Notes under the pieces: model-generated | Database searches by the model: none | What the model saw: only the letters and a program-made list of their open reading frames with translations | What the model was told of the DNA's origin: nothing | Origin: Candidatus Woesearchaeota archaeon | Lineage (GTDB): Archaea > Nanobdellota > Nanobdellia > Woesearchaeales > UBA10216 | NCBI GenBank assembly: GCA_016185705.1 | Contig: JACPMZ010000007.1 | Location: 107,157 to 171,156, forward strand | Direction of reading: 5' to 3' | DNA: 64,000 nucleotides | In this document: positions 1 to 64,000 of the stretch, in pieces | How the letters are laid out: each line of letters begins with the position of its first letter | How positions within the stretch are numbered: position 1 is the first letter of the stretch | Program-made: the position numbers and the translations under genes

Positions 1-1
1 C

Positions 2-595
2 AACGGCCAGGGAATGGTCAGGCAGGTGCAGCGCATCGCATTCGGCACGTTTGCGACAACCACCACGTGCGGAAAATGCGGGGGAACAGGGCAGTTCATA
101 AAAAAGCGGTGCAGCGCATGCGGAGGAGAAGGCAGGACAGAAAAAAGCAGAACAATAGAAATCAAAATACCTGCGGGCATTGATACAGGAAACAGCCTCC
201 GGATTGCAGGGGAAGGAGAGGCGGGCGAGCGCGGAGCAGCAGCCGGAGACCTTTTTCTGACTGTCCGCGTAAAGCCGCACAAAATCTTTGAAAGGGAAGG
301 CGCAGACCTGCACATACAGCAGCCGCTGCCATTTGCAGCAGCAGCACTCGGAGGGGAAATAGAAGTGCCAACACTTGACGGAACTGCCACGCTGAAAATA
401 CCTTCCGGAACCCAGTCAGACACTGTTTTCCGGATGAAAGAAAAAGGGCTGCCATCGCTGGACAGCGGAGCCAGAGGCAGCCAATACGTCAAAGTGGTAA
501 TCAGCGTGCCTAAACAGCTCAGCAGCAGGCAAAAATCAGCGCTGAAGGAATTTGCCCGGGAAGAAAGGAAAGGCATACTGAAAAGAATATTCTAA
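2..595 (+). CDS. dnaJ: Chaperone DnaJ, C-terminal portion (5' end outside window)
   Basis: CxxCxGxG zinc-finger repeats (CGKCGGTG, CSACGGEG) followed by DnaJ C-terminal peptide-binding domain; frame is open to the window edge. Confidence 0.8.
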   Translation, partial: NGQGMVRQVQRIAFGTFATTTTCGKCGGTGQFIKKRCSACGGEGRTEKSRTIEIKIPAGIDTGNSLRIAGEGEAGERGAAAGDLFLTVRVKPHKIFEREGADLHIQQPLPFAAAALGGEIEVPTLDGTATLKIPSGTQSDTVFRMKEKGLPSLDSGARGSQYVKVVISVPKQLSSRQKSALKEFAREERKGILKRIF

Positions 596-627
596 ATAAA
601 TATAAACAGGCAGCGCTCTCTCACAGC

Positions 628-1437
628 ATGCATGCTGCCATAAACCAGTTCAACCTCAAAGCAACGCTTGAATCAGGCCAGATATTCAGGTGGGAAAAAA
701 TCGGCAGCTGGCACTACATTGTTGCCGGGGACGCAATTGTTAAAATCAGGCAGGACAAAAACAAAATAATCTACAGCAGCAGCAAAGAATTTGACGTTCC
801 TGCTTTCTTTGACCTCAAAAACAAACATTATGGCAAAATAATGAAAGATATCGGCAAAAACAAAAAGCTGGCAGCAGCTGTAGCAAAATACCGCGGCCTG
901 CGCATAATAAAGCAGCAGCCGTGGGAGTGCACAGCATCATTCATCTGCTCATCGTTCTCAAACATCAGGCGCATCAAAGCAAACCTTAATTCCGTAGCAG
1001 AGCAGTATGGGCAGAAAATTGAGTATGACGGGTACAGCAGCCATGCGTTCCCAACTGCCGCAGCCATAGCAGACAATCCCGCCCGATTAGACAGCTGCGG
1101 ACTGGGCTACAGAAAAAAATACCTTGCGGAAACAGCAAAAAAAGTCAGCAGCGGATTTGACTTCAATGCTTTGCCCCGCAGCTATGGCGAAGCAAAAAAA
1201 CAGATAATGCAGCTGGACGGCGTAGGCGAAAAGGTAGCCGACTGCATACTGCTGTTCTCTCTTGGCTTTACAGAGCCGTTTCCAGTGGATGTCTGGATAC
1301 AAAGGGCAGTGGCCAATGCATACTTCAAAAGCAGCAAAATCAGCGCAAAAGCAGCAGCAGAATTCGGGCGCAGAACCTTCGGCAAAAACGCAGGGTATGC
1401 GCAGCAGTTCCTTTACCACTTTGAGAGAAACAAATAG
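628..1437 (+). CDS. ogg: 8-oxoguanine DNA glycosylase / N-glycosylase-DNA lyase (HhH-GPD superfamily)
   Basis: HhH-GPD signature LDGVGEKVADCILLF with catalytic Lys, and Asp in FPVDVW; N-terminal ESGQIFRW motif. Confidence 0.7.
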   Translation: MHAAINQFNLKATLESGQIFRWEKIGSWHYIVAGDAIVKIRQDKNKIIYSSSKEFDVPAFFDLKNKHYGKIMKDIGKNKKLAAAVAKYRGLRIIKQQPWECTASFICSSFSNIRRIKANLNSVAEQYGQKIEYDGYSSHAFPTAAAIADNPARLDSCGLGYRKKYLAETAKKVSSGFDFNALPRSYGEAKKQIMQLDGVGEKVADCILLFSLGFTEPFPVDVWIQRAVANAYFKSSKISAKAAAEFGRRTFGKNAGYAQQFLYHFERNK

Positions 1438-1591
1438 CGCTGCCTTAGTGGAAAGGCATGTAGTCCAAAGCTACACCAAACCTGCAATGCACATTCCCCC
1501 CTTACTCCGAAAAAAGCGGCAGATGCTGCATAGCTCTGGGACAAAAAGACGGGGGATAAAGAAATACTATAAAAAAGTAATGCAAAAAAAT

Positions 1592-2512
1592 TTACTGGTA
1601 AAGCGGTTTCAAAGTTTCACGCACATCTCTTTCAAAACCAGCTCTCGTTGCCTCAGCAACATGCCTCTGACCAGCACCCAGAACAACATTAACAACCTGC
1701 TCAAGCGTAGGCCTAACCAACTGCCCTCCATCAGCGCGCTGCGCCTCCGGCGCTACCCCGACGAAACGCCCATCATCATAGATGACCCTGCCGAAGAGGC
1801 CATCAAAATTGCTGCCGAGGTACACCAGGCGCCCCTTAGCTTGAGCGTCAAAGCCAGCTTCATTGATTCTGTGATAGCTTCCAATATTGCTCCAACCTTC
1901 TCCGCCATCTTCTTTTCTACCAAAGAGCATTTTAGCCAATGCTTCCCTGTTATCAGGAGAACCTACAATCATAAGCACTCGGTCATCCCTCATGAAAGCA
2001 TCATACATTAATTGACCACTGCCATTGATGTTGGCTTTGTCTTTGTCCAATCGTGTAAAAGCAGTATAAGGAGTTCCTGCTGCAGGCACACGGCCTTTCT
2101 TAACGTCATCAAGATGGATTCTTGCAACATCCTGACCGTTGTAATTGCCTTTTCCGACAGCAACCCATTCGTCGTCATCAATCTGCATAAATGTATATTG
2201 TCCAGCTTTGGAAAATACTTTTTCCAGTCCTTCTGGAGTTGCAAAAGACCCTGCTGAATGCCATGTTTCATAAGAACGGTCGCCATCACGCTGACCATGA
2301 TATTCGCCAGTTATTGTGTCTACCCAATCAGGTCTGATTGCCTCACGAACCTCAGGATGATTAGCCATAGCTTGTATTGCCATCGGCATGTCAGCTACTT
2401 TTAAGCCATATTCTGTAGCCAATTTATCGGCCTCTTTTCGAGCATTGACATAGCCAGTCTGATCTGTAACTGCTGCGAGTACAGGGGATTTTATTTGCAC
2501 AATTTGTGACAT
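1592..2512 (-). CDS. Hypothetical protein (306 aa)
   Basis: Long ORF with a GGAGG RBS 7 nt upstream of the ATG; no recognisable motifs. Confidence 0.5.
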   Translation of the reverse strand: MSQIVQIKSPVLAAVTDQTGYVNARKEADKLATEYGLKVADMPMAIQAMANHPEVREAIRPDWVDTITGEYHGQRDGDRSYETWHSAGSFATPEGLEKVFSKAGQYTFMQIDDDEWVAVGKGNYNGQDVARIHLDDVKKGRVPAAGTPYTAFTRLDKDKANINGSGQLMYDAFMRDDRVLMIVGSPDNREALAKMLFGRKEDGGEGWSNIGSYHRINEAGFDAQAKGRLVYLGSNFDGLFGRVIYDDGRFVGVAPEAQRADGGQLVRPTLEQVVNVVLGAGQRHVAEATRAGFERDVRETLKPLYQ

Positions 2513-2634
2513 TTTAAGCGACCTCCATTGTAAAATGTATAACTTTTAATAGGTAAAACTGAGGCGGTATTTAAAAATTTCTGTTTTGAAATCACTGCGA
2601 AGTAGGGTTGTCTGTTTTAATAGGGGAGAAAACC

Positions 2635-2796
2635 TTAATCCTCTTTTAAAGGAAATTTTTCAACAATAACAAATTCTTTGCCATCAGCACGAACAGCAGT
2701 CACCTGCACCCTGGAACCGCTCTTCAACCCTATAGCCTTCGCTTCCCTCGTCACCAGCACGCCAATACCATTCCCGTAAGTGTTCAGCTGCTTCAC
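2635..2796 (-). CDS. Small AbrB/SpoVT-like swapped-hairpin protein (53 aa, putative GTG start)
   Basis: Translation VKQLNTYGNGIGVLVTREAKAIGLKSGSRVQVTAVRADGKEFVIVEKFPLKED resembles AbrB/MazE fold; below the ORF-track size cut-off. Confidence 0.3.
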   Translation of the reverse strand: MKQLNTYGNGIGVLVTREAKAIGLKSGSRVQVTAVRADGKEFVIVEKFPLKED

Positions 2797-2961
2797 CTCG
2801 TTTTTGCATTAACCCTTTTTAGGGCTTTAGCGGAAGCCCGTTCAGGGCGGAGCTAAAGCCAACTCAGTCCCTTGAAGAGGAACGGAGGCTTTAAAGAATT
2901 CTCATCGCTTCAAAGCCCAGAAATCAAAACAAATAAATATGAGTGCCTATTATGAGTACAC

Positions 2962-3177
2962 ATGGCAAGCATGAACATAGCAATCAAGAAGGAAGCGTAC
3001 GACTTTCTGAAAACACTGAAAAGCAGGGACCAGAGCTTCTCGGATATTATTCTGAGCTTTAAGAAGGACAGCAGCTCCCTGCTGAAATATTTTGGCGTGT
3101 TGAAAAACAGCGATTGGAAGACCAAGGAAAAGCGTATGGCTTCGTTACGGGACTCCTTTGAAGCGAGGCTTAGATGA
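2962..3177 (+). CDS. vapB: VapB-like antitoxin (archaeal DUF217-type)
   Basis: 71 aa, IAIKKEAYDFLKTLK...SFSDIIL motif; stop overlaps start of the downstream PIN gene (ATGA). Confidence 0.6.
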   Translation: MASMNIAIKKEAYDFLKTLKSRDQSFSDIILSFKKDSSSLLKYFGVLKNSDWKTKEKRMASLRDSFEARLR

Positions 3178-3566
3178 TAGCCCTTGATACAACCGCCATA
3201 ATTGATTTATTCAGGGGCGATGAGGCTGTTCGTAAGTTCTTTGAGAACAATACAGAACCCATAGCAGCCACTATAATGAACTATGCGGAACTGTTTTTTG
3301 GCCTTGACCCTGATGATTCCAGCCACAGCAAAGAAAGCGAGTACTATAAGGGGCTATTTGATGGCATATACCATTTTAATCTGTCTGAGAGTGCATGCGA
3401 AAAAGCTTCCTCATTATATTGGGAGCTGCAAAAGAATGGCACGCCTATCGGCCAGTTTGACTGCATAATAGCAGGCATACTTGTTGTCAATGGAGTCAAA
3501 AAAATTTTAACCAGAAATGTCAAACACTATTCCAAAATAAAGGAACTGAAAGCGGTGCCATATTAG
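3174..3566 (+). CDS. vapC: PIN-domain ribonuclease VapC toxin
   Basis: N-terminal IALDTTAIIDL with conserved acidic residues; 130 aa; coupled to upstream antitoxin. Confidence 0.75.
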   Translation: MIALDTTAIIDLFRGDEAVRKFFENNTEPIAATIMNYAELFFGLDPDDSSHSKESEYYKGLFDGIYHFNLSESACEKASSLYWELQKNGTPIGQFDCIIAGILVVNGVKKILTRNVKHYSKIKELKAVPY

Positions 3567-3631
3567 CTCCTGAAATCGAAAGCTTTAAATAAAAGCGCAT
3601 ATTTACACAGAGCAAGGTTTCTGGAGCTTTT

Positions 3632-4279
3632 ATGATGGACAATGCACAGTTGCAAATCAAGAAGGGCACAACCACTGTCGGAATTGTTTGCAAAGACGGC
3701 ATAGTGGTAGCTGCCGAGAAGCGCGCCACGATAGGCGGATTTATAGCTGACAAGCGTGCAGAGAAAATAGTGCTCATAACAGACAAGATGGTGCTGACAA
3801 CAGCAGGCACAGTAAGCGATGCGCAGCTGCTTGTAAAGCTCATTAGAGCTGAGCTCAAGCTGAAGCAGGTGCGCACCGGCCGGGAGGCAACAGTGAAAGA
3901 GGCAGCCAACCTGCTGGGCGGAATGATTTACGGCAACATCCGCAAGTTTTCAGTCATACCCGGCATAACGCAGTTTTTGCTTGCAGGCACAGACAATGAA
4001 GGAGAATTTTTGTATGACCTGTTCGTTGACGGCTCAGTGATGAAGATCAGCGATTATGTTTCTTCGGGCTCAGGCAGCATAGTAGTGTATGGAATCATGG
4101 AAGCAATGTACAAAAAAGAGATAGTAGTAAAGGAAGCAACTGACCTTGCGGTGAAAGCAATAAATGCCGCTATCCAGAGGGACAGCGCCTCAGGCAACGG
4201 CATTGTAGTTTTCGCAATAAGGAAGGATGGCATCAAGAAAATACTTGACAAAAACTTTGAATATGCCATCAAAGCGTGA
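3632..4279 (+). CDS. psmB: Proteasome subunit beta
   Basis: Propeptide followed by GTTTVGI with N-terminal Thr nucleophile; Ntn-hydrolase length about 215 aa. Confidence 0.9.
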   Translation: MMDNAQLQIKKGTTTVGIVCKDGIVVAAEKRATIGGFIADKRAEKIVLITDKMVLTTAGTVSDAQLLVKLIRAELKLKQVRTGREATVKEAANLLGGMIYGNIRKFSVIPGITQFLLAGTDNEGEFLYDLFVDGSVMKISDYVSSGSGSIVVYGIMEAMYKKEIVVKEATDLAVKAINAAIQRDSASGNGIVVFAIRKDGIKKILDKNFEYAIKA

Positions 4280-4307
4280 AGGGTTTCTCTGACACGGGAG
4301 AATTCTA

Positions 4308-6200
4308 ATGGCTGACATAATAAAAGAAATCATGAAAAATCTGCCCGAAGACAAGATAAGCGTGGCAGCATTTGAAGGAGCAAACATAGTGCTCTACACC
4401 AAAGACACCTCTTTTTTCCTGAACAACGAAGGCATGATTAAACAGGCAGTTGATGAAGTAAAGAAGCGCATAGAGCTCAGATGCGATCCAAGCATAACAC
4501 TGGAACAGGAAAAAGCAGAAAAAATCATCCGCAAGCTCATACCTGAGGAAGCAAAGGTGTCCAACATACTGTTTGACGAGCAGCGCTCACAAGTAATTAT
4601 TGAAGCTGAAAAGCCCGGGCTGGCAATAGGCAAACAAGGCAGCATACTGCACGACATCAGGAAAGAAACATTCTGGGTGCCCACTGTCAGGCGGACACCC
4701 GCGCTGCGCTCAAAAATCATAGAAAACATCCGGGCAGTGCTCTACCAGTACTCTGACTACCGGCGCAAATTCCTGGACAAAATAGGCCACAGAATCTACG
4801 ACGGCTGGATTCGCGGCAAAAAGAACGAGTGGATAAGGTGCACATACCTTGGAAGCGGCAGGCAGGTAGGAAGAAGCTGTATACTGCTGCAAACGCCGGA
4901 ATCCCGCGTAATGCTGGACTGCGGAGTGGATGTAGCATCCGCGCAGGAGCCTTACCCTTTCCTTGAATCGCCGGACTTCGACATCAATGAGCTTGACGCA
5001 GTCATAATCAGCCACGCCCACCTTGACCACGTCGGATTCCTGCCTTACCTTTTCAAATTCGGCTACCGCGGACCAGTATACATGACCGAGCCAACAAGAG
5101 ACATAGCTGCACTGCTCCTCCTGGACTTCGTAAAGATAATGAACTCAGAAAACAAATCGCCAATATTTGATGTGGAGGACATAAAGGAAATGGTCAAGCA
5201 CACAGTAACGCTTGCATACGAAGAAGTGAGCGATGTAACACCAGACGTGCGCATCACACTCTACAACGCAGGCCACGTGCTGGGAAGCGCGATGGTGCAC
5301 CTGCATGTAGGCAACGGACTCCACAACCTGCTGTACACAGGAGACATGAAATTCGGCAGGACAACCATGCTGGAGCCAGCTGCTACGCAATTCCCCCGCC
5401 TGGAAACGCTCATGATAGAAGCAACGTACGGCGGCAAGGAAAACATAGGCACCCCCCGGGAAGAAACAGACGAAGCGCTGGCAGAGCTGATAATTGATGT
5501 AGCGAAGAACAATGGGAAAATACTGCTGCCAGTACTCGGAAGCGGAAGGGCGCAGGAAATAATGGTTACAGTCCACAACCTGGTAAAAGCAGGGCGCTTA
5601 GAGCCGCTTCCTGTTTACATAGACGGCATGGTGTGGGACATAACGGCCATCCACACAGCATACCCTGAATACCTGAATTCAACTCTCAGGAGGCAAATTT
5701 TCCACAAAGACGAAAACCCCTTCCTGTGGGAGATGTTCAAAGAAGTCGGAGGCCCCAAGGAACGGAAGCAGGTGATAGAATCAACAGGGCCATGCATAAT
5801 AATCGCAACATCCGGAATGCTTGTGGGCGGGCCTTCTGTTGAGTATCTGCGGGCACTGGGCGAGGATTCCAAGAATGCAATGGCGCTGACATGCTACCAG
5901 GGCGAAGGCTCGCTGGGAAGGCGCATTCAGCGCGGAGAACGCGAAATAAGCTTCAGCAACGGGCCAAAGCAGGAAATGCTCTATCTGAAATGCGCAATAC
6001 AGACAATCGAAGGCTTCAGCGCCCACTCAAACAGAAAACAGCTCCTTAATTTTATCTACAAATGCAGTCCCAGGCCGAAGAAAGTCATAGTAAACCACGG
6101 CGAAAGCTCAAAATGCCTGGACCTGGCGAGCGCAATACACAAACTCAACCGAATAGAGACTTCTGCACCAAGAAACCTGGAAGCGGTGAGGATAAAATAA
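4308..6200 (+). CDS. Archaeal CPSF1-type beta-CASP ribonuclease (KH domains + metallo-beta-lactamase + beta-CASP)
   Basis: HAHLDHVGFLP (HxHxDH) motif, N-terminal KH-like domains; 630 aa typical of aCPSF1/FttA. Confidence 0.9.
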   Translation: MADIIKEIMKNLPEDKISVAAFEGANIVLYTKDTSFFLNNEGMIKQAVDEVKKRIELRCDPSITLEQEKAEKIIRKLIPEEAKVSNILFDEQRSQVIIEAEKPGLAIGKQGSILHDIRKETFWVPTVRRTPALRSKIIENIRAVLYQYSDYRRKFLDKIGHRIYDGWIRGKKNEWIRCTYLGSGRQVGRSCILLQTPESRVMLDCGVDVASAQEPYPFLESPDFDINELDAVIISHAHLDHVGFLPYLFKFGYRGPVYMTEPTRDIAALLLLDFVKIMNSENKSPIFDVEDIKEMVKHTVTLAYEEVSDVTPDVRITLYNAGHVLGSAMVHLHVGNGLHNLLYTGDMKFGRTTMLEPAATQFPRLETLMIEATYGGKENIGTPREETDEALAELIIDVAKNNGKILLPVLGSGRAQEIMVTVHNLVKAGRLEPLPVYIDGMVWDITAIHTAYPEYLNSTLRRQIFHKDENPFLWEMFKEVGGPKERKQVIESTGPCIIIATSGMLVGGPSVEYLRALGEDSKNAMALTCYQGEGSLGRRIQRGEREISFSNGPKQEMLYLKCAIQTIEGFSAHSNRKQLLNFIYKCSPRPKKVIVNHGESSKCLDLASAIHKLNRIETSAPRNLEAVRIK

Positions 6201-6233
6201 TAATTTTTTCTGTTCTAATAATTATCGGCCTTA

Positions 6234-6363
6234 TTGACAAGTTCACGCAGCCTCGCTCTGCTGCTGGCTTCCCTCCCTGCTTTTTCCCCCCCTTGAATAT
6301 TCAGGGGAGGGAAAAAGCAGGAAGAACGGCGGGATAAACGCAGCGGTAAAATGAACTTTTCAA
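6234..6363. mobile_element. MITE-like element family A, copy 1 (TIR TTGACAAGTTCAC ... ATGAACTTTTCAA; internal palindrome)
   Basis: Near-identical copy at 46328-46457 that has perfect 13-bp terminal inverted repeats; intergenic. Confidence 0.6.
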
Positions 6364-6382
6364 TAGCACCTAATTATCGGGT

Positions 6383-6522
6383 AATTTCAAGTTAAGTGGC
6401 AAAACCGTCGCATCCTTCCCTGATTTTTTTCTCCCCCCCTTAAAAAATAAGGGGGGAGAAAAAAATCAGCCAAGCAGGCATCGGCAAGCTCAGGATTGCA
6501 GGACACACAACTTGATATTACC
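6383..6522. mobile_element. Repeat element family B, copy 1 (contains palindrome CTGATTTTTTTCTCCCCCCC-TTAAAAAATAA-GGGGGGAGAAAAAAATCAG)
   Basis: Copies at 11585-11688 (same orientation) and 41752-41893 (reverse orientation). Confidence 0.6.
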
Positions 6523-6565
6523 TAATTATCGCAACTTTTATAACCTAAGCATTCAATTTTAGGGC

Positions 6566-7447
6566 ATGCAGCAGCTTATACATTTAGTCGTCCTTGCAGC
6601 TTTAGCGGTGGGCAGCTACACTGACTTCAAAACGAGGGAAGTTCCTGACTGGCTTAATTACGGCTTAATTGTTTTCGGAGTGGGCGTTAACCTGCTGCTG
6701 TCAATAGTTTTCTGGACATGGAGCTACATTGCCTACAGCATTATAGGACTGGCGCTGTTCATTGGCATAGCATGTGCCCTGTATTATTCCGGGCAGTGGG
6801 GCGGAGGGGACAGCAAAATGCTCATCGGCCTTGGAGCAGTGTTCGGGCTGCCAATATCTTTTGCGTGGCCTTATGTCAGCATGAATGCCTTTCTGATAGC
6901 GTTCTGGTTTAACCTGCTTATGGCAGGGGTTGTTTACGCAATGCTGTGGAGCATATACCTTCTTATAAAAAATTACAGGAAATTCCTGAAGGAAGCAGGA
7001 AAAGAAATGGTAAGGAAGAGAAAAATGAGGCGGCTGTCGCTGGCAGCGGCGATAGCAGCGCTGATTGCAGCAATAGCGATAAGCGACTTCCAGCTGAAAC
7101 TTCTGCTGACAGCAGCAGGGCTGCTCACAATCCTTACAATTTATTACACAATCTACTCCAAAGCAATTGAAAAAGCAGGAATGCACAAGCTCGTAACCCC
7201 AGCAGAGCTTACAGAAGGCGACTGGGTGGTGGAAGACGTAAAAGCCGGCAACAAATTAATTGCCAGCCCCAAAGACCTGGGAGTTACGAAAAAGCAGATA
7301 AAAATCCTGAAGCAGCTTTACGCGAAGCGAAAGATAAGAAAAGTCCTAATCAAAGTCGGCCTGCCGTTCGTGCCAAGCTTTTTTGCAGCGATGCTGCTGA
7401 CCATTCAATACGGGAATCTGTTCATGGCGCTGGCCGGGCTGCTGTAG
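6566..7447 (+). CDS. Type IV prepilin/preflagellin peptidase, A24 family, with C-terminal extension
   Basis: Polytopic membrane protein with the two catalytic Asp motifs SYTDFKTREVPD and GGGDSKML. Confidence 0.75.
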   Translation: MQQLIHLVVLAALAVGSYTDFKTREVPDWLNYGLIVFGVGVNLLLSIVFWTWSYIAYSIIGLALFIGIACALYYSGQWGGGDSKMLIGLGAVFGLPISFAWPYVSMNAFLIAFWFNLLMAGVVYAMLWSIYLLIKNYRKFLKEAGKEMVRKRKMRRLSLAAAIAALIAAIAISDFQLKLLLTAAGLLTILTIYYTIYSKAIEKAGMHKLVTPAELTEGDWVVEDVKAGNKLIASPKDLGVTKKQIKILKQLYAKRKIRKVLIKVGLPFVPSFFAAMLLTIQYGNLFMALAGLL

Positions 7448-7566
7448 CTGCAGCAATCTATGCAATGCTCTGGAGCATATATCTGATAATAAAAAATTAC
7501 AGAAAATTCCTGAAGGAAGCAGGCAAAGTTAATGAAGGAGGAAGCCCGCAGAAAAATACCTGCGCC

Positions 7567-8085
7567 CTAAGGCAACCTGTCCAGCTGCCTCATCATGTAA
7601 TCGCCTTCGCTGGAATCCAGTGTTTTGTCTTCGTCGTTAATGGTGAGCGGCTTTTTCTCATTCTTCTGAAACCCGCCGATGTTCCTGGTTTGTTCCTTCA
7701 GCTGCAGCTCAATTGTTGACAAGTCGTCTTCTGACAAGCGCTTGGGAGCCCAGTTGAAGCCCATGCCGTCGTTTTCTGAGCGGGGAATAATGTTTATGGC
7801 AAAATGGGCAATTTTTTGGCCTGCTGCCAGGCCGTTTTCAATTATTATGTTTGTGCCGTGCACCCTTAATGTTTCGAAAATAGACGTGGAAACTGCGTTT
7901 GCCACGCTGAAAAGATGCCCGGCAAGAAAATCAGGAACCTGCTCCAGAATGGTCAGGTGGTCCTTGGGCAGCACCAGAACATGCCCGAGGCTGGCCGGCT
8001 CAGGGCTCAGAGCAACCACTACCCTGTCGTCCTCGTAAATGTGAGTGCCGCTTTCAGCAATTTCGCAATAATCACACTTTGCCAT
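7567..8085 (-). CDS. HIT-superfamily protein, degenerate histidine triad (AHFAINIIPR)
   Basis: N-terminal CDYCEI and GHVLVLPKDH motifs typical of HIT proteins; triad reduced to a single His. Confidence 0.65.
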   Translation of the reverse strand: MAKCDYCEIAESGTHIYEDDRVVVALSPEPASLGHVLVLPKDHLTILEQVPDFLAGHLFSVANAVSTSIFETLRVHGTNIIIENGLAAGQKIAHFAINIIPRSENDGMGFNWAPKRLSEDDLSTIELQLKEQTRNIGGFQKNEKKPLTINDEDKTLDSSEGDYMMRQLDRLP

Positions 8086-8770
8086 CTGCCAGCACCCCTG
8101 TCAGCGAATCCAAATCAAACGGTCCAGGATTTTCAGCATCGCTGCTGCCTTTTTTCTTTTTCTTCGCAGTTTTTTTCAGTTTATTGGCAGCGGTTTTGGC
8201 AGGTTTGTCAGAAGCTTTCGGCTTCCCGGTTTTTGGTTTCCCGTCTTTTTGTTCCTTGGCTGGATTATCCCCAACCACCTCTGCCTCTGCTGCCAATTTT
8301 TTGGCAACAACTTTTTTCAGAACACCGGCGACAGCATCCATGTCCTTTTTGTCAAAAGGCCGCGAAGGAACAGCCATCCTGATGTTGTCGCTGTCATTCC
8401 TCGGAATTATGTGTATCATGAAATGAGGCGCACGCTGGCCAGCTGCAACTCCGTTTGCGATGAAAATAGTGGTGCCTTTGCACTGCAGCCCCTTAAGCGC
8501 AGCCTGCGAAAGCCCCTTAGTAACCATGAAAAGATGCTCAGCAAGCTCCTCAGGCAGCTGCGGCATCACAGAAAAATGCTCCTTCGGCATCAGCAGAATG
8601 TGCCCCTTAGCAGCAGGGTTGATGTCAAGCACAGCTATTGACTCTTCGTCAGAATAAACCTCCTTCGCAGGAACCCTGCCTGAAGAAATCTGGCAGAAAA
8701 CGCAGTTCTGCTTCTGAAAATCAGCGAGCTCCTCAGGACTCATCTGGGAAAGCTCCTCCTCGGTTACCAT
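8072..8770 (-). CDS. HIT-superfamily protein with Lys-rich C-terminal tail, triad PHFMIHIIPR (middle His absent)
   Basis: CVFCQI, GHILLMPKEH motifs; paralog of the downstream gene; 14-nt overlap. Confidence 0.65.
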   Translation of the reverse strand: MVTEEELSQMSPEELADFQKQNCVFCQISSGRVPAKEVYSDEESIAVLDINPAAKGHILLMPKEHFSVMPQLPEELAEHLFMVTKGLSQAALKGLQCKGTTIFIANGVAAGQRAPHFMIHIIPRNDSDNIRMAVPSRPFDKKDMDAVAGVLKKVVAKKLAAEAEVVGDNPAKEQKDGKPKTGKPKASDKPAKTAANKLKKTAKKKKKGSSDAENPGPFDLDSLTGVLADGKV

Positions 8771-9229
8771 AGTGTTATCACTTCTTGCTTATTCTATATA
8801 AATTTTTGGAGTATGTCTGCAAGCACTGTATTGGGCTATGATGTTCCAGGAATCCAAATTCCTTTGAATATGAAAGTTGAGAAGTAGGATAAATTGCCAG
8901 CAGCTTTACGTGAAATGCAAGCATCATCAAAAATATTTCAAGCACACTTTGAATTTAAGCGAGGGGATGTGAGTGGTTGGAGGAAATCGCCAATAAAAAT
9001 TTCCCTTGAAGAACTCTTTAACAAGCACACCATCCAGCCACCAGATACAACTCAATAGCTTCCTTTATGTTCCTTAATGATTCTTCCTTGATATGTCCTT
9101 ATCCTGTCCCGAAGAATACACAATATCTTGTAAGGTCGCTTAGTGGGGAAAAACGAATGTTAGCAGCATAAGTTTGGACTCGGCAAAAGCGAAATGTTTA
9201 TATATGACAATGCATTACAATGCGTTACA

Positions 9230-9505
9230 ATGGAAACGCTGTCAGTCAGGTTTGAGGAAGACTTCATTCACGATATGGAAAAAGTCATGAAGGTGCATAG
9301 GTATGCAACTAAGGCGGAGTTTGTACGTGAAGCGGTCAGGGAGAGAATTAAGGATTTAGAGAAAGAAGCAGCGCTGCTGAGATTAGAAAAAGCTTACGGC
9401 GCTGGAGCAAAAAGAGGCAGGCAAACTACTGATGAAAAGCTTCATAGAGCTGGGGAAGAAGCTGTGAGAGAAATTGCAAAGAGACTTGGTGTGGAGTCAG
9501 AGTAA
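9230..9505 (+). CDS. Ribbon-helix-helix (CopG-like) DNA-binding protein
   Basis: METLSVRFEEDFIHDMEK N-terminal beta-strand pattern followed by two helices; direct repeats TTACAATG just upstream. Confidence 0.5.
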   Translation: METLSVRFEEDFIHDMEKVMKVHRYATKAEFVREAVRERIKDLEKEAALLRLEKAYGAGAKRGRQTTDEKLHRAGEEAVREIAKRLGVESE

Positions 9506-10077
9506 TTCTTCTGGTTTCTTTGCTTCTGTGATGTCTTTGAGTTTATCAAAGTGCGGCGTCGTTGAAAAGTTGCCTTCACCGCTGCTTTTATTCTGCCTGT
9601 CCTGATTTTCCCCTCCCTTGCTATTTAAGGGAGGGGAAAATCAGTAAGCAAGCCAGCAAAACAACCTGCGCACATGAACTTTTCAATATCGCCTGAGAAA
9701 TAGCTGTGCAAACCACCAAAATTATATATCACTGCACATTCACAACGGCAAGGACACCGGTACGTTGGCAGAGCAGCACCGCGGCTCCTTTCGGGGAGTA
9801 GGCAGCTTTGCCCGCACCGTCCAAACATCACTGCCGTCAGCTTATTTGAGTTCTCTTCATGCCTGCTTTATTTCTCCCTTAACCTTGCAGTATCTCCGCA
9901 ACTGGCGTTTTTCCTGCGCAGTTCGGAGAAAACCAAGAGCTGCTGCAGGCAGAGGTGCTGTAAAAAGCAAGTGACGGGAAAGCGGGCATGGTGAAGGCAT
10001 AGAGGCAGCACACGCAAAACTTTAAATATAGCTGAATACAGTTTCTACTGCAATCATTTGGGGCAAAGAGGTGCAAC

Positions 10078-10383
10078 ATGTCTGGGAAAAAGAGGCCTAG
10101 TGAGCTACATGTAAGGATGGTTATTGAGTACTCGCGCATGAACCGCGAGAAGTCGCTGCTTGTTCTGGACAAGTCGCTGCTCATGTATTTTTCCTTTTTG
10201 TTTGTTGGAGTCGTGGGATTTGTAACTGGCTATTTTGATGAAAACTTCCTGAACGTCATGGTAATTCTGAGCTTTGGCGTGCTCGCAGTCGGCATCATCC
10301 CATACCTGGTAACGATGCACAAGGAAGAGAAGCGCATAAAAACGCTTATTAAGAAGTATGGGTTTGGAAAGGAGGAAGCATGA
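10078..10383 (+). CDS. Small membrane protein (2 TM helices)
   Basis: Hydrophobic segments; stop overlaps start of downstream pilin-like gene (ATGA). Confidence 0.4.
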   Translation: MSGKKRPSELHVRMVIEYSRMNREKSLLVLDKSLLMYFSFLFVGVVGFVTGYFDENFLNVMVILSFGVLAVGIIPYLVTMHKEEKRIKTLIKKYGFGKEEA

Positions 10384-10895
10384 GGGGGCTGGATAAGCGC
10401 GGCATCTCACCGCTGATAGCAACTATTCTGCTGATTGCATTTGCAGTTGCCCTGGGAGCTGTCATAATCAACTGGGGCCGCGGGGTAGTGGAGGAAAGAA
10501 ACGCGCAGCATGAGCAGGAGCTTCGCACCAATTGCGCGACTTTTATCCGGCTCCAGGCAAGCAGCATCAATGGCGATTCACAAATCTGCGCTGGCGGCTC
10601 AGGAAGCAGCGGTTATGTTGAGTTCAGTCTCGATAACAAAGGCAATAAAAAGGTGAACGAGCTAAGCCTGCTGCTCGGAGGCAAAAAAAGCGTTTACCAG
10701 ATTGTCAGCCTTGATAACTCAGCCATAATACCCGGCGGCGCATTGCTGAAAAAAATCCCCTACAACATTGATGAGTATGGAGAGCTGCAGTATGTGCGTT
10801 TCGTTCCAAAACTGGATATAGCAGGGGAAAGCACGACGTGCGCAAGCGCAACGCTGCAAATAAACACAGCCCAGATAAGGAGCTGCGAACAGTAA
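10380..10895 (+). CDS. Archaeal type IV pilin-like protein (class III signal peptide)
   Basis: KRG|ISPLIATILLIAFAVALGAVI matches the archaeal prepilin signal cleaved by A24 peptidases. Confidence 0.6.
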   Translation: MRGLDKRGISPLIATILLIAFAVALGAVIINWGRGVVEERNAQHEQELRTNCATFIRLQASSINGDSQICAGGSGSSGYVEFSLDNKGNKKVNELSLLLGGKKSVYQIVSLDNSAIIPGGALLKKIPYNIDEYGELQYVRFVPKLDIAGESTTCASATLQINTAQIRSCEQ

Positions 10896-10899
10896 GAGC

Positions 10900-11250
10900 T
10901 TATTCTTTCTTTGTTCCAGAATTAACCGTTTCAACAATCTTTTTCATGTTGTCATCAGATATGCTTATGACATAGCCCTGCAGTATTGCCTTGAGCTCAT
11001 CAACTGTCCTCGGCTGCATCTCAGCCATCTTGAATATGAACTCGTCCTTCATGCGGGGCACGTTGAGCTTCCTGATGGCGTCTATCAGCGATTTTTCCTT
11101 TGCCGCCTGCATAATAGGGACAGAATTAAGGTAGTCTTCCATCTTGGTAACGCGCACACTTGGCTCCTCGCTGCGCTTCTTAATCTTTTCAATCTCCGCC
11201 TTAAGCTCATTAAGCGAAACAGGCGTTTGATCAATTATTTTTGGTTCCAT
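10900..11250 (-). CDS. rpoF: DNA-directed RNA polymerase subunit F (Rpo4/RpoF)
   Basis: About 116 aa helical protein immediately downstream of rpl21e (conserved archaeal L21e-RpoF gene order); sequence pattern consistent with RpoF. Confidence 0.6.
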   Translation of the reverse strand: MEPKIIDQTPVSLNELKAEIEKIKKRSEEPSVRVTKMEDYLNSVPIMQAAKEKSLIDAIRKLNVPRMKDEFIFKMAEMQPRTVDELKAILQGYVISISDDNMKKIVETVNSGTKKE

Positions 11251-11536
11251 ACAGCCTCACCAGATGAACAGCGTTCACAACGATAATTTTGTCCTTGTTC
11301 CCGTCTCTTATCCTTACGTCGCAGTGGTTTGAACGGACAGCCATTACGCGCCCAGTCTTTCCGTGGAAGCGGCGGTGGTAAAGGCCTTTATGAATGTTTG
11401 GAGCTGCTCTCAATGCCACAGCATCCCCTATGCTGAACTGCTGGAAATATCTTGTTAAAGAAAGCTTCCCTTTCATCTTCTTGGGAACGCTAAAAATGCT
11501 CCTCGTTTTAGTGCGGCCAGTTCCAATATTCTTAAC
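11231..11536 (-). CDS. rpl21e: 50S ribosomal protein L21e
   Basis: MVKNIGTGRTKTRS ... HKGLYHRRFHGKTGRV signature of L21e; start placed at the internal Met. Confidence 0.85.
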   Translation of the reverse strand, partial: VKNIGTGRTKTRSIFSVPKKMKGKLSLTRYFQQFSIGDAVALRAAPNIHKGLYHRRFHGKTGRVMAVRSNHCDVRIRDGNKDKIIVVNAVHLVRLYGTKNN

Positions 11537-11584
11537 CATGCAAAAAGACAAAAAGAAGTATTATAAAAAGCTTGCTATCCTGCT

Positions 11585-11688
11585 CTGATTTTTTTCTCCA
11601 CCCCTTGAAAAATAAGGGGGGAGAAAAAAATCAGCCAAGCAGGCATCGGCAAGCTCAGGATTGCAGGACACACAACTTGACATTACCC
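11585..11688. mobile_element. Repeat element family B, copy 2 (lacks 5' 30 nt)
   Basis: About 95% identical to 6421-6522. Confidence 0.6.
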
Positions 11689-11915
11689 TATCCTGCCGGT
11701 ATCCGCGCAGGTAACTTGCCCGCCTGCAGCCACGCCCTGTTTCCTCGTGTTATTACTTTGCGCTGCTTTTTTCCACACCATAATACAGTAGCCCTGCATG
11801 CGCATGCTCTTGTTTTCTGCCAAAGATGGCAGTTATTGACAAGGGAAGTAGAGCGTTGAAGGAAAAAATAGTCCGGTTGCCGAGACACTGCTTGCGGCTC
11901 TCGCATGAAAAGCGC

Positions 11916-12392
11916 CTATCTTCTTCTCCGTCTCCCGGATTTCCTTTGAATCTTCCGCGATCTAAGCGCTTTCCGGAGTTTCCTGCGCTTCAGCCTTGAC
12001 CTTCGCTGCCTTCTGCGCAGCTTGCCGGACTTCCTGCGCTCAAGCAATGCACGGTGCTTCTTGACAACCTTGCGCAGTTCGTTAACCCGCTCTGTGATCT
12101 TTCTCACTAAAGTTTCCTTAGTCTTAACGCGGGCAATTTCCCTGGCTAATTCCTTGTCGCCAACCTCATCCCTAATCCAAACCTCAAAGTCATTCCTATC
12201 GCGATTCACATGATAACGGAAGGTGTCATCATCCACCTCCTCCAGCACCTTAGCCAGCGAGAACAAATTCCTGAGGTTGTCGTTTGTACAGAGCCAGAAC
12301 GGAATAGAAACCTTGCCTAAAATTCGCCGAGCATCTGAATATTGCACTGGTCTTTTCATCGTCAAAAAATCACTTTCATGACGACGAACCAT
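11916..12392 (-). CDS. Hypothetical protein with extremely basic Arg/Lys-rich C-terminal tail
   Basis: 158 aa; N-terminal globular part (FRYHVNRDRNDFEVWIRDEV), C-terminal 60 aa about 60% R/K. Confidence 0.5.
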   Translation of the reverse strand: MVRRHESDFLTMKRPVQYSDARRILGKVSIPFWLCTNDNLRNLFSLAKVLEEVDDDTFRYHVNRDRNDFEVWIRDEVGDKELAREIARVKTKETLVRKITERVNELRKVVKKHRALLERRKSGKLRRRQRRSRLKRRKLRKALRSRKIQRKSGRRRRR

Positions 12393-12684
12393 TCCATATA
12401 TAAATAACTTTCTTTACAACTAAATGGTGGTTGCATAAGCTTTTAAAGAGCATGCGGGCGGCGCTGCAAATGTCATTGCCCGCGTTCTCCGGCTGACTTT
12501 AAGCTTCACTTCTGCAGGCGCTTCCTTTTTTCCATCCCTTAAATTGCGAGGGAGGAAAAAAGGAAGCGCGAAGAAAAGCAGTCGCGATGTGAGCGGCAGT
12601 CCTATATACTATATATGCTATCAAATCAGCTATAAAACCTTTATAATAAAGCTTAAATAGGCAGACTGCTCAGATGACAATTTG

Positions 12685-12834
12685 ATGGTTCTGGATTTTG
12701 TAAGCGCCGGACTTGAAAGCTATTTGCAGAAGTGTGCAGGCTGCAGCGCCATACTCAACTACGGCACCAACACCAAATTTGACGAAAAGCTCGTGGCGCA
12801 CATATGCACCAGCTGCGGGCAGGTGCTGAGGTAG
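12685..12834 (+). CDS. Small zinc-ribbon protein (49 aa, CxxC...CxxC)
   Basis: MVLDFVSAGLESYLQKCAGCSAILNYGTNTKFDEKLVAHICTSCGQVLR; below the ORF-track cut-off. Confidence 0.35.
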   Translation: MVLDFVSAGLESYLQKCAGCSAILNYGTNTKFDEKLVAHICTSCGQVLR

Positions 12835-12965
12835 AGCTGGTTTCAGCCCACTTTCCTAATCCGTTTTGTCTTACTGAGAGCAAAGTTCCATTATTCTAAA
12901 TAGCGCCACTCGCCACTGGACATGGGTGCGTAAGGATTATAAATAACTTAATATAAGGAGGTATC

Positions 12966-14255
12966 ATGCCAGAATTTATGAGTGTTATCCCAGTAACCAT
13001 TAAGGAAATGCAACGAGATTCTACATGGGACTTTGCTACTGCTGATACTAAGGAATTTACTCATTGCTTCCATTCTTATCCTGCCATGATGATTCCACAA
13101 GTTGCTAGAAAAATGCTGAAAATTTATGGGAAACAGGATAGCTCACTCATTGACCCTTTTATGGGTAGCGGCTCGGTTCTTGTTGAAGGGATGCTACACG
13201 AACCTATCACTAGCGCTTATGGATTAGATATAAATCCTTTGGCTATTTTAATAGCAAAAACTAAAACTACACCAATCAAACCGCAACTTTTGGAAAACAC
13301 GTTTTCTAAAATTTTGTCTGAATTTGATAAAAAAAAGAACACTGATCTTGGTTTCTATAATCTAACTAACATTAAATACTGGTTTAAAGAGCAAGCTATT
13401 AATGACTTATCCAGACTTAAAAGTTCAATTGATGAGGTAGATAACGGCAAGATTAAAAATTTCTTTCTGGTTTGTTTTTCAGAAACAACTCGTAAAGTAT
13501 CAAATACCCGTCCAGGTGAATTCAAGCTATACCGGATTAATGAAAAGAAGTTAGCCAATTATTTGCCAAATACCCTTGAGGTATTTACCCATGTTGTTAA
13601 GCGCAATATCAAAGGTATGCACTCATTTTATAGCGCATTCAACTATTTAGACAAAAAAACTGCCATAAATATTTACAAGGAAGACAGCCGAACAAAGACG
13701 TCAATCCCTTCGGAATCTTGTGACATTTTGGTGACTTCACCACCATACGGAGATTCAAGAACCACTGTAGCTTATGGGCAGTACAGCAGATTAAGCTCGC
13801 AATTATTGGGATATTCTTATGACGAAATAAGGCGGGTGGACCAGAACGGTTTAGGAGGAAAGCGCTCATATAAAGAAAACAATCTTGATTCGCCGCACCT
13901 GCAATCTGCATTGGATAAAATATCTGCGGCTGATGAAATTCGTGCTTTAGATGTGCTTGCTTTTTATGAAGATTTCAATAAGTGCATAACCGAAATAGAT
14001 CGTATTATGAAACCTAATTCACATCTTTGTTTTGTTGTCGGCAACAGAACTGTCAAAGGAGTAAAAATCCTAACTAACGCCATAATCGCAGAATTGTTTG
14101 AGTCTAGAGAAAACTATTCTCATTTGAAAACGATAATCAGAAAAATACCAAATAAGAAAATGCCTAAAATCAATAGTCCAACTAACGTAAAAGGCGTTAC
14201 AGGGCAAACAATGGATGAAGAATACCTCCTAATTCTTAAAAAGCTTAATTGCTAA
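12966..14255 (+). CDS. DNA methyltransferase of a type II R-M system, probably N4-cytosine-specific (motif I DPFMGSGS, motif IV TSPPYGD)
   Basis: FxGxG before SPPY with about 170 aa between them (alpha-class order); strong SD TAAGGAGGT; low-GC island. Confidence 0.8.
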   Translation: MPEFMSVIPVTIKEMQRDSTWDFATADTKEFTHCFHSYPAMMIPQVARKMLKIYGKQDSSLIDPFMGSGSVLVEGMLHEPITSAYGLDINPLAILIAKTKTTPIKPQLLENTFSKILSEFDKKKNTDLGFYNLTNIKYWFKEQAINDLSRLKSSIDEVDNGKIKNFFLVCFSETTRKVSNTRPGEFKLYRINEKKLANYLPNTLEVFTHVVKRNIKGMHSFYSAFNYLDKKTAINIYKEDSRTKTSIPSESCDILVTSPPYGDSRTTVAYGQYSRLSSQLLGYSYDEIRRVDQNGLGGKRSYKENNLDSPHLQSALDKISAADEIRALDVLAFYEDFNKCITEIDRIMKPNSHLCFVVGNRTVKGVKILTNAIIAELFESRENYSHLKTIIRKIPNKKMPKINSPTNVKGVTGQTMDEEYLLILKKLNC

Positions 14256-14537
14256 GACGGGCTGTGTTGAAAACCTCGCTTCCAGTAACTTTGCCAGTCC
14301 GCTGCCTTTTCATCTTCCCCTAATTTTTAAGGGGAGATGAAAAGGCAGCGGTTGAAAATGTAAGAATCGTGGAAGCGATATGTCACATTTTCAACAGAGT
14401 CTGATAAGACGGTACTTACTCAACTGAACTTTTATCCTCAGCGCATATATCCACCCTCCCTTAACTTTCGTAGGGAGGAGGAAATAGAGCGCAGTTGTGA
14501 GCAAGCGAAGTTGAGCAATGCAGGTACTATAAGAAAA

Positions 14538-15245
14538 CTACATTATCTGTTTTCTATGGCTGAAGCATAATTCCAACTTATCTGGAAGCACTCTAAATGC
14601 GGTGCCGTGATCGTGCGTTCTTCCGTTAGAATACTGGCCAATTCTGATATCAACCATTATTGTCCCTTCTTTCAGAAGGTTTAAAAAATTTTCAAAATCA
14701 AAGCCATTCAATAGCCAAGTTTCGTTAAACCAAAACATCTCTTGTTTACCGTCCCCGTTTACATCTGCTTTTACGTACATCAGTCTTGGAAGCTTTCGCT
14801 CAAAAGATTCTCTTAAAGTATTTTTGTCCCAATAACCAAATGATTTCCCATCTGGCGTCACTAGCTCTATTTTGTTGGTACTAATTTTAATCTTAAATCC
14901 TGGTTTGCCTTTCAAATTATTGAAATCAACAGCATTTACTGTTGAATGCAACTTCTTTTTGTTATTGCCTTTTGCAGATGGATAACCAAATTGTTTCAGC
15001 AACAAAGAATTAGCCTTTGGCGGCAAGGGAGATTTTGTAAACAGAGTAAGCAAGCTCTTAGTGTGCTTCCTAGTAGACTTAAGCTCAAGCATTAGACCAT
15101 TTGGGCCAGGCACATTATTTTCCTTTATTTTCAGTTCATCCTCCAAAGTTTTTCCAATACCAGTATTTCCAGCTCTATGCGTCTTAATATATCCCAAATC
15201 TTTAAGTCGCTTCAAATCCTGCACAAGCGCAGCATAACCGATCAT
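14538..15245 (-). CDS. Type II restriction endonuclease, MvaI/BcnI-like (from-memory resemblance)
   Basis: Convergent partner of the MTase; segments GNTGIGKTLEDELKIKENNV, LLTLFTKSP, HDHGTAFRV resemble BcnI/MvaI as recalled. Confidence 0.5.
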   Translation of the reverse strand: MIGYAALVQDLKRLKDLGYIKTHRAGNTGIGKTLEDELKIKENNVPGPNGLMLELKSTRKHTKSLLTLFTKSPLPPKANSLLLKQFGYPSAKGNNKKKLHSTVNAVDFNNLKGKPGFKIKISTNKIELVTPDGKSFGYWDKNTLRESFERKLPRLMYVKADVNGDGKQEMFWFNETWLLNGFDFENFLNLLKEGTIMVDIRIGQYSNGRTHDHGTAFRVLPDKLELCFSHRKQIM

Positions 15246-15518
15246 TTACTTCTAAAAATAAGAGTTCTAAATTTAAAGTTTCTGGTTTTTAATTGTATTT
15301 CCGTTTAAATCCATTTCCAAATATTTAGCCAAAATATAGTTAGGGACATAAATATCCTATCCGCATATTTCCAGTGTCCAGTGGTTTGTATAGAATATAT
15401 AGAGAAAAGTTAATATATATTTGTCCGTATTCGTTGACAACAAAAGAGGTGGGGCTTAAAACTAGCCTAAGATCCTCTTTTGGCTGGTTCTCTACCCCGC
15501 CTTTTTTGGAGGTAAAAA

Positions 15519-15656
15519 ATGGAAATGGGTCTAGTGGGATTTGGAGTTATTTCCCTACTTTTGGGTATTGGGGGAACATTAAGAGTTGGCTTTGGAGGTT
15601 TGGTTGTTGGTGGAACATTAGGAGGTGTTCTTATCGTTTTAGGCTATATATTATGA
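15519..15656 (+). CDS. Small Gly-zipper hydrophobic peptide (45 aa)
   Basis: GGAGGT SD 7 nt upstream; MEMGLVGFGVISLLLGIGGTLRVGFGGLVVGGTLGGVLIVLGYIL; more plausible than the overlapping 99-aa track ORF. Confidence 0.35.
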   Translation: MEMGLVGFGVISLLLGIGGTLRVGFGGLVVGGTLGGVLIVLGYIL

Positions 15657-15680
15657 GGGAAGGAGATGTTTGACCAAATG

Positions 15681-16193
15681 TCATACTGTTAGCGCTTTGG
15701 CAAATGCTCCCAGCAGGTTGTCATCGTTGTTCTGATACTCATATTCAACATTGCTTCCTATAAGCCAGGGCTTTACCTTGATTACCTTTCCGGCTTCGGC
15801 AAAAGCTTCAGGCTTGTCATCAATAGCAATAACGTGGGCAAGGGGCACGTTTGAGTCTTCAGCAACTTTCCTAAGGCTCTTCTTCCCTTCCATAAGATCC
15901 TCATGACCGTAAACCCTTGCAAACTCGCTATCCAGACCGAGCAGCTTAAGCTTCTTGTTTGTTATCTCCTTGCTCACAACCGAAAACGCCACCAGCCTGA
16001 AGTGCTTTCTGGCTTCTGCCACAAATTCCTGAAGCCTCGGCCGGGGAGCTAAGTAATACTCGTTCACAACTCCCGGAAACGTGACAGTATCGCCTTCAAA
16101 ATCCAGATAATTCTTTCTGAACCTTTTCAGAAAAAAAAGAGGCTCAAGACTAAGCATAGTTTCGTCAACGTCAACAACCAACACCTTCATCAT
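15681..16193 (-). CDS. HAD-superfamily phosphatase, NIF/FCP1-like
   Basis: DxDxT motif VVDVDETML near N-terminus. Confidence 0.6.
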   Translation of the reverse strand: MMKVLVVDVDETMLSLEPLFFLKRFRKNYLDFEGDTVTFPGVVNEYYLAPRPRLQEFVAEARKHFRLVAFSVVSKEITNKKLKLLGLDSEFARVYGHEDLMEGKKSLRKVAEDSNVPLAHVIAIDDKPEAFAEAGKVIKVKPWLIGSNVEYEYQNNDDNLLGAFAKALTV

Positions 16194-16295
16194 GCCCCTA
16201 TCGTTATGCAGAGGTATTTAAAGTTTTGTCCACTCCAAACACCCGATAACTTATACGTAAACATAACAAACTATTTAAACAATTCTTCAGCGCCT

Positions 16296-19200
16296 ATGCG
16301 TATGGCTGAGTTTCCACGCGAATACGATTTCAAAAAGATAGAGGAAGAGATGTCTGCTTTCTGGGATGCTGAAAAAATAGCTGAGGAAACGATAAAGCTG
16401 GATGAAAGCAGGCCGCTGTTTTCTTTCCTTGAGGGGCCGCCGACTGCCAATGCGCCTCCGGGGCTGCATCACGTGCAGAGCAGGTTTTACAAGGATTTGG
16501 TGTGCAGGTTCAACTACATGAAAGGGTTTTCTGTGCCGCGGAAGGGCGGGTGGGACTGCCACGGGCTGCCTGTTGAAGTGCAGGTTGAGAAAAAGCTCGG
16601 GCTGAAGACAAAAAAGGATGTTCTGAACTACGGAATAGGAAATTTCAATGAGCTGTGCAGGAAAGACGTTTTTACGTTCATCAAGGATTGGGACAAATTA
16701 ACAAAGCGGATGGCGTTCTGGATTGACATTGAAAACCCTTATGTTACGCTTACAAATGAATACATTGAAAGCGTATGGTGGAGTCTTAAGGAGCTGTACG
16801 GCAAAAAGCTGCTGTACGAGGACCACAAGGTTGTTCCTTACTGCCCGAGATGCGAGACGCCATTAAGCAGCCATGAAGTTGCATTGGGTTATAATGACGT
16901 AACAGAGGACACAATAACTACAAAATTCAAGCTTAAAGATGAAGACAGGTATTTGCTTGCCTGGACTACAACGCCGTGGACTACGCCGAGCAACATAGGG
17001 CTTGCTGTGGGGAAAGATATTGTTTACGTCGTTGTTGAGAAAGAGGGGGTTCAGTACATTCTTGCAAAGGCTGCCGCTGAACGATACTTTACAGAGCCGG
17101 TTATAATTCAGGAGATGGCAGGCGATGAGCTGGTTGGAAAAGAATATGTTCCGCTATTTGACTATTTTGTCGGAAAGCTGGACAAGCCTGCGTGGAGAAT
17201 AGTGGCAGCAGACTACGTTAACACAGAAGAAGGAACAGGCGTCGTGCACCAGGCGCCAGCATTTGGAGAGGAAGATTATGAAACAATAAAAAAGGAAGGG
17301 ATGGCTTTCGTGCAGCCAGTGGACCAAAGCGGCAGGTTCACGAAAGAGGTAAGCGATTTTGAAGGAATGTTTGTGAAGGACGCTGACCCTGAAATTATTG
17401 CAATGCTTGAGAAAAACAACGCGCTTTTCAGTAAAGAAAAGTACACGCACAGCTATCCGTTCTGCTGGCGATGCGACACGCCGCTGCTGTACTATGCGCT
17501 GAAGTCGTGGTTTGTGAAGGTAACTGCAGCCAAGGAACGGCTTATTGAGCTCAATCAGCAGATAAAATGGTATCCTGAGCACATAAGGGACGGCAGGTTT
17601 GGCGAATGGCTGCGAAACGTCAAAGACTGGGCACTAAGCAGGAACAAGTTCTGGGGAACGCCGCTGCCAATATGGAAATGCAGCTGCGGGAAAACTACAG
17701 CGATTGGCAGCAGGGAAGAGCTTGAGGCAGCGTCTGAACGGGATATAAAGGAGCTTGACCTCCATAAGCCGGCTATTGATGAAATAACCATTGACTGCAG
17801 CTGCGGAAAGAAAATGAATCGCGTTCCTTATGTTATTGACACGTGGTATGACTCGGGAGCTGCAGCCTTTGCGCAACTGCATTATCCGTTTGAGAACAAG
17901 GCGCTGTTCAGAAAACTTTTTCCGTACTCATTCATCACAGAGTCTATTGACCAGACCCGCGGCTGGTTTTACACGCTGCATGCACTGGGAACGCTGCTGT
18001 TTGACACATATGCGTACAAATCAGTCGTTGTCGGAGGCCTGCTTGTTGATGAGAAAGGCGAGAAGATGAGCAAAAGCAAAGGCAACACCCTAAACCCGTT
18101 TGATGTTTTTGATAAAATTGGCGTAGATGCTGTGCGGCTGCAGCTGTGCAGCAGCTCTCCGGATAACACAAAGCGCTTTGGGTATGAGCTTGTCAAGGAA
18201 AATGTTTTTCCATTCATGACAACGCTTTGGAACGTGTGCGTTTTCGCCAACAACCGTGCGGGCAGCGAAGGCGTAACAAAACTAAGGGCAGAAGACAAAT
18301 GGCTTATTTCCAGGACGAACACTTTGCTGCAAAAATTCACGCAGGAATTCGAGGCAAACAACTACCACCGCTGCTATGAGGAGCTCAAGTGGTTTGTGGT
18401 AGAGGACTTATCAAGGTGGTATATACGGCTTGTCAGAGAGAGAACTGACGATGCAGTGAGCGACACGCTGAGTTATGCGATTGGAATAATTGCAAAGCTG
18501 CTGGCCCCGTATGCGCCGTACATGGCCGAATACATCTACCTCAAACTGGTGCGGGATGAGGCGAAGAGCGTGCACCACTGCGCATGGCCGCAGGTGGAGA
18601 AAATTGACGCTGACCTGGAGAAAAAAATGAGCACTGCAAGGGCAATAGGCCAAGCCATACTGTCATTAAGGGAAAAAATAAACCGCGGGATAAGATGGCC
18701 CATCAAGCAGGCGGTGATAGCCGCCGAGGACCAGCTGGCAGGCGAAGTGATTGCACAGCTGGGACCTCTAATCGTCCATCAGACCAATGTCAAGAAGCTG
18801 ACTGTGCAGAAAGAATTCACAGAGGCAAAAGTGAAAATCAAGCCGGACTACGCAAAGCTCGGCCCTGTCTACGGAGAGGCAACGCCGAAAATAATCGCGC
18901 ATTTTACAATGAAAGGCCACGATGCGATACTGAAAAGATTAGCTGAGGACGGACACTACGATATGGGCATAGACGGCAAACAGTACAGGCTTGAACGCGA
19001 CCACTTTATTTTCACAACAGAGCTTCCTGACAAGTACGACTCTGCGGATTTCGGCATGGGAGCCGTATACATAGACAAGGAGCTGACTCCGGAAATGGAA
19101 GCAGAAGGGCTTTCCAGAGAGCTCATCCGGCTGATACAGCAGTCCAGAAAAGAAAAAAGCCTGGAAAAAACAGACGCGGTCAGCATCATCGTGAGAGCTG

Positions 19201-19379
19201 ACCCCGAAACAAAGCAAAAACTGCAGCCCCACTGCCTCCAAATAAAAAGCAGGGTAGGAGCGAAGCAGCTGGAAATAACCGATGCACCGCAGGAAAGCGC
19301 AAATCTTGAGTTAGTCAAGGTTCATACGATAAGAAACAGGAAGTTTGAGGTATTTTTCGCAAAAACTACTTTTTTGTGA
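16296..19379 (+). CDS. ileS: Isoleucine--tRNA ligase
   Basis: Class I aaRS HIGH-type region (GLHHVQS), KMSKS motif, editing domain; about 1030 aa. Confidence 0.95.
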   Translation: MRMAEFPREYDFKKIEEEMSAFWDAEKIAEETIKLDESRPLFSFLEGPPTANAPPGLHHVQSRFYKDLVCRFNYMKGFSVPRKGGWDCHGLPVEVQVEKKLGLKTKKDVLNYGIGNFNELCRKDVFTFIKDWDKLTKRMAFWIDIENPYVTLTNEYIESVWWSLKELYGKKLLYEDHKVVPYCPRCETPLSSHEVALGYNDVTEDTITTKFKLKDEDRYLLAWTTTPWTTPSNIGLAVGKDIVYVVVEKEGVQYILAKAAAERYFTEPVIIQEMAGDELVGKEYVPLFDYFVGKLDKPAWRIVAADYVNTEEGTGVVHQAPAFGEEDYETIKKEGMAFVQPVDQSGRFTKEVSDFEGMFVKDADPEIIAMLEKNNALFSKEKYTHSYPFCWRCDTPLLYYALKSWFVKVTAAKERLIELNQQIKWYPEHIRDGRFGEWLRNVKDWALSRNKFWGTPLPIWKCSCGKTTAIGSREELEAASERDIKELDLHKPAIDEITIDCSCGKKMNRVPYVIDTWYDSGAAAFAQLHYPFENKALFRKLFPYSFITESIDQTRGWFYTLHALGTLLFDTYAYKSVVVGGLLVDEKGEKMSKSKGNTLNPFDVFDKIGVDAVRLQLCSSSPDNTKRFGYELVKENVFPFMTTLWNVCVFANNRAGSEGVTKLRAEDKWLISRTNTLLQKFTQEFEANNYHRCYEELKWFVVEDLSRWYIRLVRERTDDAVSDTLSYAIGIIAKLLAPYAPYMAEYIYLKLVRDEAKSVHHCAWPQVEKIDADLEKKMSTARAIGQAILSLREKINRGIRWPIKQAVIAAEDQLAGEVIAQLGPLIVHQTNVKKLTVQKEFTEAKVKIKPDYAKLGPVYGEATPKIIAHFTMKGHDAILKRLAEDGHYDMGIDGKQYRLERDHFIFTTELPDKYDSADFGMGAVYIDKELTPEMEAEGLSRELIRLIQQSRKEKSLEKTDAVSIIVRADPETKQKLQPHCLQIKSRVGAKQLEITDAPQESANLELVKVHTIRNRKFEVFFAKTTFL

Positions 19380-20307
19380 TTGCGTAGACGTAAGTAGCGT
19401 AAATTCTGGACGGCTTGAATTTCTGCTTGAACTGCAGCAGCGGCTTTGGGCTTCCGCCAAAGTCAACCTCGCTGTATCCCATTTTTTTCAGTGTTACAAG
19501 ATCATTCCAGTTGGCATACTCGCCAAGGCATTCTATCCTGCTGTCATAAATGCCAACCGCCGAATAATATGCGCCTAAAGCGTTGGGAACATTCCAGCCG
19601 GCGGTGATGCTCGCAACTTTGCCGTCCACCAAAACACTTTTGGCAAGATTGCAGCCTGCAAAATCCAGGTCAATGAATTTATTGTAAAAATCAGTATCAG
19701 TATAGTTTGAGTTTTTGCGGTGTACATAGTATCCTGTAACCCTGCGGCGCAGCTTCCATTCCTCCACAACAGCCTTTAGGTCATCCTTCTCCACGCTGCT
19801 GCTGTCCACAATTCTAATCCTGTGCGACTTCCTGAACCTGTTGAGAATGTTTCTCATCTTCTTCCACAGCCCGCCCCGGAGCTTATCCCCCTCCCAGCCA
19901 GTCATATCGTAAACAGGCCAATACAAAACGCAGTTTGGATCGCTTATTTTGTAAGATGAACTGACAGCATCGTCAACAATTTTTTTCCTGTCCATAGTAA
20001 GCTCGGCAACAAACTTGTTCAGCTTTCTTTTCTGCTTCAGAAAATCCAGTGCTTCCCTGACCAGCTGCGCCTGCTGGGCTTCCGGCGCAAGCGGAGCGCC
20101 AATCATGCTCCATTTTTTTGCAGCAGCGTTATTTATTGTAAGAAGGCCGTATTTACCTTCCCTAATGTAGATGCACTCATCACCCTTTAGTTCAACGGCA
20201 TTATGCGCAAGATAGTAGCCGAAATTATGCTCAGGAGCGCTGCCATAGGCTGCAACAGCGCTTTCTATCAGCCTGCGTTCGCTTTCAATGTCTTCAATCA
20301 GCTCCAT
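19366..20307 (-). CDS. DUF2156 / MprF C-terminal-like (aminoacyl-tRNA-dependent transferase fold) protein, paralog 1
   Basis: 313 aa; C-terminal VDFGGSP...FKQKFKP motif resembles LPG-synthase C domain; 3' end overlaps ileS by 14 nt. Confidence 0.5.
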   Translation of the reverse strand: MELIEDIESERRLIESAVAAYGSAPEHNFGYYLAHNAVELKGDECIYIREGKYGLLTINNAAAKKWSMIGAPLAPEAQQAQLVREALDFLKQKRKLNKFVAELTMDRKKIVDDAVSSSYKISDPNCVLYWPVYDMTGWEGDKLRGGLWKKMRNILNRFRKSHRIRIVDSSSVEKDDLKAVVEEWKLRRRVTGYYVHRKNSNYTDTDFYNKFIDLDFAGCNLAKSVLVDGKVASITAGWNVPNALGAYYSAVGIYDSRIECLGEYANWNDLVTLKKMGYSEVDFGGSPKPLLQFKQKFKPSRIYATYVYAITKK

Positions 20308-21235
20308 TTTTCACCAGCGAATAACTTTTTTTTATCAGATGCGGCCTGTACGACCTCTTTATGCGCTCAAGGTACTTAACGTCCCAGTCCTCGCCTGCGT
20401 TGACGTACTCACAGTCAAACAGCTTCATAAGCTCGCCGTAGATAAATACTGAAAGCCCCTTGATGCGCAGGTTTGTCTTCTCAAAAAAATCCGTGCAGAT
20501 TATGCTGCTTGTTCGCTCTGCAAAGCTGTAGCCCTGCACCTTGCCGTCAACCAGCACAACCACGCCTTTAAGGCCAAGCGTGTTTGCAAGCTCCAGCGCT
20601 CTTTCATTGGCGGCAACCTCTGCATCAAGCTTCTCCACGTCAGCATCCTCAATTGTTTCGAGTTTCTGCTCTTTCCAGCGGTGAAGCAAATCAAGGCAGC
20701 CTGCCCTGTGCCTGCCAGCGTTGTACTGCTCAACAGCGCAGGAATAGTTTTTCATAAAATAATTTTTAAGATTCCTCTTGCTCTTATAACTGTCTCCTTT
20801 AAGCTCAATGATGTCTGTCCTTTTGTATATGTAGTCCTGGTTCTGCTCCTGCAGCTTAAAGCCGCTGAGGTTTGCGTATGCGTCCTTAAGCTCCTCAGGA
20901 ATGTACATCATGGCAGGATTTTCCGGAATCCCGCGCTCTGCGTTGTAATCCTCGCACATGCTGAAGCACCTGCCCAGAGTGTCAGCGAGCTTTTTTCCGG
21001 GAACAACGGGCCCCCAGATGCAGCGTTTGCCCTCAAAAGTCAGGAACAGGCACAGATTGCCGTTTATCAAAGCCCATTCCATTTCGCCATAACAGCCATC
21101 CCACAGATAAAGCCACGCAAAGCTGTGCTCCGCCAAAGGAAACTGAAGCGAGCCATAAGCTTTGTCAAAAATTTTTTTGTCAGCTGGAGCGAGCTTTTGC
21201 ATTTGACTGAGTATTTGCATCTTTTTTGCCTTCAA
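20294..21235 (-). CDS. DUF2156 / MprF C-terminal-like protein, paralog 2
   Basis: 313 aa; VNAGEDWDVKYLERIKRSYRP C-terminal motif; tandem with paralog 1, 14-nt overlap. Confidence 0.5.
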   Translation of the reverse strand: MKAKKMQILSQMQKLAPADKKIFDKAYGSLQFPLAEHSFAWLYLWDGCYGEMEWALINGNLCLFLTFEGKRCIWGPVVPGKKLADTLGRCFSMCEDYNAERGIPENPAMMYIPEELKDAYANLSGFKLQEQNQDYIYKRTDIIELKGDSYKSKRNLKNYFMKNYSCAVEQYNAGRHRAGCLDLLHRWKEQKLETIEDADVEKLDAEVAANERALELANTLGLKGVVVLVDGKVQGYSFAERTSSIICTDFFEKTNLRIKGLSVFIYGELMKLFDCEYVNAGEDWDVKYLERIKRSYRPHLIKKSYSLVKNGAD

Positions 21236-21358
21236 AAAGCTTTTTTTGCGAAATGAGTTTTTATATTTTGCTATTTTTTGTAATGAAGCGATGAGAATTC
21301 TTTAAAGCTGCAGTTACCAAGGAACTGCTGCTGGCATCCGGCTACAACATAAATTGAA

Positions 21359-22243
21359 TCATTTGCAGTAGAATTCCCCAATCAGCTTGTAGACGAGCTT
21401 TGCAGCGGTGAAGTCAGGCGCATGCATTCCGGGTATGGGCATGAATTCCATGACATCAAAGCCAACAACTTTTTTTGCGGAAAGCTTTCTGAGAAATTTC
21501 AGCAGCGTAAACCAGTCAAAGCCGCCGGGCTGCGGAGTGCCGACAGCAGGCATGATGCCTGGATCCAGAGCATCGAGGTCAATTGTTAAGTAAACTATGT
21601 CAGAAAGCTTTGAAATTGCCTCGTCCATCCATCTGTCATCCTGCTTTGCGAGCGTTTCGTGCGCCCAGAATACCGGAATTTTTTCCTTTTCAATGAACTC
21701 TGCCTGGTCATCAGCAAGACTTCTTATGCCTGCAAGCACAACAGGGCACATCTCGTAGCAGCGGCGGGCCACGCAGCCGTGATCCCATTTGCTCCCCCCA
21801 TTCAGGTCTGCCATGTCAGCATGGGCATCAACATGCAGCACGCTTAAGCCGGGATACTTTTCCTTAAAAGCGCGCACAGCGCCGGAAGTGAGCGAGTGCT
21901 CGCCGCCCAGCATTACAAACTTTTTGCCGTCTTCAAGAATTTTTTTCGTTGATTCATAAACGCGATCTATCGTCTGCCTGGCGTCATCCATAATTTCCAG
22001 CTCGTCAAGCGTGCAAATGCCGACTTCAGAAAAATTCTTCTTTGATTCCTCGTCAAAGAACTCCACGACCCTTGACGCTTCAATGATTGCACGAGGCCCG
22101 TCCCTTGTTCCAGGCTTATATGAAGTTGTGCCGTCATAAGGCACAGGGAAAATCACAACTCCTGCCCTATCATAGTCCGCGAGTTCGTGCGGCAAGCCAC
22201 CAAAGTTGAAGGGAGCATAAAAATGCGGGTTTTTGACTGCCAT
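21359..22243 (-). CDS. speB: Agmatinase (arginase/ureohydrolase family)
   Basis: GGEHS, DAHAD, IDLDALDP Mn-binding motifs. Confidence 0.85.
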   Translation of the reverse strand: MAVKNPHFYAPFNFGGLPHELADYDRAGVVIFPVPYDGTTSYKPGTRDGPRAIIEASRVVEFFDEESKKNFSEVGICTLDELEIMDDARQTIDRVYESTKKILEDGKKFVMLGGEHSLTSGAVRAFKEKYPGLSVLHVDAHADMADLNGGSKWDHGCVARRCYEMCPVVLAGIRSLADDQAEFIEKEKIPVFWAHETLAKQDDRWMDEAISKLSDIVYLTIDLDALDPGIMPAVGTPQPGGFDWFTLLKFLRKLSAKKVVGFDVMEFMPIPGMHAPDFTAAKLVYKLIGEFYCK

Positions 22244-22274
22244 AAGAAAACAAATGTGCGCTCATTTATAAATT

Positions 22275-22727
22275 TTAATGCGCAGCAAGCCTTGAATATC
22301 TGACTCTTTCCCTGAATGCAATCTCAGCAGATTTCTCCGTGCTTCTTGGATAATGCTTTATGAATTCCCTTCCCCTGTTGATGAAATTCTTCTCCACTTT
22401 TACAGCGCCAAGCATCTTTGTCAGCAAATCAACTGCGTACTTTATGTCGAAATCCTTGCAGGAAAATATGTCAAAAGTTGCGTAACCGTCCTCCGGGAAG
22501 GTGTGGATTGCCATGTGGCTCTCAACCAAAATGACAAAGCCGGTAACTCCGCCGCGGTCGAACGAATCTATGCCCTGGGCTGGAACCGAGGTAACCTGCG
22601 GGTCAGAGAACTTACTCATGCCAAGCTTTTCAGGCATTTCATTAAGGACTCTTGTAACAAAGTGAGAATCTGCCAGCTTATTTCTGTCGCATCCATACAG
22701 GTCCATGGTCAGGTGCGGTCCAAACAT
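22275..22727 (-). CDS. speH: Pyruvoyl-dependent decarboxylase of the SpeH family (AdoMet decarboxylase or arginine decarboxylase paralog)
   Basis: VESHMAIHTFPE self-cleavage (ES) motif; about 150 aa. Confidence 0.75.
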   Translation of the reverse strand: MFGPHLTMDLYGCDRNKLADSHFVTRVLNEMPEKLGMSKFSDPQVTSVPAQGIDSFDRGGVTGFVILVESHMAIHTFPEDGYATFDIFSCKDFDIKYAVDLLTKMLGAVKVEKNFINRGREFIKHYPRSTEKSAEIAFRERVRYSRLAAH

Positions 22728-22887
22728 TTTATCATCATTTTGTTATAATTTTTCTACTATTAAGAATCAGTTCCCTCATCTCTTTTTGATTCATAAATTT
22801 TGTAAACATTGCAGTTGCAACAGTCATATTGCTGATGCCATTTATGAAGTATCTTATATTTAAACTTAACTGTTTTTCATATTACTT

Positions 22888-23793
22888 TCAGAAGAATTCG
22901 TTTACAGAAAGGACAAGCAGCGGGAAAATAATCTGGGCGTCTCCGTAAACTGTGACTGCTTTGCCCCTGACTTTTCCCCATGATTTTGCTTCAGAAGTCG
23001 TAGCGCCTGACAGCGAGCCGTGATACGGCGATGAGCTGTTAATGTATACTGCATAGTCAAGGCCGTTCAAAATGTTTGAAATAATAAGGTGATGCTTTGC
23101 TATTCCGCCGCCGAGAACAATGCCCAAAGTTTTTTCTGCTGCCATGCCCAACTCAAGCAATCTCGAGAAATCTTTTACGGCATCTATTTTAAAGTCAGGA
23201 TTTTTTTGCTGAAAAAAAGCAAGCTGCATGCCGAAAGCGCCGTCAGTTATGCCCGGACAAAAAATCGGGACGCTGTTTTTGCTTGCCCAGTGCAGCAGCG
23301 AGCCCTCGCTTCCAATTCTTTTGCCAATTTCAGAAATCAATTCCGAAACTGCAATATCTTTTTTAACAGCGTAAATTTCGCCGATAGCCTTTTCTGAAAA
23401 CTTTTCAAGGAATTCGTAGCGGTCATTGGGAACAAGTATGTTGCCCATCCTGTTAATGCCCCGGCTGCCCAATTCCTCGTCGTCAGACTCAAAACTGCCC
23501 TGCAGGTATGGCAGCTTGCTTCTGTTAATGTCCTCGTCAATGGTTCCGGAAGTCGTAATAATCGCGTCTACCTTCTTCCTCTTTACCAGGTCAACAAAAA
23601 CGCCGCGCAGGCCTGATGCTGCCATGTTGGAAGTGAAACTCAGAAATGTGAAAGCGTTGTTCTTCTTTGCCTCGGAAAGAATTTCAGCTGCCTCTCCCAT
23701 GTTCTGCGCCTGGAAACCTGAGTCCCTGAACTGCGCCACAAGGTCGGCAGCTTTCATGCCATTGGTTAATCGAATGTCCTTTATTTCTCTCAT
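22888..23793 (-). CDS. dys: Deoxyhypusine synthase
   Basis: Length and C-terminal SEAKSWGKV motif; NAD-binding glycine-rich segments. Confidence 0.9.
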   Translation of the reverse strand: MREIKDIRLTNGMKAADLVAQFRDSGFQAQNMGEAAEILSEAKKNNAFTFLSFTSNMAASGLRGVFVDLVKRKKVDAIITTSGTIDEDINRSKLPYLQGSFESDDEELGSRGINRMGNILVPNDRYEFLEKFSEKAIGEIYAVKKDIAVSELISEIGKRIGSEGSLLHWASKNSVPIFCPGITDGAFGMQLAFFQQKNPDFKIDAVKDFSRLLELGMAAEKTLGIVLGGGIAKHHLIISNILNGLDYAVYINSSSPYHGSLSGATTSEAKSWGKVRGKAVTVYGDAQIIFPLLVLSVNEFF

Positions 23794-24037
23794 AAAGCAT
23801 GCCGCAACTGCCTATGGAATAAAAAGTTTGTGAGAAAATGGCAATCTCAGGCAAACTGTTTTTTTCAGCTGCCTGCCCTCACCTTTTATTCCCTCCAACT
23901 TTTAAGGGAGGGAATAAAAGACGAGAGACAGAACAAGCAAAAGCTGTCATCACAGGAAAAAATCAGCAGGGCTGGCGCAAACCGGAAAGTTTACTTTATG
24001 CAAACATATTTATACCAGATTATTAAAAGTTTTAATA

Positions 24038-24511
24038 ATGAAAGTAGTCGCTGAACAGCCGCTGGCTGAAATAATTCTGAGAAAATACGAGCTGCCTGAC
24101 CATATTAAAGAACGGGAGCTTGTGAAAAAGCTTTGCCTTTCCCTTGGCCTGCTGCAGCCGGGAGATTCGAGGGATGTTGTTGTTGATGTGCTGCACGTGC
24201 TGCTGAAAAACAGGAAAAGGCGAAAGCTGCTTACAGTGTCTGAGATAGAGAAAAAAGTTGTGCAGAACCGGAAGCTGCACAAAGTAGCTATGCTTGGAAT
24301 AGCGTCTTCCAATATACGGCGGCAAATCAAGCGCCTGAGGAACATGCTGATTGTTGAGAAAATCAGGACCGGCTACCGAATCAGCGAGTTCATGCCGATG
24401 CAGCAGCTCTTTGCAGAAAAAATACAGGGATTAATGCTGCCCAACATTGTGCAGCGAATAAACGGATATCTGCAAAGGGCTGATGATGTTTTCTCGGTGA
24501 AGAAGAACTGA
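24038..24511 (+). CDS. Hypothetical protein, possible winged-helix regulator
   Basis: 157 aa, helical; no firm family assignment. Confidence 0.4.
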   Translation: MKVVAEQPLAEIILRKYELPDHIKERELVKKLCLSLGLLQPGDSRDVVVDVLHVLLKNRKRRKLLTVSEIEKKVVQNRKLHKVAMLGIASSNIRRQIKRLRNMLIVEKIRTGYRISEFMPMQQLFAEKIQGLMLPNIVQRINGYLQRADDVFSVKKN

Positions 24512-24737
24512 AGATTTCGTTTCTCTGCCTCGCAATGTTTTTTATCGCCAGCTTCCTTTTTTCCTCCCTTCGCAAAGGTGAGAGAGGGAAAAGGGAAGCT
24601 GGTTTGTTGCTGTGAGAGAGGGCTGCAAAGTTTTGTCGTCTACAAAACAAAAAGCTTTAAATACAGGATAATTACATGAAGAGAAGTCACGACGAGAAAA
24701 GCGTCTTGATGATAAAAAAGATAAGGGGGATGCAAAA

Positions 24738-24968
24738 ATGGCTGAAAAAGTAGCAAAGGTTGGAATAAAGAAGGAAGACGGATACCTGTATTTCGTTGAC
24801 AAAAAAGGCAACGTAGGCAGAGCAAAGATGGTTCGCGGTGGAAGAAAGAAAGGGAAACAGAAACAACAGGTAGTTGCCAAGGTTGGCGTAAAGAAAGCCA
24901 AGGGATACCTTTACTTCATTGACAAGAAAGGGGATATTTCCAGGGCAAAGATGGTGCGCGGGAGATAA
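24738..24968 (+). CDS. Small basic protein with internal tandem repeat KVG(I/V)KK..GYLYF(V/I)DKKG..(G/S)RAKMVRG
   Basis: 76 aa; two 30-aa repeats; A-rich RBS-like stretch upstream. Confidence 0.45.
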   Translation: MAEKVAKVGIKKEDGYLYFVDKKGNVGRAKMVRGGRKKGKQKQQVVAKVGVKKAKGYLYFIDKKGDISRAKMVRGR

Positions 24969-24982
24969 GTCCCGCTTTTTTT

Positions 24983-25624
24983 TTATTTCTTCAGCGATTT
25001 AATCGCAGCCGCAGGATTAGGGCTGCCATAAATGTAGGAGCCTGCCACCAGAATATCAGCGCCTGCTGAAACGGCAAGCTTCGCAGTTTCCTTGTTTATG
25101 CCGCCGTCAACCTGAATTTCTGCGTTTAGATTTTTTGAATCAATCATTGAACGCAGCTCGCGAATTTTCGGCAACACTGACTCAATAAACTTCTGGCCGC
25201 CGAAGCCGGGGTTGACGGTCATGAGCAGAATCATATCCACATTTTCAATGATGCTTTCTGCGCTGGAAATTTCGGTGGACGGATTAATGGCGATTGCAGC
25301 TTTTTTTCCGCTGCTGCCAACCTGCTTAATAGCCGCGTATAAATTCCGGGCTGCTTCAACATGAATTGTAATTGAATCTGCGCCTGCAGCAGAGAACTCA
25401 TCAATGTATTTTTCCGGCTGCTCTATCATCAGGTGGACGTCAAGCTGAAGCTTTGTCACTCTGCGGATGGCCGCCACTGCAGCAGGGCCAAAAGTTATGT
25501 TTGGAACAAAATGGCCGTCCATGACGTCAATGTGCAGCAAATCAGCGTGCTTCTCAACCTTTTTTATGTCGCGCTCAAGATTTGCGAAATCTGCAGACAG
25601 AATGGAAGGCGCAATTTTTACCAT
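24983..25624 (-). CDS. rpe: Ribulose-phosphate 3-epimerase
   Basis: MVKIAPSILSADF start, HIDVMDGHFVPN, MTVNPGFGGQ motifs. Confidence 0.85.
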   Translation of the reverse strand: MVKIAPSILSADFANLERDIKKVEKHADLLHIDVMDGHFVPNITFGPAAVAAIRRVTKLQLDVHLMIEQPEKYIDEFSAAGADSITIHVEAARNLYAAIKQVGSSGKKAAIAINPSTEISSAESIIENVDMILLMTVNPGFGGQKFIESVLPKIRELRSMIDSKNLNAEIQVDGGINKETAKLAVSAGADILVAGSYIYGSPNPAAAIKSLKK

Positions 25625-25705
25625 TCTGCAAATTTCATCACGTCGGTATTTAAAGTTATTGCTTTCAACCCAGTATCTCCGAAACTGCCTTAGTTCCATC
25701 CACTG

Positions 25706-25757
25706 CGCTCTATTTCCTCCTCCCTCGAAATTTTAAGGGAGGAGGAAATAGAGCGCC
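25706..25757. repeat. Perfect 52-bp palindromic hairpin (GCGCTCTATTTCCTCCTCCC-loop-GGGAGGAGGAAATAGAGCGC); right half repeated at 14467-14490
   Basis: Direct inspection; member of the intergenic GC-stem hairpin family. Confidence 0.7.
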
Positions 25758-25881
25758 GCAGCACGAACCGCCCCGGATGCAATCGGAGATGCTGTTCAAA
25801 TATCATGGCGATGAAACACGGGAAAGCTGACGTTGCCCAAATCAGCAAAATTTATAAATAAGCCGTGGTAGCTAACGAAGC

Positions 25882-26577
25882 ATGTCTGAAGCTAAGCACA
25901 TCGCAATCATTCTCGACGGTAACCGGAGATTTGCCAAACGGCTGATGGCAAAGCCATGGAAGGGGCACGAGTTCGGAAGGGAGAAAGTCGGGAAGCTGCT
26001 GGAGTGGTGCATGGAACTGGGGATAAGGGAAGTTACGCTGTACGCGTTCTCTGTCGATAATTTCAACAGGCCGAAGAAGGAATTTGATTATCTCATGAAG
26101 CTATTCAGGGAAGCGTTTGAGAGCGTTAAGGACGATGCAAGAATTCACGAGAAGAAAGTTCGCATCAATTTCCTCGGCAGGATTGGCATGTTTCCTGAAG
26201 ACGTTGCGAAAGCAATGCGGGTTTTAATGGAGGCGACTAAAACTTATGATGAGTATGTAGTTAATTTCTGCATGGCCTACGGCGGCCGAGAAGAAATCGT
26301 GGATGCGGCTGCTAAGATGATAGCTGATTTGGAGAAAGGCGCGATAAAAGCTGAGGACATAAATGAGGAAAAGTTCAAGTCATACCTGTATTCTCCGCGG
26401 GAGCCAGACCTTATTATACGCACAGGCGGAGAGAAAAGACTCAGCGGATTTCTGTTATATGCTTCCTCGTATGCAGAGCTGATATTTCTTGACAAAATGT
26501 GGCCTGAATTTGAGAAAGGTGATCTTGTGGCCTGCTTGGAAGACTTCAGGCAGCGCGAAAGAAGATTCGGGCGTTAA
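25882..26577 (+). CDS. uppS: Undecaprenyl/tritrans,polycis-polyprenyl diphosphate synthase (cis-prenyltransferase)
   Basis: HIAIILDGNRRFAKR and RTGGEKRLS motifs. Confidence 0.9.
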   Translation: MSEAKHIAIILDGNRRFAKRLMAKPWKGHEFGREKVGKLLEWCMELGIREVTLYAFSVDNFNRPKKEFDYLMKLFREAFESVKDDARIHEKKVRINFLGRIGMFPEDVAKAMRVLMEATKTYDEYVVNFCMAYGGREEIVDAAAKMIADLEKGAIKAEDINEEKFKSYLYSPREPDLIIRTGGEKRLSGFLLYASSYAELIFLDKMWPEFEKGDLVACLEDFRQRERRFGR

Positions 26578-27605
26578 TGCTTCCTCGCAACCATGAACCT
26601 TCCCAGCTCGCTTAATGTCTTTTTTGCGGCAGTATCGGGAAGCAGAGGCTCTAATCTGCTCCATGAGCGCTCTACAATTTTCGCAGCCACAGCTTCAGAG
26701 TAATCCAACGCTTTGTGTTTCCTTATTATTTCAATAGCCGCATTTATTTCGTCTTTTTCCTTGGTGTGCTTTTTCAGAATGCCAATCAGCATGCGCCTGT
26801 CCTGCGGATTAGCCAGCGATAAAGTTCTCAGCAGAGGGAAACTTATTTTTGCCTCAGTGATGTCTTCTCCATAATCTTTGCCCAAGCTGCTTTGCAGGTT
26901 TAGAATATCGTCCTGAATCTGGAAGGCAATGCCTATGGATTCTGCAAAGCTGCCTAACGCAGCTGCCTGCTGTTCTGAGCCGCCGCCAAGGATTGCCCCC
27001 ATCTTGGCAGACAGCCTGGCAAGCGTGCCAGTTTTATTGGCGCACATCGCAAAGTACTGCTGCTCTGTAATTCTTTTGAGATGGCTGTGCCAGTGGATGT
27101 CTGTTCCCTGGCCGAGGTGCAGTTTCAGCAGTTCCTGAGAAATAAGCTCATGAATCTTCAACTTTTGTGCTGCATTGAGACTGCGAAGGACTGTCAGCGG
27201 CAAAAAATACAGCATGCTGCCAAGATTCACTGCCACGTCAGTGCCATAGCGCACGTGAATTGCCGGCTGGCCGCGCCTGGTCAAAGAGCTGTCCTCAATG
27301 TCATCAGCGATAAGACTGCCGGTATGTATCAGCTCAGGGATGACAGCAAATTTTCTTATTCCATCAGGATTGCCGCCAACTGCGCTGCAGGAAAGGAACA
27401 TGAGCAGCGGCCTCCATCTTTTGCCGCCCCTGCCAAGCAGGTCCCAAACAGGATTTGAAAGAGACGCATTGACTGCCCTGACATCCCAGCTTCCGGCGCC
27501 GAAAACCCCGCTGAGCCATTTATGATTTATCCTCTCCGGCAGAAATTCCCTAAGCGCAGAATCTACGGTTTTGGTGTTAGCTTCCAGGATTCTTTCAATG
27601 CCCAT
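26574..27605 (-). CDS. idsA: Geranylgeranyl diphosphate synthase / trans-polyprenyl synthetase
   Basis: FARM LIADDIEDSS and SARM QIQDDILN aspartate-rich motifs. Confidence 0.85.
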   Translation of the reverse strand: MGIERILEANTKTVDSALREFLPERINHKWLSGVFGAGSWDVRAVNASLSNPVWDLLGRGGKRWRPLLMFLSCSAVGGNPDGIRKFAVIPELIHTGSLIADDIEDSSLTRRGQPAIHVRYGTDVAVNLGSMLYFLPLTVLRSLNAAQKLKIHELISQELLKLHLGQGTDIHWHSHLKRITEQQYFAMCANKTGTLARLSAKMGAILGGGSEQQAAALGSFAESIGIAFQIQDDILNLQSSLGKDYGEDITEAKISFPLLRTLSLANPQDRRMLIGILKKHTKEKDEINAAIEIIRKHKALDYSEAVAAKIVERSWSRLEPLLPDTAAKKTLSELGRFMVARKH

Positions 27606-27677
27606 ACGGAATGGAAGCGCAAATTGCTATAAAAATTTATGCAAACTTTAATAAACCAATAGCCCGTAAACTGGCGC

Positions 27678-28751
27678 ATGAAAGAGATTGTAAGGCTGAC
27701 TTCAGATATGATAAGGTTCGAGACAACAGCGGACAAGCCAGAGGAGATAAGAAAATGCGCAGATTACATAATGGCTTACCTGCGCGGGCACGGAATAGTT
27801 GTGAAAAAGTTTGAGAAAAACAAAAAGATTTCCATAGCTGCAACCTACAGGCGCACGAGGAGCCCGAAAATATTCCTGAACGCGCATTTCGACGTTGTGC
27901 CTGCCAGCAGACGCCTCTTTTCGCCAAAAGTGAAATCAGGAAAGCTTTATGGCAGGGGAAGCGAAGACTGCAAAGTGCAGGTTGCGGTGCTTATGAAGAT
28001 AATGAAGGACATGGCCGCTCTGAAGCCCGACATCGGAATAATGCTGACATCTGACGAGGAAGTGCACGGCCATGACGGAGTGCGTTATCTGCTTTCTGAG
28101 AATGGCTATTCGGCAGAATTCGCAATAGTTGCAGACGGCGGAGATAATTTTGACATCGTAACAAAGCACAAAGGCGTGCTGCAGGTAAAGCTTTCTGCGA
28201 AAGGCAGGTCTGCGCACGCTTCCCGATACTGGGAAGGAGGGGAGAACGCAATTGAAAAGCTGATAGCTGCCTACTCCAAGGTGCAGAAAATTTTCCCGAA
28301 ACTCACAAAGCCGGAATGGAAAACAACTGCAAACCTCTCAAAAATAAGCGGAGGGGATGCATTGAACAAAGTGCCTGACTACGCTGAGCTGTATCTGGAC
28401 ATCCGCAGGACAGAAAAAGACGCCCCACAGGATATCATGAAAAAGCTGCAAAGCATAGAAGGAATACAGGTTGAAAAAGTAGCTGACGCAGACATGCTGA
28501 TAACAAACGAAAATAATCCCTACATCAGGCAGCTCCAGAAGTCAGCAGAAAAAATACTGAAACGCAAGGTCCGCACGTACCATGAGCACGGAGCAACTGA
28601 TGCAAGATACTTCTGTGAAACCGGAATACCTGCGGTTCTGTTCAAGACAATAGGATTCGGGGCGCATTCGGAAAATGAGCACGTTGTAATATCAAGCATT
28701 GAGCCTTACTACAATATTCTGGCGGATTTTATACGGGCAACGGCAAAATAA
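27678..28751 (+). CDS. M20-family metallopeptidase (ArgE/DapE-like)
   Basis: Length, HFDVVP, metal-binding D/E/H pattern typical of M20 deacylases. Confidence 0.75.
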   Translation: MKEIVRLTSDMIRFETTADKPEEIRKCADYIMAYLRGHGIVVKKFEKNKKISIAATYRRTRSPKIFLNAHFDVVPASRRLFSPKVKSGKLYGRGSEDCKVQVAVLMKIMKDMAALKPDIGIMLTSDEEVHGHDGVRYLLSENGYSAEFAIVADGGDNFDIVTKHKGVLQVKLSAKGRSAHASRYWEGGENAIEKLIAAYSKVQKIFPKLTKPEWKTTANLSKISGGDALNKVPDYAELYLDIRRTEKDAPQDIMKKLQSIEGIQVEKVADADMLITNENNPYIRQLQKSAEKILKRKVRTYHEHGATDARYFCETGIPAVLFKTIGFGAHSENEHVVISSIEPYYNILADFIRATAK

Positions 28752-29119
28752 AGCTTTTTGCCATTCCCTGCGGCGCGCTACCTGATTTTGTACTCGGCAT
28801 CAATTATAGCGGAAGACACAAGTAATTATACAAAATAGTTGTGTCTTCCTGATATAGCGACTGACAAACATGTACAAAAACTAATGTCAGTCGCTATATT
28901 TTGGAAGGATTTCTGCCTGTTTTTCTTTTTAATTTTCCGGCGAGAAGAGCGATAACGCCAATGGTTGCCCCCACTGCCAGCAGCGCAAATATGAGCACAG
29001 GCATAAATATTATGAGGAGGAGGCTTATTGGCAATAACAGCATTGCTGCTATCCTGCTATTCGCTACAAAACGCAATTTGGGCATCAGAATGCACAAAAC
29101 ATACTGCTTTTAATATGTT

Positions 29120-29344
29120 TTACCTTTTATACCTGTACATGTACTGGTTTGCCCGGCCAGTGGGCCTGTACAATACCTGCTTGGACTTGCGCAGCTTGGA
29201 CAGGTTGTTTATTACAGAGCCTGTAGAAACCTTCAGGTTCTTGGCTATCTCCTTGGAGGTAAACCACTTAACCCTGAACTTTTTCAAAAAATCGCTGACT
29301 TCCTGTTGTCCCATTTTTTCTTCCCCTAAAGAATGTCTGGACAC
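29120..29344 (-). CDS. Small winged-helix DNA-binding protein
   Basis: 74 aa; FTSKEIAKNLKVSTGSVINNLSKL HTH-like segment. Confidence 0.4.
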   Translation of the reverse strand: MSRHSLGEEKMGQQEVSDFLKKFRVKWFTSKEIAKNLKVSTGSVINNLSKLRKSKQVLYRPTGRANQYMYRYKR

Positions 29345-29947
29345 TGGAGACTAGTATTTAAACCTAACGATTTAGGGGGTGCCGAAAAATGCCACTATCA
29401 GTATCGCAACCCCCAGAAATATGCCATAAATAATCAATGTTGCAACAGTCTGATAGCCCAGACATGCAAATGCCCTTTTAAGAAAACTATCGGAATTCAG
29501 CCATCCTTTGTAGCTGTGCGTGTCTGCTTTCGGCTTTTTCTCAGGCATGGGCTGGAAAATATGTTCTTATTTATAAACCTTTTTGCTGCAAAGGAGTTTG
29601 TCGACTAATTCACCTTGCTGCCTCTTGCGCTGCTTTTTCTCCCCCTTAACTTTCGAAGGAGGGCAGATAAGCAGCGCGGCAGTGAACAGGTGCGCAACAC
29701 CAAATCGACAAACTCGCTGCAAAGGATGGCTGAAGATGAAATGGCTCAAGCCGGGAAGGAACAATAGGGAAGAAAGGATAAATTTTGTTGAATACCGGGC
29801 ACACTATGTCAGAACACATCCCTGCAAGGAATGGAGCCGCCAGCAGAAAGTTCTCATCAACAGCATCATACAAAGCGCAAGGAGCGTCAGGCTCACACCA
29901 AGGCAGTATCTTGGGATAAAGGGCGAGGTTTGCAGGCGGCAGGCTGC

Positions 29948-30415
29948 TCAGGTGGTAAGCTTGGCGAGAATTTCCGTAAGATACCTTGGGCTGATGTAAT
30001 AGCCGGCTTTGACAAGCTGGCTTATTAACGTGACAGCCTCTTTTTTTGTTATAATTTTCCTTCCAACAGCCCTAATAAGCACGCTTGTTGTTCTGAGAAA
30101 ATTTATGCCTAACGCTTTGGCAGCCCTGATTGCTGCTGCATCGTCAATCAAAAGATCGTCATTACTTTCTTTCGCAAGGCTGAGTGAGGAATTCTCGCCT
30201 TTACCAAGCCCCAACTCAACAATTTGCTTAGGGTTGGCAACCATTATCCATCCTTCGTTAATGGCATCGCTTATTGAAGAATGTCCTGGTTTTCCTTCAA
30301 CCAAAACCTCATCCTTAACCACTTCTGTTACTGTAACACTGCCAAACAGCGCTTTTAGCAGCCTCAGCCGGCCAATTTTTGCAAGGCAGATGAGCGGAGT
30401 GGAATTGGCTATCAT
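29948..30415 (-). CDS. DUF3368 PIN-like nuclease toxin
   Basis: 155 aa, paired and overlapping with upstream UPF0175 gene. Confidence 0.6.
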   Translation of the reverse strand: MIANSTPLICLAKIGRLRLLKALFGSVTVTEVVKDEVLVEGKPGHSSISDAINEGWIMVANPKQIVELGLGKGENSSLSLAKESNDDLLIDDAAAIRAAKALGINFLRTTSVLIRAVGRKIITKKEAVTLISQLVKAGYYISPRYLTEILAKLTT

Positions 30416-30723
30416 TTTAGCAGCTTGAGGTCATTTTCAAGGTCTTCTTCAGAATAGCCTGTCCAGTCCAGGTTTCTTTCCTTAACGAGCTCAAGCATTT
30501 CCCACAGAGAAACACCGCATTCTTCTGCTGCCTTCCCAATCGACTTCTTATGCGCAGCAACGTCCTCAAGCGCAGCTTTTATCTTCAATTCATGTATGGA
30601 ACTGACCAGTAAACGACGCACAACTTCGCTCCTGTCAGTCTGCCATCTATTCTCCACTTCGGCCAAGTCCTTCAGGACTGATTTGTCCAGCCTAACTGAT
30701 ATTGTCGCTGCCATTGTATTCAA
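30412..30723 (-). CDS. UPF0175-family antitoxin
   Basis: 103 aa; C-terminal helix-turn-helix AAEECGVSLWEMLELVKERNL typical of UPF0175. Confidence 0.55.
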   Translation of the reverse strand: MNTMAATISVRLDKSVLKDLAEVENRWQTDRSEVVRRLLVSSIHELKIKAALEDVAAHKKSIGKAAEECGVSLWEMLELVKERNLDWTGYSEEDLENDLKLLK

Positions 30724-30797
30724 TATAATATATTGTACACATATTTAAGCTTATCGCTTTTAATGCTCTTTTGCCATAATCCGGTATCATTGAAATG

Positions 30798-32708
30798 TCA
30801 GAAACGCTGATGCGCAATCTCCTTCTTCAGCTGCTGCAGGAACGCGTCTGCTTTCACTGCGCCGAGAATCTTGTTGTCGCGGGTTCTGACAGTTACGGTG
30901 CCTGCTTTTTGCTCCCTTTCTCCAGCAACGAGAATGTAGTTTACCTTGGCTATCTCTGCTTCCCTTACCTTGTAGGGTATGGACTCTGCCCTTGTGTCGG
31001 TTTCTGCCCTGATGCCATTGTCCTTGTAGCTGGCCGCAATTTTTTCCGCGTAGCTGTTGAATCTGTCGGAAACTGAAAGGATTCTGACCTGCACAGGACT
31101 CAGCCAAAGCGGGAACTTGCCGCCGTAATGCTCAATCAGCAGGCCTATGAAGCGCTCAAAGCTGCCAATCAGTGCGCGGTGGAGCATTACAGCAGTGTGC
31201 TTCCTCCCGTCTTTGCCTTCATACTCTGCACCCATCCTGGAAGGCATCTGGAAGTCAAGCTGGATGGTGGCAAGCTGATGCTCCCTGCCCAAAGCATCCT
31301 TAACGTCAATGTCTATTTTCGGGCCGTAAAATGCGCCCTCTCCAGGCTTGATTTCGTACTTAATCTTATTCTGCTTCAGAACTTTCTCAAGGGCTGCCTC
31401 TGCCTCGTCCCACAGCTTTTTGTCTCCCATTGACTTCTCCGGCTTTGTTGACAGTTTTGCCGTGAACGGAAATTGGAAAGTGTCTGTAAAAATAAATTTG
31501 GTGAATTCAATCAGCGCATTGAGCTCAGCCATAATCTGCTCGGGCGTGCAGAAAATGTGGGAATCGTCCTGTGAGAATTTCCTCACTCTCGTGAGGCCGC
31601 CAAGGACGCCGCGCAGCTCGTTGCGGTGCAAATAGCAGAAATCAGCGTAGCGAATAGGAAGCTCCTTGTAGCTCCTTGCCCGGGAATTAAAGATAAGCAC
31701 GTGGCTGGGGCAGTTCATGGGCTTCAAACTAAAATCTGCGTCATCAACCTTCAGCAAAAACATGTTCTCGCGGTAGTGCTGCCAGTGGCCTGACTGCTCC
31801 CACAGCTCTTTGTTGAACATTTGCGGAGTAATAACCTCCTGATAGCTGCGTTTCCAGTATTCGCTGCGGATGAAGTCCAGCAGCAAATTGTAGATAACAG
31901 TGCCTTTCGGCAGGAAGAATGGGCTGCCGGGGCTCCAGTCGTGGAACATAAAGAGCTCAAGCTGCTTGCCGAGCCGGCGGTGGTCGTTTTTTTCTGCAAG
32001 CTCAAGCTGCTTATTGTAGTCGTTCAGCATCTTTCTGTCAGGAAACGCAACGCCGTAAATTCTTTGCAGCTCATCGTTCTTCTGATTGCCGCGCCAGTAA
32101 GCAGAGGAAAGCTTAGTCAGCTTTATTGCCTTAATGCTGCCGGTAGAAGGCGCATGCGGACCGCGGCAAAGGTCAACGAATTCGCCCTGCCTGTAAGCTG
32201 TTATGCTTTTGCCCTTTGCTTCCTCATCAATGATTTCCAGCTTGTACTTGTTGTCCCTGAACAGCTTTTTCGCTTCAGCAACTGATAATTCCGTCCTCTT
32301 TACCTGATGGTTTTCCACAGCAATTTTATGCATCTCACCCTCAATCTTTTTCAGGTCGTCAGGATGAAAGGGGTCGTGGGCTATGTCGTAGTAAAAGCCG
32401 CCCTCTATGGCCGGGCCTATTGTCAGGCGCGATTTCGGGTATAAGCGCAATACTGCCTGAGCCAAAAGATGGGCTGCAGAGTGCCAGAAAACCTGCTTTC
32501 CCTGGGCGCTGTCAAAAGTGTGCACCTTAAAAGCAGAGTCTTTCGTGAGAGCAGAGGACAAGTCAACAAGAACGCCATCCACTTCAGCAACTACAGCATC
32601 TGCAGCCAAGCGCCTGCCAATGGCCTCGGCAACCTTCATCGCAGTGATTCCGGAAGGGAACTGCTTTTTACTGCCGTCAGGCAGTGTTATTATAATTTTT
32701 TTTGGCAT
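30798..32708 (-). CDS. thrS: Threonine--tRNA ligase
   Basis: TGS/editing N-terminus, class II motifs, anticodon-binding C-terminus; 636 aa. Confidence 0.95.
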   Translation of the reverse strand: MPKKIIITLPDGSKKQFPSGITAMKVAEAIGRRLAADAVVAEVDGVLVDLSSALTKDSAFKVHTFDSAQGKQVFWHSAAHLLAQAVLRLYPKSRLTIGPAIEGGFYYDIAHDPFHPDDLKKIEGEMHKIAVENHQVKRTELSVAEAKKLFRDNKYKLEIIDEEAKGKSITAYRQGEFVDLCRGPHAPSTGSIKAIKLTKLSSAYWRGNQKNDELQRIYGVAFPDRKMLNDYNKQLELAEKNDHRRLGKQLELFMFHDWSPGSPFFLPKGTVIYNLLLDFIRSEYWKRSYQEVITPQMFNKELWEQSGHWQHYRENMFLLKVDDADFSLKPMNCPSHVLIFNSRARSYKELPIRYADFCYLHRNELRGVLGGLTRVRKFSQDDSHIFCTPEQIMAELNALIEFTKFIFTDTFQFPFTAKLSTKPEKSMGDKKLWDEAEAALEKVLKQNKIKYEIKPGEGAFYGPKIDIDVKDALGREHQLATIQLDFQMPSRMGAEYEGKDGRKHTAVMLHRALIGSFERFIGLLIEHYGGKFPLWLSPVQVRILSVSDRFNSYAEKIAASYKDNGIRAETDTRAESIPYKVREAEIAKVNYILVAGEREQKAGTVTVRTRDNKILGAVKADAFLQQLKKEIAHQRF

Positions 32709-32940
32709 TGGCGAATCACCGTTTAAGTCAGTATAAATATGTTTTTGTCAAGAACACCTCACCAATGGCTGGGTCGTGTTCTTGAGCATGCTCAGAAACC
32801 GCTTCTGGCGATTTCTGACATGTCAGAAAAATGAATGGCTTACGCTGTGGTGGTAGAAGTCTGGATTTGGATGCAATTCATCTTAATCGCAGTAGAAGCT
32901 GTTGGGGTTTTTATGCATTGCTATATGCTTTATATGCGAG

Positions 32941-33756
32941 CTATTTGTGTGCGGCTTCTGCAGGTTCTCTTTTTCTAGAATATCCTCTTTCCCGCATGTC
33001 GCCTGATTTAAGGTATGTTACGATATCGGCAATAAGTACACTAGTGTCCTTAGTGTAAGGATGATCAGGGTGCTTCAAGCCAGCTTTGTCGAATTTTGGC
33101 TTAAGAAGGTCTGCCAGTTCCATTCTGTCATCTTCTGTGAACAAATCCTGTGTAGCACGTTGTTCAAGGTTTGTGCGGTACATGGTGCGCGAATTATCTG
33201 CTAAAGTACGCATCCTGCTCAAAGCCTGCGCTTTGGTTTTCCCCCTAAAGCTTCTAAGATAAGTATCCTCAAGCGGATTCAGTCGTCTTCCGGTCTGAGG
33301 GTCAATGTGGTGTTGTGCGAATAACTGACCTTTTAGGCTTCTTATTTCATCTTCCGTAAGTCCCGCTTTCTTTGCTTTCTCAATGCGCTCCTTGAAATCA
33401 GTGATTATTCTGCTAAGCGCTTTATCGACATAATGTTCCATAATGCTAGTAGCTTCGTCTTTCGTCAGCTTGGTGCTTGACTTCTTGTCTTTAAAAACCT
33501 CCTCGATATGGGCCACTCCTGCATGGTAAGAACCTGTTTTCTCATCGTCCGATTTCCCTGTTGGGTTACCGTTTACGACATGCTCAGCGTGCTGTTCAAA
33601 AAGCTCGTCAATTTCGTTTTCAGGATCAGTCTTTTCCTCAAGAGCTTTCATGCGCTCCTCAAGTGGCTCATTAATGTAGCTGCGCATGTACTTAATAACC
33701 TCATGCGCACCCTTTTCCCTTGCTGCCTCAATGGTCACTTTCTTTTCCTTAGCCAT
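32941..33756 (-). CDS. Hypothetical charged helical protein (271 aa)
   Basis: Long ORF, divergent from the NTase-fusion gene. Confidence 0.45.
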   Translation of the reverse strand: MAKEKKVTIEAAREKGAHEVIKYMRSYINEPLEERMKALEEKTDPENEIDELFEQHAEHVVNGNPTGKSDDEKTGSYHAGVAHIEEVFKDKKSSTKLTKDEATSIMEHYVDKALSRIITDFKERIEKAKKAGLTEDEIRSLKGQLFAQHHIDPQTGRRLNPLEDTYLRSFRGKTKAQALSRMRTLADNSRTMYRTNLEQRATQDLFTEDDRMELADLLKPKFDKAGLKHPDHPYTKDTSVLIADIVTYLKSGDMRERGYSRKREPAEAAHK

Positions 33757-33873
33757 GCCCTGCTTTTATCCTATCGCATTTATAAACTTTTTTGCTCTGC
33801 GCAGGTTGGATGCGTCTCCAGCCGGTTGTGAACAGCGTTCTGCAAAGCTTTATAAACATCTGCTGACCACGTT

Positions 33874-35880
33874 TTGTTGTTAAAAATGGCCAAAAAGAAG
33901 AGCAAGGATTACGCTGCTCCTGAGCCGGGCAAAGCAAATGTTCAGGACGAGTTTTCCAGAATTGCTGCGAACCTGCCGAAGGATGCGCAGGCCAAGCTTA
34001 AAGAGATTAAGAAAAGTCTGGACAAGTTCAAGGAGCAGCTTCTGAAGAAGTTTGACAAATACATTATTGGCATTGCATTGCTGCCTCCGAAGCTGAGCGA
34101 GCAGCAGCTTGCAGCTTTGCCGCCGGAGATGCAGATGGCAGCAATGCAGCAGCCGCAGCACGTTTCCCTGCAGCCGCAGATGCCTCAGATGCCTGCAGCT
34201 CCTGTTTCCGGATTACCTACAACAGCTGCGCCTCTGCAAATGCCGGCTCCAGCAGCTCCGCCAAAAGATGCCATTAATATAGTTGTCCTTGTAGATGACT
34301 CAGACAGCAAAAAGATGGCGAAGTTTGAACTGAAGAACAAGCTTACCGCCATAATAATTGAGATTGCGAAGGGCATTGACAAAAAAATAATCCCGCAAAC
34401 CCTTATCCTGTCCGAGCTGTGGCAGAGCTGCTATGATACAAAATATGATTTGCTGAGAATGATCGCCTACTCAGCGCCGTTCTACGATACAGGAATGATT
34501 GCGGCAATAAAAATATCTGAAGTGCACAAGGAAATGGTGCTGAAAAAGTTTGAGAAATACATCGTAAGTTACGTATTGGCAGGCTCGCTGATTCAGGGCA
34601 AGGCAACTGCAAAGTCAGACATTGACGTATTTATCGTAGTGGACGATACTGATGTCAAGCGCATGACGCGCGCTGAGCTCAAGGACAAGCTCCGGGCAAT
34701 AATAATCGGCATGGGCATAGAAGCAGGGGATGCGACAGGCATCAAAAACAAATTAAACGTGCAGGTTTACATTTTAACAGACTTCTGGGACAGCGTAAAG
34801 GAGGCAAACCCGATAATATTTACGTTCTTAAGGGACGGCGTTCCACTGTACGACCGCGGAACGTTCATGCCGTGGAAGCAGCTGCTGCAGATGGGAAGAA
34901 TCAAGCCGAGCAGCGAAGCAATTGATTTGTACATGAGTTCAGGCGACCAGCTGATAAGCAGGGTGAAGTACAAGCTCAAGGAGATTGGCATGGAGGACAC
35001 ATTTTGGGCAATACTGACGCCAACGCAGGCAGCCATAATGCTTTACGGAGTGCCGCCGCCAACTCCGAAAGAAACTCCGGACGTGCTTCGCGATATTTTT
35101 GTAAAAAAGGAAAAGCTGCTGGAGGAAGAATACGTCAAAATACTGGAAAGAAACATCCAGCTTCGCAAGGATTTGGAGCACGGCGACAAAAAAGAGCTGA
35201 CAGGAGCAGAAGCTGATAAGGTGCTGAGCGATTCTGAGAAATACCTGAAGCGGCTCGACAAGCTGTTCAAAGACCTGCAGAAAATAAAGGAGGAGGAAGG
35301 CGTTGTGCAGACCTACGACCGAGTAATAACCGTAATCAGGGACGTGCTTCGGCTGGAAGGAATAGAAAAGGTGAGCGACGTTGAGCTTATAACGATATTC
35401 GAGGACGAGCTCATCAGCAAGGGCAAAATGCCTGCCAAATTCCTGAGGATGCTGAACGGCATACTGAAGGCAAAGCAGGACTACGATGCAGGAAAGCTGA
35501 CGAAAGCAGAGGTGCACAAAATAAAAAAAGACTCGGACGAGATAATCCGCTACTTAATAGAGCACATGCAGCGCAAGCGCGGCAAAGAGCTGGAAAAAGC
35601 AAAGATTCGCGTAAAGCACGGCAACAGGTTCGGAGAAGTTATGCTGATAGGGAGCGACGTGTTCATTATCCACGATGTGGACCATGAAGAAAAAGAAATA
35701 TCGAGAGGCAAGCTCTCTGAGTCTGGCGCAATAACTTCTGTAAAGCGCTCCACCCTCGACGAGCTGGAAAAAGTGCTTGCAAACACAGAAATACCTCCCA
35801 AAGTTTTCATCAAAGAAAAAATATTTGAAGACCTGAAAGCAATCTTTGGGAAGGATGTAGAGATACTTGTAAACAACTAA
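33874..35880 (+). CDS. Large fusion protein: tandem minimal nucleotidyltransferase domains (first degenerate, with Q/P-rich insert) + helical HEPN-like region (R-x4-H)
   Basis: GSLIQGKATAKSDIDVFIVVDD (canonical Pol-beta NTase motif) preceded by a diverged repeat KYIIGIALLPPK...DAINIVVLVDD; LRKDLEHG motif downstream. Confidence 0.6.
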   Translation: MLLKMAKKKSKDYAAPEPGKANVQDEFSRIAANLPKDAQAKLKEIKKSLDKFKEQLLKKFDKYIIGIALLPPKLSEQQLAALPPEMQMAAMQQPQHVSLQPQMPQMPAAPVSGLPTTAAPLQMPAPAAPPKDAINIVVLVDDSDSKKMAKFELKNKLTAIIIEIAKGIDKKIIPQTLILSELWQSCYDTKYDLLRMIAYSAPFYDTGMIAAIKISEVHKEMVLKKFEKYIVSYVLAGSLIQGKATAKSDIDVFIVVDDTDVKRMTRAELKDKLRAIIIGMGIEAGDATGIKNKLNVQVYILTDFWDSVKEANPIIFTFLRDGVPLYDRGTFMPWKQLLQMGRIKPSSEAIDLYMSSGDQLISRVKYKLKEIGMEDTFWAILTPTQAAIMLYGVPPPTPKETPDVLRDIFVKKEKLLEEEYVKILERNIQLRKDLEHGDKKELTGAEADKVLSDSEKYLKRLDKLFKDLQKIKEEEGVVQTYDRVITVIRDVLRLEGIEKVSDVELITIFEDELISKGKMPAKFLRMLNGILKAKQDYDAGKLTKAEVHKIKKDSDEIIRYLIEHMQRKRGKELEKAKIRVKHGNRFGEVMLIGSDVFIIHDVDHEEKEISRGKLSESGAITSVKRSTLDELEKVLANTEIPPKVFIKEKIFEDLKAIFGKDVEILVNN

Positions 35881-36224
35881 ATTTCCAAATCGCTATCCTG
35901 CACGTATTCTTTCCCAAGCTTAATGGAAACTTCCGCTTTCAGCGTTTCCCTGCCGAGATAAGCTGCGTGGTCAAGTCTTGAAACTGCGCCTGATTTCAGG
36001 ATTGCCTGGCATAATTGTTTTGCGCCATCTCCTGCCCACTTCTTCAGAATTACGTTGTTCTGCCTGCAGAGGCCGACTTCTATCCTCTTTGTTTCAGGAT
36101 TTATGCGGATGAGAAAATATCCCTTCGGATCGTAATTAAATTCATCAGCATCATACGCTTTGGCTGCGTCTATTTCCTCCATGCCGCTGCTGAAAGAGAC
36201 TTCCGGTTTTGGTATTTTTGCCAT
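35877..36224 (-). CDS. Hypothetical protein (115 aa)
   Basis: ORF with 4-nt overlap to upstream gene end; GYFLIRINPETKRIEVG motif, family uncertain. Confidence 0.4.
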   Translation of the reverse strand: MAKIPKPEVSFSSGMEEIDAAKAYDADEFNYDPKGYFLIRINPETKRIEVGLCRQNNVILKKWAGDGAKQLCQAILKSGAVSRLDHAAYLGRETLKAEVSIKLGKEYVQDSDLEI

Positions 36225-36341
36225 GAAAATGGGAAATTGAAAGCGTTAATAAAGATTGCTGCTTTGAAGACGCTTGGCCGCTTTTTTTCCCCCCATTAAA
36301 AATCATGGGAGGCAATAAAAAGCACAGGTGCGAGAAAAACA

Positions 36342-36815
36342 TTAACCCTTAGAACCATAATCCTTGCTTGATGGGCCTGAAACAGAATAATCCTGCTGCC
36401 CCTGCCCTGATGCCGAGTAAGTTTTTGCCGGCGAGCCGTCTGCTTCGTACGCTTTCAGCTGCACGCCTTCCTTAAGGCCTGCAGCTGTTACTGAAAACAG
36501 CTGCCCGCAGCTGCAGCCGGCCATAACCGGCTTCTTTTTTTCTGCAGGTTCGTCCATGCTTTGTTGCCGGGGAGAATCGCTGCTGCTGCTATTCTTATTA
36601 GCATCCTCATTGGAAAAATTAGCAGTAGCTGCGTTGCTCTGAGTTTTCATCTTCCACTCCTGCTCTTCCTCAATTATTCTGCGCTCAAAATCGCTTTCGC
36701 TAATCGGAGCTATGACCACGTCTGTGCCGTCATCATGGTGGTGGCGGGTTTCAATAAGTTTAATGGTATCCTTAAGCTGCTTTTCCCTTATTGCGTCAGA
36801 GATTCCGTCTTTCAT
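36342..36815 (-). CDS. Hypothetical protein with Ser/Gln-rich low-complexity C-terminus
   Basis: Translationally coupled (TAACATG) to upstream zinc-ribbon ORF. Confidence 0.4.
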   Translation of the reverse strand: MKDGISDAIREKQLKDTIKLIETRHHHDDGTDVVIAPISESDFERRIIEEEQEWKMKTQSNAATANFSNEDANKNSSSSDSPRQQSMDEPAEKKKPVMAGCSCGQLFSVTAAGLKEGVQLKAYEADGSPAKTYSASGQGQQDYSVSGPSSKDYGSKG

Positions 36816-36816
36816 G

Positions 36817-37002
36817 TTACAAGTCGCTGCAGTCAGTTTTGAAACCGCAGTTAGGGCAGATGTAAGTGCAGTGCACCCTCTTAATTGTCGTTCCGCACAT
36901 AATGCATTCCTCAGGGCTCACGCTTAAAACATTTTGCACATATAAAGCCAATATGCGGAGTTTTATTAATTTATCGCTGGACCGCTTAAGCACTCGCCGC
37001 AC
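36817..37002 (-). CDS. Zinc-ribbon protein (61 aa, CxxC...CxxC)
   Basis: ECIMCGTTIKRVHCTYICPNCG. Confidence 0.4.
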   Translation of the reverse strand: MRRVLKRSSDKLIKLRILALYVQNVLSVSPEECIMCGTTIKRVHCTYICPNCGFKTDCSDL

Positions 37003-37113
37003 TCCTTATTTTCTCCCTCCCCTGACTTTAGGGGAGAAAATAAAGAGCAATGAAGTGCGTTTTTGGATACGGACAGCGAAAGTTTTATATAAGCTCTTCC
37101 CCCTTTTTGCTGC

Positions 37114-37758
37114 ATGGCTGAAGGTGCGAAAGGATTATTTGCGCGGTTCCGAAAGAAGAAAGAGGAAAAGCCCGCTGATAAAAAAGGGCCAATTGAGATT
37201 CATGAGCCGCACGCACCTGCTTACAGCGAAAGCATTGGCAAGCTGTTCCCTACAAGAATAAAATACCGCGGGCTTTATGACCTGGATGGCCTGTACAGGC
37301 TGATGTCAAACTGGCTGAGGCAGAGGCGCTACCGCGTATATGAAACTCTTTACAAGTCCAAGCCGCCTGAGCTTGAAATAAGGTGGACTGCTGAAAGGGA
37401 AAAGTCAGGGTTTGTGATGGAAGTCATTACAATTTACTACCACAGCTACGGGGAATATGATGTTGACGTTGTAATCAACGGCAGGAAGAAGAAGATGACA
37501 AACGCTAGGATGATTCTGACCTTGGGCGGTGACATAAAGGCGCCTTACGAAGACATATTCGGAAGGCCCCGGTGGACTGCAAACGCAACTGAGCGAAGAC
37601 TGCTAAACCTCTTCCGGAACTGGTTTGTCAAAAGGGATTTGGAATCAGTTTACTGGGATACATTGTATTATGAACTGCAGAAATTCCAGGGAGCCATAAA
37701 GGATTTCCTCAGAATGGAAGCAAAAGGAAACATTTACGAATCCAAGCCGAGTGAATAA
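37114..37758 (+). CDS. Hypothetical protein, paralog 1 of a tandem pair
   Basis: Shares Y.GL....L..L...WL...., KK(M/I)...R / G.V.M motifs with downstream gene. Confidence 0.5.
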   Translation: MAEGAKGLFARFRKKKEEKPADKKGPIEIHEPHAPAYSESIGKLFPTRIKYRGLYDLDGLYRLMSNWLRQRRYRVYETLYKSKPPELEIRWTAEREKSGFVMEVITIYYHSYGEYDVDVVINGRKKKMTNARMILTLGGDIKAPYEDIFGRPRWTANATERRLLNLFRNWFVKRDLESVYWDTLYYELQKFQGAIKDFLRMEAKGNIYESKPSE

Positions 37759-37760
37759 AA

Positions 37761-38300
37761 ATGTCGGAAAGAAGATTGGTTGTGGACCACATGCGCCTGA
37801 AGTACGAAGGGCTGTTCAGCGCATTCGAGCTGTACAAACTTATTGATAACTGGCTGAGGGAGAAAGCGTTTGACAGGAGAGAGCTGCGAAACGAGGAGCA
37901 TGTGCGTCCTGATGGAAAATACGTTGAGCTTGTGCTGATGCCGTGGAAAAAGATAACTGACTACGCACGCCACGTAATACGGCTGGAGATAAGGATGCAT
38001 AAGCTGAAGGAAGTCGTGGTTGAGAAAGACGGCCAGCGCATGAAAATGAACCAGGGCAGGGTGGACATGATAATAGATGCGTACCTTGATACGGATTATG
38101 AGGACCGGTGGGAGCAGAAGCCGTTTTACTTCTTCATGCGCACGCTGTTTGACAAATTCATATACCGGACGTACTCAACCCAGTTTGAAGAATTGCTTGT
38201 GGAGAATGTTCATCAGCTGCACACAGCCATCAAGTCGTTTCTGAACCTGTACAAATACGAGTTTGAGCCGATGACATTGCCTGAAATGACTAAGCTGTGA
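37761..38300 (+). CDS. Hypothetical protein, paralog 2 of tandem pair
   Basis: 2-nt spacing from paralog 1; homologous core. Confidence 0.5.
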   Translation: MSERRLVVDHMRLKYEGLFSAFELYKLIDNWLREKAFDRRELRNEEHVRPDGKYVELVLMPWKKITDYARHVIRLEIRMHKLKEVVVEKDGQRMKMNQGRVDMIIDAYLDTDYEDRWEQKPFYFFMRTLFDKFIYRTYSTQFEELLVENVHQLHTAIKSFLNLYKYEFEPMTLPEMTKL

Positions 38301-38472
38301 TTGTTTTTTCTATTGCATGTCAGTAGGGCAATGCTGTTCTTAACAGCAACGGCTTTGCAAGCAGAGGGGAAGCAAAAAGAAATCTGGAGATATTTAAAAT
38401 GCTGCACAAGTTGGCGTAAGAATGCGGGCAGCGGAAATCCGATGGTTTCCTGGTCTGCATTTAGTTCGTAAA

Positions 38473-38569
38473 TGCGGGGGACGTGATTCGAACACGCGCA
38501 ACCACTAAGGTACAGGATTGCTTCTGAAACTTAAGTCCTGCGCTTTTGACCAGACTCAGCCACCCCCGC
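38473..38569 (-). tRNA. tRNA-Leu (anticodon UAA) with putative 11-nt intron at canonical 37/38 position
   Basis: 7-bp acceptor GCGGGGG/CCCCCGC, 3-bp D-stem, anticodon stem CAGGA/TCCTG, long variable arm, T-arm GCGTG-TTCGAAT-CACGT. Confidence 0.6.
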
Positions 38570-38792
38570 ATAGCGGCATTGCTTCAGGCATTGTTTATAA
38601 ATTTTTGTGGTGTGTGAAGTCAGCTCCTCAAGTATCTGCCTTTATCCTGCCAACTCAAATTCCAATCCCCCAACTCAATTTCACGCTGCGCTGCTTTTTT
38701 TCCCTCCCCTAAAATTTAAGGGGAGGAAAAAAAGCAGCGGGGACCCTTACATTTGCGAAAGTCTAATAAGCCAGTGCAGTAATTGTGTGTGA

Positions 38793-39332
38793 ATGGCAGA
38801 TATTCTCGGCTGGGGCTCAGGGACTTTGATTGTTATTGCAGTCCGGCTTCTCGTGCCTTTAACAATATTCTGGAAACCGCTTCCTGGCGCAATACTGTCT
38901 GTGCTGGCAGACACTTTTGACGTGGTCCTGCTTACACTTATCGGCAGAGGCTTTTTCCCTGACTACACCAAATTTGACAAGGCGCTGGACTGGTACTTCA
39001 TGCTTTTTATGATGGTGAAGTCGTGGCAGTGGGAGCCGCTGGCAAAATGGACGGCTGCTGCACTGTTTGGCTGGCGAACAGCTGGAGTGGCACTGATTGA
39101 AGCAACAGGAACGCGGCAGCTTCTGTTTGTTTTTCCCAACCTTTTTATCCTGTGGTGGTTTTTCAACCAGATAAGGATGCAGTATGCGCCTAATTTTAAG
39201 CTTACACCCAAGCGCGTCATTGCTGCGCTGCTGATACTGCTCATTCCAAAACTTGCCCAGGAATATTACCTGCACATTTTCCAAGCACAGCCCTGGACAT
39301 GGATTCAGGAGCACATTTTAAGAATTAAGTAG
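38793..39332 (+). CDS. Hypothetical membrane protein (Trp-rich, 4-5 TM)
   Basis: Hydrophobicity pattern. Confidence 0.5.
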   Translation: MADILGWGSGTLIVIAVRLLVPLTIFWKPLPGAILSVLADTFDVVLLTLIGRGFFPDYTKFDKALDWYFMLFMMVKSWQWEPLAKWTAAALFGWRTAGVALIEATGTRQLLFVFPNLFILWWFFNQIRMQYAPNFKLTPKRVIAALLILLIPKLAQEYYLHIFQAQPWTWIQEHILRIK

Positions 39333-39755
39333 CCGAATTTTATCTCCCTCAGCAATGCCGTAATGCTTTGTTAAGTTGCCGTTAATCTCCAGCACATACT
39401 TTACAGGAACGCCTGACTGGTATGTTGGGCACGGCTCTGCTGCGCATGGCGCGGCTTGATGAATTTTCCTGATAACAAACTTTTCATCAATAAATATGAT
39501 GTCCAGCGGAATCAAGGTGTTTTTCATCCAAAAACTTCGTTGGGCAGAGTCGGGGAATACGAAAAGCATACCCCTGTCAGCTGCAAGCGATTCGCGGAAC
39601 ATCAAGCCCTGCCTGAACTCTTCCTGCGTTTTGGGCAGCTCAACTTCAAATTCGTAGCTGTTGATTGATACAATTGCTGTGTTATCAGATGCAGAACTAT
39701 TACTTGTGCAGCTAACAGTTGTTATAAGCAGTAACAGCAGCAAAAGCCTTGGCAT
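39318..39755 (-). CDS. DUF192-family secreted protein
   Basis: Signal peptide MPRLLLLLLLITTVSC, GLMFRESL...GMLFVF...FWMKNTLIPLDIIFID motifs. Confidence 0.65.
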   Translation of the reverse strand: MPRLLLLLLLITTVSCTSNSSASDNTAIVSINSYEFEVELPKTQEEFRQGLMFRESLAADRGMLFVFPDSAQRSFWMKNTLIPLDIIFIDEKFVIRKIHQAAPCAAEPCPTYQSGVPVKYVLEINGNLTKHYGIAEGDKIRLLNS

Positions 39756-39810
39756 CCCAACACAATTTATGGCAATATTTAAAAACAATTCTAAACCTTT
39801 GCATTGAAAT

Positions 39811-39893
39811 GCCTCTGTAGCTCAGTGGTGGAGCGTTACCTTGGTATCCATACAAAAAGGTAGAGGTCGCGGGTCCAATTCCCGCCAGAGGCT
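39811..39893 (+). tRNA. tRNA-Thr (anticodon GGU) with putative 11-nt intron at 37/38
   Basis: Acceptor GCCTCTG/CAGAGGC, D-arm GCTC-AGTGGTG-GAGC, anticodon stem TTACC/GGTAG, T-arm GCGGG-TCCAATT-CCCGC. Confidence 0.6.
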
Positions 39894-40013
39894 TTACATA
39901 CAAAAACATTATTTACAATATTGTACATTTTTTAGCTGACAACTACTGTAAAATTAATAATTTATTTTTGGCTGTTCTTTTTACAAAGGTTTATAAGTTT
40001 CCTGTTCCAGTAA

Positions 40014-40811
40014 TTGCTTATGAAGCTTTTTTTGCTGCTGATGGCTGCACTTGTTGCTGCTGCGTGCCAGGTTCCTCAGCAAACAGCGCCGCCCGGGACT
40101 GACACTGCTCCTGCAGCGCAGCCGACTGAGCAGGAGCAGACTGTGCAGCGCGAACAGGATGAGGCTGATGACGTCACTGTGCCTGAGCCTGAAGTTTCCA
40201 AGCAGCCAGATTTTCAGTATCCCTTTTTAGGCAGCAGCCCAGTAAGCATAGTAATCTATGGAGATTATGCATCCGGCACTGATACTCAAGTGAATAATTT
40301 CCAGGTTGCTGCGCTGGAAAGGGACTATGTTAAAAGCAATAAGGCGAAGATTGTGTTTAAGCCTTATCCGCTGGGAGGGGATGATTCGTGGCGGGCAGCA
40401 CGCGCATCCTTATGCATGTGGGAGCAGGGCAGCAAGCAGTTCTGGAACTACCACGATGTTCTTCACACCTTTTACCTGCGCCTTGACGAGGAATCGCTGA
40501 ACAATTATGCAGGAAGGGTTCCAAATGCAGACAAGGAAAAGTTTGCTGAGTGCCTTGCTTCAGAAAAATATAAAGACGTGATAATAGCGACTCGGGCATA
40601 CGGGGACTCAATCGGCATAGGCAAGACACCAAGCTTTGTTATTGGCGAAGAAACAATAATAGCTGACGTCAACGTGCCTTACAAAACTTTTAAGGATGCT
40701 GTGGACAAAGAATTGAAGCCAGACCAAAACCTTTTCACCGGCTCTGTTGTCTTCAACGCTGTATCTGCTACGAGAAGCCTTGTCGGCTGGCTTCTGGGAC
40801 AGTTCTCATGA
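40014..40811 (+). CDS. DsbA/thioredoxin-fold lipoprotein lacking the CxxC active site
   Basis: Lipobox LVAAAC; Thr/Pro/Gln-rich linker; DsbA-like core but YASG in place of CxxC. Confidence 0.5.
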   Translation: MLMKLFLLLMAALVAAACQVPQQTAPPGTDTAPAAQPTEQEQTVQREQDEADDVTVPEPEVSKQPDFQYPFLGSSPVSIVIYGDYASGTDTQVNNFQVAALERDYVKSNKAKIVFKPYPLGGDDSWRAARASLCMWEQGSKQFWNYHDVLHTFYLRLDEESLNNYAGRVPNADKEKFAECLASEKYKDVIIATRAYGDSIGIGKTPSFVIGEETIIADVNVPYKTFKDAVDKELKPDQNLFTGSVVFNAVSATRSLVGWLLGQFS

Positions 40812-41134
40812 ATTTTATAATTGGCGCTTTTACCGCTTGCATCCCCCCTTAATGTTCAGGTGTAGATGAAAGGGCAGCGGATTTGCGGCTGGTGTTTTGC
40901 TTGGCTTGTTTCCTGATTTTCCCCTCTCTCAATATTTAGGGAAGGTAAAAACAGGGCAGCTTGGAATTAGTTTCGAAGGCAACTTTTCAATTATGCAGTT
41001 TATTTTGTGCTGTTTTGAAAATCTTACCTTCAGGCGCCCATGAACTTTTCATCGCTTCATGACCAAAATAAACGATAGATTTAAATAGTGAAATATGCAA
41101 TACCCCTCCTAATTACAAAAAGAGGTGTTTTATA

Positions 41135-41551
41135 ATGGCTAAAAAGAGGAAAGTTCCTGTTGTAAAGAAGAATGGCCTTGTTCCGCAAAGAGGAGGCGGA
41201 GGAATAAATCCGGGCTCATTTGGAAGTTTGGCATTCCTGTTTGGAGCGGTTATAGCAATAATTGCAGGACTTGTCAGCCCAACGTCGCCCAACCCTGTCC
41301 TGACATCACTCTTAATATCGCTTGGTATCGTTGTCGGCCTGCTCAACATAACAACGAAAGAAACAAGTCTGTTCATCCTGTCAACAGTGTCGCTGGTCAT
41401 TGTATCAGCGCTTGGCGGTGCAGTGCTTGGCCAAGTAGCGTTTGTCGGCCAGTACCTTGAGGGAATATTAAGGTCAATACTGACCTTCGTCATCCCGGCA
41501 ACCATAATAGTTGCATTGAAAACCGTAGCTGCGCTTGCTGAGAACAAATAA
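41135..41551 (+). CDS. Small membrane protein (138 aa)
   Basis: Basic N-terminus then 3 TM segments; followed by long T-tracts (terminator-like). Confidence 0.45.
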   Translation: MAKKRKVPVVKKNGLVPQRGGGGINPGSFGSLAFLFGAVIAIIAGLVSPTSPNPVLTSLLISLGIVVGLLNITTKETSLFILSTVSLVIVSALGGAVLGQVAFVGQYLEGILRSILTFVIPATIIVALKTVAALAENK

Positions 41552-41751
41552 TTTTTTTTGTTTTATCTTTTTTTTCTTAAATTTTTTTTATAATTTTTTT
41601 CTGCTCTGCCTTATTGTTCACTGCGGTGGTGGCGGCAGTTAGCGAAGATGCAGCAGGTTAGCGTCTTTGCACCTGCTATTATCGCTGCTGCGGAATGCCG
41701 GATGCCTGAAATTTTTAATAACGCCCGATAACTTAAAAATACGAAAGTCCC

Positions 41752-41893
41752 GGGTAATGTCAAGTTGTGTGTCCTGCAATCCTGAGCTTGCCGATGCCTG
41801 CTTGGCTGATTTTTTTCTCCCCCCTTATTTTTTAAGGGGGGGAGAAAAAAATCAGGGAAGGATGCGACGGTTTTGCCACTTAACTTGAAATTA
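41752..41893. mobile_element. Repeat element family B, copy 3 (reverse orientation, full length)
   Basis: Reverse complement of 6383-6522; ends 12 bp before a tRNA gene. Confidence 0.6.
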
Positions 41894-41905
41894 TTCTTGC
41901 TGACA

Positions 41906-41990
41906 GGGCCTGTGATCTAGCGGCTATGATGCTTCCTTGACTTGGAAGATGTCCCCAGTTCGAAACAAAGCGAGAGTCTGGGCGGGCCCA
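41906..41990 (+). tRNA. tRNA-Val (anticodon GAC)-like gene with 12-nt insertion after T-loop position 60
   Basis: Acceptor GGGCCTG/CGGGCCC, anticodon stem CTTCC/GGAAG, loop TTGACTT (U37 unusual), T-stem CCCAG/CTGGG split by CAAAGCGAGAGT. Confidence 0.4.
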
Positions 41991-42044
41991 TAGAAAAAAA
42001 GCAGGTGAGCCAAAATCAAAATCGAGCTGAAGCCGGTATACGTT

Positions 42045-43073
42045 GTGGTGCTGATTCTGGCAGCTTTAGCCCTGGCCCTGCTCAAACCCTTCATACCTAC
42101 TATTCTGACTGCCATTGTCATTAGCTACATCAGCTATCCGCTGTACAACTGGCTGAGCAACAAATTGCACAAAAAGACCATATCGGCATTTGTTACGCTG
42201 TTCGTGGTGCTTCTCATCATAACAGTGCCAACAATCTTTGCAGTAAATGCGTTGTCAAAGGAAATATTTGCAGGATACCTGGTTGCCAAGCAATACCTTG
42301 CAACAGGCGCACAGACAGTCAGCTGCCAGGGCAATTTCATGTGCGGCATAATGAAGTCCATAGGCTTAAGCGACCCTGGGGTAGCCAATTTCATCTCAGA
42401 CTCGCTTGGCAAAGCGACAGCATTAATCTTTGGAGCCCTGACAAACTACATCCTCGCGCTGCCAAAAACCTTGGCGAACATCTTCATAGCAATATTCCTC
42501 ACATACTACCTGCTTAAGGACGGAAAGCAGCTTGTGTCATACGCAAAAAGAATAATCCCTCTGAAGTCAACAAGGCAGGAGATGCTGATTAAAAGGCTGA
42601 ACGACGTCACTTACGCAGTGGTGTACGGCAACGTAATAGTAGCTGTCATCCAGGGCATACTTCTTTCCATAGGATTCTTCATATTCGGAGTGGGTTCGCC
42701 GCTAATCTGGGGTGTTGTAACAGCATTCACCTCCCTGATACCATTCCTGGGGGCGTTTGTCGTGTGGCTGCCTGCCTCGCTGTTCCTGATAATAAGCGGC
42801 TACAGTTCAGGAGACGGAGTAACCCTGCTGAAAGGAGTGGGGCTCATGCTTTACGGGTTTATCTTCGTAAGCAGCATTGACAATATCCTGAAGCCAAAGA
42901 TTATTGGAGACAGGGCCAAGCTGCACCCGGCGCTTGTTCTTCTCGGAGTTATCAGCGGGCTGGCAGCATTAGGAATAGTCGGCGTCATAGTAGGGCCTGT
43001 TCTGATTGCGCTGGCAGCCACAGTGATACAATTAGTTTCCAGAAACAGGAATTCTAACTCGCATTCACAGTAG
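42045..43073 (+). CDS. AI-2E family transporter (UPF0118/PerM)
   Basis: 8-TM topology and C-terminal ILKPKIIGDRAKLHP motif. Confidence 0.8.
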   Translation: MVLILAALALALLKPFIPTILTAIVISYISYPLYNWLSNKLHKKTISAFVTLFVVLLIITVPTIFAVNALSKEIFAGYLVAKQYLATGAQTVSCQGNFMCGIMKSIGLSDPGVANFISDSLGKATALIFGALTNYILALPKTLANIFIAIFLTYYLLKDGKQLVSYAKRIIPLKSTRQEMLIKRLNDVTYAVVYGNVIVAVIQGILLSIGFFIFGVGSPLIWGVVTAFTSLIPFLGAFVVWLPASLFLIISGYSSGDGVTLLKGVGLMLYGFIFVSSIDNILKPKIIGDRAKLHPALVLLGVISGLAALGIVGVIVGPVLIALAATVIQLVSRNRNSNSHSQ

Positions 43074-43782
43074 CAATTATCTGCTCGTTAACCGATTGCC
43101 TGCAAATATCAATAACAGACTTTACCCCAATCAATTCGCAGATTCCAGCATCCTTCTTACTCTTGGCAACGCGCTGGAAACAGGTCCAGCGGTTCTCCCT
43201 AATGCCCAGCTCGTTGCACAAATCCGCGTCCTGAGTTGATACAGCCACAGCCAGAAAACAGCGCTCCCTTTTAGTGCTGTCTGATATGTAAACGCAGCTC
43301 GCACCGTAATTAATCTTCTTGGCAAGAGTGTCGTAGCATAAGTCAGCGAAGGAGTCCCGCTCAATCTTGCTGCAAATCTCACTCTTATTAGTGGCTTCTG
43401 CCACATTTGAGTAGCACACATCCTTCCAGTCAGCGTCATCAATGTTTTCGCATACAGGCAGCTCGGCCCTAAGCCCGGCAATCCTTGCCAGACAATAGCC
43501 CTGCGCCTTCTCATCCTTAATGTCCTGGCAGCCAAGCCTGTCATCAGCACTGATGCTGACTTCTGCCCTGCAAGAGCTTTCCAATGCCGAATTTTCCTGG
43601 ATGAAGCTGCACGGGTCAGAATTATTCAGCGAGACAGCAAGCTCAGCATAGCAGCTATTTCTTTCAGCAGTCTGATTAATTTCGCTGCACGCATCATCAA
43701 AGGTTTTCTCCTTAACAATCCCGCCGGTAGTGCATGCAGCAGCAAAAACAGCTACAGCAGCCAGCAGCAGCACCCATCTCAT
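43054..43782 (-). CDS. Secreted lipoprotein built of eight about 23-aa Cys-pair repeats
   Basis: Signal/lipobox MRWVLLLAAVAVFAAAC; repeats C-x10-11-C-x3-(A/V); start placed at internal Met. Confidence 0.55.
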   Translation of the reverse strand: MRWVLLLAAVAVFAAACTTGGIVKEKTFDDACSEINQTAERNSCYAELAVSLNNSDPCSFIQENSALESSCRAEVSISADDRLGCQDIKDEKAQGYCLARIAGLRAELPVCENIDDADWKDVCYSNVAEATNKSEICSKIERDSFADLCYDTLAKKINYGASCVYISDSTKRERCFLAVAVSTQDADLCNELGIRENRWTCFQRVAKSKKDAGICELIGVKSVIDICRQSVNEQIIATVNAS

Positions 43783-43861
43783 AGCTTCAGAGCGAAAAAA
43801 TAGGGGTATAAAAATATTGTGTTGGGTTTCCAATGCCTGCAAAGAATTAGCCGTTTGGCGC

Positions 43862-44572
43862 TCACAGCATCGCCTTAACCATCCTGTTGCCCAAAGCTTT
43901 AACCGGCCTGGGCAATGAGAGCTGCCCGGCAAAGGAGTAGATTGATGTGAGCAGCAGAACATACAGATTCCTGAATTTGTCAAATATTGATAAATGGCTG
44001 GTCTTGGTAGCGTACGTTATTCCCTCCACAAAACCTATGTTCCTGAACCTGCTGCCGAAGTACAGATGCCTGTTGACGACCTTTTTCGGCCCTCCTTTCT
44101 GGCTGTCGTGGAAAGCAATAACGCCGCCATCTATCAGATGCGGCTCCCACAGCTTATAGTCAAGCAGAACCATTTCGTACTCATGAGCGCCGTCAATCCA
44201 CAAAAAGCCGATTTTTTTGTCCCAGTTCCTGGCTGCGGCTTCAGAGGTTTTCACAATCGGCTTTACCAAACCGTCAACTTTGGCAGCTTTGACATTTTGC
44301 TTAAATTCCTCAAAAGTCCACACTTTGCCAAACATCTTCTTGTGCTCGGATGAGCCGGTGTGCGGGTCAATAGCATAAACGGCAGCATGGTTTCCGTCCT
44401 TAGAACCGCTGGCAAGCCAGACAGTTGACTTGCCCTTCCAGCTGCCAATTTCAACTATTGCAGCGCTTTGCGGACATTTCCTGGCAGAATTGTAAAGAAA
44501 TCTGCCCTCAGCAGGCGAAAGCCAGCCGTCAATAGATGCAGCGGTTTTCTGCAGTTCGCCTAATCTGTCCAT
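43862..44572 (-). CDS. Class I SAM-dependent methyltransferase (O-MTase-like)
   Basis: IVEIGSWKGKST glycine-rich SAM motif; GFLWIDGAHEYE. Confidence 0.7.
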   Translation of the reverse strand: MDRLGELQKTAASIDGWLSPAEGRFLYNSARKCPQSAAIVEIGSWKGKSTVWLASGSKDGNHAAVYAIDPHTGSSEHKKMFGKVWTFEEFKQNVKAAKVDGLVKPIVKTSEAAARNWDKKIGFLWIDGAHEYEMVLLDYKLWEPHLIDGGVIAFHDSQKGGPKKVVNRHLYFGSRFRNIGFVEGITYATKTSHLSIFDKFRNLYVLLLTSIYSFAGQLSLPRPVKALGNRMVKAML

Positions 44573-44809
44573 GAAAACACACCAACGCGGCAATATATAA
44601 ATTTTTTTGGCAATTCAGCATAATAAGATCGCTTTTGTAATATCTATTCTTTACCTCGCACAATAGCGCTGCTTTTTTCCCTCCCCTTAAAATTTAGGGG
44701 AGGGAAAAAAAGCAGCGGTTATCAGCGCAAAGAGGACAGCAGCGTGAATCATTGGCAGGGGAATCAAATACCCAAAAGCTTTATATTTGCATAAAACGCT
44801 TATTAAGGC

Positions 44810-46309
44810 ATGGATGATGCTACTAAGAAGTATCTGATAATAGGGGGCATACTGCTGCTTGCAGTTGCTGTGCGGCTGTACGGGCTGACTGCTGAAAGCA
44901 TATGGTTTGACGAAGCATTTTCCATATACGTTGCGCAGCAGCCGGCTTCCACTATTATGTCGCTGCCTGACACCAATCCGCCGCTGCACATACTTGGAAT
45001 GTCTTTCCTGGTAAAGCTGTTTGGAGCAACTGCCTTCTGGGCGCGGCTGCCGTCTGTGCTTTTCGGAGCAGGAGCTGTGCTGTTCTCCTACCTTGTATTC
45101 AAAAAAATATTTGGAGAGAAAACAGCTGTAATCTCGGCGCTGATAGTCGCATTATCCAGCTACCACATAATCTTTTCGCAGGAAGCAAGGATGTATGCCA
45201 TGCTTGGATTCATGGCGCTGCTTTCAATGCACGCATACATATCCTATCTCCAGACTCCGACGAGAAAAACAGGCATGTACTATACTGCAGCAACCATCCT
45301 TCTTGCGTTTACCCACGTTTACGGGTTGCTCCTTATCCTGACGCAGAACATCTTCTACTACATGATATACCGCAAATACCAGCGCAGCATGAAGCACTGG
45401 GCGCTGATGCAAATCATAGTATTCATTTTTTACCTCCAGTGGCTGCCAACCCTGCTGCAGCAGGCAGCCCTTGTGCAAAACAGTTTTTGGCTGTCACACT
45501 TCCAGACAGCCAGCGCCATATTTTTGCCGCTGATATTCTCCGGGGAGCTGCTGCTTGGGGCAGTGCTGACAGCGCTTGCAGCGCTCGCAATATGGAAGCT
45601 TTTCAGGACGCAAAGAAACCCTGAAGCAGAGCTGCCAAAACTGGTGCTGCTGTGGATGACAGTTCCTGCGATAGTAGCAGTCGCTTACTCAATACTCGCA
45701 ACCCCTGTGTTTTTGCATAAGTACGTCATGTACAGCTCCTTCCCATTCTACGCATTTGCTGCGCACGCAGCCGGCAAACTGCCCCAGCCAAAGAAGTGGG
45801 GCGTTATGGGAATAATAATCGGGCTGTCATTTTTTGCAATACTTTACCAAGCGCAGAACACAGACAACGACAACTGGAGCGCAGCGCTAAGCCACGTGCA
45901 GTCAATAGACGACGGCAGCACCGTAATAGTAAACCCTCCGTTCCAGCTCGTGCCGTTCATGTATTATTACGACAAGGAATGCTTCAGCCAGAGCTACCTT
46001 TACAACTGCGCGCGGGACAAAAGAATATTCACGTCAAGGGACTGGACTACTGCCACAGACACCCTTAGCCATTCCGAGAAGATAGTTGTTGTTGATGTGA
46101 CGTTCCCGGGAGCGCAAGAGCCTGATATTGCTGGAAATCTCAGCAAGACGCATGTATTAACATCCGAGCAGCGATTTGAAGCGCTGCCAAGCGGCTCAAT
46201 GTACTACAGCCTCAAGCTGGCAAACGGCGTGCTTCCTGACGTAATAAAATCAATAAGGGAGCGAAGCACATCCACCATAACCGTAAGGGAGATGTACAGC
46301 GTGAACTAA
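44810..46309 (+). CDS. Glycosyltransferase family 39/83-like (ArnT/PMT-type) membrane protein
   Basis: N-terminal RLYGLTAESIWFDEAFS loop motif and multiple TM helices. Confidence 0.7.
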   Translation: MDDATKKYLIIGGILLLAVAVRLYGLTAESIWFDEAFSIYVAQQPASTIMSLPDTNPPLHILGMSFLVKLFGATAFWARLPSVLFGAGAVLFSYLVFKKIFGEKTAVISALIVALSSYHIIFSQEARMYAMLGFMALLSMHAYISYLQTPTRKTGMYYTAATILLAFTHVYGLLLILTQNIFYYMIYRKYQRSMKHWALMQIIVFIFYLQWLPTLLQQAALVQNSFWLSHFQTASAIFLPLIFSGELLLGAVLTALAALAIWKLFRTQRNPEAELPKLVLLWMTVPAIVAVAYSILATPVFLHKYVMYSSFPFYAFAAHAAGKLPQPKKWGVMGIIIGLSFFAILYQAQNTDNDNWSAALSHVQSIDDGSTVIVNPPFQLVPFMYYYDKECFSQSYLYNCARDKRIFTSRDWTTATDTLSHSEKIVVVDVTFPGAQEPDIAGNLSKTHVLTSEQRFEALPSGSMYYSLKLANGVLPDVIKSIRERSTSTITVREMYSVN

Positions 46310-46327
46310 TAGTAAAACGCATTAATA

Positions 46328-46457
46328 TTGAAAAGTTCACGCAGCCTCGCTCTGTTGCTGGCTTCCCTTCCTGCTTTTTCCCTCACCTGAATATTTAAGG
46401 GAGGGAAAAAGCAGGAAGAACGGCGGGATAAACGCAGCGGTAAAGTGAACTTTTCAA
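46328..46457. mobile_element. MITE-like element family A, copy 2 (perfect 13-bp TIRs TTGAAAAGTTCAC/GTGAACTTTTCAA)
   Basis: About 93% identical to 6234-6363; between convergent genes. Confidence 0.65.
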
Positions 46458-46557
46458 TAGCACCTGCGCTTTGCCAAACAGCAATTGAACAGCCCTTTTG
46501 CAATTTGCTGTTTACGCATTCTGCGCTGTCCGATTCTGCAATACGCCATGCGGCAGT

Positions 46558-46809
46558 TCACCGAGAATCTGGAGGTTTTCCATAAATCCTTACAAGTTTG
46601 TTCCTTGAAGTGCCGCCTTTGACAATCTCAACATCCGCTTTTCTTACGCTAAAATAATCAGCCAGCAATTCAACAAGCTCCTTATTAGCCCTGCCCTTAA
46701 CAGCAGGCCTGGTTAAGCGCACTTTCAATCCGCTGCTTTCCGCAGACACGCTACTGTGTTTTGCGTTGGGAACTGCCCGTACCCTGACTTCTGTGAAATC
46801 ACCGTTCAT
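46558..46809 (-). CDS. DUF167 (YggU-like) protein
   Basis: MNGDFTEVRVRAVPNAK...LKVRLTRPAVKGRANKELVELL family signature. Confidence 0.65.
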   Translation of the reverse strand: MNGDFTEVRVRAVPNAKHSSVSAESSGLKVRLTRPAVKGRANKELVELLADYFSVRKADVEIVKGGTSRNKLVRIYGKPPDSR

Positions 46810-46883
46810 AACCAACACCAGCACTAACTACAACTATACAAATATTTGCATTTTGAGAAAGACGCCGGGACTGGACTTTTAAT

Positions 46884-47228
46884 TCAAATTGTTTTGTATT
46901 GATCCTGGCTCAAGGGAAAGTAGACTGCACTATAGATGTCAACTAATATGTTTCTGGATGGCGGAGTTACTAGGACAGCGATTTTTTCTTCGCGATACAT
47001 TTGTTCATTCAAATCGGAAAGAAAATACGCCCACGTAAGCCCAACTGCTGCAATCACATGATTCCTGATATTTTCACCATGTGCTAAAATAGCAGTCAAA
47101 TCTGAAATCTGTATGGAGCTTCGACTATCATCTCGAATAATAGTGACTCCTCGTCCCTCATCTTCTACTTTGTCGATAGGATACGATTCGCCACCCATCG
47201 AAAGCATGTACAAATTAGGATTGTTCAT
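46884..47228 (-). CDS. Hypothetical protein, possibly a truncated remnant, on low-GC island
   Basis: 114 aa ORF; small 45-aa ORF (47252-47389) directly upstream. Confidence 0.35.
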   Translation of the reverse strand: MNNPNLYMLSMGGESYPIDKVEDEGRGVTIIRDDSRSSIQISDLTAILAHGENIRNHVIAAVGLTWAYFLSDLNEQMYREEKIAVLVTPPSRNILVDIYSAVYFPLSQDQYKTI

Positions 47229-47588
47229 ATAAAATCGGTTATTGCCGGAGTTTATAAATCTTTCGAATTTTTTATCACTCTGAAGTTATTAATATTGTGG
47301 ATTCCTCGGTGAGGATTTGCACGAATGTTTTCCATTCCGCGCTCAATGGCTTTGAGCAGCTGTTGGTTGAACCACGGATATATTAGCATATTACGGCTTT
47401 TGGCAATGAGAAAAACGCCGGGACAGGACGGCGGACGAGCAGTGCGACGCCTTGCCCTTTTTGACCGCCATCAGAGACCAATGCCCTGCTTCTTTAATAT
47501 ACATTCTCGGAGAACGGATATATAAAGCTTGTCCGAAAGATTTATATAAAACTTGTTGTAATATTACTATGCGTAGTAGGTGATGTAA

Positions 47589-47864
47589 ATGGAAATGTCA
47601 ATAACAAAAATATCAAGAAATGGGCAAGTGGTTATTCCGGCAGAAGTGAGAAGCGATGCCGGTATTGGGCCAGATGCCAAATTTATTGTTTTCAACGAAG
47701 GTGGCAACATCATGCTCAAGCCGTTGCGGAAAGAAATGCTTGCAAAGGACATGAAACTCATAGAAAAAATACATCGTAGCGAGGAAGAGATTAAAGGCGG
47801 AAAATTTGTGAAGGCAGACAGCGCGATGAATGAAGAGGAGATTGACGACCTTTTGATGGCCTAA
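47589..47864 (+). CDS. AbrB/SpoVT-family antitoxin
   Basis: MEMSITKISRNGQVVIPAEVRSDAGIGPDAKFIV swapped-hairpin motif. Confidence 0.65.
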   Translation: MEMSITKISRNGQVVIPAEVRSDAGIGPDAKFIVFNEGGNIMLKPLRKEMLAKDMKLIEKIHRSEEEIKGGKFVKADSAMNEEEIDDLLMA

Positions 47865-47865
47865 C

Positions 47866-48111
47866 ATGGAGATTCTTTTTTCTGAAGAGTTTAGGAAAGA
47901 GTTTAAGAAAATAAAGGACAAGGAAACGCGATTGAGAATCATCAAGCAGGTAAAGAAACTTGCAGAAACTCCTGAAGCGGGGAAACCACTCAAGTACGGG
48001 CTTAAGCAGCACAGGAGCGTGCGCATTTCTCCATACAGGATAATTTATCGCATAGAAAGCGATAAACTTATCATCAACTGTTTTGACCACCGCAAGGATG
48101 TGTACAAATAA
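47866..48111 (+). CDS. relE: RelE/ParE-family toxin
   Basis: 81 aa; C-terminal SPYRIIYRIESDKLIINCFDHRKDVY typical of RelE/ParE. Confidence 0.7.
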   Translation: MEILFSEEFRKEFKKIKDKETRLRIIKQVKKLAETPEAGKPLKYGLKQHRSVRISPYRIIYRIESDKLIINCFDHRKDVYK

Positions 48112-48180
48112 GATAGACGTTCTAAAATGTGCCACATTTTGAGCACATAACTTTAAATAGCAATTGACTAATGATCGATT

Positions 48181-48711
48181 ATGGAAATTCGTAAGATAAC
48201 AAAAACTGATAAAAGAGGAAAACGACTCTTTGTAGAAATTGGGAAAAAAATGAAATCAGAAGCTGACCTTCCAGCCCTGAAAAAGGGAGACCAAGTTTTA
48301 GTGATGACCCAAAGAAAGCTTACTCCAACTCAAATGCAAGCACTTGTTGGTAAATATGTAAAATTTTTTGACATTTCTGATGAAGACTCATATGCTTTGA
48401 GTTTTGAAGGTATTGTTGCTATCAACAAACCTGATTTTTGGGGTAGGGATGATGATAAATCTGCCAAGTTCAAGTACGCCCTTTTAGAACAAGAATTAGG
48501 GCCAATAGATGCATTTGACGACCTAAATTATGTATTTGATTTGCAAGTAATCCCTGGCAGAGAGCGGCATGTAAACAAGGTTTCTTGTTACAAGTGTAAA
48601 AAACAATTTTTTGAAGCATATAGATATTGTCCACACTGCGGAAAACATAATCAATTATTTAGGGATGAGATAAAAAATGGCAAAATGGTTTATAAACAAA
48701 AAGGGTTATAG
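48181..48711 (+). CDS. Hypothetical protein with C-terminal zinc ribbon
   Basis: CYKCKK...YCPHCG; low-GC island. Confidence 0.45.
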   Translation: MEIRKITKTDKRGKRLFVEIGKKMKSEADLPALKKGDQVLVMTQRKLTPTQMQALVGKYVKFFDISDEDSYALSFEGIVAINKPDFWGRDDDKSAKFKYALLEQELGPIDAFDDLNYVFDLQVIPGRERHVNKVSCYKCKKQFFEAYRYCPHCGKHNQLFRDEIKNGKMVYKQKGL

Positions 48712-48913
48712 GCGTTTTAGCGATTCGGGGAACAGTGTACATCGCTGGGTTGCCGGTAAAAAGCTAGGAAGACCACTTCGAACGGAGGAACGTGTGCATC
48801 ATATAAACAGAGATAAACTAGACAATAGACCAAGTAATCTGTGGGTATTCAAAAACCAAACGGAACACACCAAAGCTCACAGAAGGGATAAGAAACGATA
48901 CGGATTTTGGTAA
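48677..48913 (+). CDS. HNH endonuclease
   Basis: VHHINRDKLDNRPSNLWVF...HTKAH core HNH motif; overlaps previous gene in another frame. Confidence 0.7.
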   Translation: MAKWFINKKGYRRFSDSGNSVHRWVAGKKLGRPLRTEERVHHINRDKLDNRPSNLWVFKNQTEHTKAHRRDKKRYGFW

Positions 48914-48935
48914 TTAAAAAAAGGAGGTGACGCAA

Positions 48936-49050
48936 ATGGGAAAAACGTATTATTGCATACAGTGTAATAGAGAAATAAAACAGAAAGGCAGATGCCTTCC
49001 TTGTAATATGGAAGCAAAAAGGAGAAGAGAAGCACAAGAAAGAAAATATT
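48936..49050 (+). CDS. Mini zinc-ribbon protein (38 aa)
   Basis: AGGAGGTGA SD; MGKTYYCIQCNREIKQKGRCLPCNMEAKRRREAQERKY. Confidence 0.3.
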
Positions 49051-49124
49051 AAATCTCCTTTAACTGATTTTTTTACTATTTATTGGAACCACGTTCTTTT
49101 TCATTTTTTGTTCCTCCAGAAGAA

Positions 49125-49410
49125 GCAGGCCCTTGTATTTAAGCCGGGTTGCCTTTATGTGGCCACAAAGCACGGGCTTGACTTTCAAAGACCACGCCCA
49201 AACACGGACGTGACTTTGAAAGGTTACGCCGGGACTGGGACATACTCACTGCGGTTCGTAGCCCCAGTCCCGGCTCTGTTCGCTTCGCTCACTACGCCGG
49301 GACTGGGACTTTCATTGACTCTGATGTTGTTCAGCCAGTCTTTTTTGAACCCAGACACCCTTAACGGGAACAGCCTCACTTGATTGTTCCAGGGCTGCGC
49401 GATGCCAGAT
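49125..49410 (-). ncRNA. Candidate structured ncRNA; carries RNase P RNA-like motifs GAAAGUCC (5' region) and AACCCGGCUUA (3' region)
   Basis: GC-rich, ORF-poor, 12-bp hairpins, 17-nt direct repeat; motif order and strand fit RNase P RNA P4 strands but the fold is not confirmed. Confidence 0.25.
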
Positions 49411-49760
49411 TACGCGATCCCGGCACAGGCATAAGCTGTTTGGCAGTTTATTTAAATGTGATGATTTGGGCGGGGTTGTTGCGAAAACAGCTTTTCATGC
49501 CCGCTGCTGTTCACTTTATCCAAACTTCTTTTATTTCTCACAGCGATAATTAGGGGGAGAAGAAAAGAAGCTGAACTAAGCTTTGGCACAATTGACCTAT
49601 AGGAAATAACCTTAATTTTCGTATGTTTTGAAATGATTGCAAGGTTATTTCCTAATAAGCAAATCACCTATTCGTTAGGAACAAAATTCCGATTATTAAA
49701 GTGATTTGCTATAATTACGCAACAACCCCTATTCGTATAATGAAAAAATGTTCCAATAAA

Positions 49761-50066
49761 TTATATTTCAACAAAAACCCCGTCATTTTCTACAATTACC
49801 TTGTACGCAGGCACCTTGGCGCCGGGCTGGGTCTGGGATTCGCCAGTTTCCAGGTCATATTCCCATGCGTGCAATGGGCAGGTAACTGTTTCCCCGGCTA
49901 CAAATCCTTCGCCTAAAGAACCGCCCTGATGGGCGCAGATGTTTGAGATGGCAAAAAACTTTCCTTTAATGTTGAACACCGCTATTTCTTTGCCGGCAGC
50001 TTCCACTATCTTTGAGCTGCCTTCTGGAATTTCGTTCACGTTTGCTACTTTGATTTTTTGCGGCAT
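49761..50066 (-). CDS. Rieske [2Fe-2S] domain protein (NirD-like small subunit)
   Basis: CAHQGGSL ... CPLHAWEYDL (CxH...CxxH). Confidence 0.8.
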   Translation of the reverse strand: MPQKIKVANVNEIPEGSSKIVEAAGKEIAVFNIKGKFFAISNICAHQGGSLGEGFVAGETVTCPLHAWEYDLETGESQTQPGAKVPAYKVIVENDGVFVEI

Positions 50067-50267
50067 TTTAAATTCGTCTGAAATACCTCTAATTTTCCCA
50101 CCATGCTCCTCTGCTTCTTAACCACCATCCGATGATTTTTTCCCTACCCTGAAATGTCAGGAGAGGGAAAAAAGCAGCGGGAATAAAAAAGTCCCTTGGA
50201 GCGCTTTGTGCTTAGCGAACAAACAGAAACGGAAAGTCTTATAAATATTTTGCCACGCACTATTGCT

Positions 50268-51236
50268 ATGATATGCCTTGGAATTGAGTCAACTGCACAT
50301 ACTTTCGGAGTTGGGATAGCCAATAGCAGCGGCAAAGTGCTGGCTAATGTCCTTAAGCCGGTCGTTACAAAAAAGGGCGGAATAATTCCTGCAGAAGCAT
50401 CTGACCACCACGTTAAAGTTTGTGATGAAGCTATAAAAGAGGCGCTGGCAGCTGCTAAATTTAAGCTTTCTGATGTTGGCTTAATAGCTTTCGCGCAGGG
50501 ACCGGGAATAGGGCATTGCTTAAGAGTTGGGGCAATGGCAGCAAGGAGTTTGTCATTGCTGCATAAACTGCCTTTAGTGGGAGTTAATCACTGCATAGCC
50601 CATCTTGAAATCGGCAAGCTGCTGACTGCAGCGAAGGAGCCTGTGCTTCTTTACGTTTCCGGAGCAAACACGCAGGTGATAGCGTTTGAAAGCGGAAAAT
50701 ACAGGGTGTTTGGAGAAACACTGGACATCGGAGTGGGAAACATGCTTGACGTATTCGGCAGGGAAATCGGCTTCGGCTTTCCTGCCGGGCCTAAGATAAT
50801 GGAAACTGCAGCCAAAGGAAAAAAATACGTTGAGATTCCGTACGTCATCAAAGGAATGGATGTCAGCTTTGGCGGAATCCTGACAAACGTTTCAGAGAAA
50901 GCAAGAAGCGGCAAATACAGCAAGGCAGATTTGTGCTACAGCCTGCAGGAAACAGTTTTTGCAATGCTTGTGGAAGCAGCTGAGCGCGCAATGGCCCACA
51001 CTGGCAAAAAAGAGCTGCTATTGGGAGGCGGTGTTGCTTCTAACATAAGGCTGCAGGAAATGTGCAGAATCATGTGCAGGGAAAGAAATGCGAAGATGTT
51101 TGTTCCTGAAAGGCAGTTCCTTGTGGATAATGGCGCAATGATAGCATGGCTTGGAATACTGGAACACAAAAAAGGCAAACAGACGAAAATCAAAGACTCG
51201 GGAATAAAGCCGTACTGGCGGACGGATGAGGCCTAA
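50268..51236 (+). CDS. kae1: tRNA N6-adenosine threonylcarbamoyltransferase Kae1
   Basis: MICLGIESTAHTFGVGIA N-terminus, His-pair metal site, ASKH-fold length; ORF could start as early as 50196. Confidence 0.9.
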   Translation: MICLGIESTAHTFGVGIANSSGKVLANVLKPVVTKKGGIIPAEASDHHVKVCDEAIKEALAAAKFKLSDVGLIAFAQGPGIGHCLRVGAMAARSLSLLHKLPLVGVNHCIAHLEIGKLLTAAKEPVLLYVSGANTQVIAFESGKYRVFGETLDIGVGNMLDVFGREIGFGFPAGPKIMETAAKGKKYVEIPYVIKGMDVSFGGILTNVSEKARSGKYSKADLCYSLQETVFAMLVEAAERAMAHTGKKELLLGGGVASNIRLQEMCRIMCRERNAKMFVPERQFLVDNGAMIAWLGILEHKKGKQTKIKDSGIKPYWRTDEA

Positions 51237-51439
51237 GCGGCTGCAGCAGCTTCAATAACCTTTTTTGAGTCACCAACAAATATCAGGCTCGCATTAACTA
51301 TTTCAATTGCAATCACTTTCCCGTTCTTCGCAATATCAACAACAATGCCATTAGGCAATTCCACACTTTTCCAATAATCAGCGGACTCAAGCTGTATGTT
51401 CAATATATCGTGGTTCTTATCGTAAATAGTTTCAACCAT
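51233..51439 (-). CDS. DUF2283-family small protein
   Basis: TIYDKNHDILNIQLESADYWKSVELPNGIVVDIAKNGKVIAIEIVNAS matches DUF2283 pattern. Confidence 0.55.
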   Translation of the reverse strand: MVETIYDKNHDILNIQLESADYWKSVELPNGIVVDIAKNGKVIAIEIVNASLIFVGDSKKVIEAAAAA

Positions 51440-51764
51440 TTTAATCTAAGCAAGAGGTTATTGCTTCTATATTATGCTTCCCCTTTCTTCGGTAAACTAT
51501 ACTCACGGACAATAGTTTTCATACAAATAGTTGTCCGTTCGTAATAAGCAAATGACATATCCATGTATAAAGATTTGTGTCATTTGCTATACTTTTAGCA
51601 ATCTGCCAGTTGCCGGAACTCTTGCTATAGCGTTGAATAGGCCTTCCCATGCTCTGTCTTTCAAAATTTTTGAGTTCTGTAGCGCAAACTCAATAAAATC
51701 ATCAGTCCTGCCGAAACTTTCTTTTTTTGCTCCAGTAATCACTATGCTCTATCGCCATATTAGC

Positions 51765-52103
51765 CTACCTGATTATTTTTTCCGCAACAATTTCCTTCTC
51801 GCCCCTGTAGTCCTTAACCTCTCCGACAACAGTGACGTCATCCCCGACACCGAACGTCAGCATGCTCTTGTCAAAAACAACAACTTTCGCAGTTCTCATT
51901 TCAGCGATTTCAACCAGCGCCATATTTTCAAATTCCTCAACTGCAATTACCTTTCCCCTGATTTTCACGTCTTCCAAATCAGCTCCATTCAATTCAGAAA
52001 TGCTTATCTCTTCAGCGTCTGCAAACAAAGAAATTACAAACAGCAGGAACAAGCCGATAAAGCTTGCAATAAGCGACAGTTTAACCAGCGAGCGCTCATT
52101 CAT
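51765..52103 (-). CDS. Membrane-anchored OB-fold (tRNA_anti-like) protein
   Basis: N-terminal TM helix then OB-fold-like beta-rich domain. Confidence 0.5.
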   Translation of the reverse strand: MNERSLVKLSLIASFIGLFLLFVISLFADAEEISISELNGADLEDVKIRGKVIAVEEFENMALVEIAEMRTAKVVVFDKSMLTFGVGDDVTVVGEVKDYRGEKEIVAEKIIR

Positions 52104-52149
52104 GCAATTTACTTATGCTTTGAGATTTATAAGCTTAGCCCCAAAAAAG

Positions 52150-52262
52150 CCGGAAGATATCCGGAACTTCCGAAAATTGTCCGGGCGGTTTAAAAACTTT
52201 CTGCCGAAAATTACGGCGAAAACCGGAAGATTTCCGGCTTTTCCGCAAAGTTTCCGGAAAAA
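52150..52262. promoter_or_regulatory. Three spaced palindromic CCGGAA-n5-TTCCGG-type sites in a divergent promoter region
   Basis: GCCGGAAGATATCCGGAA, ACCGGAAGATTTCCGGCT, TTTCCGGAAA at about 37-bp spacing. Confidence 0.4.
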
Positions 52263-52305
52263 ACAGGGCAAGGCATATTAATCCTAAAAACAAAAAAGAA
52301 GATGT

Positions 52306-52471
52306 GCCGGCGTTGGATAGTTTGGTAAGCCGCTGAGTTAAGAGCTCAGTGCCTGTAAAGGCTCCGGGGTTCAAATACTTTTCGGTTTTGCCGCTGGGTT
52401 GGAATTGTCAGAAATCAAAGATTTCTGAACATGGTCAGGAATCTTCGATTCCAGACATCCCCTCGCCGGCG
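52306..52471 (+). ncRNA. tRNA-like element (type II, Leu/Ser-like) with about 86-nt insertion after T-loop position 60
   Basis: Perfect 7-bp terminal pairing GCCGGCG/CGCCGGC, anticodon-like hairpin CTGAG-TTAAGAG-CTCAG, variable-arm hairpin GCCT-GTAA-AGGC, GGGG-TTCAAAT T-arm half. Confidence 0.3.
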
Positions 52472-52482
52472 CGTTACTTAAA

Positions 52483-53685
52483 ATGATGCTGGAAATTTTG
52501 GCGGCAGTGGCAATTGGAATCGTATTGGGCATATTTACGGGCTTGATTCCAGGCGTTCATGTTAATTTAGTAGCGGCAGTTATGCTAACTATTTCTCCTT
52601 TTCTGCTTCAGCACTTTTCGCCGTTGTCGCTGGCAGCAGCGATTATTGCAATGTCCATCACGCATGTATTCCTTGACTTTGTTCCGTCAATTTTTCTGGG
52701 TGCGCCGAGCGATGCTACTGCGCTTGCCGTGCTGCCCGGGCATCGGCTGTTGCTGCAGGGCAGGGGTTATGAAGCTGTGTTTTTGTCTGCGGTTGGCGGG
52801 TTTTTTGGAGTGGCTGCAATTGTCGGGCTTCTGCCGCTTATAATTCTGGCTGTGAAGCAAATTTTTGCGTTTGTAAGCCCGCATATCGGATTGATACTGC
52901 TGGGCATAGTCTTGTACAATATTGTCCGCGAAAAAGGATTCGCAAACAGGTTTTGGAGTTTTGCCGTAATTGCCCTGGCAGGAATGCTTGGAGTTTTAAC
53001 ACTAAGCATTCCCAACCTGGAGCAGCCGCTTCTTCCGCTGCTGGCAGGGCTGTTCGGGATAAGCACGCTGATGGCAGGCACCATGAGGCATGCTGCAGTG
53101 CCGATACAGCTTTTGGAAATAAAAGCAATGAATAAAGCTGCAGTAGCCAAATCAGTTGCAGCAGGAAGCTTTGCAGGCGGGCTGATGGGCATATTTCCTG
53201 CATTAGGCCCTGCGCAGGCAAGCATGCTTGCCCGCGATTTAATAGGCAAAGCAGGAAACAGGACGTATCTGGTGACGTTAGGCGCTGTAAGCACCTCATC
53301 AATGCTATTCGGGCTTGTAACGCTGTTCACAATCAACAAAGCAAGGAACGGCTCAATAGCAATGATGGCTGAGCTTGTCGCTGTCGGCAAAACAGAATTT
53401 ATTTTTTTAATAGCAGCAGCAGTAGCAGCAAGCGGAGCAGCATTAATTCTGACAATTGCCATCGGCAAATTCTTTGCAATGAACATACACAGAATCAGCT
53501 ACGAATACATCTCCTGCGCAATAATCTTTCTGATAGCTGCAATGACATTTTACTTCTCACAGCTGACAGGGCTGATAATACTTGTTACAGGCACAGCCAT
53601 AGGGCTGCTGGCAATAACAAAAAACGTAGCAAGGCACAACCTGATGAGCTGCCTTATGATGCCGGTGATATTTTATTATCTGTGA
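52483..53685 (+). CDS. TctA-family (DUF112) membrane transporter subunit
   Basis: GxxxGxIPGV motifs, about 10 TM helices, 400 aa. Confidence 0.65.
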   Translation: MMLEILAAVAIGIVLGIFTGLIPGVHVNLVAAVMLTISPFLLQHFSPLSLAAAIIAMSITHVFLDFVPSIFLGAPSDATALAVLPGHRLLLQGRGYEAVFLSAVGGFFGVAAIVGLLPLIILAVKQIFAFVSPHIGLILLGIVLYNIVREKGFANRFWSFAVIALAGMLGVLTLSIPNLEQPLLPLLAGLFGISTLMAGTMRHAAVPIQLLEIKAMNKAAVAKSVAAGSFAGGLMGIFPALGPAQASMLARDLIGKAGNRTYLVTLGAVSTSSMLFGLVTLFTINKARNGSIAMMAELVAVGKTEFIFLIAAAVAASGAALILTIAIGKFFAMNIHRISYEYISCAIIFLIAAMTFYFSQLTGLIILVTGTAIGLLAITKNVARHNLMSCLMMPVIFYYL

Positions 53686-53838
53686 CTGCTGCGCAGCTTA
53701 CTGCCTCTGTCCTTTGCTCTCAGCATATGCGGATAGGAAGAAAAAGTGCAAAAGCTGCGCCAGGAAATAAGCGCAGAGTCATCTGGCTTTGGAGACTCTC
53801 CAATAATTATTTAAATAACTTCTGAACAGCAATGCCTT

Positions 53839-54096
53839 ATGGAAGGCACAATATCAAACTTCAGAAGAGGGCGCCACACTATTCATACAAGCCAGATGAT
53901 AGTGCAAGTCAAGGGCGTTGACACCAAAGAAAAAGCAGCTGAACTTCTCGGCAAAGCCGTTGTATGGACGTCTCCGGCCAAAAAAGAGCTGAAGGGAAAA
54001 ATTATCGCTGCCCATGGCAGCAGCGGCGCGGTAAGAGCAAAGTTTGAAACCGGAATGCCCGGCCAGGCTGTTTCCCAGAAAGTCAGGATTGAATAA
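53839..54096 (+). CDS. rpl35ae: 50S ribosomal protein L35Ae
   Basis: ISNFRRGRHTIHTSQMIVQVKG...HGSSGAVRAKF signature. Confidence 0.8.
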   Translation: MEGTISNFRRGRHTIHTSQMIVQVKGVDTKEKAAELLGKAVVWTSPAKKELKGKIIAAHGSSGAVRAKFETGMPGQAVSQKVRIE

Positions 54097-54939
54097 TTAC
54101 GCTAATTTAACCCCGCCGCTGGGCAAAGCCCTTATGATTTCGTCAAGCTCTCCACCAATCCTATGCTGAATTTTTTTTGCGGCTGCAGAGGTTTTTTCGC
54201 TGCCCTGCCTTATCTCCACAAAATTTTTGCACTGCTTTCTGACAGCAGCGACCGGGCCGCACATAATTGAGCCATCATCAGCCATTCCAACTGCCAGTTT
54301 CAATTCAGCAAGCATATCAGCTGTTTTCCCCTTAATTATAAACGAGCCCTTTTCCAGGTATTCTCCGGGCTTAGGGGATCGCGATAACTGTTCAGGCTTA
54401 ACATAAAAAACGTCTGCATGCGACAATCCAAGCTTCCAAGCCCTTGAAAATGCAGCGGTTGCAATGGCAGCTTCCTCCAGCGTATTCTGACCAACCTTTT
54501 TGTTCTCAGCCTTGACAACAAAGAAGGGCGAGCCCTGCATCTGCGCATGAAAAACAATGTCATTATTTTCAGCGTGCTTCTTAACAACAATCTCATTCGT
54601 AGCAGCGTCCCGGCCGCCAACGCACAGAAAGCCCTCGCTTGAAACAAACCACCTGAACTTTTCATACCACTTCTTTTCCCTGGCGCTTTTACCGGATTTT
54701 TCAACAGCAGCAAGCCCCTTTTTTTGCAACAACAGCTCCAGCTGCTGCTGACTCTTTTCCAGAGCCTTCTCAGCGCCAGCAAGCTTTCTTTTGGCTTTTT
54801 TGGCAGCTTCAAAGTAAGATGCAGCGTTTTCATCAATTGTTTTGCGAATGTCTAAACTAATTTCCATAGCTGATAAAACTGCGGAGCGCTTTATAATTTT
54901 TTCTGCATGAGGTGGGGAAATTAATCCTGCACCAGCCAT
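54097..54939 (-). CDS. NFACT-family protein with DUF814 (NFACT-R) domain
   Basis: Coiled-coil N-terminus; VGGRDAATNE and IVFHAQMQGSPFFVVK motifs. Confidence 0.6.
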   Translation of the reverse strand: MAGAGLISPPHAEKIIKRSAVLSAMEISLDIRKTIDENAASYFEAAKKAKRKLAGAEKALEKSQQQLELLLQKKGLAAVEKSGKSAREKKWYEKFRWFVSSEGFLCVGGRDAATNEIVVKKHAENNDIVFHAQMQGSPFFVVKAENKKVGQNTLEEAAIATAAFSRAWKLGLSHADVFYVKPEQLSRSPKPGEYLEKGSFIIKGKTADMLAELKLAVGMADDGSIMCGPVAAVRKQCKNFVEIRQGSEKTSAAAKKIQHRIGGELDEIIRALPSGGVKLA

Positions 54940-55019
54940 TTATTTAATGAACCATTCTGAAACCCCTTTAACGCAATACAACCCAATATACAAACGTTTA
55001 TAAACATCCCAGCTTTTGC

Positions 55020-55622
55020 ATGCATAAAATGTTAATGGAAGTGGAGAAAATGGAGGAGCGCGAAGTTAAAAGGTCCCGGGAAGAGCATGCAATAGTGCTT
55101 GATTTCCTGCCGAACGGCTATCCGTTCCAAAGCAGGCCGGGACAGATGAGCATGCCCATAGTGCAAGCTCTCGGAAAAGAGCACATGATACTGTTGGAAC
55201 TGGTTCCCAAGAAGGATGTAAAGCTCCAGCCCCACGAGGAAGTCTACATAGGCGAGGGCAAGCGCGAGCAAATCCATCACATAAACGGAAAGCTCGCTCC
55301 TGAAAAGCTGACTTCAACAGCAAAAGCCGAGCTGGAATTTGTAGTAATGAACCTTGTCAGGAAAAAGGAGAAAGATTTCATAGACTTCTTTAATAAAGCC
55401 CAGCCGTTAAGCACAAGAATGCACAGCATTGAACTGATCCCAGGCATGGGCAAGAAAAGAATGTGGGAAATCCTGGATGAACGGCAAACAAAGCCATTTG
55501 AAAGCTTTGCGGACTTCAAAAAGCGCGTAAAGCTGCTGCCTGACATAGAAAAAAGCATCATACGCAGAATAATGCTGGAAATAACCACAGAGCAGAAGCA
55601 CTACCTTTTTGTGGACAGATAA
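55020..55622 (+). CDS. DUF655-family RNA-binding protein
   Basis: HAIVLDFLPNGYP...VYIGEGKREQIHHINGKL pattern. Confidence 0.6.
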   Translation: MHKMLMEVEKMEEREVKRSREEHAIVLDFLPNGYPFQSRPGQMSMPIVQALGKEHMILLELVPKKDVKLQPHEEVYIGEGKREQIHHINGKLAPEKLTSTAKAELEFVVMNLVRKKEKDFIDFFNKAQPLSTRMHSIELIPGMGKKRMWEILDERQTKPFESFADFKKRVKLLPDIEKSIIRRIMLEITTEQKHYLFVDR

Positions 55623-55684
55623 CCTGTTTCTGTATAGCGGCTGCAGAAAAGATTTAAATACCGAATCACGCAATATTACAAAAA

Positions 55685-56065
55685 ATGGTGACGAAATCTT
55701 TGAGGCAAATAATTGAAGAATACCGGCTGGTGCCGTATCACGTCGTTTCCGAAGGTGGCGCCGCGACATTACCTTCCCCGAAGCAGCCAGGAATAAGCGA
55801 AATATACAGCTACATCAAAAATCTGCCTTTAGAACAGCTTGAAAAAATTGCAGATAATTTTCTCGGCACAGAACACGGAGGCATAATATCCGCTCAAGCT
55901 GAAGAAATTTTTACCGTAAAGCACGAATTGGAATTTCTCGGCGTCAATTCGGTAAGTCTGCAGGCGTCAGGATACGACAAACTGGACGCAGGAGAAAGAA
56001 TTAAAATAGCCAACCACCGGGTACTTCTGTTAGCTGCTTTTTACCTTGGCCTGTATAGTAAATAA
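55685..56065 (+). CDS. Hypothetical protein (126 aa)
   Basis: ORF overlapping start of downstream PCMT-like gene. Confidence 0.4.
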   Translation: MVTKSLRQIIEEYRLVPYHVVSEGGAATLPSPKQPGISEIYSYIKNLPLEQLEKIADNFLGTEHGGIISAQAEEIFTVKHELEFLGVNSVSLQASGYDKLDAGERIKIANHRVLLLAAFYLGLYSK

Positions 56066-56951
56066 CTTTAAGAAACCGTCCCGATTCGCTGCTTCTATGC
56101 CATCAGAAATTGCGGAGACTGTTAGCGATCCGTTTGCTCGCCTGTTCGCTGAAACGATATCTTTAGGAAACGCCCGTGATAGTCATCTTTTTGGCCTTTT
56201 CGCCATTTCGCCGTTCAACCCCCTTATTCTGCGAAGATTATATCCCGAAACTGTCTTTACAGACATAAACGCGCTTCTGGAAGCGTTTAGGGAAGTTCCG
56301 CGGGATTATTATTTGCATCCTGAATTCCGCACCCTATCGCTGACAGACATAGTTATACCAATCTGGCACACTGCTGAAGCAGGCAGCATAGCAGAACAGG
56401 CGTGGGACGCATTTCAACGGCAGGATTTGGATGCAGCAGCCAAATATTGCGTGCAAATTGGGAAACTTTCTGGCGGCGTGATAAATACTTCACAACCATC
56501 CATTATGCAATTTGCCCTCGCACTGGCAAATATAAAACCAGGCTCAATCGTCAGAGAAGTGGGATCAGGATGCGGCTATAACCTGGCTTTAATGGCAAGA
56601 CTGGCTTATGATGGCCAAGTTGAGGGTATGGAAATAAATCATGCCCTGGCAAAGTATTCACAAGAAAAAATAGCGCTAACCGGATTGAAGAATATAACCG
56701 TGCAGTGCGGAGATGCCAAGGAGATTGCTCCAGCTCAGCCTTTAGACGCCATAATTGTAAGTGCAACCACTACCGAAGCAGTGGCGCTTCAAATGACAAA
56801 CCACCTAAACAACGGAGGGCGGCTGGTGGCTCCTATACAAAACGGCGATTCTCCGGGCAGTGCCAGATATCATGTTTACACGAGAGAAAATGGGCAAACA
56901 AGCCTGTTGATAACAACAACTCCTGAGGTTAATTTTGTTACCTTAAGCTGA
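56046..56951 (+). CDS. pcm: Protein-L-isoaspartate O-methyltransferase-like protein with about 120-aa N-terminal extension
   Basis: TSQPSIMQFALALANIKPGSIVREVGSGCGYNLALMA ... GGRLVAPIQ. Confidence 0.7.
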   Translation: MACIVNNFKKPSRFAASMPSEIAETVSDPFARLFAETISLGNARDSHLFGLFAISPFNPLILRRLYPETVFTDINALLEAFREVPRDYYLHPEFRTLSLTDIVIPIWHTAEAGSIAEQAWDAFQRQDLDAAAKYCVQIGKLSGGVINTSQPSIMQFALALANIKPGSIVREVGSGCGYNLALMARLAYDGQVEGMEINHALAKYSQEKIALTGLKNITVQCGDAKEIAPAQPLDAIIVSATTTEAVALQMTNHLNNGGRLVAPIQNGDSPGSARYHVYTRENGQTSLLITTTPEVNFVTLS

Positions 56952-57343
56952 TTGTTACGATACTGAACTCACTTTCTCTCATGGTGCCTAAACTTTTCCG
57001 GCTGTTCTGGCGCTGTCAGCTGAAAAACCGCCCTTTTTGCTCTCCCTGCTTTCCAACGCTCTTCCAGACCCTGAAACAAAAAATGAAGCGTTTGGGTATT
57101 GAGCAATGGCAGATGCTGCTGCCTGCTGCCCCCTAAACTCTCACTTTTGAAAATCAAGATTTATTGATTACAATATTGTAAATAATTTAATAAAAACGCT
57201 TAAAATTTTTAAGCGATATTTATTGTTAATAATTTAAGAAATAATTAAATCTTTTAATAACTTCATTACTGTATATTTTAGTAAATTATTGAAACTTTTA
57301 GTAACAATTTTATGAATCTTTCCATCAATTTAAGCTGCAATTT

Positions 57344-58153
57344 TCACAAATCATCAAGCGGGCTCTTGACTTTTTTCAGCTCTTCCGTCGAGACTCTGGT
57401 GTAAATTTGCGTGGTTTGGAGGTTGGCGTGGCCCAGCAGCTCCTGTATTTTGCGGATGTCGGTGCCTGATTCAAGAAGGTGCGTGGCAAAGCTATGGCGC
57501 AGCGTGTGCGGGCTTACCTTTTTCCTTATGCCTGCTTTCAGAGCTGCCCTGGCAACTATTTTCTGCACGTTCCTTGCTGTCATCGGCTGCCCTTTTTTGT
57601 TCGTCAAAAGCAGCCGGTTTTCACTCATATCAGGCATGTAATCCTTAATAGCTGAAATAAGCCCGTCTGAGAGTATTATCAGCCGGTCCTTGTTGCCCTT
57701 GCCTTTCCTCACCCAGCCAATCTTTTCGCTCAATTCAAGGTCATTTAAGCGCAGATTAAGGCATTCTGAGAGCCGAAGCCCGGATGAGTACAAAAGCTTG
57801 ATAATAAGCCTGGATTTGGCGCTTTTAGCGTGTTCTATGAGCCTCCTGACCTCTACCTTTGTTAATACTGCCGGAAGGCGCTTATCGACTTTTGGGGTCT
57901 TCAGGTTGACTATATTTTTCTTAAGCAATCCGTCGTAGAAGAATTTCAATGCAGCTTTCACAAGCGCCACTGATCTGGCAGACAGCTTCCTGTCACCAAT
58001 AAGGTAGCCCAGATAGTACTTTATGTCTTCCTCGACGACAAACTGGGGCTCTTTTTTGATGAATTGGAGAAACTTTTTGTTGTGCAATACGTATGCCATA
58101 ACTGTCCTTTCGCTGAAGCCGCGAAGCTTAAGCTCTGAAACAAGCTCATCCAT
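57344..58153 (-). CDS. xerA: Tyrosine recombinase XerA/XerD-like
   Basis: R..HTLRHSFATHLLESGTDIRKIQELLGHANLQTTQIYTRV with catalytic Tyr. Confidence 0.9.
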   Translation of the reverse strand: MDELVSELKLRGFSERTVMAYVLHNKKFLQFIKKEPQFVVEEDIKYYLGYLIGDRKLSARSVALVKAALKFFYDGLLKKNIVNLKTPKVDKRLPAVLTKVEVRRLIEHAKSAKSRLIIKLLYSSGLRLSECLNLRLNDLELSEKIGWVRKGKGNKDRLIILSDGLISAIKDYMPDMSENRLLLTNKKGQPMTARNVQKIVARAALKAGIRKKVSPHTLRHSFATHLLESGTDIRKIQELLGHANLQTTQIYTRVSTEELKKVKSPLDDL

Positions 58154-58238
58154 GAAACTTATGCGAACCTTTCACTATTTAATTGTTTTCAAAGAAGAAG
58201 AAAGAAGAAGAAAAAGGAAGCAAAAGCTTCCCACAAAA

Positions 58239-58457
58239 TTACTTCATAAACTTGCCCTTAAGCACCCACAAAGCGCTCAAGCCAACCAGCACATATACAA
58301 CGTTTGCGACTGCCCCGTCGGCAAAACTGCCGAGGGCAATGTCAACAACGTTCAGGTTGGGGCCTATAAAGTTGCCAACGCCAGCCAGACCCCAGTTAAG
58401 GGCTCCAATCAGCACCAGCCAGTCAGCAACCTGGTTTATTTGTTCTGTACCTGCCAT
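58239..58457 (-). CDS. DUF378-family small membrane protein
   Basis: VLIGALNWGLAGVG ... VVYVLVGLSAL. Confidence 0.6.
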   Translation of the reverse strand: MAGTEQINQVADWLVLIGALNWGLAGVGNFIGPNLNVVDIALGSFADGAVANVVYVLVGLSALWVLKGKFMK

Positions 58458-58555
58458 TAAAATACACCTCTTGCATAGTTTTTATGCGCTTATGGAAGAA
58501 CTAGTATTTAAAACTAACGGTTTTTTCAGAGGAGAGCGGGAGGCTTTCATAAGCC

Positions 58556-59161
58556 CTATGTTTCACGTAGCTCCATATACTCGGCAGCAATTTCAGAATG
58601 CATGCTTATAGGCACCAATGTTCCTTCATTAAGTCTTTCAGTCACCTCACCCATTGTTAGACAGGTGCATTGTATTCGCTGCTCTACCCGGATCCCCATC
58701 TCTATACCACCACCCCGCTTTTTTTTAACCTCAAAGTTAAATGAAGCATACGAAATGTCTTTATATTCGGTTGGTATCGGGACATCTACTATTGTTAAAT
58801 GATCCTTGTAACCATCCCTTGCTAGTTGTGTGGGTAGCCAAGGATTTCCATCAAGGAGTCTAGCTGCCACTGAATCTGCCTTAGTTACTTTTTTTACCTT
58901 CTCTGGCGTAAGCACAGCTCCTTCCAAAGTTTCAATAATAATCCTGCCCCCATCATTAGCAACTATTTTAAATTCGTTGGGAGTGTAACTTCCTTCAACA
59001 ACTGCAACTGCTGATACTCGGAAAGCATTACGGTCGTACACTTGCGCAAGGAGCGCACCAGGCACTATGCCTGGAGATTCTTTATCCCTGTTTTCCTCAA
59101 GGAATTGTTTTATTGCGTTTTCAATTTCCATTTTCTCACACAATTTGAGGTTACTGGGCAT
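58556..59161 (-). CDS. Hypothetical protein (201 aa)
   Basis: Long ORF, no recognisable motifs. Confidence 0.4.
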   Translation of the reverse strand: MPSNLKLCEKMEIENAIKQFLEENRDKESPGIVPGALLAQVYDRNAFRVSAVAVVEGSYTPNEFKIVANDGGRIIIETLEGAVLTPEKVKKVTKADSVAARLLDGNPWLPTQLARDGYKDHLTIVDVPIPTEYKDISYASFNFEVKKKRGGGIEMGIRVEQRIQCTCLTMGEVTERLNEGTLVPISMHSEIAAEYMELRET

Positions 59162-59258
59162 TATATAAGCTTTTTGTTTCTTCTGAGTAGTGACCTGCTG
59201 GAGTGCACAAAGCTTTTAAAACACCTCCAAACCGCTACTGACTAAATCCTGGTTGTAG

Positions 59259-59708
59259 ATGATGAAAATGCAAAAATTTGAAGAAATAGTGGCGAGCATT
59301 GAGAATACTCTGGCAAAGGCCGGTGTGCAGATGCGTCTGGTTAACGGCCCATACATATCAGACAGCGGTCGCGAAGTCAATTTAGTGCATGGCGGCGAGG
59401 TGGGTGGCGGATTAATAAAGGTTATCCAGGGCCTTAGCCCGGTAATATCTTATGTGCCCTGGCTAACCTTTCAGGAAATGCAGCTGGACAAAATCTATCC
59501 GCTGTCAAGGCTTCCTGAGGATGCCGGACTCCCCAACATATTTACGCCGCGTGAAGAATTTTACCCCGGACTGACTGTAACATTCACCATGCCTGATGGC
59601 AGAGAAGCAGATTTTGACGTTTCCCCTGATGGAATAACACAAAGCTGCTCTAACTTCAGCGATAATTATCAGGAAGCCTTACGCCAGATTCTGAAGTTAC
59701 AACTGTAA
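59259..59708 (+). CDS. Hypothetical protein (149 aa)
   Basis: Long ORF, no recognisable motifs. Confidence 0.4.
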   Translation: MMKMQKFEEIVASIENTLAKAGVQMRLVNGPYISDSGREVNLVHGGEVGGGLIKVIQGLSPVISYVPWLTFQEMQLDKIYPLSRLPEDAGLPNIFTPREEFYPGLTVTFTMPDGREADFDVSPDGITQSCSNFSDNYQEALRQILKLQL

Positions 59709-59783
59709 CTGCGCTTTGCCGATTCTCCTTGCCTATAAGACGGTCAAACAGGGAGTTTATAAGATTAAAATGGTGATGGTGAA

Positions 59784-60116
59784 ATGATACGAGACAAGTG
59801 TGATGAGTGTGGCGGCAAGCTGGTTGATAGGCAGGTTGACTTCGGCATGTTCGGCGTTAGCTTGGGCAAGTTCCCTGCTGAGGTGTGCACCAAATGCGGC
59901 GAGGAAGTCTTCACAGAGGAAACCTCTGCCAAGATTGACGGAGCAGCTAAGGAAAAGGGCTTGTACGGACTTGCAGCGTCTACTACTGTTGGCAAGTCAG
60001 GCGACTCCCTCGATATCCGCATCAGCAAGAAGGTTGCCGAGTTTGTCAACCTCCAGAAAGGCCAGACTGTTATGGTGCATCCTGAAGGCAAGAACAGGAT
60101 AGTTATCACGTTTTAG
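59784..60116 (+). CDS. Zinc-ribbon + AbrB/SpoVT-like domain protein (antitoxin-like)
   Basis: CDECGG...CTKCGEEVF then ISKKVAEFVNLQKGQTVMVHPEGKNRIVI. Confidence 0.5.
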   Translation: MIRDKCDECGGKLVDRQVDFGMFGVSLGKFPAEVCTKCGEEVFTEETSAKIDGAAKEKGLYGLAASTTVGKSGDSLDIRISKKVAEFVNLQKGQTVMVHPEGKNRIVITF

Positions 60117-60124
60117 CTAGGTCC

Positions 60125-60200
60125 CCCCGCCCGGAAAGGGGAAAAAGAGGGGTTCCTGGCGGGTTTTGCGGCAGCGATATGTTTTTATAGTAGCTAACCT
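60125..60200. promoter_or_regulatory. Repeated promoter/operator module 1 (GGAAAGGGGAAAAAGAGGG ... GGCAGCGATATGTTTTTATAGTAG, TATA about 25 nt before ATG)
   Basis: Near-identical modules at 60655-60733 and 61193-61255. Confidence 0.45.
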
Positions 60201-60211
60201 TTAAACAGGAT

Positions 60212-60391
60212 ATGACTGTCACTATAACTATCAACAAGGAAGCAATTGCTGACCTTGTAAAGCTGAAAGACGAGTTTAATTCTGTAGTTGAATCCCTTGA
60301 ACTTATGGCTGACAAGGAATTTATCGACTCCTACCAAAGGTCAAAGGAGCAGATAAAAAAGAGGGAGTTTGTCGATTGGAATGCCCTATAA
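60212..60391 (+). CDS. Small antitoxin (59 aa) of RelE cassette 1
   Basis: Leaderless-type ATG after TATA; stop overlaps toxin start. Confidence 0.5.
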   Translation: MTVTITINKEAIADLVKLKDEFNSVVESLELMADKEFIDSYQRSKEQIKKREFVDWNAL

Positions 60392-60629
60392 GATTCTGCC
60401 GACTAAAGAGTTCTCTAAGGACTTTGGTAAGCTTGATGCGCACCTTCAGGATAGAATAAAGAGGAAAATTGAGGAGGTTGCGGAAGACCCGACAAGATAC
60501 AAGCATCTTCATTACGACCTTGCCGGCAGCTGCCGCCTGTGGATAGGCAAGCTCAGAATCATCTTTTCCTACAACGCAAGCAAACAGGAGCTGTATCTTG
60601 AAAAGGTAGTAGTCGGGCACGAGTATTAA
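60381..60629 (+). CDS. relE: RelE/ParE-family toxin, cassette 1
   Basis: MPYKILPTKEFSKDF...CRLWIGKLRIIFSYNASKQELYLEKVVVGHEY. Confidence 0.7.
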   Translation: MPYKILPTKEFSKDFGKLDAHLQDRIKRKIEEVAEDPTRYKHLHYDLAGSCRLWIGKLRIIFSYNASKQELYLEKVVVGHEY

Positions 60630-60734
60630 GCGAAAGTTGATTTCTACGTGTTCCAGCCGGCTCCGGAAGGGGAAAAGAGGGAATTCACGACGGCAGCGAT
60701 AGGTTTTTATAGTAGGACGCGTTTAAATACGTGT

Positions 60735-60929
60735 ATGGAAGCACTAACGTTAGAGCGGGTGTATGAGGACGTCAAGGAAATAAAGCAGCAGCTTAAGAGG
60801 TTAAACCTAATGCTTGAAGAAGACTTTGAACTAAGCGAGCACGCTAAAAAGGAGCTGGCAGAGTCCAGAAAAATGCCGCGGGCAGAATACGTCAGCCAAA
60901 AAGAGATGGAAAAAGAGTTCTTAAGATGA
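60735..60929 (+). CDS. Antitoxin (64 aa) of RelE cassette 2
   Basis: Start at internal Met after TATA module; helical; stop overlaps toxin start. Confidence 0.55.
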   Translation: MEALTLERVYEDVKEIKQQLKRLNLMLEEDFELSEHAKKELAESRKMPRAEYVSQKEMEKEFLR

Positions 60930-61186
60930 CTTACTCTGTTGAGTGGCATCCTAAAGTCAGAAAGTTCCTGCGCAAATTGCCAGAAGAAATGTCAGCCAGG
61001 ATTGTGCTTAAAGTAAAGGAATCCGCAGGAGACCCTTTCCGCTACCTTGAGCATTATGAAGGCAAAGACCACTACAAGCTCAGGGTTGGCGACTACAGAC
61101 TGCTGATTGATGTTGATTTTAAAAACAAAGTTCTGCTGGTGCAGGTAGCTGGCCACAGGGGAAACATCTACAAACATCCTCAATAA
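60926..61186 (+). CDS. relE: RelE/ParE-family toxin, cassette 2
   Basis: MTYSVEWHPKVRKFLRKLP...DYRLLIDVDFKNKVLLVQVAGHRGNIY. Confidence 0.7.
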   Translation: MTYSVEWHPKVRKFLRKLPEEMSARIVLKVKESAGDPFRYLEHYEGKDHYKLRVGDYRLLIDVDFKNKVLLVQVAGHRGNIYKHPQ

Positions 61187-62035
61187 TGGCCTGCTCAGCG
61201 GCTCCGAAATGGGAAAAGAGGGCAAAAGAAAGCGGTTTATGGGTTTTATGCGCAAGCGATCAAACGAATTAGTTTATGACTTAGGCAGCTTTGGCGCCTC
61301 TCCAGGTTTAGAGAATTGACCTGTGCGCAAGTCGAGTATAACGCCATCGGGTGCTCGAATTATACCTTCGAGTCCTGCTCTTATTATGGCAGCATTGTTG
61401 AAGTGGAAACTTACTTCCCCGCCAAGGGCTGATAATCGCTCAACTTCATTACGTATCCAATCTCGGATACCTTCCAGGCTTGTGAAAGGACCAGTTCCTA
61501 CATACTCGCCCTTTAAAGACGGTGCCTCACTACCTTGAACCCCTACTGAGATAAGGTAAGACTTAGGACCTGTTTGAAAAATCTCTCCTGTGTAGGTTGT
61601 ACCCCTAATAGGCGGGGTGGGTACTGTTTGTCAGGCATAATCGAAGGTAATTCAAGCATAGCCGAAGGTAATTTACCTACGCTTATAAAGTTATCGCTAC
61701 AATCAAACTGCGAGGGGCAAAATACGTATAATACTTCTTATAAGAACCTTTTTGGCTGTTTTCTGGAAAAACCTTCGAAAATGGCGGATTTCTTGCCGGG
61801 ATGCAGGGGCCAGCGGCCAAATATTATCCACAAAACAACCAACAAACCTGCCACGATTACTATTCCCGCTTTAATTGATTTTGGTAGTGACTCTAACGCT
61901 GACATAATTCGATAGAAAGTGTCAAAATTACTTAAACCTTTCGCTCAGAAAAATGGCTGGTTTGGGGTTTTTGGATAGTTTGCAGCTGCGCAGCCAAGCA
62001 AAAACATCAAATCTGCAGGGCATCACCAGCCTAAT

Positions 62036-62539
62036 TTAGAAGCCGAGGTCGTTGAGTGAAGTACCATGAGGCACTGCCCTTCTCGGAAGGATGCTCATGG
62101 GCAGTTTAAGCTGCTCATTTCCTGCAATTCTCTTGAAAATAATGAAACGCAGAGTTTGGTAACCTGCAGCGGCAGAAAACACACCCCTTTTTTCGGGCGT
62201 GCTTGTGATAAGATATTCCCGCAAAATGGCGTTTCCTCCTAAAGCGCCATCTACAGCCCTGGTTAAATTGAATACATGTTCTTGTCCTTTATAATCATCA
62301 TCTTTAGGTTTTCCCAGAAGCTGCCGGGCATATGTGTCAGATCCCTGGGCATGGTGTGCCATAAGCAGGAAAACAGACTCAAGGGTGGCTGTTTTACGGG
62401 ATAGCACGCCAGTTTTTACCAACCGGTTCAGCAGTTGTTTAACGAACTCCTCAACGCCCGGCTGCTCGTAAATCAGTTCTCCTCTGTGAAGGAATTTCTG
62501 CTCGTCTGAAAGCTGTCTGAGCCATTCGTCAAGAGCCAT
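62036..62539 (-). CDS. Hypothetical protein (167 aa)
   Basis: Long ORF; family not recognised. Confidence 0.4.
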   Translation of the reverse strand: MALDEWLRQLSDEQKFLHRGELIYEQPGVEEFVKQLLNRLVKTGVLSRKTATLESVFLLMAHHAQGSDTYARQLLGKPKDDDYKGQEHVFNLTRAVDGALGGNAILREYLITSTPEKRGVFSAAAGYQTLRFIIFKRIAGNEQLKLPMSILPRRAVPHGTSLNDLGF

Positions 62540-62685
62540 GCAAAGCAGGAACTTCAGTCAATATTTAAGTTTTTTTGTCCTCGGACTGCCGTAGAAAATC
62601 TCCTTCGCCAACCCATTCTCGCACGGCTCTCCTGCTTATTGAATGGTGACACAAAATAAGCCGGGAAAAAGAGCATTAATTTTTA

Positions 62686-63150
62686 CTACACAGCCAGCCG
62701 GCTGAATTCTTTGCGCGCCTTGACTGTAAGGAGCATGCTTCCGCTCTCCGGCAGCTTCTTATGCCTGAACCTCGGAGGATGGGGCAGCGTTTTCCGACGG
62801 AGAATAAAAGTCAGGGCAGCCAAAAAAGGCGGATACACTGCATGAATCAGCAGATTGAAAGTCCTGCCGATGAAGGAGGAGTAGCTTTGCCTCGTGATTT
62901 CTGCGGCTGCTGCGCTGCCCCAATAAACTTTTTTATCGGTAAAAAGCATCAATGCAAAGCCGTAATCCTCTCCGAACTGGGCTGCCATCAGTTTCTTAGC
63001 TGCTTTCGTGCTGTAGCCGATGCCTTTAAGCCTGCCCCACGTCCCGAAAGCCGTGCAAGCGCTGCACTTGTCGTCGTAAACAACAATTCCTGCCATAAAG
63101 CGGCATAAAGCTGCGCCAGATAAAAACTTAACTGAAAAAGCCAGGTGCAT
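62686..63150 (-). CDS. DCC1-like thiol-disulfide oxidoreductase family (DUF393) protein
   Basis: IVVYDDKCSACTAF CxxC motif near N-terminus. Confidence 0.6.
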   Translation of the reverse strand: MHLAFSVKFLSGAALCRFMAGIVVYDDKCSACTAFGTWGRLKGIGYSTKAAKKLMAAQFGEDYGFALMLFTDKKVYWGSAAAAEITRQSYSSFIGRTFNLLIHAVYPPFLAALTFILRRKTLPHPPRFRHKKLPESGSMLLTVKARKEFSRLAV

Positions 63151-63429
63151 GCAGCAGCCGCTGATTTGGACAGGGCCGGACTCATATCATAATATTTAAT
63201 TATATCTTAAAATATTTAATAAAAATAACTATTATAACTTTTAGTTATTTACTATACTTTTTAGTAATATCAAAGTGCAGATTTTTTACGGTTTTTAATG
63301 ATTCAATGACCGAAAAATCCCAATTTTTCCAAAAAACATTTTAGGCACCATGCGAGAAAGTGAGACCTTTCCGGTTTTATAAATACAAAACAGAAATATT
63401 TAAATATTTACTGTTTCTACATACTATCT

Positions 63430-63675
63430 ATGGCTACAATAACCGTCAACGTGGATGATGAAGTGTATGAGCGCTTCAGAAGGATTGCCGCTAAGGAAAG
63501 AAATGGAAAAAAGGGATTTCTTGGCGACGCAATAACTGATAATATGAAAAAATACGTTAGGGAAAAGGAGCAGGACTCTATTAAGAAACGGCTGCTTTAT
63601 CGAATAAGGAAAGGATACAAGTTAGGCGTTTGGAAAGGCGGGTTCGATCGTGATGCGCTCTATGACAGGCACTAA
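63430..63675 (+). CDS. Ribbon-helix-helix antitoxin (VapB/CopG-like)
   Basis: MATITVNVDDEVYERFRRIAAKE N-terminal strand-helix pattern; followed by PIN gene. Confidence 0.55.
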   Translation: MATITVNVDDEVYERFRRIAAKERNGKKGFLGDAITDNMKKYVREKEQDSIKKRLLYRIRKGYKLGVWKGGFDRDALYDRH

Positions 63676-64000
63676 TCTTTGCATGCTTGACTCAAACGTG
63701 TTGGTGTATGCCTTTGAGGCTGCAGAGAGTCTTAAGCATCAATCGGCATCGGAACTGCTTGAGAATATTGTGGAAGGAAAAGTTAAGGCGGCGTTGTCAA
63801 CGCAGATACTCTCGGAATTCTTCGTGAATGTAACTGCAGAGAAAAAACACAGCGTAGTCGCTACGCCGCTTTCAGTTGAGGAGGCAGGGGAAATTATCAG
63901 CGAGTTGACATCGCTACCAGAGCTTGAAATATTCGGAATTAAGGTCAATAATGTCCTTGACGCGCTGGAAATTAAAAAATCGTCAAAAGCAAGCTACTGG
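63662..64000 (+). CDS. vapC: PIN-domain VapC toxin, 3' end outside window (start may be internal Met at 63683)
   Basis: MLDSNVLVYAFE... PIN N-terminal motif; open to window edge. Confidence 0.6.
   Translation, partial: MTGTNLCMLDSNVLVYAFEAAESLKHQSASELLENIVEGKVKAALSTQILSEFFVNVTAEKKHSVVATPLSVEEAGEIISELTSLPELEIFGIKVNNVLDALEIKKSSKASYW

What the first reader, a model, noticed from the sequence alone, without database searches (positions are those of the whole stretch)
19366..21235. Tandem DUF2156 (MprF C-terminal-like, aminoacyl-tRNA transferase fold) paralogs abutting and overlapping ileS
Two 313-aa paralogs lie head-to-tail with a 14-nt overlap. Their C-terminal motifs (VDFGGSP..LLQFKQKFKP and VNAGEDWDVKYLERIKRSYRP) resemble the lysyl-phosphatidylglycerol synthase C domain, which uses aminoacyl-tRNA as donor. 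The 3' end of paralog 1 overlaps the 3' end of isoleucyl-tRNA synthetase by 14 nt in convergent orientation. A duplicated aa-tRNA-dependent transferase next to an aaRS suggests aminoacylation of a lipid, peptide or small molecule. In archaea this family has no known function.
Basis: partly seen in the sequence, partly recalled or inferred. Interest (0 to 1): 0.55.

Follow-up and report, generated by a model that had tools for sequence, protein, structure and literature searches.

The report
DUF2156 transferase pair in polyamine cluster
Two very distantly related MprF-C/FemX-like transferase genes in a tiny symbiotic archaeon (Woesearchaeota) sit at the end of an arginine-to-agmatine polyamine gene cluster, and in relatives it is this cluster, not the neighbouring isoleucyl-tRNA synthetase gene, that stays linked to them, which suggests they attach amino acids (or acetyl groups) to polyamines.

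Summary
Two overlapping minus-strand genes (19366-20307 and 20294-21235) both adopt the DUF2156/MprF-C tandem-GNAT fold, and the downstream one overlaps the ileS stop by 14 nt. They are not recent paralogs: they share about 19% identity, and hhalign gives E 6e-6. The upstream gene (ORFB) is a clear PF09924 member, closest to PDB 2HQY. The downstream gene (ORFA) belongs to a small, divergent family found mostly in DPANN archaea, and on its own it scores below the Pfam cutoff.

The ileS adjacency is confined to one Woesearchaeota clade. A second clade has ORFB directly upstream of leuS. The link that recurs is with polyamine genes: a SpeD-like pyruvoyl decarboxylase (shown to be an arginine decarboxylase in Woesearchaeota), agmatinase or AguA/AguB, and deoxyhypusine synthase. 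Many metagenomic loci show tightly spaced cassettes such as SpeDA>ORFA'>agmatinase>ORFA''.

My best reading (inferred) is two sequential N-acylations of an agmatine-derived amine, probably using aminoacyl-tRNA as donor. Acetyl-CoA is a serious rival donor, because 2HQY reportedly carries acetyl-CoA. No paper in the searched library links DUF2156 to polyamines. I rate this a new variant of a known kind; it can be tested by co-expression and LC-MS.

The parts
19366..20307 (-). ORFA: a free-standing, divergent DUF2156-like tandem-GNAT transferase (313 aa). It belongs to clade II of a small family found mostly in DPANN archaea.
20294..21235 (-). ORFB: a free-standing DUF2156 (PF09924) tandem-GNAT transferase of the 2HQY/BT_3689 subfamily. 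Its stop overlaps the ORFA start by 14 nt. The likely true start is ATG 21220 or ATG 21202.
21259..21266 (-). An AT-rich TATA-like element (ATATAAAA), about 27 nt upstream of the TTG and 42 nt upstream of the first ATG of ORFB. It could be a separate promoter for the ORFB-ORFA pair.
   Evidence: Direct reading only. This is a consensus resemblance, not evidence of function.
21359..22243 (-). Agmatinase-family ureohydrolase (SpeB-like), on the same strand directly upstream of ORFB.
   Evidence: Pfam Arginase at 233 bits. TIGR01230 agmatinase at 241 bits against a cutoff of 174.
22275..22727 (-). SpeD-like pyruvoyl-dependent decarboxylase, most likely an arginine decarboxylase (SpeDA).
   Evidence: Pfam AdoMet_dc at 100 bits. 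TIGR03330 at 94 bits. The Ser/His/Cys processing triad spacing (S, S+5, S+20) was read from the translation, against the description in PMC10407285. [quoted passage not shown]
22888..23793 (-). Deoxyhypusine synthase homolog (DHS/SpeY-like), the first gene of the same-strand cluster.
   Evidence: Pfam DS at 323.5 bits. NCBIfam DHS models score 331.8 and 290.9 bits, just under their equivalog cutoffs.
16206..19379 (+). ileS, the convergent neighbour whose stop overlaps the ORFA stop by 14 nt. Listed as context; I do not consider it part of the functional unit.
   Evidence: TIGR00392 ileS at 854.8 bits. The adjacency is restricted to one clade.

Best explanation
ORFB and ORFA are two anciently diverged, soluble, free-standing members of the DUF2156 (MprF-C/FemX-like tandem-GNAT) acyl-transfer superfamily in a Candidatus Woesearchaeota (DPANN) genome. 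They form a translationally coupled pair at the 3' end of a same-strand cluster for arginine-derived amines: deoxyhypusine synthase homolog, SpeD-like arginine decarboxylase, agmatinase.

Proposed mechanism (inferred, not shown): the decarboxylase makes agmatine. A first transferase (ORFB here; ORFA clade I, a Ddl-like ATP-grasp ligase or an Acetyltransf_6-like protein in other lineages) acylates a free primary amine. The ureohydrolase (or AguA/AguB) removes the guanidino 'mask' to expose a second primary amine. That could happen on agmatine itself or, after DHS/SpeY-type coupling, on bis(guanidino)homospermidine. A second transferase (ORFA, clade II) acylates the newly exposed amine. As in every biochemically characterised PF09924 enzyme, I take the most likely acyl donor to be an aminoacyl-tRNA, which would give aminoacyl-polyamine conjugates.

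Sub-claim confidence: fold and homology about 0.97. Functional linkage to the agmatine/polyamine module about 0.8. N-acylation of a pathway amine about 0.6. Aminoacyl-tRNA rather than acetyl-CoA as donor about 0.5.

For: Basic helix: the K-x-x-R-N-x-x-N helix between the GNAT halves is conserved, with a mean of 6.6-6.8 K/R in 21 residues across both families. This helix is the tRNA acceptor-stem binding feature common to aa-tRNA transferases (PMC6103681; PMC8913301).

Context:
- Of 51 ORFA-family loci with at least 5 genes, 25 have a polyamine gene within two genes, and 40 have either that or a Ddl-like/Acetyltransf_6 gene.
- In clade I, 18 members sit directly after the SpeD-like gene and 3 directly after a DHS-like gene, out of 22 that can be assessed.
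- The arrangements vary: SpeDA>A'>SpeB>A'' (L054-56, L060, L067, L071/72, L078, L116, L119); SpeDA>DHS>A'>SpeB>A''>AT6 with 15-154 nt gaps (L091); SpeDA>A' with convergent AguA+AguB instead of SpeB (L075, L082, L083, L115); SpeDA>Ddl>A'' (L106, L115); SpeDA>AT6>A'' (L085).
- The swap of SpeB for AguA/AguB points to agmatine chemistry.
- Filling of slot 1 by an ATP-grasp amino-acid ligase favours an aminoacyl group over an acetyl group.
- The link recurs in bacteria: an ORFB homolog lies next to a SpeD-like gene in Pyrinomonadales (L044) and next to a PLP Orn/Arg decarboxylase in Ignavibacteriales (L043).

Literature: a Woesearchaeota SpeD homolog is an arginine decarboxylase clustered with speY and speB (PMC10407285). 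SpeY couples two agmatines, and SpeB/AguA homologs then unmask the product (PMC13625781), which is a precedent for the guanidino-as-protecting-group logic. Sbb17 is a precedent for a structurally similar aa-tRNA-dependent enzyme with an amine-bearing substrate (it was crystallised with streptothrisamine; PDB 9WQX).

Weak support for an aa-tRNA donor: ORFB lies directly upstream of leuS in a second Woesearchaeota synteny type, and ORFA abuts ileS here.
Against: There is no biochemical evidence of any kind. The acceptor and the donor are both inferred from gene context and fold.

ORFB's closest solved relative, BT_3689 (2HQY), is reported to hold acetyl-CoA in its active site. An H. pylori DUF2156 protein contributes to lysine acetylation of RNase J (PMC10700544). 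The donor could therefore be acetyl-CoA.

The loci are not phylogenetically independent, and several are near-duplicates, so the raw counts overstate the number of independent events.

About a fifth of the larger ORFA loci show neither polyamine genes nor other ligase genes nearby. The pair in a Patescibacteria genome has no polyamine genes nearby (L125). ORFB in the leuS-type synteny also lacks them.

A TATA-like element upstream of ORFB may mean the pair is transcribed separately from the polyamine genes.

Gene order need not equal reaction order.
Confidence: 0.4

Rival explanations
1. The pair are acetyl-CoA (or other acyl-CoA) dependent N-acetyltransferases. They acetylate the polyamines made by the adjacent cluster for homeostasis or export, as SpeG/SSAT do, or they acetylate protein lysines. 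On this reading tRNA is not involved.
Confidence: 0.25
2. One reading: these are aa-tRNA-dependent transferases functionally coupled to the neighbouring IleRS, working as flippase-less MprF/ErgS-like enzymes that aminoacylate a membrane lipid (for example archaetidylglycerol) or another small molecule.
For: DUF2156 fold and basic helix. Free-standing DUF2156 enzymes can modify membrane lipids (ErgS; PMC8913301). aaRS genes abut the pair in two synteny types: ileS here and leuS elsewhere. Isoprenoid genes lie about 5 kb away in the window.
Against: ileS adjacency is limited to one clade and the overlap is not conserved. Two adjacency events among roughly ten arrangement types is only marginally above chance for genomes in which about 2% of genes are aaRS genes (my estimate, p about 0.06). 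There is no flippase domain or TM segment. No sequence-level match to MprF structures was found. This reading leaves the pervasive linkage to SpeDA, SpeB, AguAB and DHS unexplained.
Confidence: 0.12
3. The acceptor is a protein amine made by the same cluster. The pair would acylate the terminal amine of the (deoxy)hypusine side chain of aIF5A, or another lysine. This would be an archaeal analogue of EF-P beta-lysylation or of hypusine acetylation by SSAT1.
For: DHS is the first gene of the cluster here. It lies directly upstream of ORFB in L012 and of ORFA clade I in L091, L101, L110 and L113. DHS-agmatinase-ADC clustering has been linked to aIF5A deoxyhypusination in archaea (PMC5178350 abstract). 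SET-domain lysine methyltransferase genes flank ORFA in several loci.
Against: Most cassettes contain SpeDA and SpeB but no DHS nearby. No aIF5A gene was detected among the conserved neighbours that were scanned. The Patescibacteria pair occurs without DHS. The hypusine-acetylation and EF-P analogies come from my own knowledge and were not tested here.
Confidence: 0.1
4. The linkage is inherited synteny in compact DPANN genomes and carries no functional meaning. On this reading the proteins have an unrelated role.
For: DPANN genomes are gene-dense, and unrelated genes are often packed on one strand. Many of the loci are related by descent.
Against: The association persists through rearrangements, gene replacements (SpeB versus AguA/AguB; A' versus Ddl versus AT6 versus ORFB) and inversions (L049, L050, L074). 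It also recurs in two bacterial phyla.
Confidence: 0.05

Closest known systems
BT_3689 of Bacteroides thetaiotaomicron (PDB 2HQY) and H. pylori HPB8_1270: free-standing bacterial DUF2156 proteins
   Different: The function of that subfamily is itself unsettled: it is reported to bind acetyl-CoA, and there is genetic evidence for protein acetylation. It is bacterial. No polyamine gene context has been reported for it. ORFA shows no sequence-level match.
MprF / aminoacyl-phosphatidylglycerol synthase C-terminal domain (PF09924)
   Different: No N-terminal flippase or membrane domain and no TM segment. No sequence-level hit to MprF structures. The gene context is polyamine genes rather than lipid or virulence genes.
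Fungal ErgS (free-standing DUF2156, Gly-tRNA:ergosterol glycyltransferase) and ErdS (AspRS-DUF2156 fusion)
   Same: ErgS is a free-standing DUF2156 that uses aa-tRNA made in trans by a separate aaRS (PMC8913301).
   Different: Those enzymes are eukaryotic and act on sterols. Here there is no fusion to an aaRS, only adjacency to ileS or leuS in some clades.
Sbb17 (PDB 9WQX), FemX/FemA: aa-tRNA-dependent transferases
   Different: No detectable sequence similarity. Their contexts are antibiotic or peptidoglycan biosynthesis. The FemA coiled-coil insertion is absent.
Agmatine-dependent polyamine clusters: SpeDA-SpeY(DHS homolog)-SpeB or AguA/AguB
   Same: The window genes at 21359-23793 are this module. 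A Woesearchaeota SpeDA was validated as an arginine decarboxylase. SpeY makes bis(guanidino)homospermidine, which SpeB/AguA homologs then unmask.
   Different: I found no mention of DUF2156-like genes in the parts of those papers I searched. The link between the two families appears unreported in the searched library.
SpeG/SSAT-type polyamine N-acetyltransferases
   Same: GNAT-fold enzymes that N-acylate polyamine primary amines. This is the functional analogue if the donor is acetyl-CoA.

Membership tests
DUF2156 / LPG_synthase_C (PF09924) | Pfam HMM score above the gathering threshold - ORFB | tested here: met
   91.7 bits against a cutoff of 27.5, covering residues 36-305 and profile positions 10-295 of 298.
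DUF2156 / LPG_synthase_C (PF09924) | Pfam HMM score above the gathering threshold - ORFA | tested here: inconclusive
   25.2 bits, below the cutoff of 27.5, covering residues 60-187 only. However, 26 of 27 family members match at E<=0.01, best 1.2e-10. hhalign to the ORFB family gives 85% probability and E 6e-6.
DUF2156 / LPG_synthase_C (PF09924) | Two GNAT domains in tandem (structure) | tested here: met
DUF2156 / LPG_synthase_C (PF09924) | Positively charged helix between the GNAT halves (tRNA acceptor-stem binding) | tested here: met
   Helix 146-161 in ORFA (WKKMRNILNRFRKSH) and helix 137-152 in ORFB (YKSKRNLKNYFMKNY). Mean of 6.6-6.8 K/R per 21 residues across the families, with K/R/N positions invariant. 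Role of the helix as described in PMC6103681 and PMC8913301.
DUF2156 / LPG_synthase_C (PF09924) | Aminoacyl-tRNA-dependent transfer activity | not testable with these tools
   Requires an enzyme assay. The reported acetyl-CoA in 2HQY leaves the donor open.
MprF (bifunctional aaPGS-flippase) | N-terminal integral-membrane flippase domain fused to the synthase domain | tested here: not met
   The proteins are 302-313 aa. The maximum 19-residue hydropathy is 0.96 and 1.22, below a TM threshold of about 1.6. No flippase gene was detected among the neighbours that were scanned.
MprF (bifunctional aaPGS-flippase) | Sequence-level similarity to solved MprF synthase domains | tested here: not met
   Profile searches of the PDB with both families return no MprF chain, even at E<=10. 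Similarity is structural only.
2HQY/BT_3689-like free-standing DUF2156 | Full-length sequence and structural similarity to BT_3689 | tested here: met
FemXAB (PF02388) | Pfam FemAB match, with peptidoglycan-precursor context | tested here: not met
aaRS-DUF2156 fusions (ErdS, LysX) | Covalent fusion to an aminoacyl-tRNA synthetase | tested here: not met
   ileS is on the opposite strand and convergent, with only a 14-nt 3' overlap. leuS is a separate downstream gene in the other synteny type.
Agmatine-dependent polyamine/deoxyhypusine module (context) | Pyruvoyl SpeD-like decarboxylase, agmatinase-family ureohydrolase and DHS homolog clustered together | tested here: met
   AdoMet_dc 100 bits, Arginase 233 bits, DS 323.5 bits. 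TIGR01230 agmatinase is above its cutoff. The processing Ser/His/Cys spacing is conserved (one search read). Arginine-decarboxylase activity itself is not testable here; it is inferred from PMC10407285 and from the SpeB-to-AguA/AguB swap.

The most novel reading that the evidence does not exclude
DPANN archaea (and some Patescibacteria) may carry a previously unrecognised tRNA-dependent pathway that makes aminoacyl-polyamines. Agmatine would be aminoacylated on its free amine by one DUF2156-like transferase. The guanidino group would then be removed by agmatinase or AguA/AguB. A second DUF2156-like transferase would aminoacylate the newly exposed amine, giving bis(aminoacyl)putrescine or bis(aminoacyl)homospermidine. 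The donor might be a branched-chain aminoacyl-tRNA, as the leuS and ileS adjacency faintly hints. This would add polyamines to the known acceptor classes of DUF2156 enzymes (glycerolipids and sterols). It would also reveal a new metabolite class in organisms with minimal genomes.
Probability: 0.25. Interest if true: 0.8.

Novelty: new variant of a known kind. Interest (0 to 1): 0.6.

Why it matters
DUF2156 enzymes are known for rerouting aminoacyl-tRNA to membrane lipids: MprF in bacterial antimicrobial-peptide resistance, and ErdS/ErgS in fungi. If the archaeal pair decorates polyamines, that would add a new acceptor class and a new role for aa-tRNA outside translation.

It would also assign a first function to DUF2156-like genes in archaea. 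And it would help explain why genome-reduced DPANN symbionts keep two large tandem-GNAT genes tied to one of the few biosynthetic modules seen in these loci.

If the donor is acetyl-CoA instead, the result would still help settle what the 2HQY-like free-standing DUF2156 subfamily does. It would also extend the recently described agmatine-dependent homospermidine/deoxyhypusine pathways.

The prediction needs only four or five genes expressed in E. coli and polyamine LC-MS, methods already used by the laboratory that characterised SpeDA and SpeY.

Tried and rejected
1. Recent tandem duplication: rejected. BLASTP E is 0.044, and the two genes are related only at profile level with 19% identity.

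2. Functional coupling to ileS: downgraded. The adjacency is limited to one clade and the overlap is not conserved.

3. MprF membership: rejected. There is no flippase domain, no TM segment and no sequence hit to MprF structures.

4. Whether the Acetyltransf_6 neighbour (about 293 aa) is homologous to ORFA or ORFB: a single-sequence hhalign against both profiles was uninformative, at about 1% probability. A Patescibacteria copy does hit both PF13480 and PF09924 weakly, so the relationship stays tentative.

5. PDB sequence search with the ORFA profile found nothing meaningful.

6. Searches for LeuRS, GluRS, Ddl-like, AguA, Acetyltransf_6, CxxCxxCC and Lit homologs elsewhere in the window found none.

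7. Literature searches for DUF2156 together with agmatine or polyamine, and for tRNA-dependent polyamine conjugates, found no prior report. A review of aa-tRNA-dependent natural-product enzymes does not mention polyamines.

8. The AFDB fold library was unavailable.

9. The supplement of PMC10407285 holds no sequences, so identity to the validated Woesearchaeota SpeDA (PIN80235) could not be computed. The 'gamma' proline said to separate AdoMetDC from ADC could not be located without the figure.

10. I considered a role in tRNA-Ile agmatidine formation, since agmatine supply sits next to ileS. I set it aside because GNAT-type acyl transfer does not fit that chemistry. It was not tested.
Full report
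**Observation.** The ORF list confirms two minus-strand ORFs, 19366-20307 (ORFA, ATG start, 313 aa) and 20294-21235 (ORFB, TTG start, 313 aa). It also confirms a plus-strand 1057-aa ileS at 16206-19379 (TIGR00392, 854.8 bits). Direct reading confirms both 14-nt overlaps: ORFB stop with ORFA start, and ORFA stop with ileS stop in convergent orientation. ORFB homologs are 298-308 aa, so ATG 21220 or ATG 21202 is the more likely start. The exact ORFA protein is on record as a hypothetical protein of a Candidatus Woesearchaeota MAG. Close homologs of both proteins are Woesearchaeota.

**Are they DUF2156 paralogs?** ORFB is a full-length PF09924 match (91.7 bits against a cutoff of 27.5). ORFA is sub-threshold (25.2 bits, residues 60-187), but 26 of 27 ORFA-family members match PF09924 at E<=0.01. 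BLASTP between the two is insignificant (E 0.044). Profile-profile comparison gives 85% probability, E 6e-6, and 19% identity over 250 collinear columns. So they are ancient relatives, not a recent duplication. ORFB is closer to Brocadiaceae proteins (30-34% identity) than to ORFA.

Both families keep a basic helix between the GNAT halves, with 6.6-6.8 K/R per 21 residues and the motif K-x-x-R-N-x-x-N. Neither has a TM segment. This helix is described as the common tRNA acceptor-stem binding element of aa-tRNA transferases (PMC6103681; PMC8913301).

The ORFA family is very small. An exhaustive HMM search finds 196 representative clusters among 1.84 billion. Named members are Woesearchaeota, Aenigmarchaeota and one Patescibacteria MAG.

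**Neighbourhood: the aaRS link is weak.** ORFB occurs in two synteny types in Woesearchaeota.
- Type 1 is [DHS]-SpeD-like-agmatinase-ORFB-ORFA, convergent with ileS. It occurs in the window and in L007, L008, L010, L047, L048, L127/128, L129 and L130.
- Type 2 has ORFB alone, directly upstream and co-directional with leuS, in a conserved block TP_methylase...ORFB-leuS-ApbA-NAD kinase. It occurs in L001/2/9, L005, L006, L131 and L011.

Beyond the clade with about 42% or more identity to ORFA, ileS is absent from more than 60 ORFA-family loci. The 14-nt overlap is not conserved. By my rough estimate, two aaRS adjacency events among about ten arrangement types is only marginally more than chance (p about 0.06, assuming about 2% of genes are aaRS genes).

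**Neighbourhood: the polyamine link is strong.** On the same strand directly upstream of ORFB lie three genes:
- an agmatinase (TIGR01230, 241 bits against a cutoff of 174);
- a SpeD-like pyruvoyl decarboxylase with the processing Ser/His/Cys spacing intact;
- a deoxyhypusine synthase homolog.

A metagenome scan with the ORFA profile returned 78 loci. ORFA-family genes there are repeatedly interleaved with these same families:
- SpeD-like>ORFA'>agmatinase>ORFA'' in L054-56, L060, L067, L071/72, L078, L098, L116 and L119;
- SpeD-like>DHS-like>ORFA'>agmatinase>ORFA''>Acetyltransf_6 with gaps of 15-154 nt in L091;
- SpeD-like>ORFA'>agmatinase in L122-124;
- DHS-like>ORFA' in L101, L110 and L113.

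In loci that lack agmatinase, a Porphyromonas-type agmatine deiminase plus a CN-hydrolase (AguA/AguB) lie convergent just downstream (L073, L075, L082, L083, L115).

Of the 51 loci with at least 5 genes, 25 have a polyamine gene within two genes. Forty have either that or a Ddl-like ATP-grasp or Acetyltransf_6 gene.

A neighbour-joining tree splits the family in two. In clade I, 18 members sit directly after the SpeD-like gene and 3 after a DHS-like gene, out of 22 that can be assessed. Clade II includes the window ORFA. Its members follow agmatinase, ORFB, a Ddl-like ligase (13 loci) or an Acetyltransf_6 gene.

The slot after the decarboxylase is filled interchangeably by clade I, by a Ddl-like ATP-grasp ligase (L106, L115) or by an Acetyltransf_6/DUF2156-like protein (L085).

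The association also recurs in bacteria. An ORFB homolog lies next to a SpeD-like gene in a Pyrinomonadales MAG (L044), and next to a PLP Orn/Arg decarboxylase, a B12-radical-SAM gene and a formyltransferase in an Ignavibacteriales MAG (L043).

The loci are not independent and several are near-duplicates. Even so, the variety of arrangements, gene replacements and inversions (L049, L050, L074) argues for selection on linkage rather than inherited synteny.

**What the upstream module does.** Li et al. 2023 (PMC10407285) showed that SpeD homologs in genomes lacking SpeE are often arginine decarboxylases (SpeDA). Their set includes a Ca. Woesearchaeota protein clustered with speY (a DHS homolog) and speB. 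Li et al. 2026 (PMC13625781) showed that bacterial SpeY couples two agmatines into N1,N9-bis(guanidino)homospermidine. SpeB or AguA homologs then convert this to homospermidine. The authors ask whether archaeal DHS proteins are also agmatine-dependent. DHS-agmatinase-ADC clustering in archaea has also been tied to aIF5A deoxyhypusination (PMC5178350 abstract).

The window DHS scores best against archaeal DHS models (331.8 bits, cutoff 350). It scores only 128 bits against the bis(guanidino) synthase model. Whether it serves aIF5A, homospermidine or both is open.

**Mechanism (inferred).** Three elements recur: a decarboxylase that makes agmatine, an enzyme that removes the guanidino group, and two amide-forming enzymes. 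At least one of those two is always an ORFA-family tandem-GNAT. This fits two sequential N-acylations of an agmatine-derived di- or triamine, with the ureohydrolase unmasking the second amine. Guanidino-as-protecting-group logic of this kind is already established for the bis(guanidino)homospermidine route to homospermidine.

For the donor I favour aminoacyl-tRNA, for four reasons:
- every characterised PF09924 enzyme uses it;
- the tRNA-type basic helix is conserved;
- an amino-acid-ligating ATP-grasp enzyme can occupy the same slot;
- leuS or ileS abut the genes in two synteny types.

Sbb17 gives a structural precedent: it is an aa-tRNA-dependent peptide synthase crystallised with streptothrisamine (PDB 9WQX).

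**The main rival.** PMC10700544 states that BT_3689 (2HQY), ORFB's closest solved relative, contains acetyl-CoA in its active site. It also reports that deleting the H. pylori DUF2156 gene hpb8_1270 partly lowers acetylation of RNase J lysines. The pair could therefore be polyamine (or protein) N-acetyltransferases. I cannot separate the two donors computationally, and 2HQY itself keeps the basic helix.

**Comparison with the known and novelty.** ORFB is a member of PF09924 and of the 2HQY-like free-standing subfamily. ORFA is a divergent branch recognisable by profile and fold. Neither is an MprF (no flippase domain, no sequence-level match to MprF structures), a Fem protein, or an aaRS fusion.

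Full-text searches found no paper that links DUF2156 with agmatine or polyamines, or tRNA-dependent transfer with polyamine conjugates. I found no mention of these genes in the parts of the polyamine-cluster papers I searched.

I classify the finding as a new variant of a known kind: known fold and family, with a new and well-supported genomic association that predicts a new acceptor class.

**Verdict.** The DUF2156 assignment is supported. The ileS-centred interpretation is not. The better-supported story is a two-transferase module attached to agmatine/polyamine metabolism in DPANN archaea. All functional steps are inferred. Interest 0.6.

Noticed in passing
window 12966-15245: A putative restriction-modification pair: an N6/N4 DNA methylase (12966-14255, +) and an MvaI/BcnI-family restriction endonuclease (14538-15245, -). 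It sits in the lowest-GC stretch of this part of the window (0.39-0.41 against about 0.46-0.48), which suggests a horizontally acquired island.
   Followed up: partly
L001:8984-11821 versus L005:8976-11468, L006:5830-8325, L131:7958-10426: In the conserved block ORFB-leuS-ApbA-NAD kinase, the leuS gene is archaeal-type (TIGR00395, 964 bits) in one Woesearchaeota lineage and bacterial-type (TIGR00396, about 970-1020 bits) in others, at the same position. This looks like in-situ displacement of an aaRS by a xenolog.
   Followed up: partly
L014-L046 (e.g. L014:6146-7634): Anammox Brocadiaceae and other Planctomycetota carry ORFB homologs (29-34% identity). In 17 loci these are immediately followed by a small GNAT acetyltransferase (150-189 aa). 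The flanking genes are housekeeping genes (GAPDH, PGK, ADP-glucose pyrophosphorylase-like).
   Followed up: partly
L125:7277-9822 and L126 (Patescibacteria MAG): A CPR bacterium (the locus also has YceG, FtsA and MnmA) carries SET-domain>ORFA-like>Acetyltransf_6/PF09924-like genes with overlapping ends and no polyamine genes nearby. The two-transferase module therefore also exists outside archaea.
   Followed up: partly
L050, L105, L121 (SET); L122/L123:9825-10574 (class I SAM methyltransferase): SET-domain or SAM-dependent methyltransferase genes repeatedly flank ORFA-family genes within the polyamine cassettes. This hints at N-methylation as a further decoration of the same amine substrate.
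   Followed up: no
window 24038-24511 (+): A 157-aa ORF with no Pfam hit lies about 245 nt from the DHS gene start on the opposite strand, so the two are divergently oriented. Homologs were clustered next to the polyamine cluster in L047 and L049. Unannotated genes of similar size (152-157 aa) lie just upstream of SpeDA in L127 and L130; their homology to it was not tested. The sequence looks like a winged-helix regulator by eye, but this was not tested.
   Followed up: no
L054, L071, L072, L078, L081, L096, L112, L116, L119: In the SpeDA>A'>SpeB>A'' lineage a GluRS gene lies convergent two genes downstream of ORFA''. It is separated by two conserved, low-complexity ORFs with no informative Pfam match (about 160-200 aa and about 112 aa). 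This is a third aaRS near these transferases and is possibly coincidental.
   Followed up: no
L055, L060, L067, L071, L091, L119 and others, upstream of SpeDA: A conserved upstream string runs NYN-domain > two unknown ORFs > Lit-like membrane protein (PF07314) > SpeDA. The Lit-like gene is directly upstream of SpeDA in 14 loci. Its role is unknown.
   Followed up: no
window 21259-21266 (-): An ATATAAAA element lies in the 123-156 nt gap between agmatinase and ORFB, about 27 nt upstream of the TTG at 21235. It may be an archaeal TATA box that gives the ORFB-ORFA pair its own, possibly leaderless, transcript.
   Followed up: no

What the first reader, a model, noticed from the sequence alone, without database searches (positions are those of the whole stretch)
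24738..24968. Tiny basic protein made of two 30-aa repeats (GYLYFVDKKGN...RAKMVRG)
The 76-aa ORF encodes KVGIKKEDGYLYFVDKKGNVGRAKMVRGG followed by KVGVKKAKGYLYFIDKKGDISRAKMVRGR. This is an internal tandem duplication of a Lys-rich beta-strand-like unit that I cannot assign to a known family. Its position between a hypothetical regulator and rpe, with a hairpin-family repeat upstream, suggests a small nucleic-acid-binding protein.
Basis: seen in the sequence. Interest (0 to 1): 0.5.

Follow-up and report, generated by a model that had tools for sequence, protein, structure and literature searches.

The report
Conserved double beta-repeat basic protein
A real, strongly conserved 76-residue basic protein made of two near-identical beta-sheet repeats belongs to a large uncharacterised family shared by DPANN archaea and many bacterial phyla, and its fusions to nucleases and ParB suggest it is a new kind of DNA-binding module, although binding has not been shown.

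Summary
Window 24738-24968 (+) encodes a 76-aa, pI 10.5 protein with two ~33-aa repeats (23/31 identical; no shuffle reaches this). It is a real gene: non-synonymous differences are 0.06-0.12 against saturated synonymous sites, and it has its own conserved TATA promoter, Shine-Dalgarno site and terminator. It is annotated only as "hypothetical protein" (Ca. Woesearchaeota). The family is large: 1125 clusters at 50% identity and at least 584 species genomes. It spans Woesearchaeota/Nanoarchaeia and at least ten bacterial phyla, at about 70% identity across domains. No Pfam, NCBIfam or PDB family matches, and no structural neighbour was found. AlphaFold (pLDDT 88.9, pTM 0.75) predicts two three-stranded beta-meanders joined by a Lys/Gly linker. 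Nearly all homologs carry exactly two repeats. The same repeat pair is fused to Mrr, HNH and PD-(D/E)xK-like nucleases, phage ParB, a HIT protein, membrane anchors and histone-H1-like tails. Best reading (confidence 0.55): a new, non-specific DNA-binding module that here stands alone as a candidate nucleoid-associated protein. Binding itself is inferred, not shown. RNA binding or another polyanion ligand remains possible.

The parts
24738..24968 (+). Coding sequence of the 76-aa double-repeat basic protein (stop codon included)
   Evidence: ORF list and translation. The sequence is identical to MBI2664378.1, 'hypothetical protein HYX10_03480', Ca. Woesearchaeota. There are 4187 homologs. Against 11 orthologs pN is 0.06-0.12 and pS is 0.64-0.95.
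24744..24842 (+). Repeat 1 (aa 3-35): strand 3-6, conserved KVGxKKxxG loop, strand 16-20 (YLYFV), D-K-x-G turn, strand 26-30, then AKMxRGG
   Evidence: Self-alignment, single-repeat HMM and AlphaFold secondary structure.
24843..24866 (+). Lys/Gly/Gln-rich linker (aa 36-43). It varies in length and sequence among homologs and has low model confidence.
   Evidence: Alignment A1 has gaps here. pLDDT for the block of residues 31-40 is 59-67.
24867..24965 (+). Repeat 2 (aa 44-76): strands 44-47, 57-61, 67-71, with the same consensus as repeat 1
   Evidence: The R1 and R2 consensus sequences are nearly identical across the family.
24656..24663 (+). Archaeal TATA box TTTAAATA, 82 nt upstream of the ATG, preceded by an A-rich BRE-like stretch (24649-24655)
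   Evidence: A box with at most one mismatch, at a similar distance, was found in 29 of 61 archaeal upstream regions examined.
24635..24640 (+). Conserved GTCGTC (CGTCG-type) motif about 17-20 nt upstream of the TATA box, followed by AAAA. A related CGACGAG motif recurs downstream at 24690-24696. Candidate regulator site; function unknown.
   Evidence: Promoter alignment anchored on the TATA box and raw upstream sequences. Folding the transcribed part as RNA is not significant, z = -0.33.
24723..24729 (+). Shine-Dalgarno-like AAGGGGG, 8 nt before the ATG
   Evidence: Sequence. GGGGG/GGAGG is conserved at the same place in relatives.
24958..24985 (+). Terminator-like stem-loop (GCGGGAGATAAGTCCCGC) overlapping the stop codon, followed by T9
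   Evidence: Terminator scan.
24548..24602 (.). Intergenic palindromic hairpin (22-nt arms, 86% complementary). It is a member of a genome-wide hairpin family and separates the upstream gene from this gene's promoter.
24038..24511 (+). Upstream 157-aa basic protein, the most frequent neighbour in Woesearchaeota. It shows only weak ArsR/MntR-type HTH similarity.
   Evidence: It sits in the same position and strand in 17 of 62 archaeal loci. Pfam HTH_5 E = 0.044 and PDB MntR E = 0.59.

Best explanation
The gene encodes a stand-alone copy of a previously undescribed nucleic-acid-binding module, most likely one that binds double-stranded DNA without sequence specificity. The module is a pair of ~33-residue basic beta-meanders. 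Each has the layout strand, KVGxKKxxG loop, aromatic strand YLYF, D-K-x-G turn, strand, then AKMxRGG. The two are joined by a flexible Lys/Gly linker. Both repeats keep the same consensus, so they probably present two equivalent basic surfaces to two equivalent features of a polyanion such as the DNA backbone or grooves. The invariant Lys/Arg residues would contact phosphates. The conserved Tyr/Phe/Met residues would either build the small hydrophobic core or insert into a groove. As a small, separately transcribed protein it would act as an architectural, nucleoid-associated protein in Woesearchaeota and in the bacteria that carry it. When fused to nucleases, ParB or membrane anchors, the same pair would serve as the DNA-targeting or DNA-tethering part. 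Shown here: the gene is real and under strong purifying selection; the repeat pair is the conserved unit; the predicted all-beta architecture is robust; the fusions exist. Inferred: DNA as the ligand, lack of specificity, high abundance, and the roles of individual residues.
For: The gene is real and constrained. pN is 0.06-0.12 against saturated pS of 0.64-0.95, there are 4187 homologs, and there are 1125 clusters at 50% identity. The pair is the unit: 273 of 280 homologs have exactly two repeats, and all but one of the others have four, six or eight. R1 and R2 share one consensus. The protein is very basic (pI 10.5, 24 K+R in 76 residues) and has no Cys or His. The model is confident and reproducible, with pLDDT 83.5 then 88.9 and pTM 0.67 then 0.75, and the same six strands both times. 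Several fusions place the pair where a DNA-binding part is expected: (a) an Mrr_cat restriction nuclease in a Woesearchaeota MAG (P0204); (b) an HNH nuclease resembling Type IV restriction enzymes, in a HipA/AbiE defence island (P0234), and a second HNH fusion; (c) a PD-(D/E)xK-like PDC-S18 protein (P0173); (d) ParB N-terminal plus HTH domains in a prophage next to the terminase (P0185), and a second ParB fusion (P0240/P0281). Many homologs also carry K/A/P-rich histone-H1-like tails (P0184, P0247, P0190, P0257). A HIT-protein ortholog (48% identical to window ORF 8072-8770) carries the pair where the window protein has a K/P/A-rich tail. The gene has its own conserved TATA promoter, SD and terminator, so it is an independent unit. 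Two unrelated lineages place it next to DNA-repair genes: HerA plus an Mre11-like phosphoesterase in 9-10 archaeal loci, and UvrA in Omnitrophota-type loci.
Against: There is no direct binding evidence and no homology to any characterised DNA-binding fold. All sequence, profile and structure searches were negative. Fusions are a small minority of the family, and several were seen in single metagenomic contigs. Some fusions (OmpA, SLT transglycosylase, DoxX, other membrane proteins) do not point specifically to DNA. Gene neighbourhood is not conserved across the family. A basic beta-sheet with exposed aromatic residues fits RNA or single-stranded DNA equally well. Expression level is unknown.
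Confidence: 0.55

Rival explanations
1. It is an RNA-binding or ribosome-associated protein, for example an RNA chaperone or a lineage-specific ribosomal or hibernation factor. Its two basic, aromatic beta-sheets would bind single-stranded or structured RNA.
For: It is extremely conserved, small, very basic and monocistronic with a strong SD. Conserved aromatic residues on a beta-strand are typical of RNP/OB/CSD-type single-strand binders (established knowledge). The HIT fusion concerns nucleotide or RNA-cap-type chemistry.
Against: No fusion to an RNA-specific domain (S1, KH, RRM, helicase, RNase) was seen among the architectures examined. The nuclease partners are restriction-type dsDNA enzymes, and ParB is a DNA protein. 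The gene is never found in ribosomal-protein operons in the loci examined. Its patchy distribution over bacterial phyla is unlike a core translation component.
Confidence: 0.15
2. It binds a non-nucleic-acid ligand or partner, such as anionic membrane lipids, polyphosphate, cell-envelope polymers or a peptide. In that case it works as a WW-like or choline-binding-repeat-like beta-hairpin adaptor.
For: Membrane-anchored and envelope-related fusions exist (TM segments, OmpA, DoxX, SLT). The core motif G-x-x-Y-[YF]-x-D-x-x-G resembles generic ligand-binding beta-hairpin repeats from memory. The profile also cross-hits phage-fibre-like repeats (P0165) and propeller blades. Tandem WW domains appear among the non-significant Foldseek hits.
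Against: There is no signal peptide or hydrophobic segment in the stand-alone proteins, so they are cytoplasmic. In the OmpA fusion the pair lies on the N-terminal side, before the hydrophobic segment, and so probably faces the cytoplasm. Pfam gives no match to CW_binding, WW or any repeat family at E <= 10. Nuclease and ParB fusions are hard to explain on this reading.
Confidence: 0.12
3. It is a sequence-specific transcription factor, possibly autoregulatory. Each repeat would read one half-site, such as the CGTCG/CGACG motifs that bracket its own TATA box.
For: A conserved CGTCG-type motif lies about 17-20 nt upstream of the TATA box, and a related motif lies downstream in many Woesearchaeota loci. 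A pseudo-symmetric two-repeat protein would suit two half-sites.
Against: About 70% identity is kept between archaea and many bacterial phyla that have unrelated promoters. Use of the pair as a generic appendage on restriction-type nucleases and H1-like tails argues for non-specific binding. The syntenic 157-aa HTH-like protein is an equally good candidate for the promoter motif.
Confidence: 0.08
4. The two-repeat protein is a fragment-type building block that oligomerises into a closed beta-propeller-like or ring assembly. Any function would arise from the oligomer.
Confidence: 0.05

Closest known systems
Sul7d (Sso7d/Sac7d) and Cren7, the 7-kDa chromatin proteins of Crenarchaeota
   Same: Both are about 7-8 kDa, monomer-sized, Lys-rich, all-beta or mostly-beta proteins without metal ligands. 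Those two bind dsDNA non-specifically through a three-stranded sheet with wedge residues (established knowledge). That is the working model proposed here.
   Different: There is no detectable homology: hhalign probability is 0.4% and 0.2%, and there are no Pfam or PDB hits. The predicted topology is two separate three-stranded meanders from an internal duplication, not a five-stranded SH3-like barrel. The distribution is DPANN archaea plus many bacterial phyla, not Crenarchaeota.
DNA-targeting appendages of Type IV (modification-dependent) restriction enzymes, i.e. the non-catalytic domains fused to Mrr or HNH nuclease domains
   Same: The repeat pair occupies the position of such an appendage in Mrr_cat, HNH and PD-(D/E)xK-like fusions.
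   Different: It is not one of the domains I know in that role (SRA, EVE, YTH, winged helix; from memory). Here it mostly exists as a free-standing protein.
WW domain and beta-propeller blade (topological resemblance only)
   Same: These are short antiparallel beta-meanders with aromatic central strands. They are the top, though non-significant, structural hits.
phrog_9154 (phage protein family of unknown function)
   Same: This is the only library profile with a sub-threshold-free match: E = 2.9e-5, covering residues 2-31, about one repeat. A phage contig encodes a one-repeat protein (L096).
   Different: The match is partial, the function is unknown, and the family is rare in viruses. There were 2 loci in IMG/VR and none in GenBank phages or in plasmids.

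Membership tests
Sul7d (Sso7d/Sac7d) | Sequence membership of the 7-kDa DNA-binding family, detectable by profile | tested here: not met
   No Pfam hit at E <= 10. No PDB sequence or profile hit.
Sul7d (Sso7d/Sac7d) | SH3-like five-stranded barrel capped by a C-terminal helix | tested here: not met
Sul7d / Cren7 (function) | Non-specific dsDNA binding with kinking; high cellular abundance | not testable with these tools
   This needs EMSA or a structure with DNA, plus proteomics.
Cren7 | Sequence or profile similarity to Cren7 | tested here: not met
   hhalign probability 0.2%. No Pfam hit.
WW domain | Pfam WW profile match with the two signature Trp and a Pro | tested here: not met
   No WW hit for the window protein. 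The signature residues are absent from the sequence. Tandem WW structures appear only at Foldseek E > 1.
Beta-propeller blade families (Beta-prop_YycP PF27482, YWTD, WD40) | Significant profile match and four-stranded blades closing a propeller | tested here: not met
Choline/cell-wall-binding beta-hairpin repeats (CW_binding_1) | Pfam profile match; about 20-aa period; secreted protein | tested here: not met
   No Pfam hit at E <= 10. The period is 41 aa. There is no N-terminal hydrophobic segment. The resemblance of the core motif is from memory only.
phrog_9154 | Profile match over most of the profile | tested here: inconclusive
   E = 2.9e-5, 24.9 bits, but only profile positions 12-41 of 70 are covered, and divergent family members do not match.
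The uncharacterised double-repeat family itself (GYLYFxDKxGD[IV]SRAKMxRGG x2) | Two repeats of the consensus, 75-110 aa, basic, full-length alignment to homologs | tested here: met
   60-93% identity over 95-100% of the length to hundreds of proteins. Two repeats are detected by the repeat HMM.

The most novel reading that the evidence does not exclude
This is a previously unrecognised class of nucleoid-associated protein with a fold not represented in the PDB: a pseudo-symmetric double beta-meander. It would be a major chromatin component of Woesearchaeota/Nanoarchaeia and of several mostly uncultured bacterial phyla (Omnitrophota, Marinisomatota, Elusimicrobiota and others). It would have spread by exchange between the archaeal and bacterial domains and been re-used as the DNA-targeting module of defence nucleases and phage ParB proteins.
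Probability: 0.3. Interest if true: 0.75.

Novelty: new variant of a known kind. Interest (0 to 1): 0.6.

Why it matters
If the module binds DNA, it adds a new structural solution to the small set of prokaryotic chromatin and architectural proteins. It would do so in lineages (DPANN archaea, Omnitrophota, Marinisomatota and others) where nothing is known experimentally about nucleoid organisation. The roughly 70% identity between archaeal and bacterial copies is unusual for a non-translational protein. It implies either extreme constraint or recent gene flow between domains among co-occurring small-celled organisms. The family has over a thousand 50%-identity clusters, yet I found no curated domain model and no paper for it, so defining it would annotate thousands of 'hypothetical proteins'. 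It would also annotate the unassigned tails of some restriction-type nucleases and ParB proteins. At 76 residues with no cysteines, the protein is easy to synthesise and test, and could be useful as a compact DNA-binding tag in the way Sso7d is.

Tried and rejected
- Curated libraries: Pfam, NCBIfam and PADLOC gave nothing for the protein. The BaiB hit (17.9 bits against a 650-bit cut-off) and the FaeA hit are noise.
- PDB sequence searches: the single sequence and two profiles gave only chance matches to LRP6 YWTD, a TetR-family regulator and NAC.
- The PF27482 flag on one homolog turned out to be a faint Beta-prop_YycP hit, so it was rejected as a family assignment.
- Homology to Sso7d and Cren7 was rejected.
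- A mobile-element origin is not supported. There were no tblastn hits in 50,697 phage or 72,556 plasmid records, and only 2 IMG/VR loci.
- A conserved operon partner was not found. The best neighbour, the 157-aa HTH-like protein, is present in only 17 of 62 archaeal loci, and bacterial contexts differ.
- A structured 5' UTR RNA was rejected (z = -0.33).
- The upstream hairpin is not a specific regulatory element of this gene. It is one of at least 14 similar intergenic palindromes.
- The antisense 119-aa ORF at 24542-24901 is taken to be spurious, because selection acts on the + strand frame.
- Literature searches by motif strings, by the Pfam accession and by DPANN/chromatin terms found no description of the family.

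Full report
**1. The observation.**
Window 24738-24968 (+) is an ATG-initiated ORF of 76 codons. It encodes MAEKVAKVGIKKEDGYLYFVDKKGNVGRAKMVRGGRKKGKQKQQVVAKVGVKKAKGYLYFIDKKGDISRAKMVRGR. The protein is 8.5 kDa with pI 10.5. It has 18 Lys, 6 Arg, 11 Gly and no Cys, His, Trp or Pro. Self-comparison gives one outstanding offset of 41 residues, with 23 of 31 positions identical. None of 5000 shuffles of the same composition reached 23; the maximum was 18. At the DNA level the two copies are 74% identical. Second codon positions agree at 94% and third positions at 52%. The duplication is therefore old and maintained at the protein level. The unit is better described as about 33 residues plus a Lys/Gly linker.

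**2. It is a real, independently expressed gene.**
The exact protein is in GenBank as MBI2664378.1, 'hypothetical protein HYX10_03480 [Candidatus Woesearchaeota archaeon]'. The neighbouring genes fit an archaeon: agmatinase, pyruvoyl AdoMet decarboxylase, deoxyhypusine synthase, ribulose-phosphate 3-epimerase.

- Selection: against 11 Woesearchaeota orthologs, non-synonymous differences are 0.06-0.12 per site while synonymous sites are saturated at 0.64-0.95. This is strong purifying selection in this frame. The longer antisense ORF at 24542-24901 is therefore spurious.
- Promoter: a canonical archaeal TATA box (TTTAAATA, 24656-24663) with an A-rich BRE-like stretch lies 82 nt upstream. A box with at most one mismatch, at a similar distance, was found in 29 of 61 archaeal upstream regions examined.
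- Translation start and termination: an AAGGGGG Shine-Dalgarno site precedes the ATG. A GC stem plus T9 overlaps the stop codon.
- Upstream hairpin: the palindrome at 24548-24602 is one of at least 14 similar intergenic palindromes in the window. It is not specific to this gene.

**3. The family.**
The word-indexed search found 4187 homologs. Most are 76-100 residues, 60-93% identical over the full length, and named 'hypothetical protein' or left unnamed. The exhaustive profile search found 1125 clusters at 50% identity with E <= 1e-3, of which 407 have E <= 1e-10.

The 80 best loci come from these groups:
- Archaea: Woesearchaeota/Nanoarchaeia. Several are labelled 'uncultured Methanosarcinales', but they share the Woesearchaeota gene order.
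- Bacteria: Omnitrophota, Auribacterota, Elusimicrobia, Nitrospirae, Myxococcota, Babeliaceae, Planctomycetia, a delta-proteobacterial 2.98-Mb contig, Fidelibacterota, Neomarinimicrobiota and Pseudomonadota.

The bacterial contexts are genuinely bacterial. They include DAP-pathway genes, PanC/PanD, UvrA, ExbB/ExbD and PilM on contigs of up to 284 kb and 2.98 Mb. Over the repeat cores, archaeal-bacterial identity averages 70%. Within archaea it is 74% and within bacteria 73%. These loci were chosen as the best matches to the query, so the figures are biased upward. Even so, there is no visible gap between the domains.

The family is essentially absent from GenBank phages and from plasmids, and rare in IMG/VR with 2 loci.

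**4. Architecture.**
Of 280 retrieved homologs, 273 have exactly two repeats, and all but one of the rest have four, six or eight. Repeat 1 and repeat 2 have practically the same consensus across the family:
- R1: KVAKVGvKk.kGYLYFvDK.GdvsrAKMaRG
- R2: kVAKVGvKK..GYLYFiDK.GDiS.AKMvRGG

R1-R2 identity (0.73-0.74) equals R1-R1 identity between proteins (0.73). The two halves are therefore under equivalent constraints, as expected for a pseudo-symmetric module with two equivalent binding surfaces.

AlphaFold2 with 21 sequences gave pLDDT 83.5 and pTM 0.67. With 141 diverse sequences it gave pLDDT 88.9 and pTM 0.75. The six strands were the same both times: 3-6, 16-20, 26-30, 44-47, 57-61 and 67-71. 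The linker had low confidence. The conserved K-V-G-x-K-K-x-x-G segment is a loop between strands 1 and 2.

**5. Comparison with known families.**
- Libraries: nothing significant in Pfam-A, NCBIfam or PADLOC.
- PDB by sequence or profile: nothing.
- PF27482: the single flag in the homolog table is a 'faint' Beta-prop_YycP hit.
- Sso7d and Cren7: hhalign shows no relationship.
- phrog_9154: the only library match is to this phage family of unknown function, at E = 2.9e-5 over one repeat.
- Literature: full-text searches by motif, by accession and by topic found no paper on the family.

**6. Functional evidence.**
The most informative data are the domain fusions found among the best 150 hits of the exhaustive search.

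- Nucleases: Mrr_cat in a Woesearchaeota MAG (P0204). HNH with best PADLOC matches to Type IV restriction enzymes, in a HipA/AbiE defence island (P0234). A second HNH protein. A PD-(D/E)xK-like PDC-S18 protein (P0173).
- ParB: ParB_N plus HTH_ParB in a prophage beside DnaB, Dam/RusA and the terminase (P0185). A second ParB protein (P0240/P0281).
- HIT: the HIT-domain fusion (P0262) is a 48%-identical ortholog of the window's own ORF at 8072-8770. That ORF's C-terminal tail is Lys/Pro/Ala-rich rather than a repeat pair.
- Tails: long K/A/P-rich, histone-H1-like tails occur in several homologs.
- Membrane and envelope partners: TM segments, OmpA, DoxX and SLT.

Gene neighbourhood is not conserved family-wide. 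Two unrelated lineages nevertheless place the gene next to DNA-repair genes. One has HerA plus an Mre11-like phosphoesterase, in 9-10 archaeal loci. The other has UvrA, in Omnitrophota-type loci. In the window's own clade the commonest neighbour is the 157-aa weakly HTH-like protein upstream, in 17 of 62 archaeal loci.

**7. Interpretation.**
The best-supported reading (confidence 0.55) is that the repeat pair is a new nucleic-acid-binding module, probably for non-specific dsDNA. The stand-alone protein would then be an architectural, nucleoid-associated protein, working like Sul7d or Cren7 without being related to them. The gene's reality, the conservation, the two-repeat unit, the predicted fold and the fusions are shown. 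The ligand, the lack of specificity and the abundance are inferred.

Rivals, with confidences:
- RNA-binding or ribosome-associated protein (0.15).
- Binder of another polyanion, or a protein adaptor (0.12).
- Sequence-specific, possibly autoregulatory, factor acting on the CGTCG motifs that bracket its TATA box (0.08).
- Oligomeric propeller-like assembly (0.05).

**8. Verdict.**
The family is large, shared between domains and uncurated, with no detectable structural relative. I rate it a new variant of a known kind (small basic DNA-binding proteins) with interest 0.6. Simple binding assays on a synthesised 76-residue protein would decide the matter.

Noticed in passing
window 6273-6324, 6405-6484, 9602-9644, 11585-11634, 12518-12569, 14299-14351, 23878-23925, 24548-24602, 25705-25756, 37002-47, 38689-38739, 41791-41870, 44667-44717, 46367-46418, 50129-50180: There is a family of at least 14 intergenic palindromic hairpins with consensus roughly CGCTGCTTTTTTCCCTCCCCTTAA / TTAAGGGGAGGGAAAAAAGCAGCG. 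Each arm carries a T-run on whichever strand is read. They occur both after convergent genes and between divergent genes, so they may be REP-like elements or bidirectional terminators.
   Followed up: partly
window 6405-6484 and 41791-41870: These two 80-nt hairpin elements are reverse-complement copies of each other, about 35 kb apart. They are longer than the other family members.
   Followed up: no
window 24630-24710; same position in L008-L014, L016, L020, L024, L029, L031, L032, L040, L046, L060: A conserved (T)CGTCG/T...AAAA motif lies about 17-20 nt upstream of the TATA box of the double-repeat gene. A related CGACG/CGTCG...AAAA motif lies 25-40 nt downstream, so the two bracket the promoter. 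This may be an operator for an unknown regulator, such as the syntenic 157-aa protein or the product itself.
   Followed up: partly
window 8072-8770 (-) and 7567-8085 (-): Two adjacent HIT-family genes. The first has a Lys/Pro/Ala-rich, histone-H1-like C-terminal tail. Its 48%-identical ortholog P0262 carries the double-repeat module in that place.
   Followed up: partly
window 21359-23793 (-): A polyamine/hypusine gene cluster (agmatinase, pyruvoyl AdoMet decarboxylase, deoxyhypusine synthase) lies just upstream. It keeps the same order next to the double-repeat gene in 7-9 related Woesearchaeota loci.
   Followed up: partly
window 39811-39893 (+) and 38472-38570 (-): Rfam finds two tRNAs, but ARAGORN reports only the 99-nt tRNA-Leu(TAA). 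The 83-nt one at 39811-39893 is missed, possibly because of an intron or an unusual structure.
   Followed up: no
L009, L014, L017, L019, L020, L022 and other 'TPA_asm: uncultured Methanosarcinales archaeon' loci: Many MAGs labelled Methanosarcinales carry the Woesearchaeota-type gene and, where there is enough flank, the Woesearchaeota gene order (157-aa neighbour, rpe, uppS). The taxonomic labels look wrong.
   Followed up: no
P0165 (1139 aa) and P0121 (886 aa): The family profile also hits long multi-repeat proteins. P0165 is a phage-fibre-like protein with GAEVGVDTTTGQLYYVDGSGNWQPV repeats and an Mtd_N match. P0121 is a membrane protein with seven GWFYF/GYFYYVD repeats. It was not resolved whether these are distant homologs or convergent beta-hairpin motifs.
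   Followed up: no
L012, L014, L036, L052, L055, L056, L065, L078 (about 100-400 nt from the gene): In one Woesearchaeota subclade the double-repeat gene sits directly beside a HerA-type ATPase (DUF87 plus HAS barrel) followed by an Mre11-like phosphoesterase. On the other side there is a PIN-like 230-aa protein.
   Followed up: partly

What the first reader, a model, noticed from the sequence alone, without database searches (positions are those of the whole stretch)
33874..35880. 668-aa single-chain tandem nucleotidyltransferase (one copy degenerate with Q/P-rich insert) fused to HEPN-like helical modules
Residues about 230-330 carry a canonical minimal Pol-beta NTase motif (GSLIQGKATAKSDIDVFIVVDDTD). 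Residues about 60-200 are a clear internal repeat of the same domain (KKFDKYIIGIA... / KKFEKYIVSYV...; INIVVLVDDSDSKKM / IDVFIVVDDTDVKRM; ELKNKLTAIII / ELKDKLRAIII). In the first copy the Gly-Ser loop is replaced by a roughly 50-aa low-complexity insert (LAALPPEMQMAAMQQPQHVSLQPQMPQMPAAPVSG...) and the second acidic residue is lost, making it a built-in pseudo-subunit. Downstream helical regions contain R-x4-H (LRKDLEHG), as in HEPN domains. MNT-HEPN pairs are normally separate toxin-antitoxin or defense proteins. A covalent pseudo-dimer NTase fused to HEPN-like regions is unusual. The gene is flanked by unexplained genes: a divergent 271-aa protein, a tandem paralog pair and a zinc-ribbon operon.
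Basis: partly seen in the sequence, partly recalled or inferred. Interest (0 to 1): 0.7.

Follow-up and report, generated by a model that had tools for sequence, protein, structure and literature searches.

The report
DPANN core single-chain MNT–HEPN nucleotidyltransferase
This gene encodes a very strongly conserved protein of the tiny Woesearchaeota/DPANN archaea that looks like a toxin–antitoxin complex (two nucleotidyltransferase and two HEPN domains) joined into one chain, with only one copy of each still intact; it behaves like a housekeeping enzyme, not a defence gene, and its substrate is unknown.

Summary
The ORF most likely starts at ATG 33886 and encodes 664 aa. It contains an intact minimal Pol-beta nucleotidyltransferase (GS...DxD, aa 233-247). 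Before it lies a degenerate copy of the same domain, whose Gly-Ser loop is replaced by a disordered P/Q-rich insert. After it lie two HEPN domains, not just "HEPN-like helices": the first keeps R427-x4-H432 and the second is degenerate. A roughly 100-aa C-terminal domain matches no known family.

The defence/toxin-antitoxin framing is not supported. The family occurs in at least 593 GTDB species genomes, and the named ones are Woesearchaeota/Nanoarchaeota. It is more conserved than threonyl-tRNA synthetase in the same genome pairs. It sits in housekeeping contexts.

It very probably belongs to the DPANN-specific "MNT fused to HEPN" cluster (cls.004259/NEQ050). Makarova, Wolf and Koonin (2019) flagged that cluster as conserved and uncharacterised.

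As far as I could check, two things are new. First, the five-module layout MNT'-MNT-HEPN-HEPN'-Cterm, which puts a 2:2 complex into one chain. Second, a gene order found in many Woesearchaeota: NTase, then a CBS/Zn-ribbon gene, then 2-4 tandem paralogs. The window's "paralog pair" belongs to that order.

The most likely function is an ATP-dependent nucleotidyl transfer to an unknown RNA or protein substrate.

The parts
33849..33856 (+). TATA-box-like element (TTTATAAA) about 30 nt upstream of the ATG. This fits a leaderless or short-leader archaeal transcript.
   Evidence: Sequence read. The element is inferred from the archaeal promoter consensus and was not tested.
33886..35880 (+). Gene for the 664-aa MNT'-MNT-HEPN-HEPN'-Cterm protein. 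The ATG at 33886 is the likely true start; the mechanical TTG start is at 33874.
   Evidence: ORF. (P0001 is 100% identical, 664 aa). (five-module architecture in 148 of 186 long family representatives).
33886..34053 (+). Lys-rich disordered tail (aa 1-21) followed by a long helix (aa 22-56). That helix is helix alpha-1 of the first, degenerate NTase copy.
   Evidence: Model secondary structure and pLDDT. Alignment A1.
34054..34500 (+). Pseudo-nucleotidyltransferase (copy 1, aa 57-205). It has the same fold as copy 2 but lacks the GS and both DxD aspartates. It keeps the 'VDDSD' cap motif.
   Evidence: BLASTP E 3e-15. hhalign 99.5%, E 3.5e-23. Column statistics.
34090..34269 (+). Disordered P/Q/M/A-rich insert (aa 69-128) in place of the Gly-Ser loop of copy 1. 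Its length varies across the family (0-180 aa).
   Evidence: pLDDT below 50 at aa 89-124. Alignment A1. Length distribution. No tandem DNA repeat apart from a 22-nt trace.
34501..34899 (+). Catalytically intact minimal nucleotidyltransferase (copy 2, aa 206-338).
34582..34653 (+). Active-site motif G233-S234...S244-D245-I-D247...D253-D254-T255-D256.
   Evidence: Among 294 members: G233 100%, S234 96%, D245 and D247 97%, DDTD 98-99%.
34903..35283 (+). HEPN domain 1 (aa 340-466), of the UPF0332/AF0298 type.
35164..35181 (+). R427-K-D-L-E-H432, the HEPN R-x4-H motif.
   Evidence: R 91%, H 92%, K428 97%, E431 96% of 294 members. 24 members keep the NTase DxD but lack R or H.
35284..35583 (+). HEPN domain 2 (aa 467-566), degenerate. 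K530-x2-Y533 stands where the R-x4-H motif would be.
   Evidence: hhalign of HEPN1 against HEPN2: 97.5%, E 6.3e-12. Column statistics.
35584..35877 (+). C-terminal alpha/beta domain (aa 567-664; five strands, two helices, one strand) with no detectable relatives outside this family.
   Evidence: Secondary structure. No significant Pfam or PDB profile hit. Present in 148 of 186 long representatives.
37114..37758 (+). Paralog 1 (214 aa) of the conserved downstream 'PAR' family. It is a linked gene, not part of the protein.
   Evidence: PAR genes lie downstream of the NTase gene in 22 of 57 loci that have at least 3 kb of downstream sequence, usually as 2-4 tandem copies. No Pfam or PDB sequence match.
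37761..38300 (+). Paralog 2 (179 aa) of the same PAR family. The predicted fold is strand-helix-antiparallel sheet-long C-terminal helix (KA1/SRPBCC-like).

Best explanation
The gene encodes a housekeeping enzyme specific to DPANN archaea (Woesearchaeota and the wider Nanoarchaeota). It descends from a minimal-nucleotidyltransferase/HEPN (MNT-HEPN, type VII toxin-antitoxin-like) module. The four domains that normally form a 2 MNT : 2 HEPN complex have been joined into one polypeptide in the order MNT'-MNT-HEPN-HEPN', followed by a family-specific C-terminal domain.

Only one nucleotidyl-transfer site survives (G233-S234, D245-x-D247 in copy 2). The first MNT copy and the second HEPN copy have degenerated into scaffolds.

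Shown here: the domain homologies, the internal duplications, the near-invariance of the NTase catalytic residues, the taxonomic spread, the very strong purifying selection and the housekeeping context.

Inferred:
- The protein uses ATP or another NTP to nucleotidylate a hydroxyl group on a conserved cellular substrate. RNA 3' ends or a partner protein are the most plausible targets.
- The NTase2-HEPN1 pair forms the catalytic and substrate-binding cleft, as in the two-domain ANT/KNTase enzymes.
- The pseudo-domains provide the other half of an intramolecular pseudo-dimer.
- R427/H432 of HEPN1 more probably bind a phosphate or nucleotide, or provide a secondary activity, than act as the main catalytic centre. 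They are less conserved than the NTase site and have been replaced in many divergent lineages.

It does not behave as a mobile toxin-antitoxin or defence gene.
For: Domain assignment:
- Pfam and NCBIfam MNT hits at aa 223-276.
- A profile of 35 diverse members hits the UPF0332 HEPN protein AF0298 (E 1.5e-6) and MntA (E 1.9e-4) in the PDB.
- Foldseek aligns about 286 columns (NTase plus helical domain) to ANT(9), ANT(4') and AadA at E about 1e-4.

Duplications:
- hhalign copy 1 against copy 2: 99.5%, E 3.5e-23. HEPN1 against HEPN2: 97.5%, E 6e-12.
- The five-module architecture occurs in 148 of 186 long representatives.

Active site:
- G233 100%, S234 96%, D245/D247 97% of 294 members spanning 23-100% identity.
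- 41 residues are at least 95% conserved. They cluster in NTase2 and the start of HEPN1.

Core-gene behaviour:
- More than 4,790 homologues.
- 711 clusters at 50% identity.
- At least 593 GTDB species genomes.
- Identity exceeds that of ThrRS in the same genome pairs: 85 vs 78, 66 vs 57, 67 vs 57 and 65 vs 63%.
- One copy in the window.

Context:
- Neighbours include ThrRS, ribosomal proteins, Rpr2-S19e-L31e, Alba/S17e, a SpoU methylase and EF-1alpha.

Literature:
- A DPANN-specific cluster, cls.004259/NEQ050, is described as MNT fused to HEPN, in housekeeping context and unusually conserved (PMC6393860).
- HEPN domains fused to MNTs typically serve as substrate-binding or regulatory domains of domesticated TA modules (PMC3710099, section 14).
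Against: - No substrate, partner or activity is shown. Everything about the reaction is inferred.
- HEPN1 keeps R-x4-H in about 90% of members, unlike the usual inactive HEPN of fused MNT enzymes. A real RNase activity is therefore not excluded.
- The inter-domain packing (intramolecular pseudo-dimer) could not be inspected. The tool returned no coordinates, and pTM is only 0.56.
- Two divergent lineages (the P0159 and P0166 groups) have lost both the DxD and the R/H. At least there, the protein works without catalysis.
- Identity with the NEQ050 cluster was not tested directly.
Confidence: 0.6

Rival explanations
1. The protein is a self-contained (fused) type VII toxin-antitoxin or abortive-infection module. 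HEPN1 would be an RNase toxin kept silent by in-cis oligo-AMPylation from the adjacent MNT, as in HepT/MntA and the fused FhepTA proteins.
For: - MNT and HEPN are the canonical type VII pair. MntA is the best NCBIfam and PDB sequence match for the NTase.
- R-x4-H is kept in about 90% of members.
- Fused MNT-HEPN TA proteins exist (PMC13000451).
- Makarova et al. wrote that the cluster is 'most probably' a TA module.
- There are weak PADLOC hits to candidate systems PDC-S09 and PDC-M05A.
Against: - The distribution is broad, with very high conservation, in at least 593 species genomes.
- The gene is more conserved than ThrRS.
- Neighbours are housekeeping genes, not mobile or defence genes.
- There is no Tyr acceptor two residues after the His; the position is T/D/E/K.
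- The partner HEPN2 lacks R/H, so a canonical two-motif composite RNase site cannot form within the chain.
- 24 divergent members keep the NTase site but have replaced R or H.
- The PADLOC matches cover only the generic MNT core, at 20-24 bits.
Confidence: 0.12
2. The protein is an essential RNA-processing or RNA-tailing factor. The HEPN pair would bind and possibly cleave a conserved RNA (tRNA, rRNA or mRNA ends), and the NTase would add nucleotides to the resulting or existing 3' end.
For: - The retained R-x4-H, K428 and E431 lie in a HEPN fold whose known activities are RNases.
- MNT-type relatives such as MenT and HalB act on nucleic-acid 3' ends (listed).
- The protein is Lys-rich.
- Neighbours in different lineages include ThrRS, RNase P Rpr2, Alba, a SpoU RNA methylase, and archease/RtcB.
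- Extreme conservation would fit a conserved RNA substrate.
Against: - The context links are individually weak and vary between lineages.
- No recognised RNA-binding domain was found.
- The closest two-domain structural matches are small-molecule adenylyltransferases.
- R/H has been lost in many divergent members.
Confidence: 0.2
3. The protein is a non-enzymatic scaffold or structural protein that merely reuses MNT and HEPN folds.
For: - Half of the domains are already degenerate.
- Two lineages have lost the remaining catalytic residues as well.
- There is a long, variable disordered insert.
- Some members are fused to about 800 aa of TPR repeats, which are typical protein-interaction scaffolds.
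Against: - G233, S234, D245 and D247 are 96-100% conserved across members down to 23% identity. That is hard to explain without catalysis.
- The most conserved residues cluster around the NTase2 site.
Confidence: 0.08

Closest known systems
DPANN-specific cluster cls.004259 (representative NEQ050 of Nanoarchaeum equitans), from Makarova, Wolf & Koonin 2019, PMC6393860
   Same: That cluster is described as MNT fused to HEPN, conserved in 36 of 67 DPANN genomes, in housekeeping context and of unknown function. The taxonomic range and behaviour match what was found here. The Woesearchaeota genome GW2011_AR15, which carries the gene (L080), was in their data set.
   Different: The match to NEQ050 itself could not be tested. 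The text available describes neither the internal duplication of both domains, nor the C-terminal domain, nor the CBS/PAR neighbourhood.
Type VII toxin-antitoxin HepT/MntA (HEPN/MNT) and its fused form FhepTA
   Different: - All four domains are in one chain, in the order MNT'-MNT-HEPN-HEPN', with one copy of each degenerate.
- There is no Tyr acceptor next to the R-x4-H.
- The gene is a widely conserved housekeeping-type gene rather than a patchy mobile module.
Two-domain adenylyltransferases ANT(4')/KNTase, ANT(9) and AadA
   Different: - Sequence-family membership fails: NCBIfam ANT(9) scores 18 bits against a cut-off of 340.
- This protein carries its own pseudo-partner in cis.
- It keeps R-x4-H.
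- It has an additional C-terminal domain.
Glutamine synthetase adenylyltransferase GlnE
   Different: - GlnE is arranged NTase-helical-NTase-helical with both NTase domains active. Here the order is NTase'-NTase-HEPN-HEPN' with one dead copy of each.
- There is no sequence-level match.
- GlnE is bacterial; this family is found in DPANN archaea.
UPF0332 / AF0298-type HEPN proteins (PDB 2hsb)
   Different: AF0298 is a stand-alone 126-aa protein whose motif reads R-x4-Y (LREESDYG). Here the motif is R-x4-H in HEPN1 and K-x2-Y in HEPN2.

Membership tests
Minimal nucleotidyltransferase (Pol-beta superfamily; Pfam NTP_transf_2 PF01909 / Polbeta PF18765) | hG[GS] loop followed by [DE]x[DE] on the next strand | tested here: met
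   Copy 2 reads AG233S234...S244D245ID247. Across 294 members G is 100%, S 96% and both D 97%. Copy 1 does not meet this feature (LLPP...A-I-N).
Minimal nucleotidyltransferase (Pol-beta superfamily; Pfam NTP_transf_2 PF01909 / Polbeta PF18765) | Profile score above the curated threshold | tested here: met
   PF01909 scores 24.2 bits against a cut-off of 21. PF18765 scores 25.8 against 26.9, just below its cut-off.
Minimal nucleotidyltransferase (Pol-beta superfamily; Pfam NTP_transf_2 PF01909 / Polbeta PF18765) | Alpha/beta NTase fold | tested here: met
   [not shown]
HEPN superfamily | Four-helix up-down HEPN bundle | tested here: met
   [not shown]
HEPN superfamily | R-x4-6-H motif | tested here: met
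   HEPN1 has R427-x4-H432 (R 91%, H 92%). The motif is not met in HEPN2 (K530...Y533), and it is replaced in 24 divergent members that keep the NTase site.
HEPN superfamily | Endoribonuclease activity | not testable with these tools
   This needs an RNase assay of the wild type against R427A/H432A.
Type VII TA system HepT/MntA (including fused FhepTA) | Tyr acceptor for AMPylation adjacent to the R-x4-6-H motif | tested here: not met
   The positions after H432 are G433 and then T/D/E/K at 434. There is no conserved Tyr.
Type VII TA system HepT/MntA (including fused FhepTA) | Patchy, mobile-element-associated distribution typical of TA modules | tested here: not met
   At least 593 species genomes. 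More conserved than ThrRS. Housekeeping neighbours.
Type VII TA system HepT/MntA (including fused FhepTA) | Toxicity of HEPN neutralised by MNT | not testable with these tools
   This needs expression and toxicity experiments.
DPANN cluster cls.004259 (NEQ050) | MNT fused to HEPN, DPANN-restricted, housekeeping context | tested here: met
   Domain content. All named hits are Woesearchaeota, Nanoarchaeota/Nanoarchaeia or Parvarchaeota. Context. Published description.
DPANN cluster cls.004259 (NEQ050) | Direct sequence relationship to NEQ050 | not tested
   The NEQ050 sequence could not be obtained.
ANT/KNTase-type aminoglycoside nucleotidyltransferases | Family-level sequence membership | tested here: not met
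   NCBIfam ANT(9) scores 18 bits against a cut-off of 340, and ANT(4')-II scores 11.5 against 350. Only the two-domain fold is shared.
GlnE-type tandem adenylyltransferases | NTase-helical-NTase-helical order with two active NTase sites | tested here: not met
   The order here is NTase'-NTase-HEPN-HEPN', and copy 1 lacks the catalytic residues.

The most novel reading that the evidence does not exclude
In Woesearchaeales the NTase, the downstream CBS-pair/Zn-ribbon protein and the 2-4 tandem KA1-like 'PAR' proteins may form one lineage-specific regulatory machine.

In this reading, an adenine-nucleotide sensor (the CBS pair together with KA1/AMPK-alpha-CTD-like subunits, reminiscent of the AMPK regulatory core) would control, or be controlled by, AMPylation from the single-chain MNT2:HEPN2 enzyme. 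That would couple the energy state of these host-dependent cells to RNA or translation control.

This would be a previously unknown housekeeping use of toxin-antitoxin hardware.
Probability: 0.1. Interest if true: 0.8.

Novelty: new variant of a known kind. Interest (0 to 1): 0.55.

Why it matters
DPANN archaea have very few lineage-specific conserved genes. Makarova, Wolf and Koonin (2019) listed their MNT-HEPN fusion cluster among four DPANN-specific conserved uncharacterised families in their table of priority candidates for experimental characterisation, because a toxin-antitoxin-type protein is not expected to be conserved like a core gene.

The present analysis gives that kind of protein a concrete anatomy. 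It is a complete 2:2 MNT:HEPN assembly in one chain, with one live and one dead copy of each domain, plus a new C-terminal domain.

It shows that the nucleotidyl-transfer site, not the HEPN R-x4-H, is the part under the strictest constraint.

It also names candidate partners: the CBS/Zn-ribbon and PAR genes, and TPR fusions.

This turns an annotation puzzle into specific experiments, namely AMPylation or RNA-tailing assays with D245A/D247A and R427A/H432A mutants. If confirmed, it would be a clear case of a selfish TA module domesticated into an essential cellular enzyme.

Tried and rejected
- Defence-island or TA reading: rejected on distribution, conservation and context. PADLOC gave only generic MNT hits.
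- Assembly artefact or recent duplication: rejected. There is no DNA-level repeat and there are thousands of homologues.
- The divergent 271-aa gene (32941..33756) as a conserved partner: rejected. An iterative search finds it in only 8 of 87 loci.
- C-terminal domain identity: a profile against the PDB and Pfam scans of 21 members gave nothing significant. hhalign against the protein's own NTase and HEPN modules was negative.
- Linking to NEQ050: the afdb50 fold library was unavailable. Text searches for NEQ050 returned unrelated DOI strings or nothing. The paper's supplement held no cluster member list. A search seeded with a divergent member (P0160) returned Woesearchaeota, Nanoarchaeia and Parvarchaeota hits but no N. 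equitans entry among the 120 best.
- Taxonomy of the TPR-fused and other divergent members: the cluster look-up returned no organism names apart from one Candidatus Nanoarchaeia label (P0131).
- Inspection of domain packing in the AlphaFold model: not possible, because only summary data are returned.
- Correlated loss of DxD and R/H: Fisher p 1e-9, but this reflects only about two independent lineages, so I do not treat it as evidence of coupling.
Full report
**1. What is in the sequence**

The ORF reported at 33874..35880 (+) is real. Its mechanical start is a TTG. Four codons later, the ATG at 33886 gives a 664-aa product that is 100% identical over its full length to an NCBI protein. That protein is annotated 'nucleotidyltransferase domain-containing protein [Candidatus Woesearchaeota archaeon]' and comes from a 250-kb contig (P0001). 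A TTTATAAA element at 33849-33856 lies about 30 nt upstream of this ATG, as expected for an archaeal promoter driving a leaderless or short-leader mRNA. I use 664-aa numbering throughout. The window has the gene content of a DPANN archaeon: ThrRS, small hypothetical genes and two tRNAs.

**2.

- Pfam places NTP_transf_2 (24.2 bits, above the 21-bit cut-off) and Polbeta (E 1.2e-5) at aa 223-276. NCBIfam's best hit is the MntA antitoxin model.
- The internal repeat is significant. BLASTP of copy 1 against copy 2 gives E 3e-15, 36% identity over 86 residues.
- Profile-profile comparison, using sub-alignments cut from a 294-member family alignment, gives probability 99.5%, E 3.5e-23.
- The alignment places the P/Q/M/A-rich stretch (aa 69-128) exactly where the Gly-Ser loop of copy 2 lies.
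- That stretch is disordered in the AlphaFold model. In homologues it ranges from 0 to 180 residues, median 16.
- Copy 1 lacks the GS and both aspartates of the DxD (A129-I-N131 here).
- There is no DNA-level duplication. The repeat is ancient and not an assembly artefact.

**3. The helical region is two HEPN domains, followed by a new domain**

- A profile of 35 diverse family members hits the UPF0332 HEPN protein AF0298 (PDB 2hsb) at E 1.5e-6. R427KDLEH432 aligns to its LREESDY motif.
- Residues 467-566 are a second HEPN copy (hhalign against HEPN1: 97.5%, E 6e-12). K530-x2-Y533 stands in place of R-x4-H.
- Residues 567-664 form an alpha/beta domain with no detectable relative in Pfam or the PDB.
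- The full layout is therefore MNT'-MNT-HEPN-HEPN'-Cterm.
- Domain HMMs built from the family find all five modules in 148 of 186 long representatives. The rest mostly lack only the most divergent modules.
- One variant (P0228) has the order MNT-HEPN-HEPN'-MNT'-HEPN.
- Some members of 1,100-1,340 aa carry about 800 residues of N-terminal TPR repeats.
- Foldseek aligns the NTase2-HEPN1 unit as a whole (about 286 columns) to the two-domain adenylyltransferases ANT(9), ANT(4')/KNTase and AadA, and to HalB.

**4. Which parts are constrained**

In 294 members spanning 23-100% identity:
- G233 is invariant, S234 is 96%, D245 and D247 are 97%, and the following D253-D254-T255-D256 cap is 98-99%.
- The 41 positions that are at least 95% conserved cluster in NTase2 and the first half of HEPN1.
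- The HEPN motif is somewhat less constrained: R427 91% and H432 92%, whereas K428 and E431 are 96-97%.
- 24 sequences, mostly divergent 50%-cluster representatives, keep the NTase DxD but have replaced R or H with Y, W, F, H, K or S.
- No Tyr follows the His at the position that MntA AMPylates in HepT.
- Two divergent lineages (the P0159 and P0166 groups) have lost both the DxD and the R/H.

I conclude that nucleotidyl transfer is the primary conserved chemistry. The HEPN1 R/H has an accessory role, such as phosphate or nucleotide binding or a secondary nuclease activity.

**5. Distribution and selection**

- The word-indexed search found more than 4,790 homologues. The 120 best are all full-length, 59-85% identical, and where named are Woesearchaeota.
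- The exhaustive search of 50%-identity representatives found 711 clusters at E no higher than 1e-3 and 183 at E no higher than 1e-30.
The 80 best include the complete genome of archaeon GW2011_AR15.
- A search seeded with a divergent member returned Nanoarchaeia/Nanoarchaeota and Parvarchaeota entries.
- In four genome pairs where ThrRS is also available, the NTase protein is more conserved than ThrRS: 85 vs 78, 66 vs 57, 67 vs 57 and 65 vs 63%. Without the insert, the NTase figures are 70-89%.
- Only one copy is present in the window.

This is the behaviour of a core gene, not of a TA or defence module.

**6. Genomic context**

There is no defence or mobile context. In distant lineages the gene sits beside:
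- Rpr2-S19e-L31e;
- Alba and S17e;
- a SpoU methylase;
- EF-1alpha, or an M50-like peptidase plus a PRC-barrel gene.

Clustering ORFs from 87 loci revealed a recurrent co-directional order in Woesearchaeota: NTase, then a gene of about 180 aa encoding a CBS pair plus a C-terminal Zn ribbon, then 2-4 tandem paralogs of 170-210 aa that I call 'PAR'. Among 57 non-redundant loci with at least 3 kb of downstream sequence, CBS is present in 29, PAR in 22 and both in 16.

The window's 'tandem paralog pair' (37114..37758 and 37761..38300) belongs to this PAR family. Here the CBS gene is absent from the whole window. Three opposite-strand genes lie between the NTase gene and the PAR pair: a DUF4346 gene (35877..36224), a 157-aa ORF (36342..36815) and a 61-aa Zn-ribbon ORF (36817..37002).

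The divergent 271-aa gene upstream is found in only 8 of 87 loci and is not a conserved partner.

**7. Comparison with what is known**

Makarova, Wolf and Koonin (2019; PMC6393860) list, among four DPANN-specific conserved uncharacterised families in their Table 1, cluster cls.004259 (NEQ050). [quoted passage not shown] It is present in 36 of 67 DPANN genomes. They remark that its unusual conservation suggests an important role.

GW2011_AR15, which carries the present gene, was in their genome set. The description fits in every respect I could test. I could not obtain NEQ050 to test the match directly.

Anantharaman et al. (2013; PMC3710099) describe how MNT-HEPN TA pairs have repeatedly been domesticated into fused enzymes such as KNTase and GlnE/GlnD. 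In those enzymes the HEPN domain has usually lost its catalytic residues and serves substrate binding or regulation. Fused MNT-HEPN TA proteins that still act as toxins also exist (FhepTA; PMC13000451).

The present family differs from all of these:
- It contains two copies of both domains in one chain, matching the stoichiometry of a 2:2 MNT:HEPN complex, with asymmetric degeneration.
- It keeps R-x4-H in one HEPN in most members.
- It adds a new C-terminal domain.
- It is a lineage-wide core gene.

It fails the membership tests for type VII TA (no Tyr acceptor, not patchy), for the ANT families (scores far below their cut-offs) and for GlnE (different domain order).

**8. Most likely mechanism, with the steps marked**

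Shown:
- the fold and homology of each module;
- one intact NTase site;
- strong purifying selection;
- DPANN restriction;
- housekeeping context.

Inferred:
- The enzyme transfers a nucleotidyl group, probably AMP from ATP as in MntA and the ANT enzymes, to a hydroxyl on a conserved cellular acceptor.
- NTase2 and HEPN1 form the active cleft.
- MNT' and HEPN' supply the second half of an intramolecular pseudo-dimer.
- The C-terminal domain, the disordered insert and, in some lineages, TPR repeats mediate partner binding.
- The acceptor is unknown. RNA 3' ends and a partner protein (the CBS/Zn-ribbon or PAR proteins) are the leading candidates.

My probabilities are about 0.6 for the general picture and about 0.12 for a genuine TA/defence role. 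I give about 0.2 for the more specific RNA-processing version and about 0.08 for a purely structural role.

**9. Verdict**

The family is probably already on record as an uncharacterised DPANN signature protein, so this is not a discovery of a new kind of system. The single-chain 2+2 architecture with paired pseudo-domains, the finding that the NTase site is the most constrained element, and the conserved CBS/PAR neighbourhood all make it a well-defined target for experiments.

Novelty: new variant of a known kind. Interest: moderate, 0.55.

Noticed in passing
[not shown]
   Followed up: partly
L005:8106-8624, L078:6564-7103, L020:7953-8510 and 34 other loci; absent from the window: A gene of about 180 aa encoding a CBS pair plus a C-terminal zinc ribbon lies downstream of the NTase gene, often directly, in 29 of 57 informative loci. 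The window has no homologue anywhere in its 64 kb. Three opposite-strand genes lie between the NTase gene and the PAR pair: DUF4346 35877-36224, a 157-aa ORF 36342-36815 and a 61-aa Zn-ribbon ORF 36817-37002.
   Followed up: partly
window 29948-30723 (-): A UPF0175-family gene (30412-30723) overlaps a PIN-like/DUF3368 gene (29948-30415). This looks like a typical toxin-antitoxin pair. In the closely syntenic relative L001, only an 81-aa gene with no Pfam hit lies next to ThrRS at the corresponding side, so the pair may be a local insertion. Homology between the two regions was not compared.
   Followed up: no
window 39811-39893 (+) and 38472-38570 (-): Rfam finds two tRNAs, but ARAGORN reports only the 99-nt tRNA-Leu(TAA). 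The second tRNA (83 nt, 56 bits) is missed by ARAGORN and may be atypical or contain an intron.
   Followed up: no
proteins P0182, P0184, P0191, P0197, P0205, P0214 (metagenomic; no locus fetched): Some family members are 1,100-1,340 aa long, with about 800 N-terminal residues of TPR repeats in front of the MNT'-MNT-HEPN core. P0197 has a high-GC-like composition. Their taxonomy could not be determined.
   Followed up: partly
proteins P0159/P0392 and P0166/P0394-P0398: Two divergent lineages have lost both the DxD of the otherwise active NTase copy (SPIKI / SEINI) and the HEPN1 R/H, while keeping all five modules. In those lineages the whole protein appears to be a pseudo-enzyme.
   Followed up: partly
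protein P0228 (633 aa, acidic composition): This variant has a different domain order, MNT-HEPN-HEPN'-MNT'-HEPN, and no C-terminal domain. That suggests an independent or alternative route of duplication and fusion.
   Followed up: no
loci L010-L013, L015, L016, L021 and others (record titles): Many MAG records that carry this Woesearchaeota-type gene are titled 'uncultured Methanosarcinales archaeon'. These look like taxonomic mislabels of DPANN bins in the public records.
   Followed up: no
window 32941-33756 (-): The divergently transcribed 271-aa protein has its own TATA-like element (about 33779-33787) and no Pfam hit. Homologues appear in only 8 of 87 loci, so it is a fast-evolving or sporadic gene of unknown function.
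   Followed up: partly
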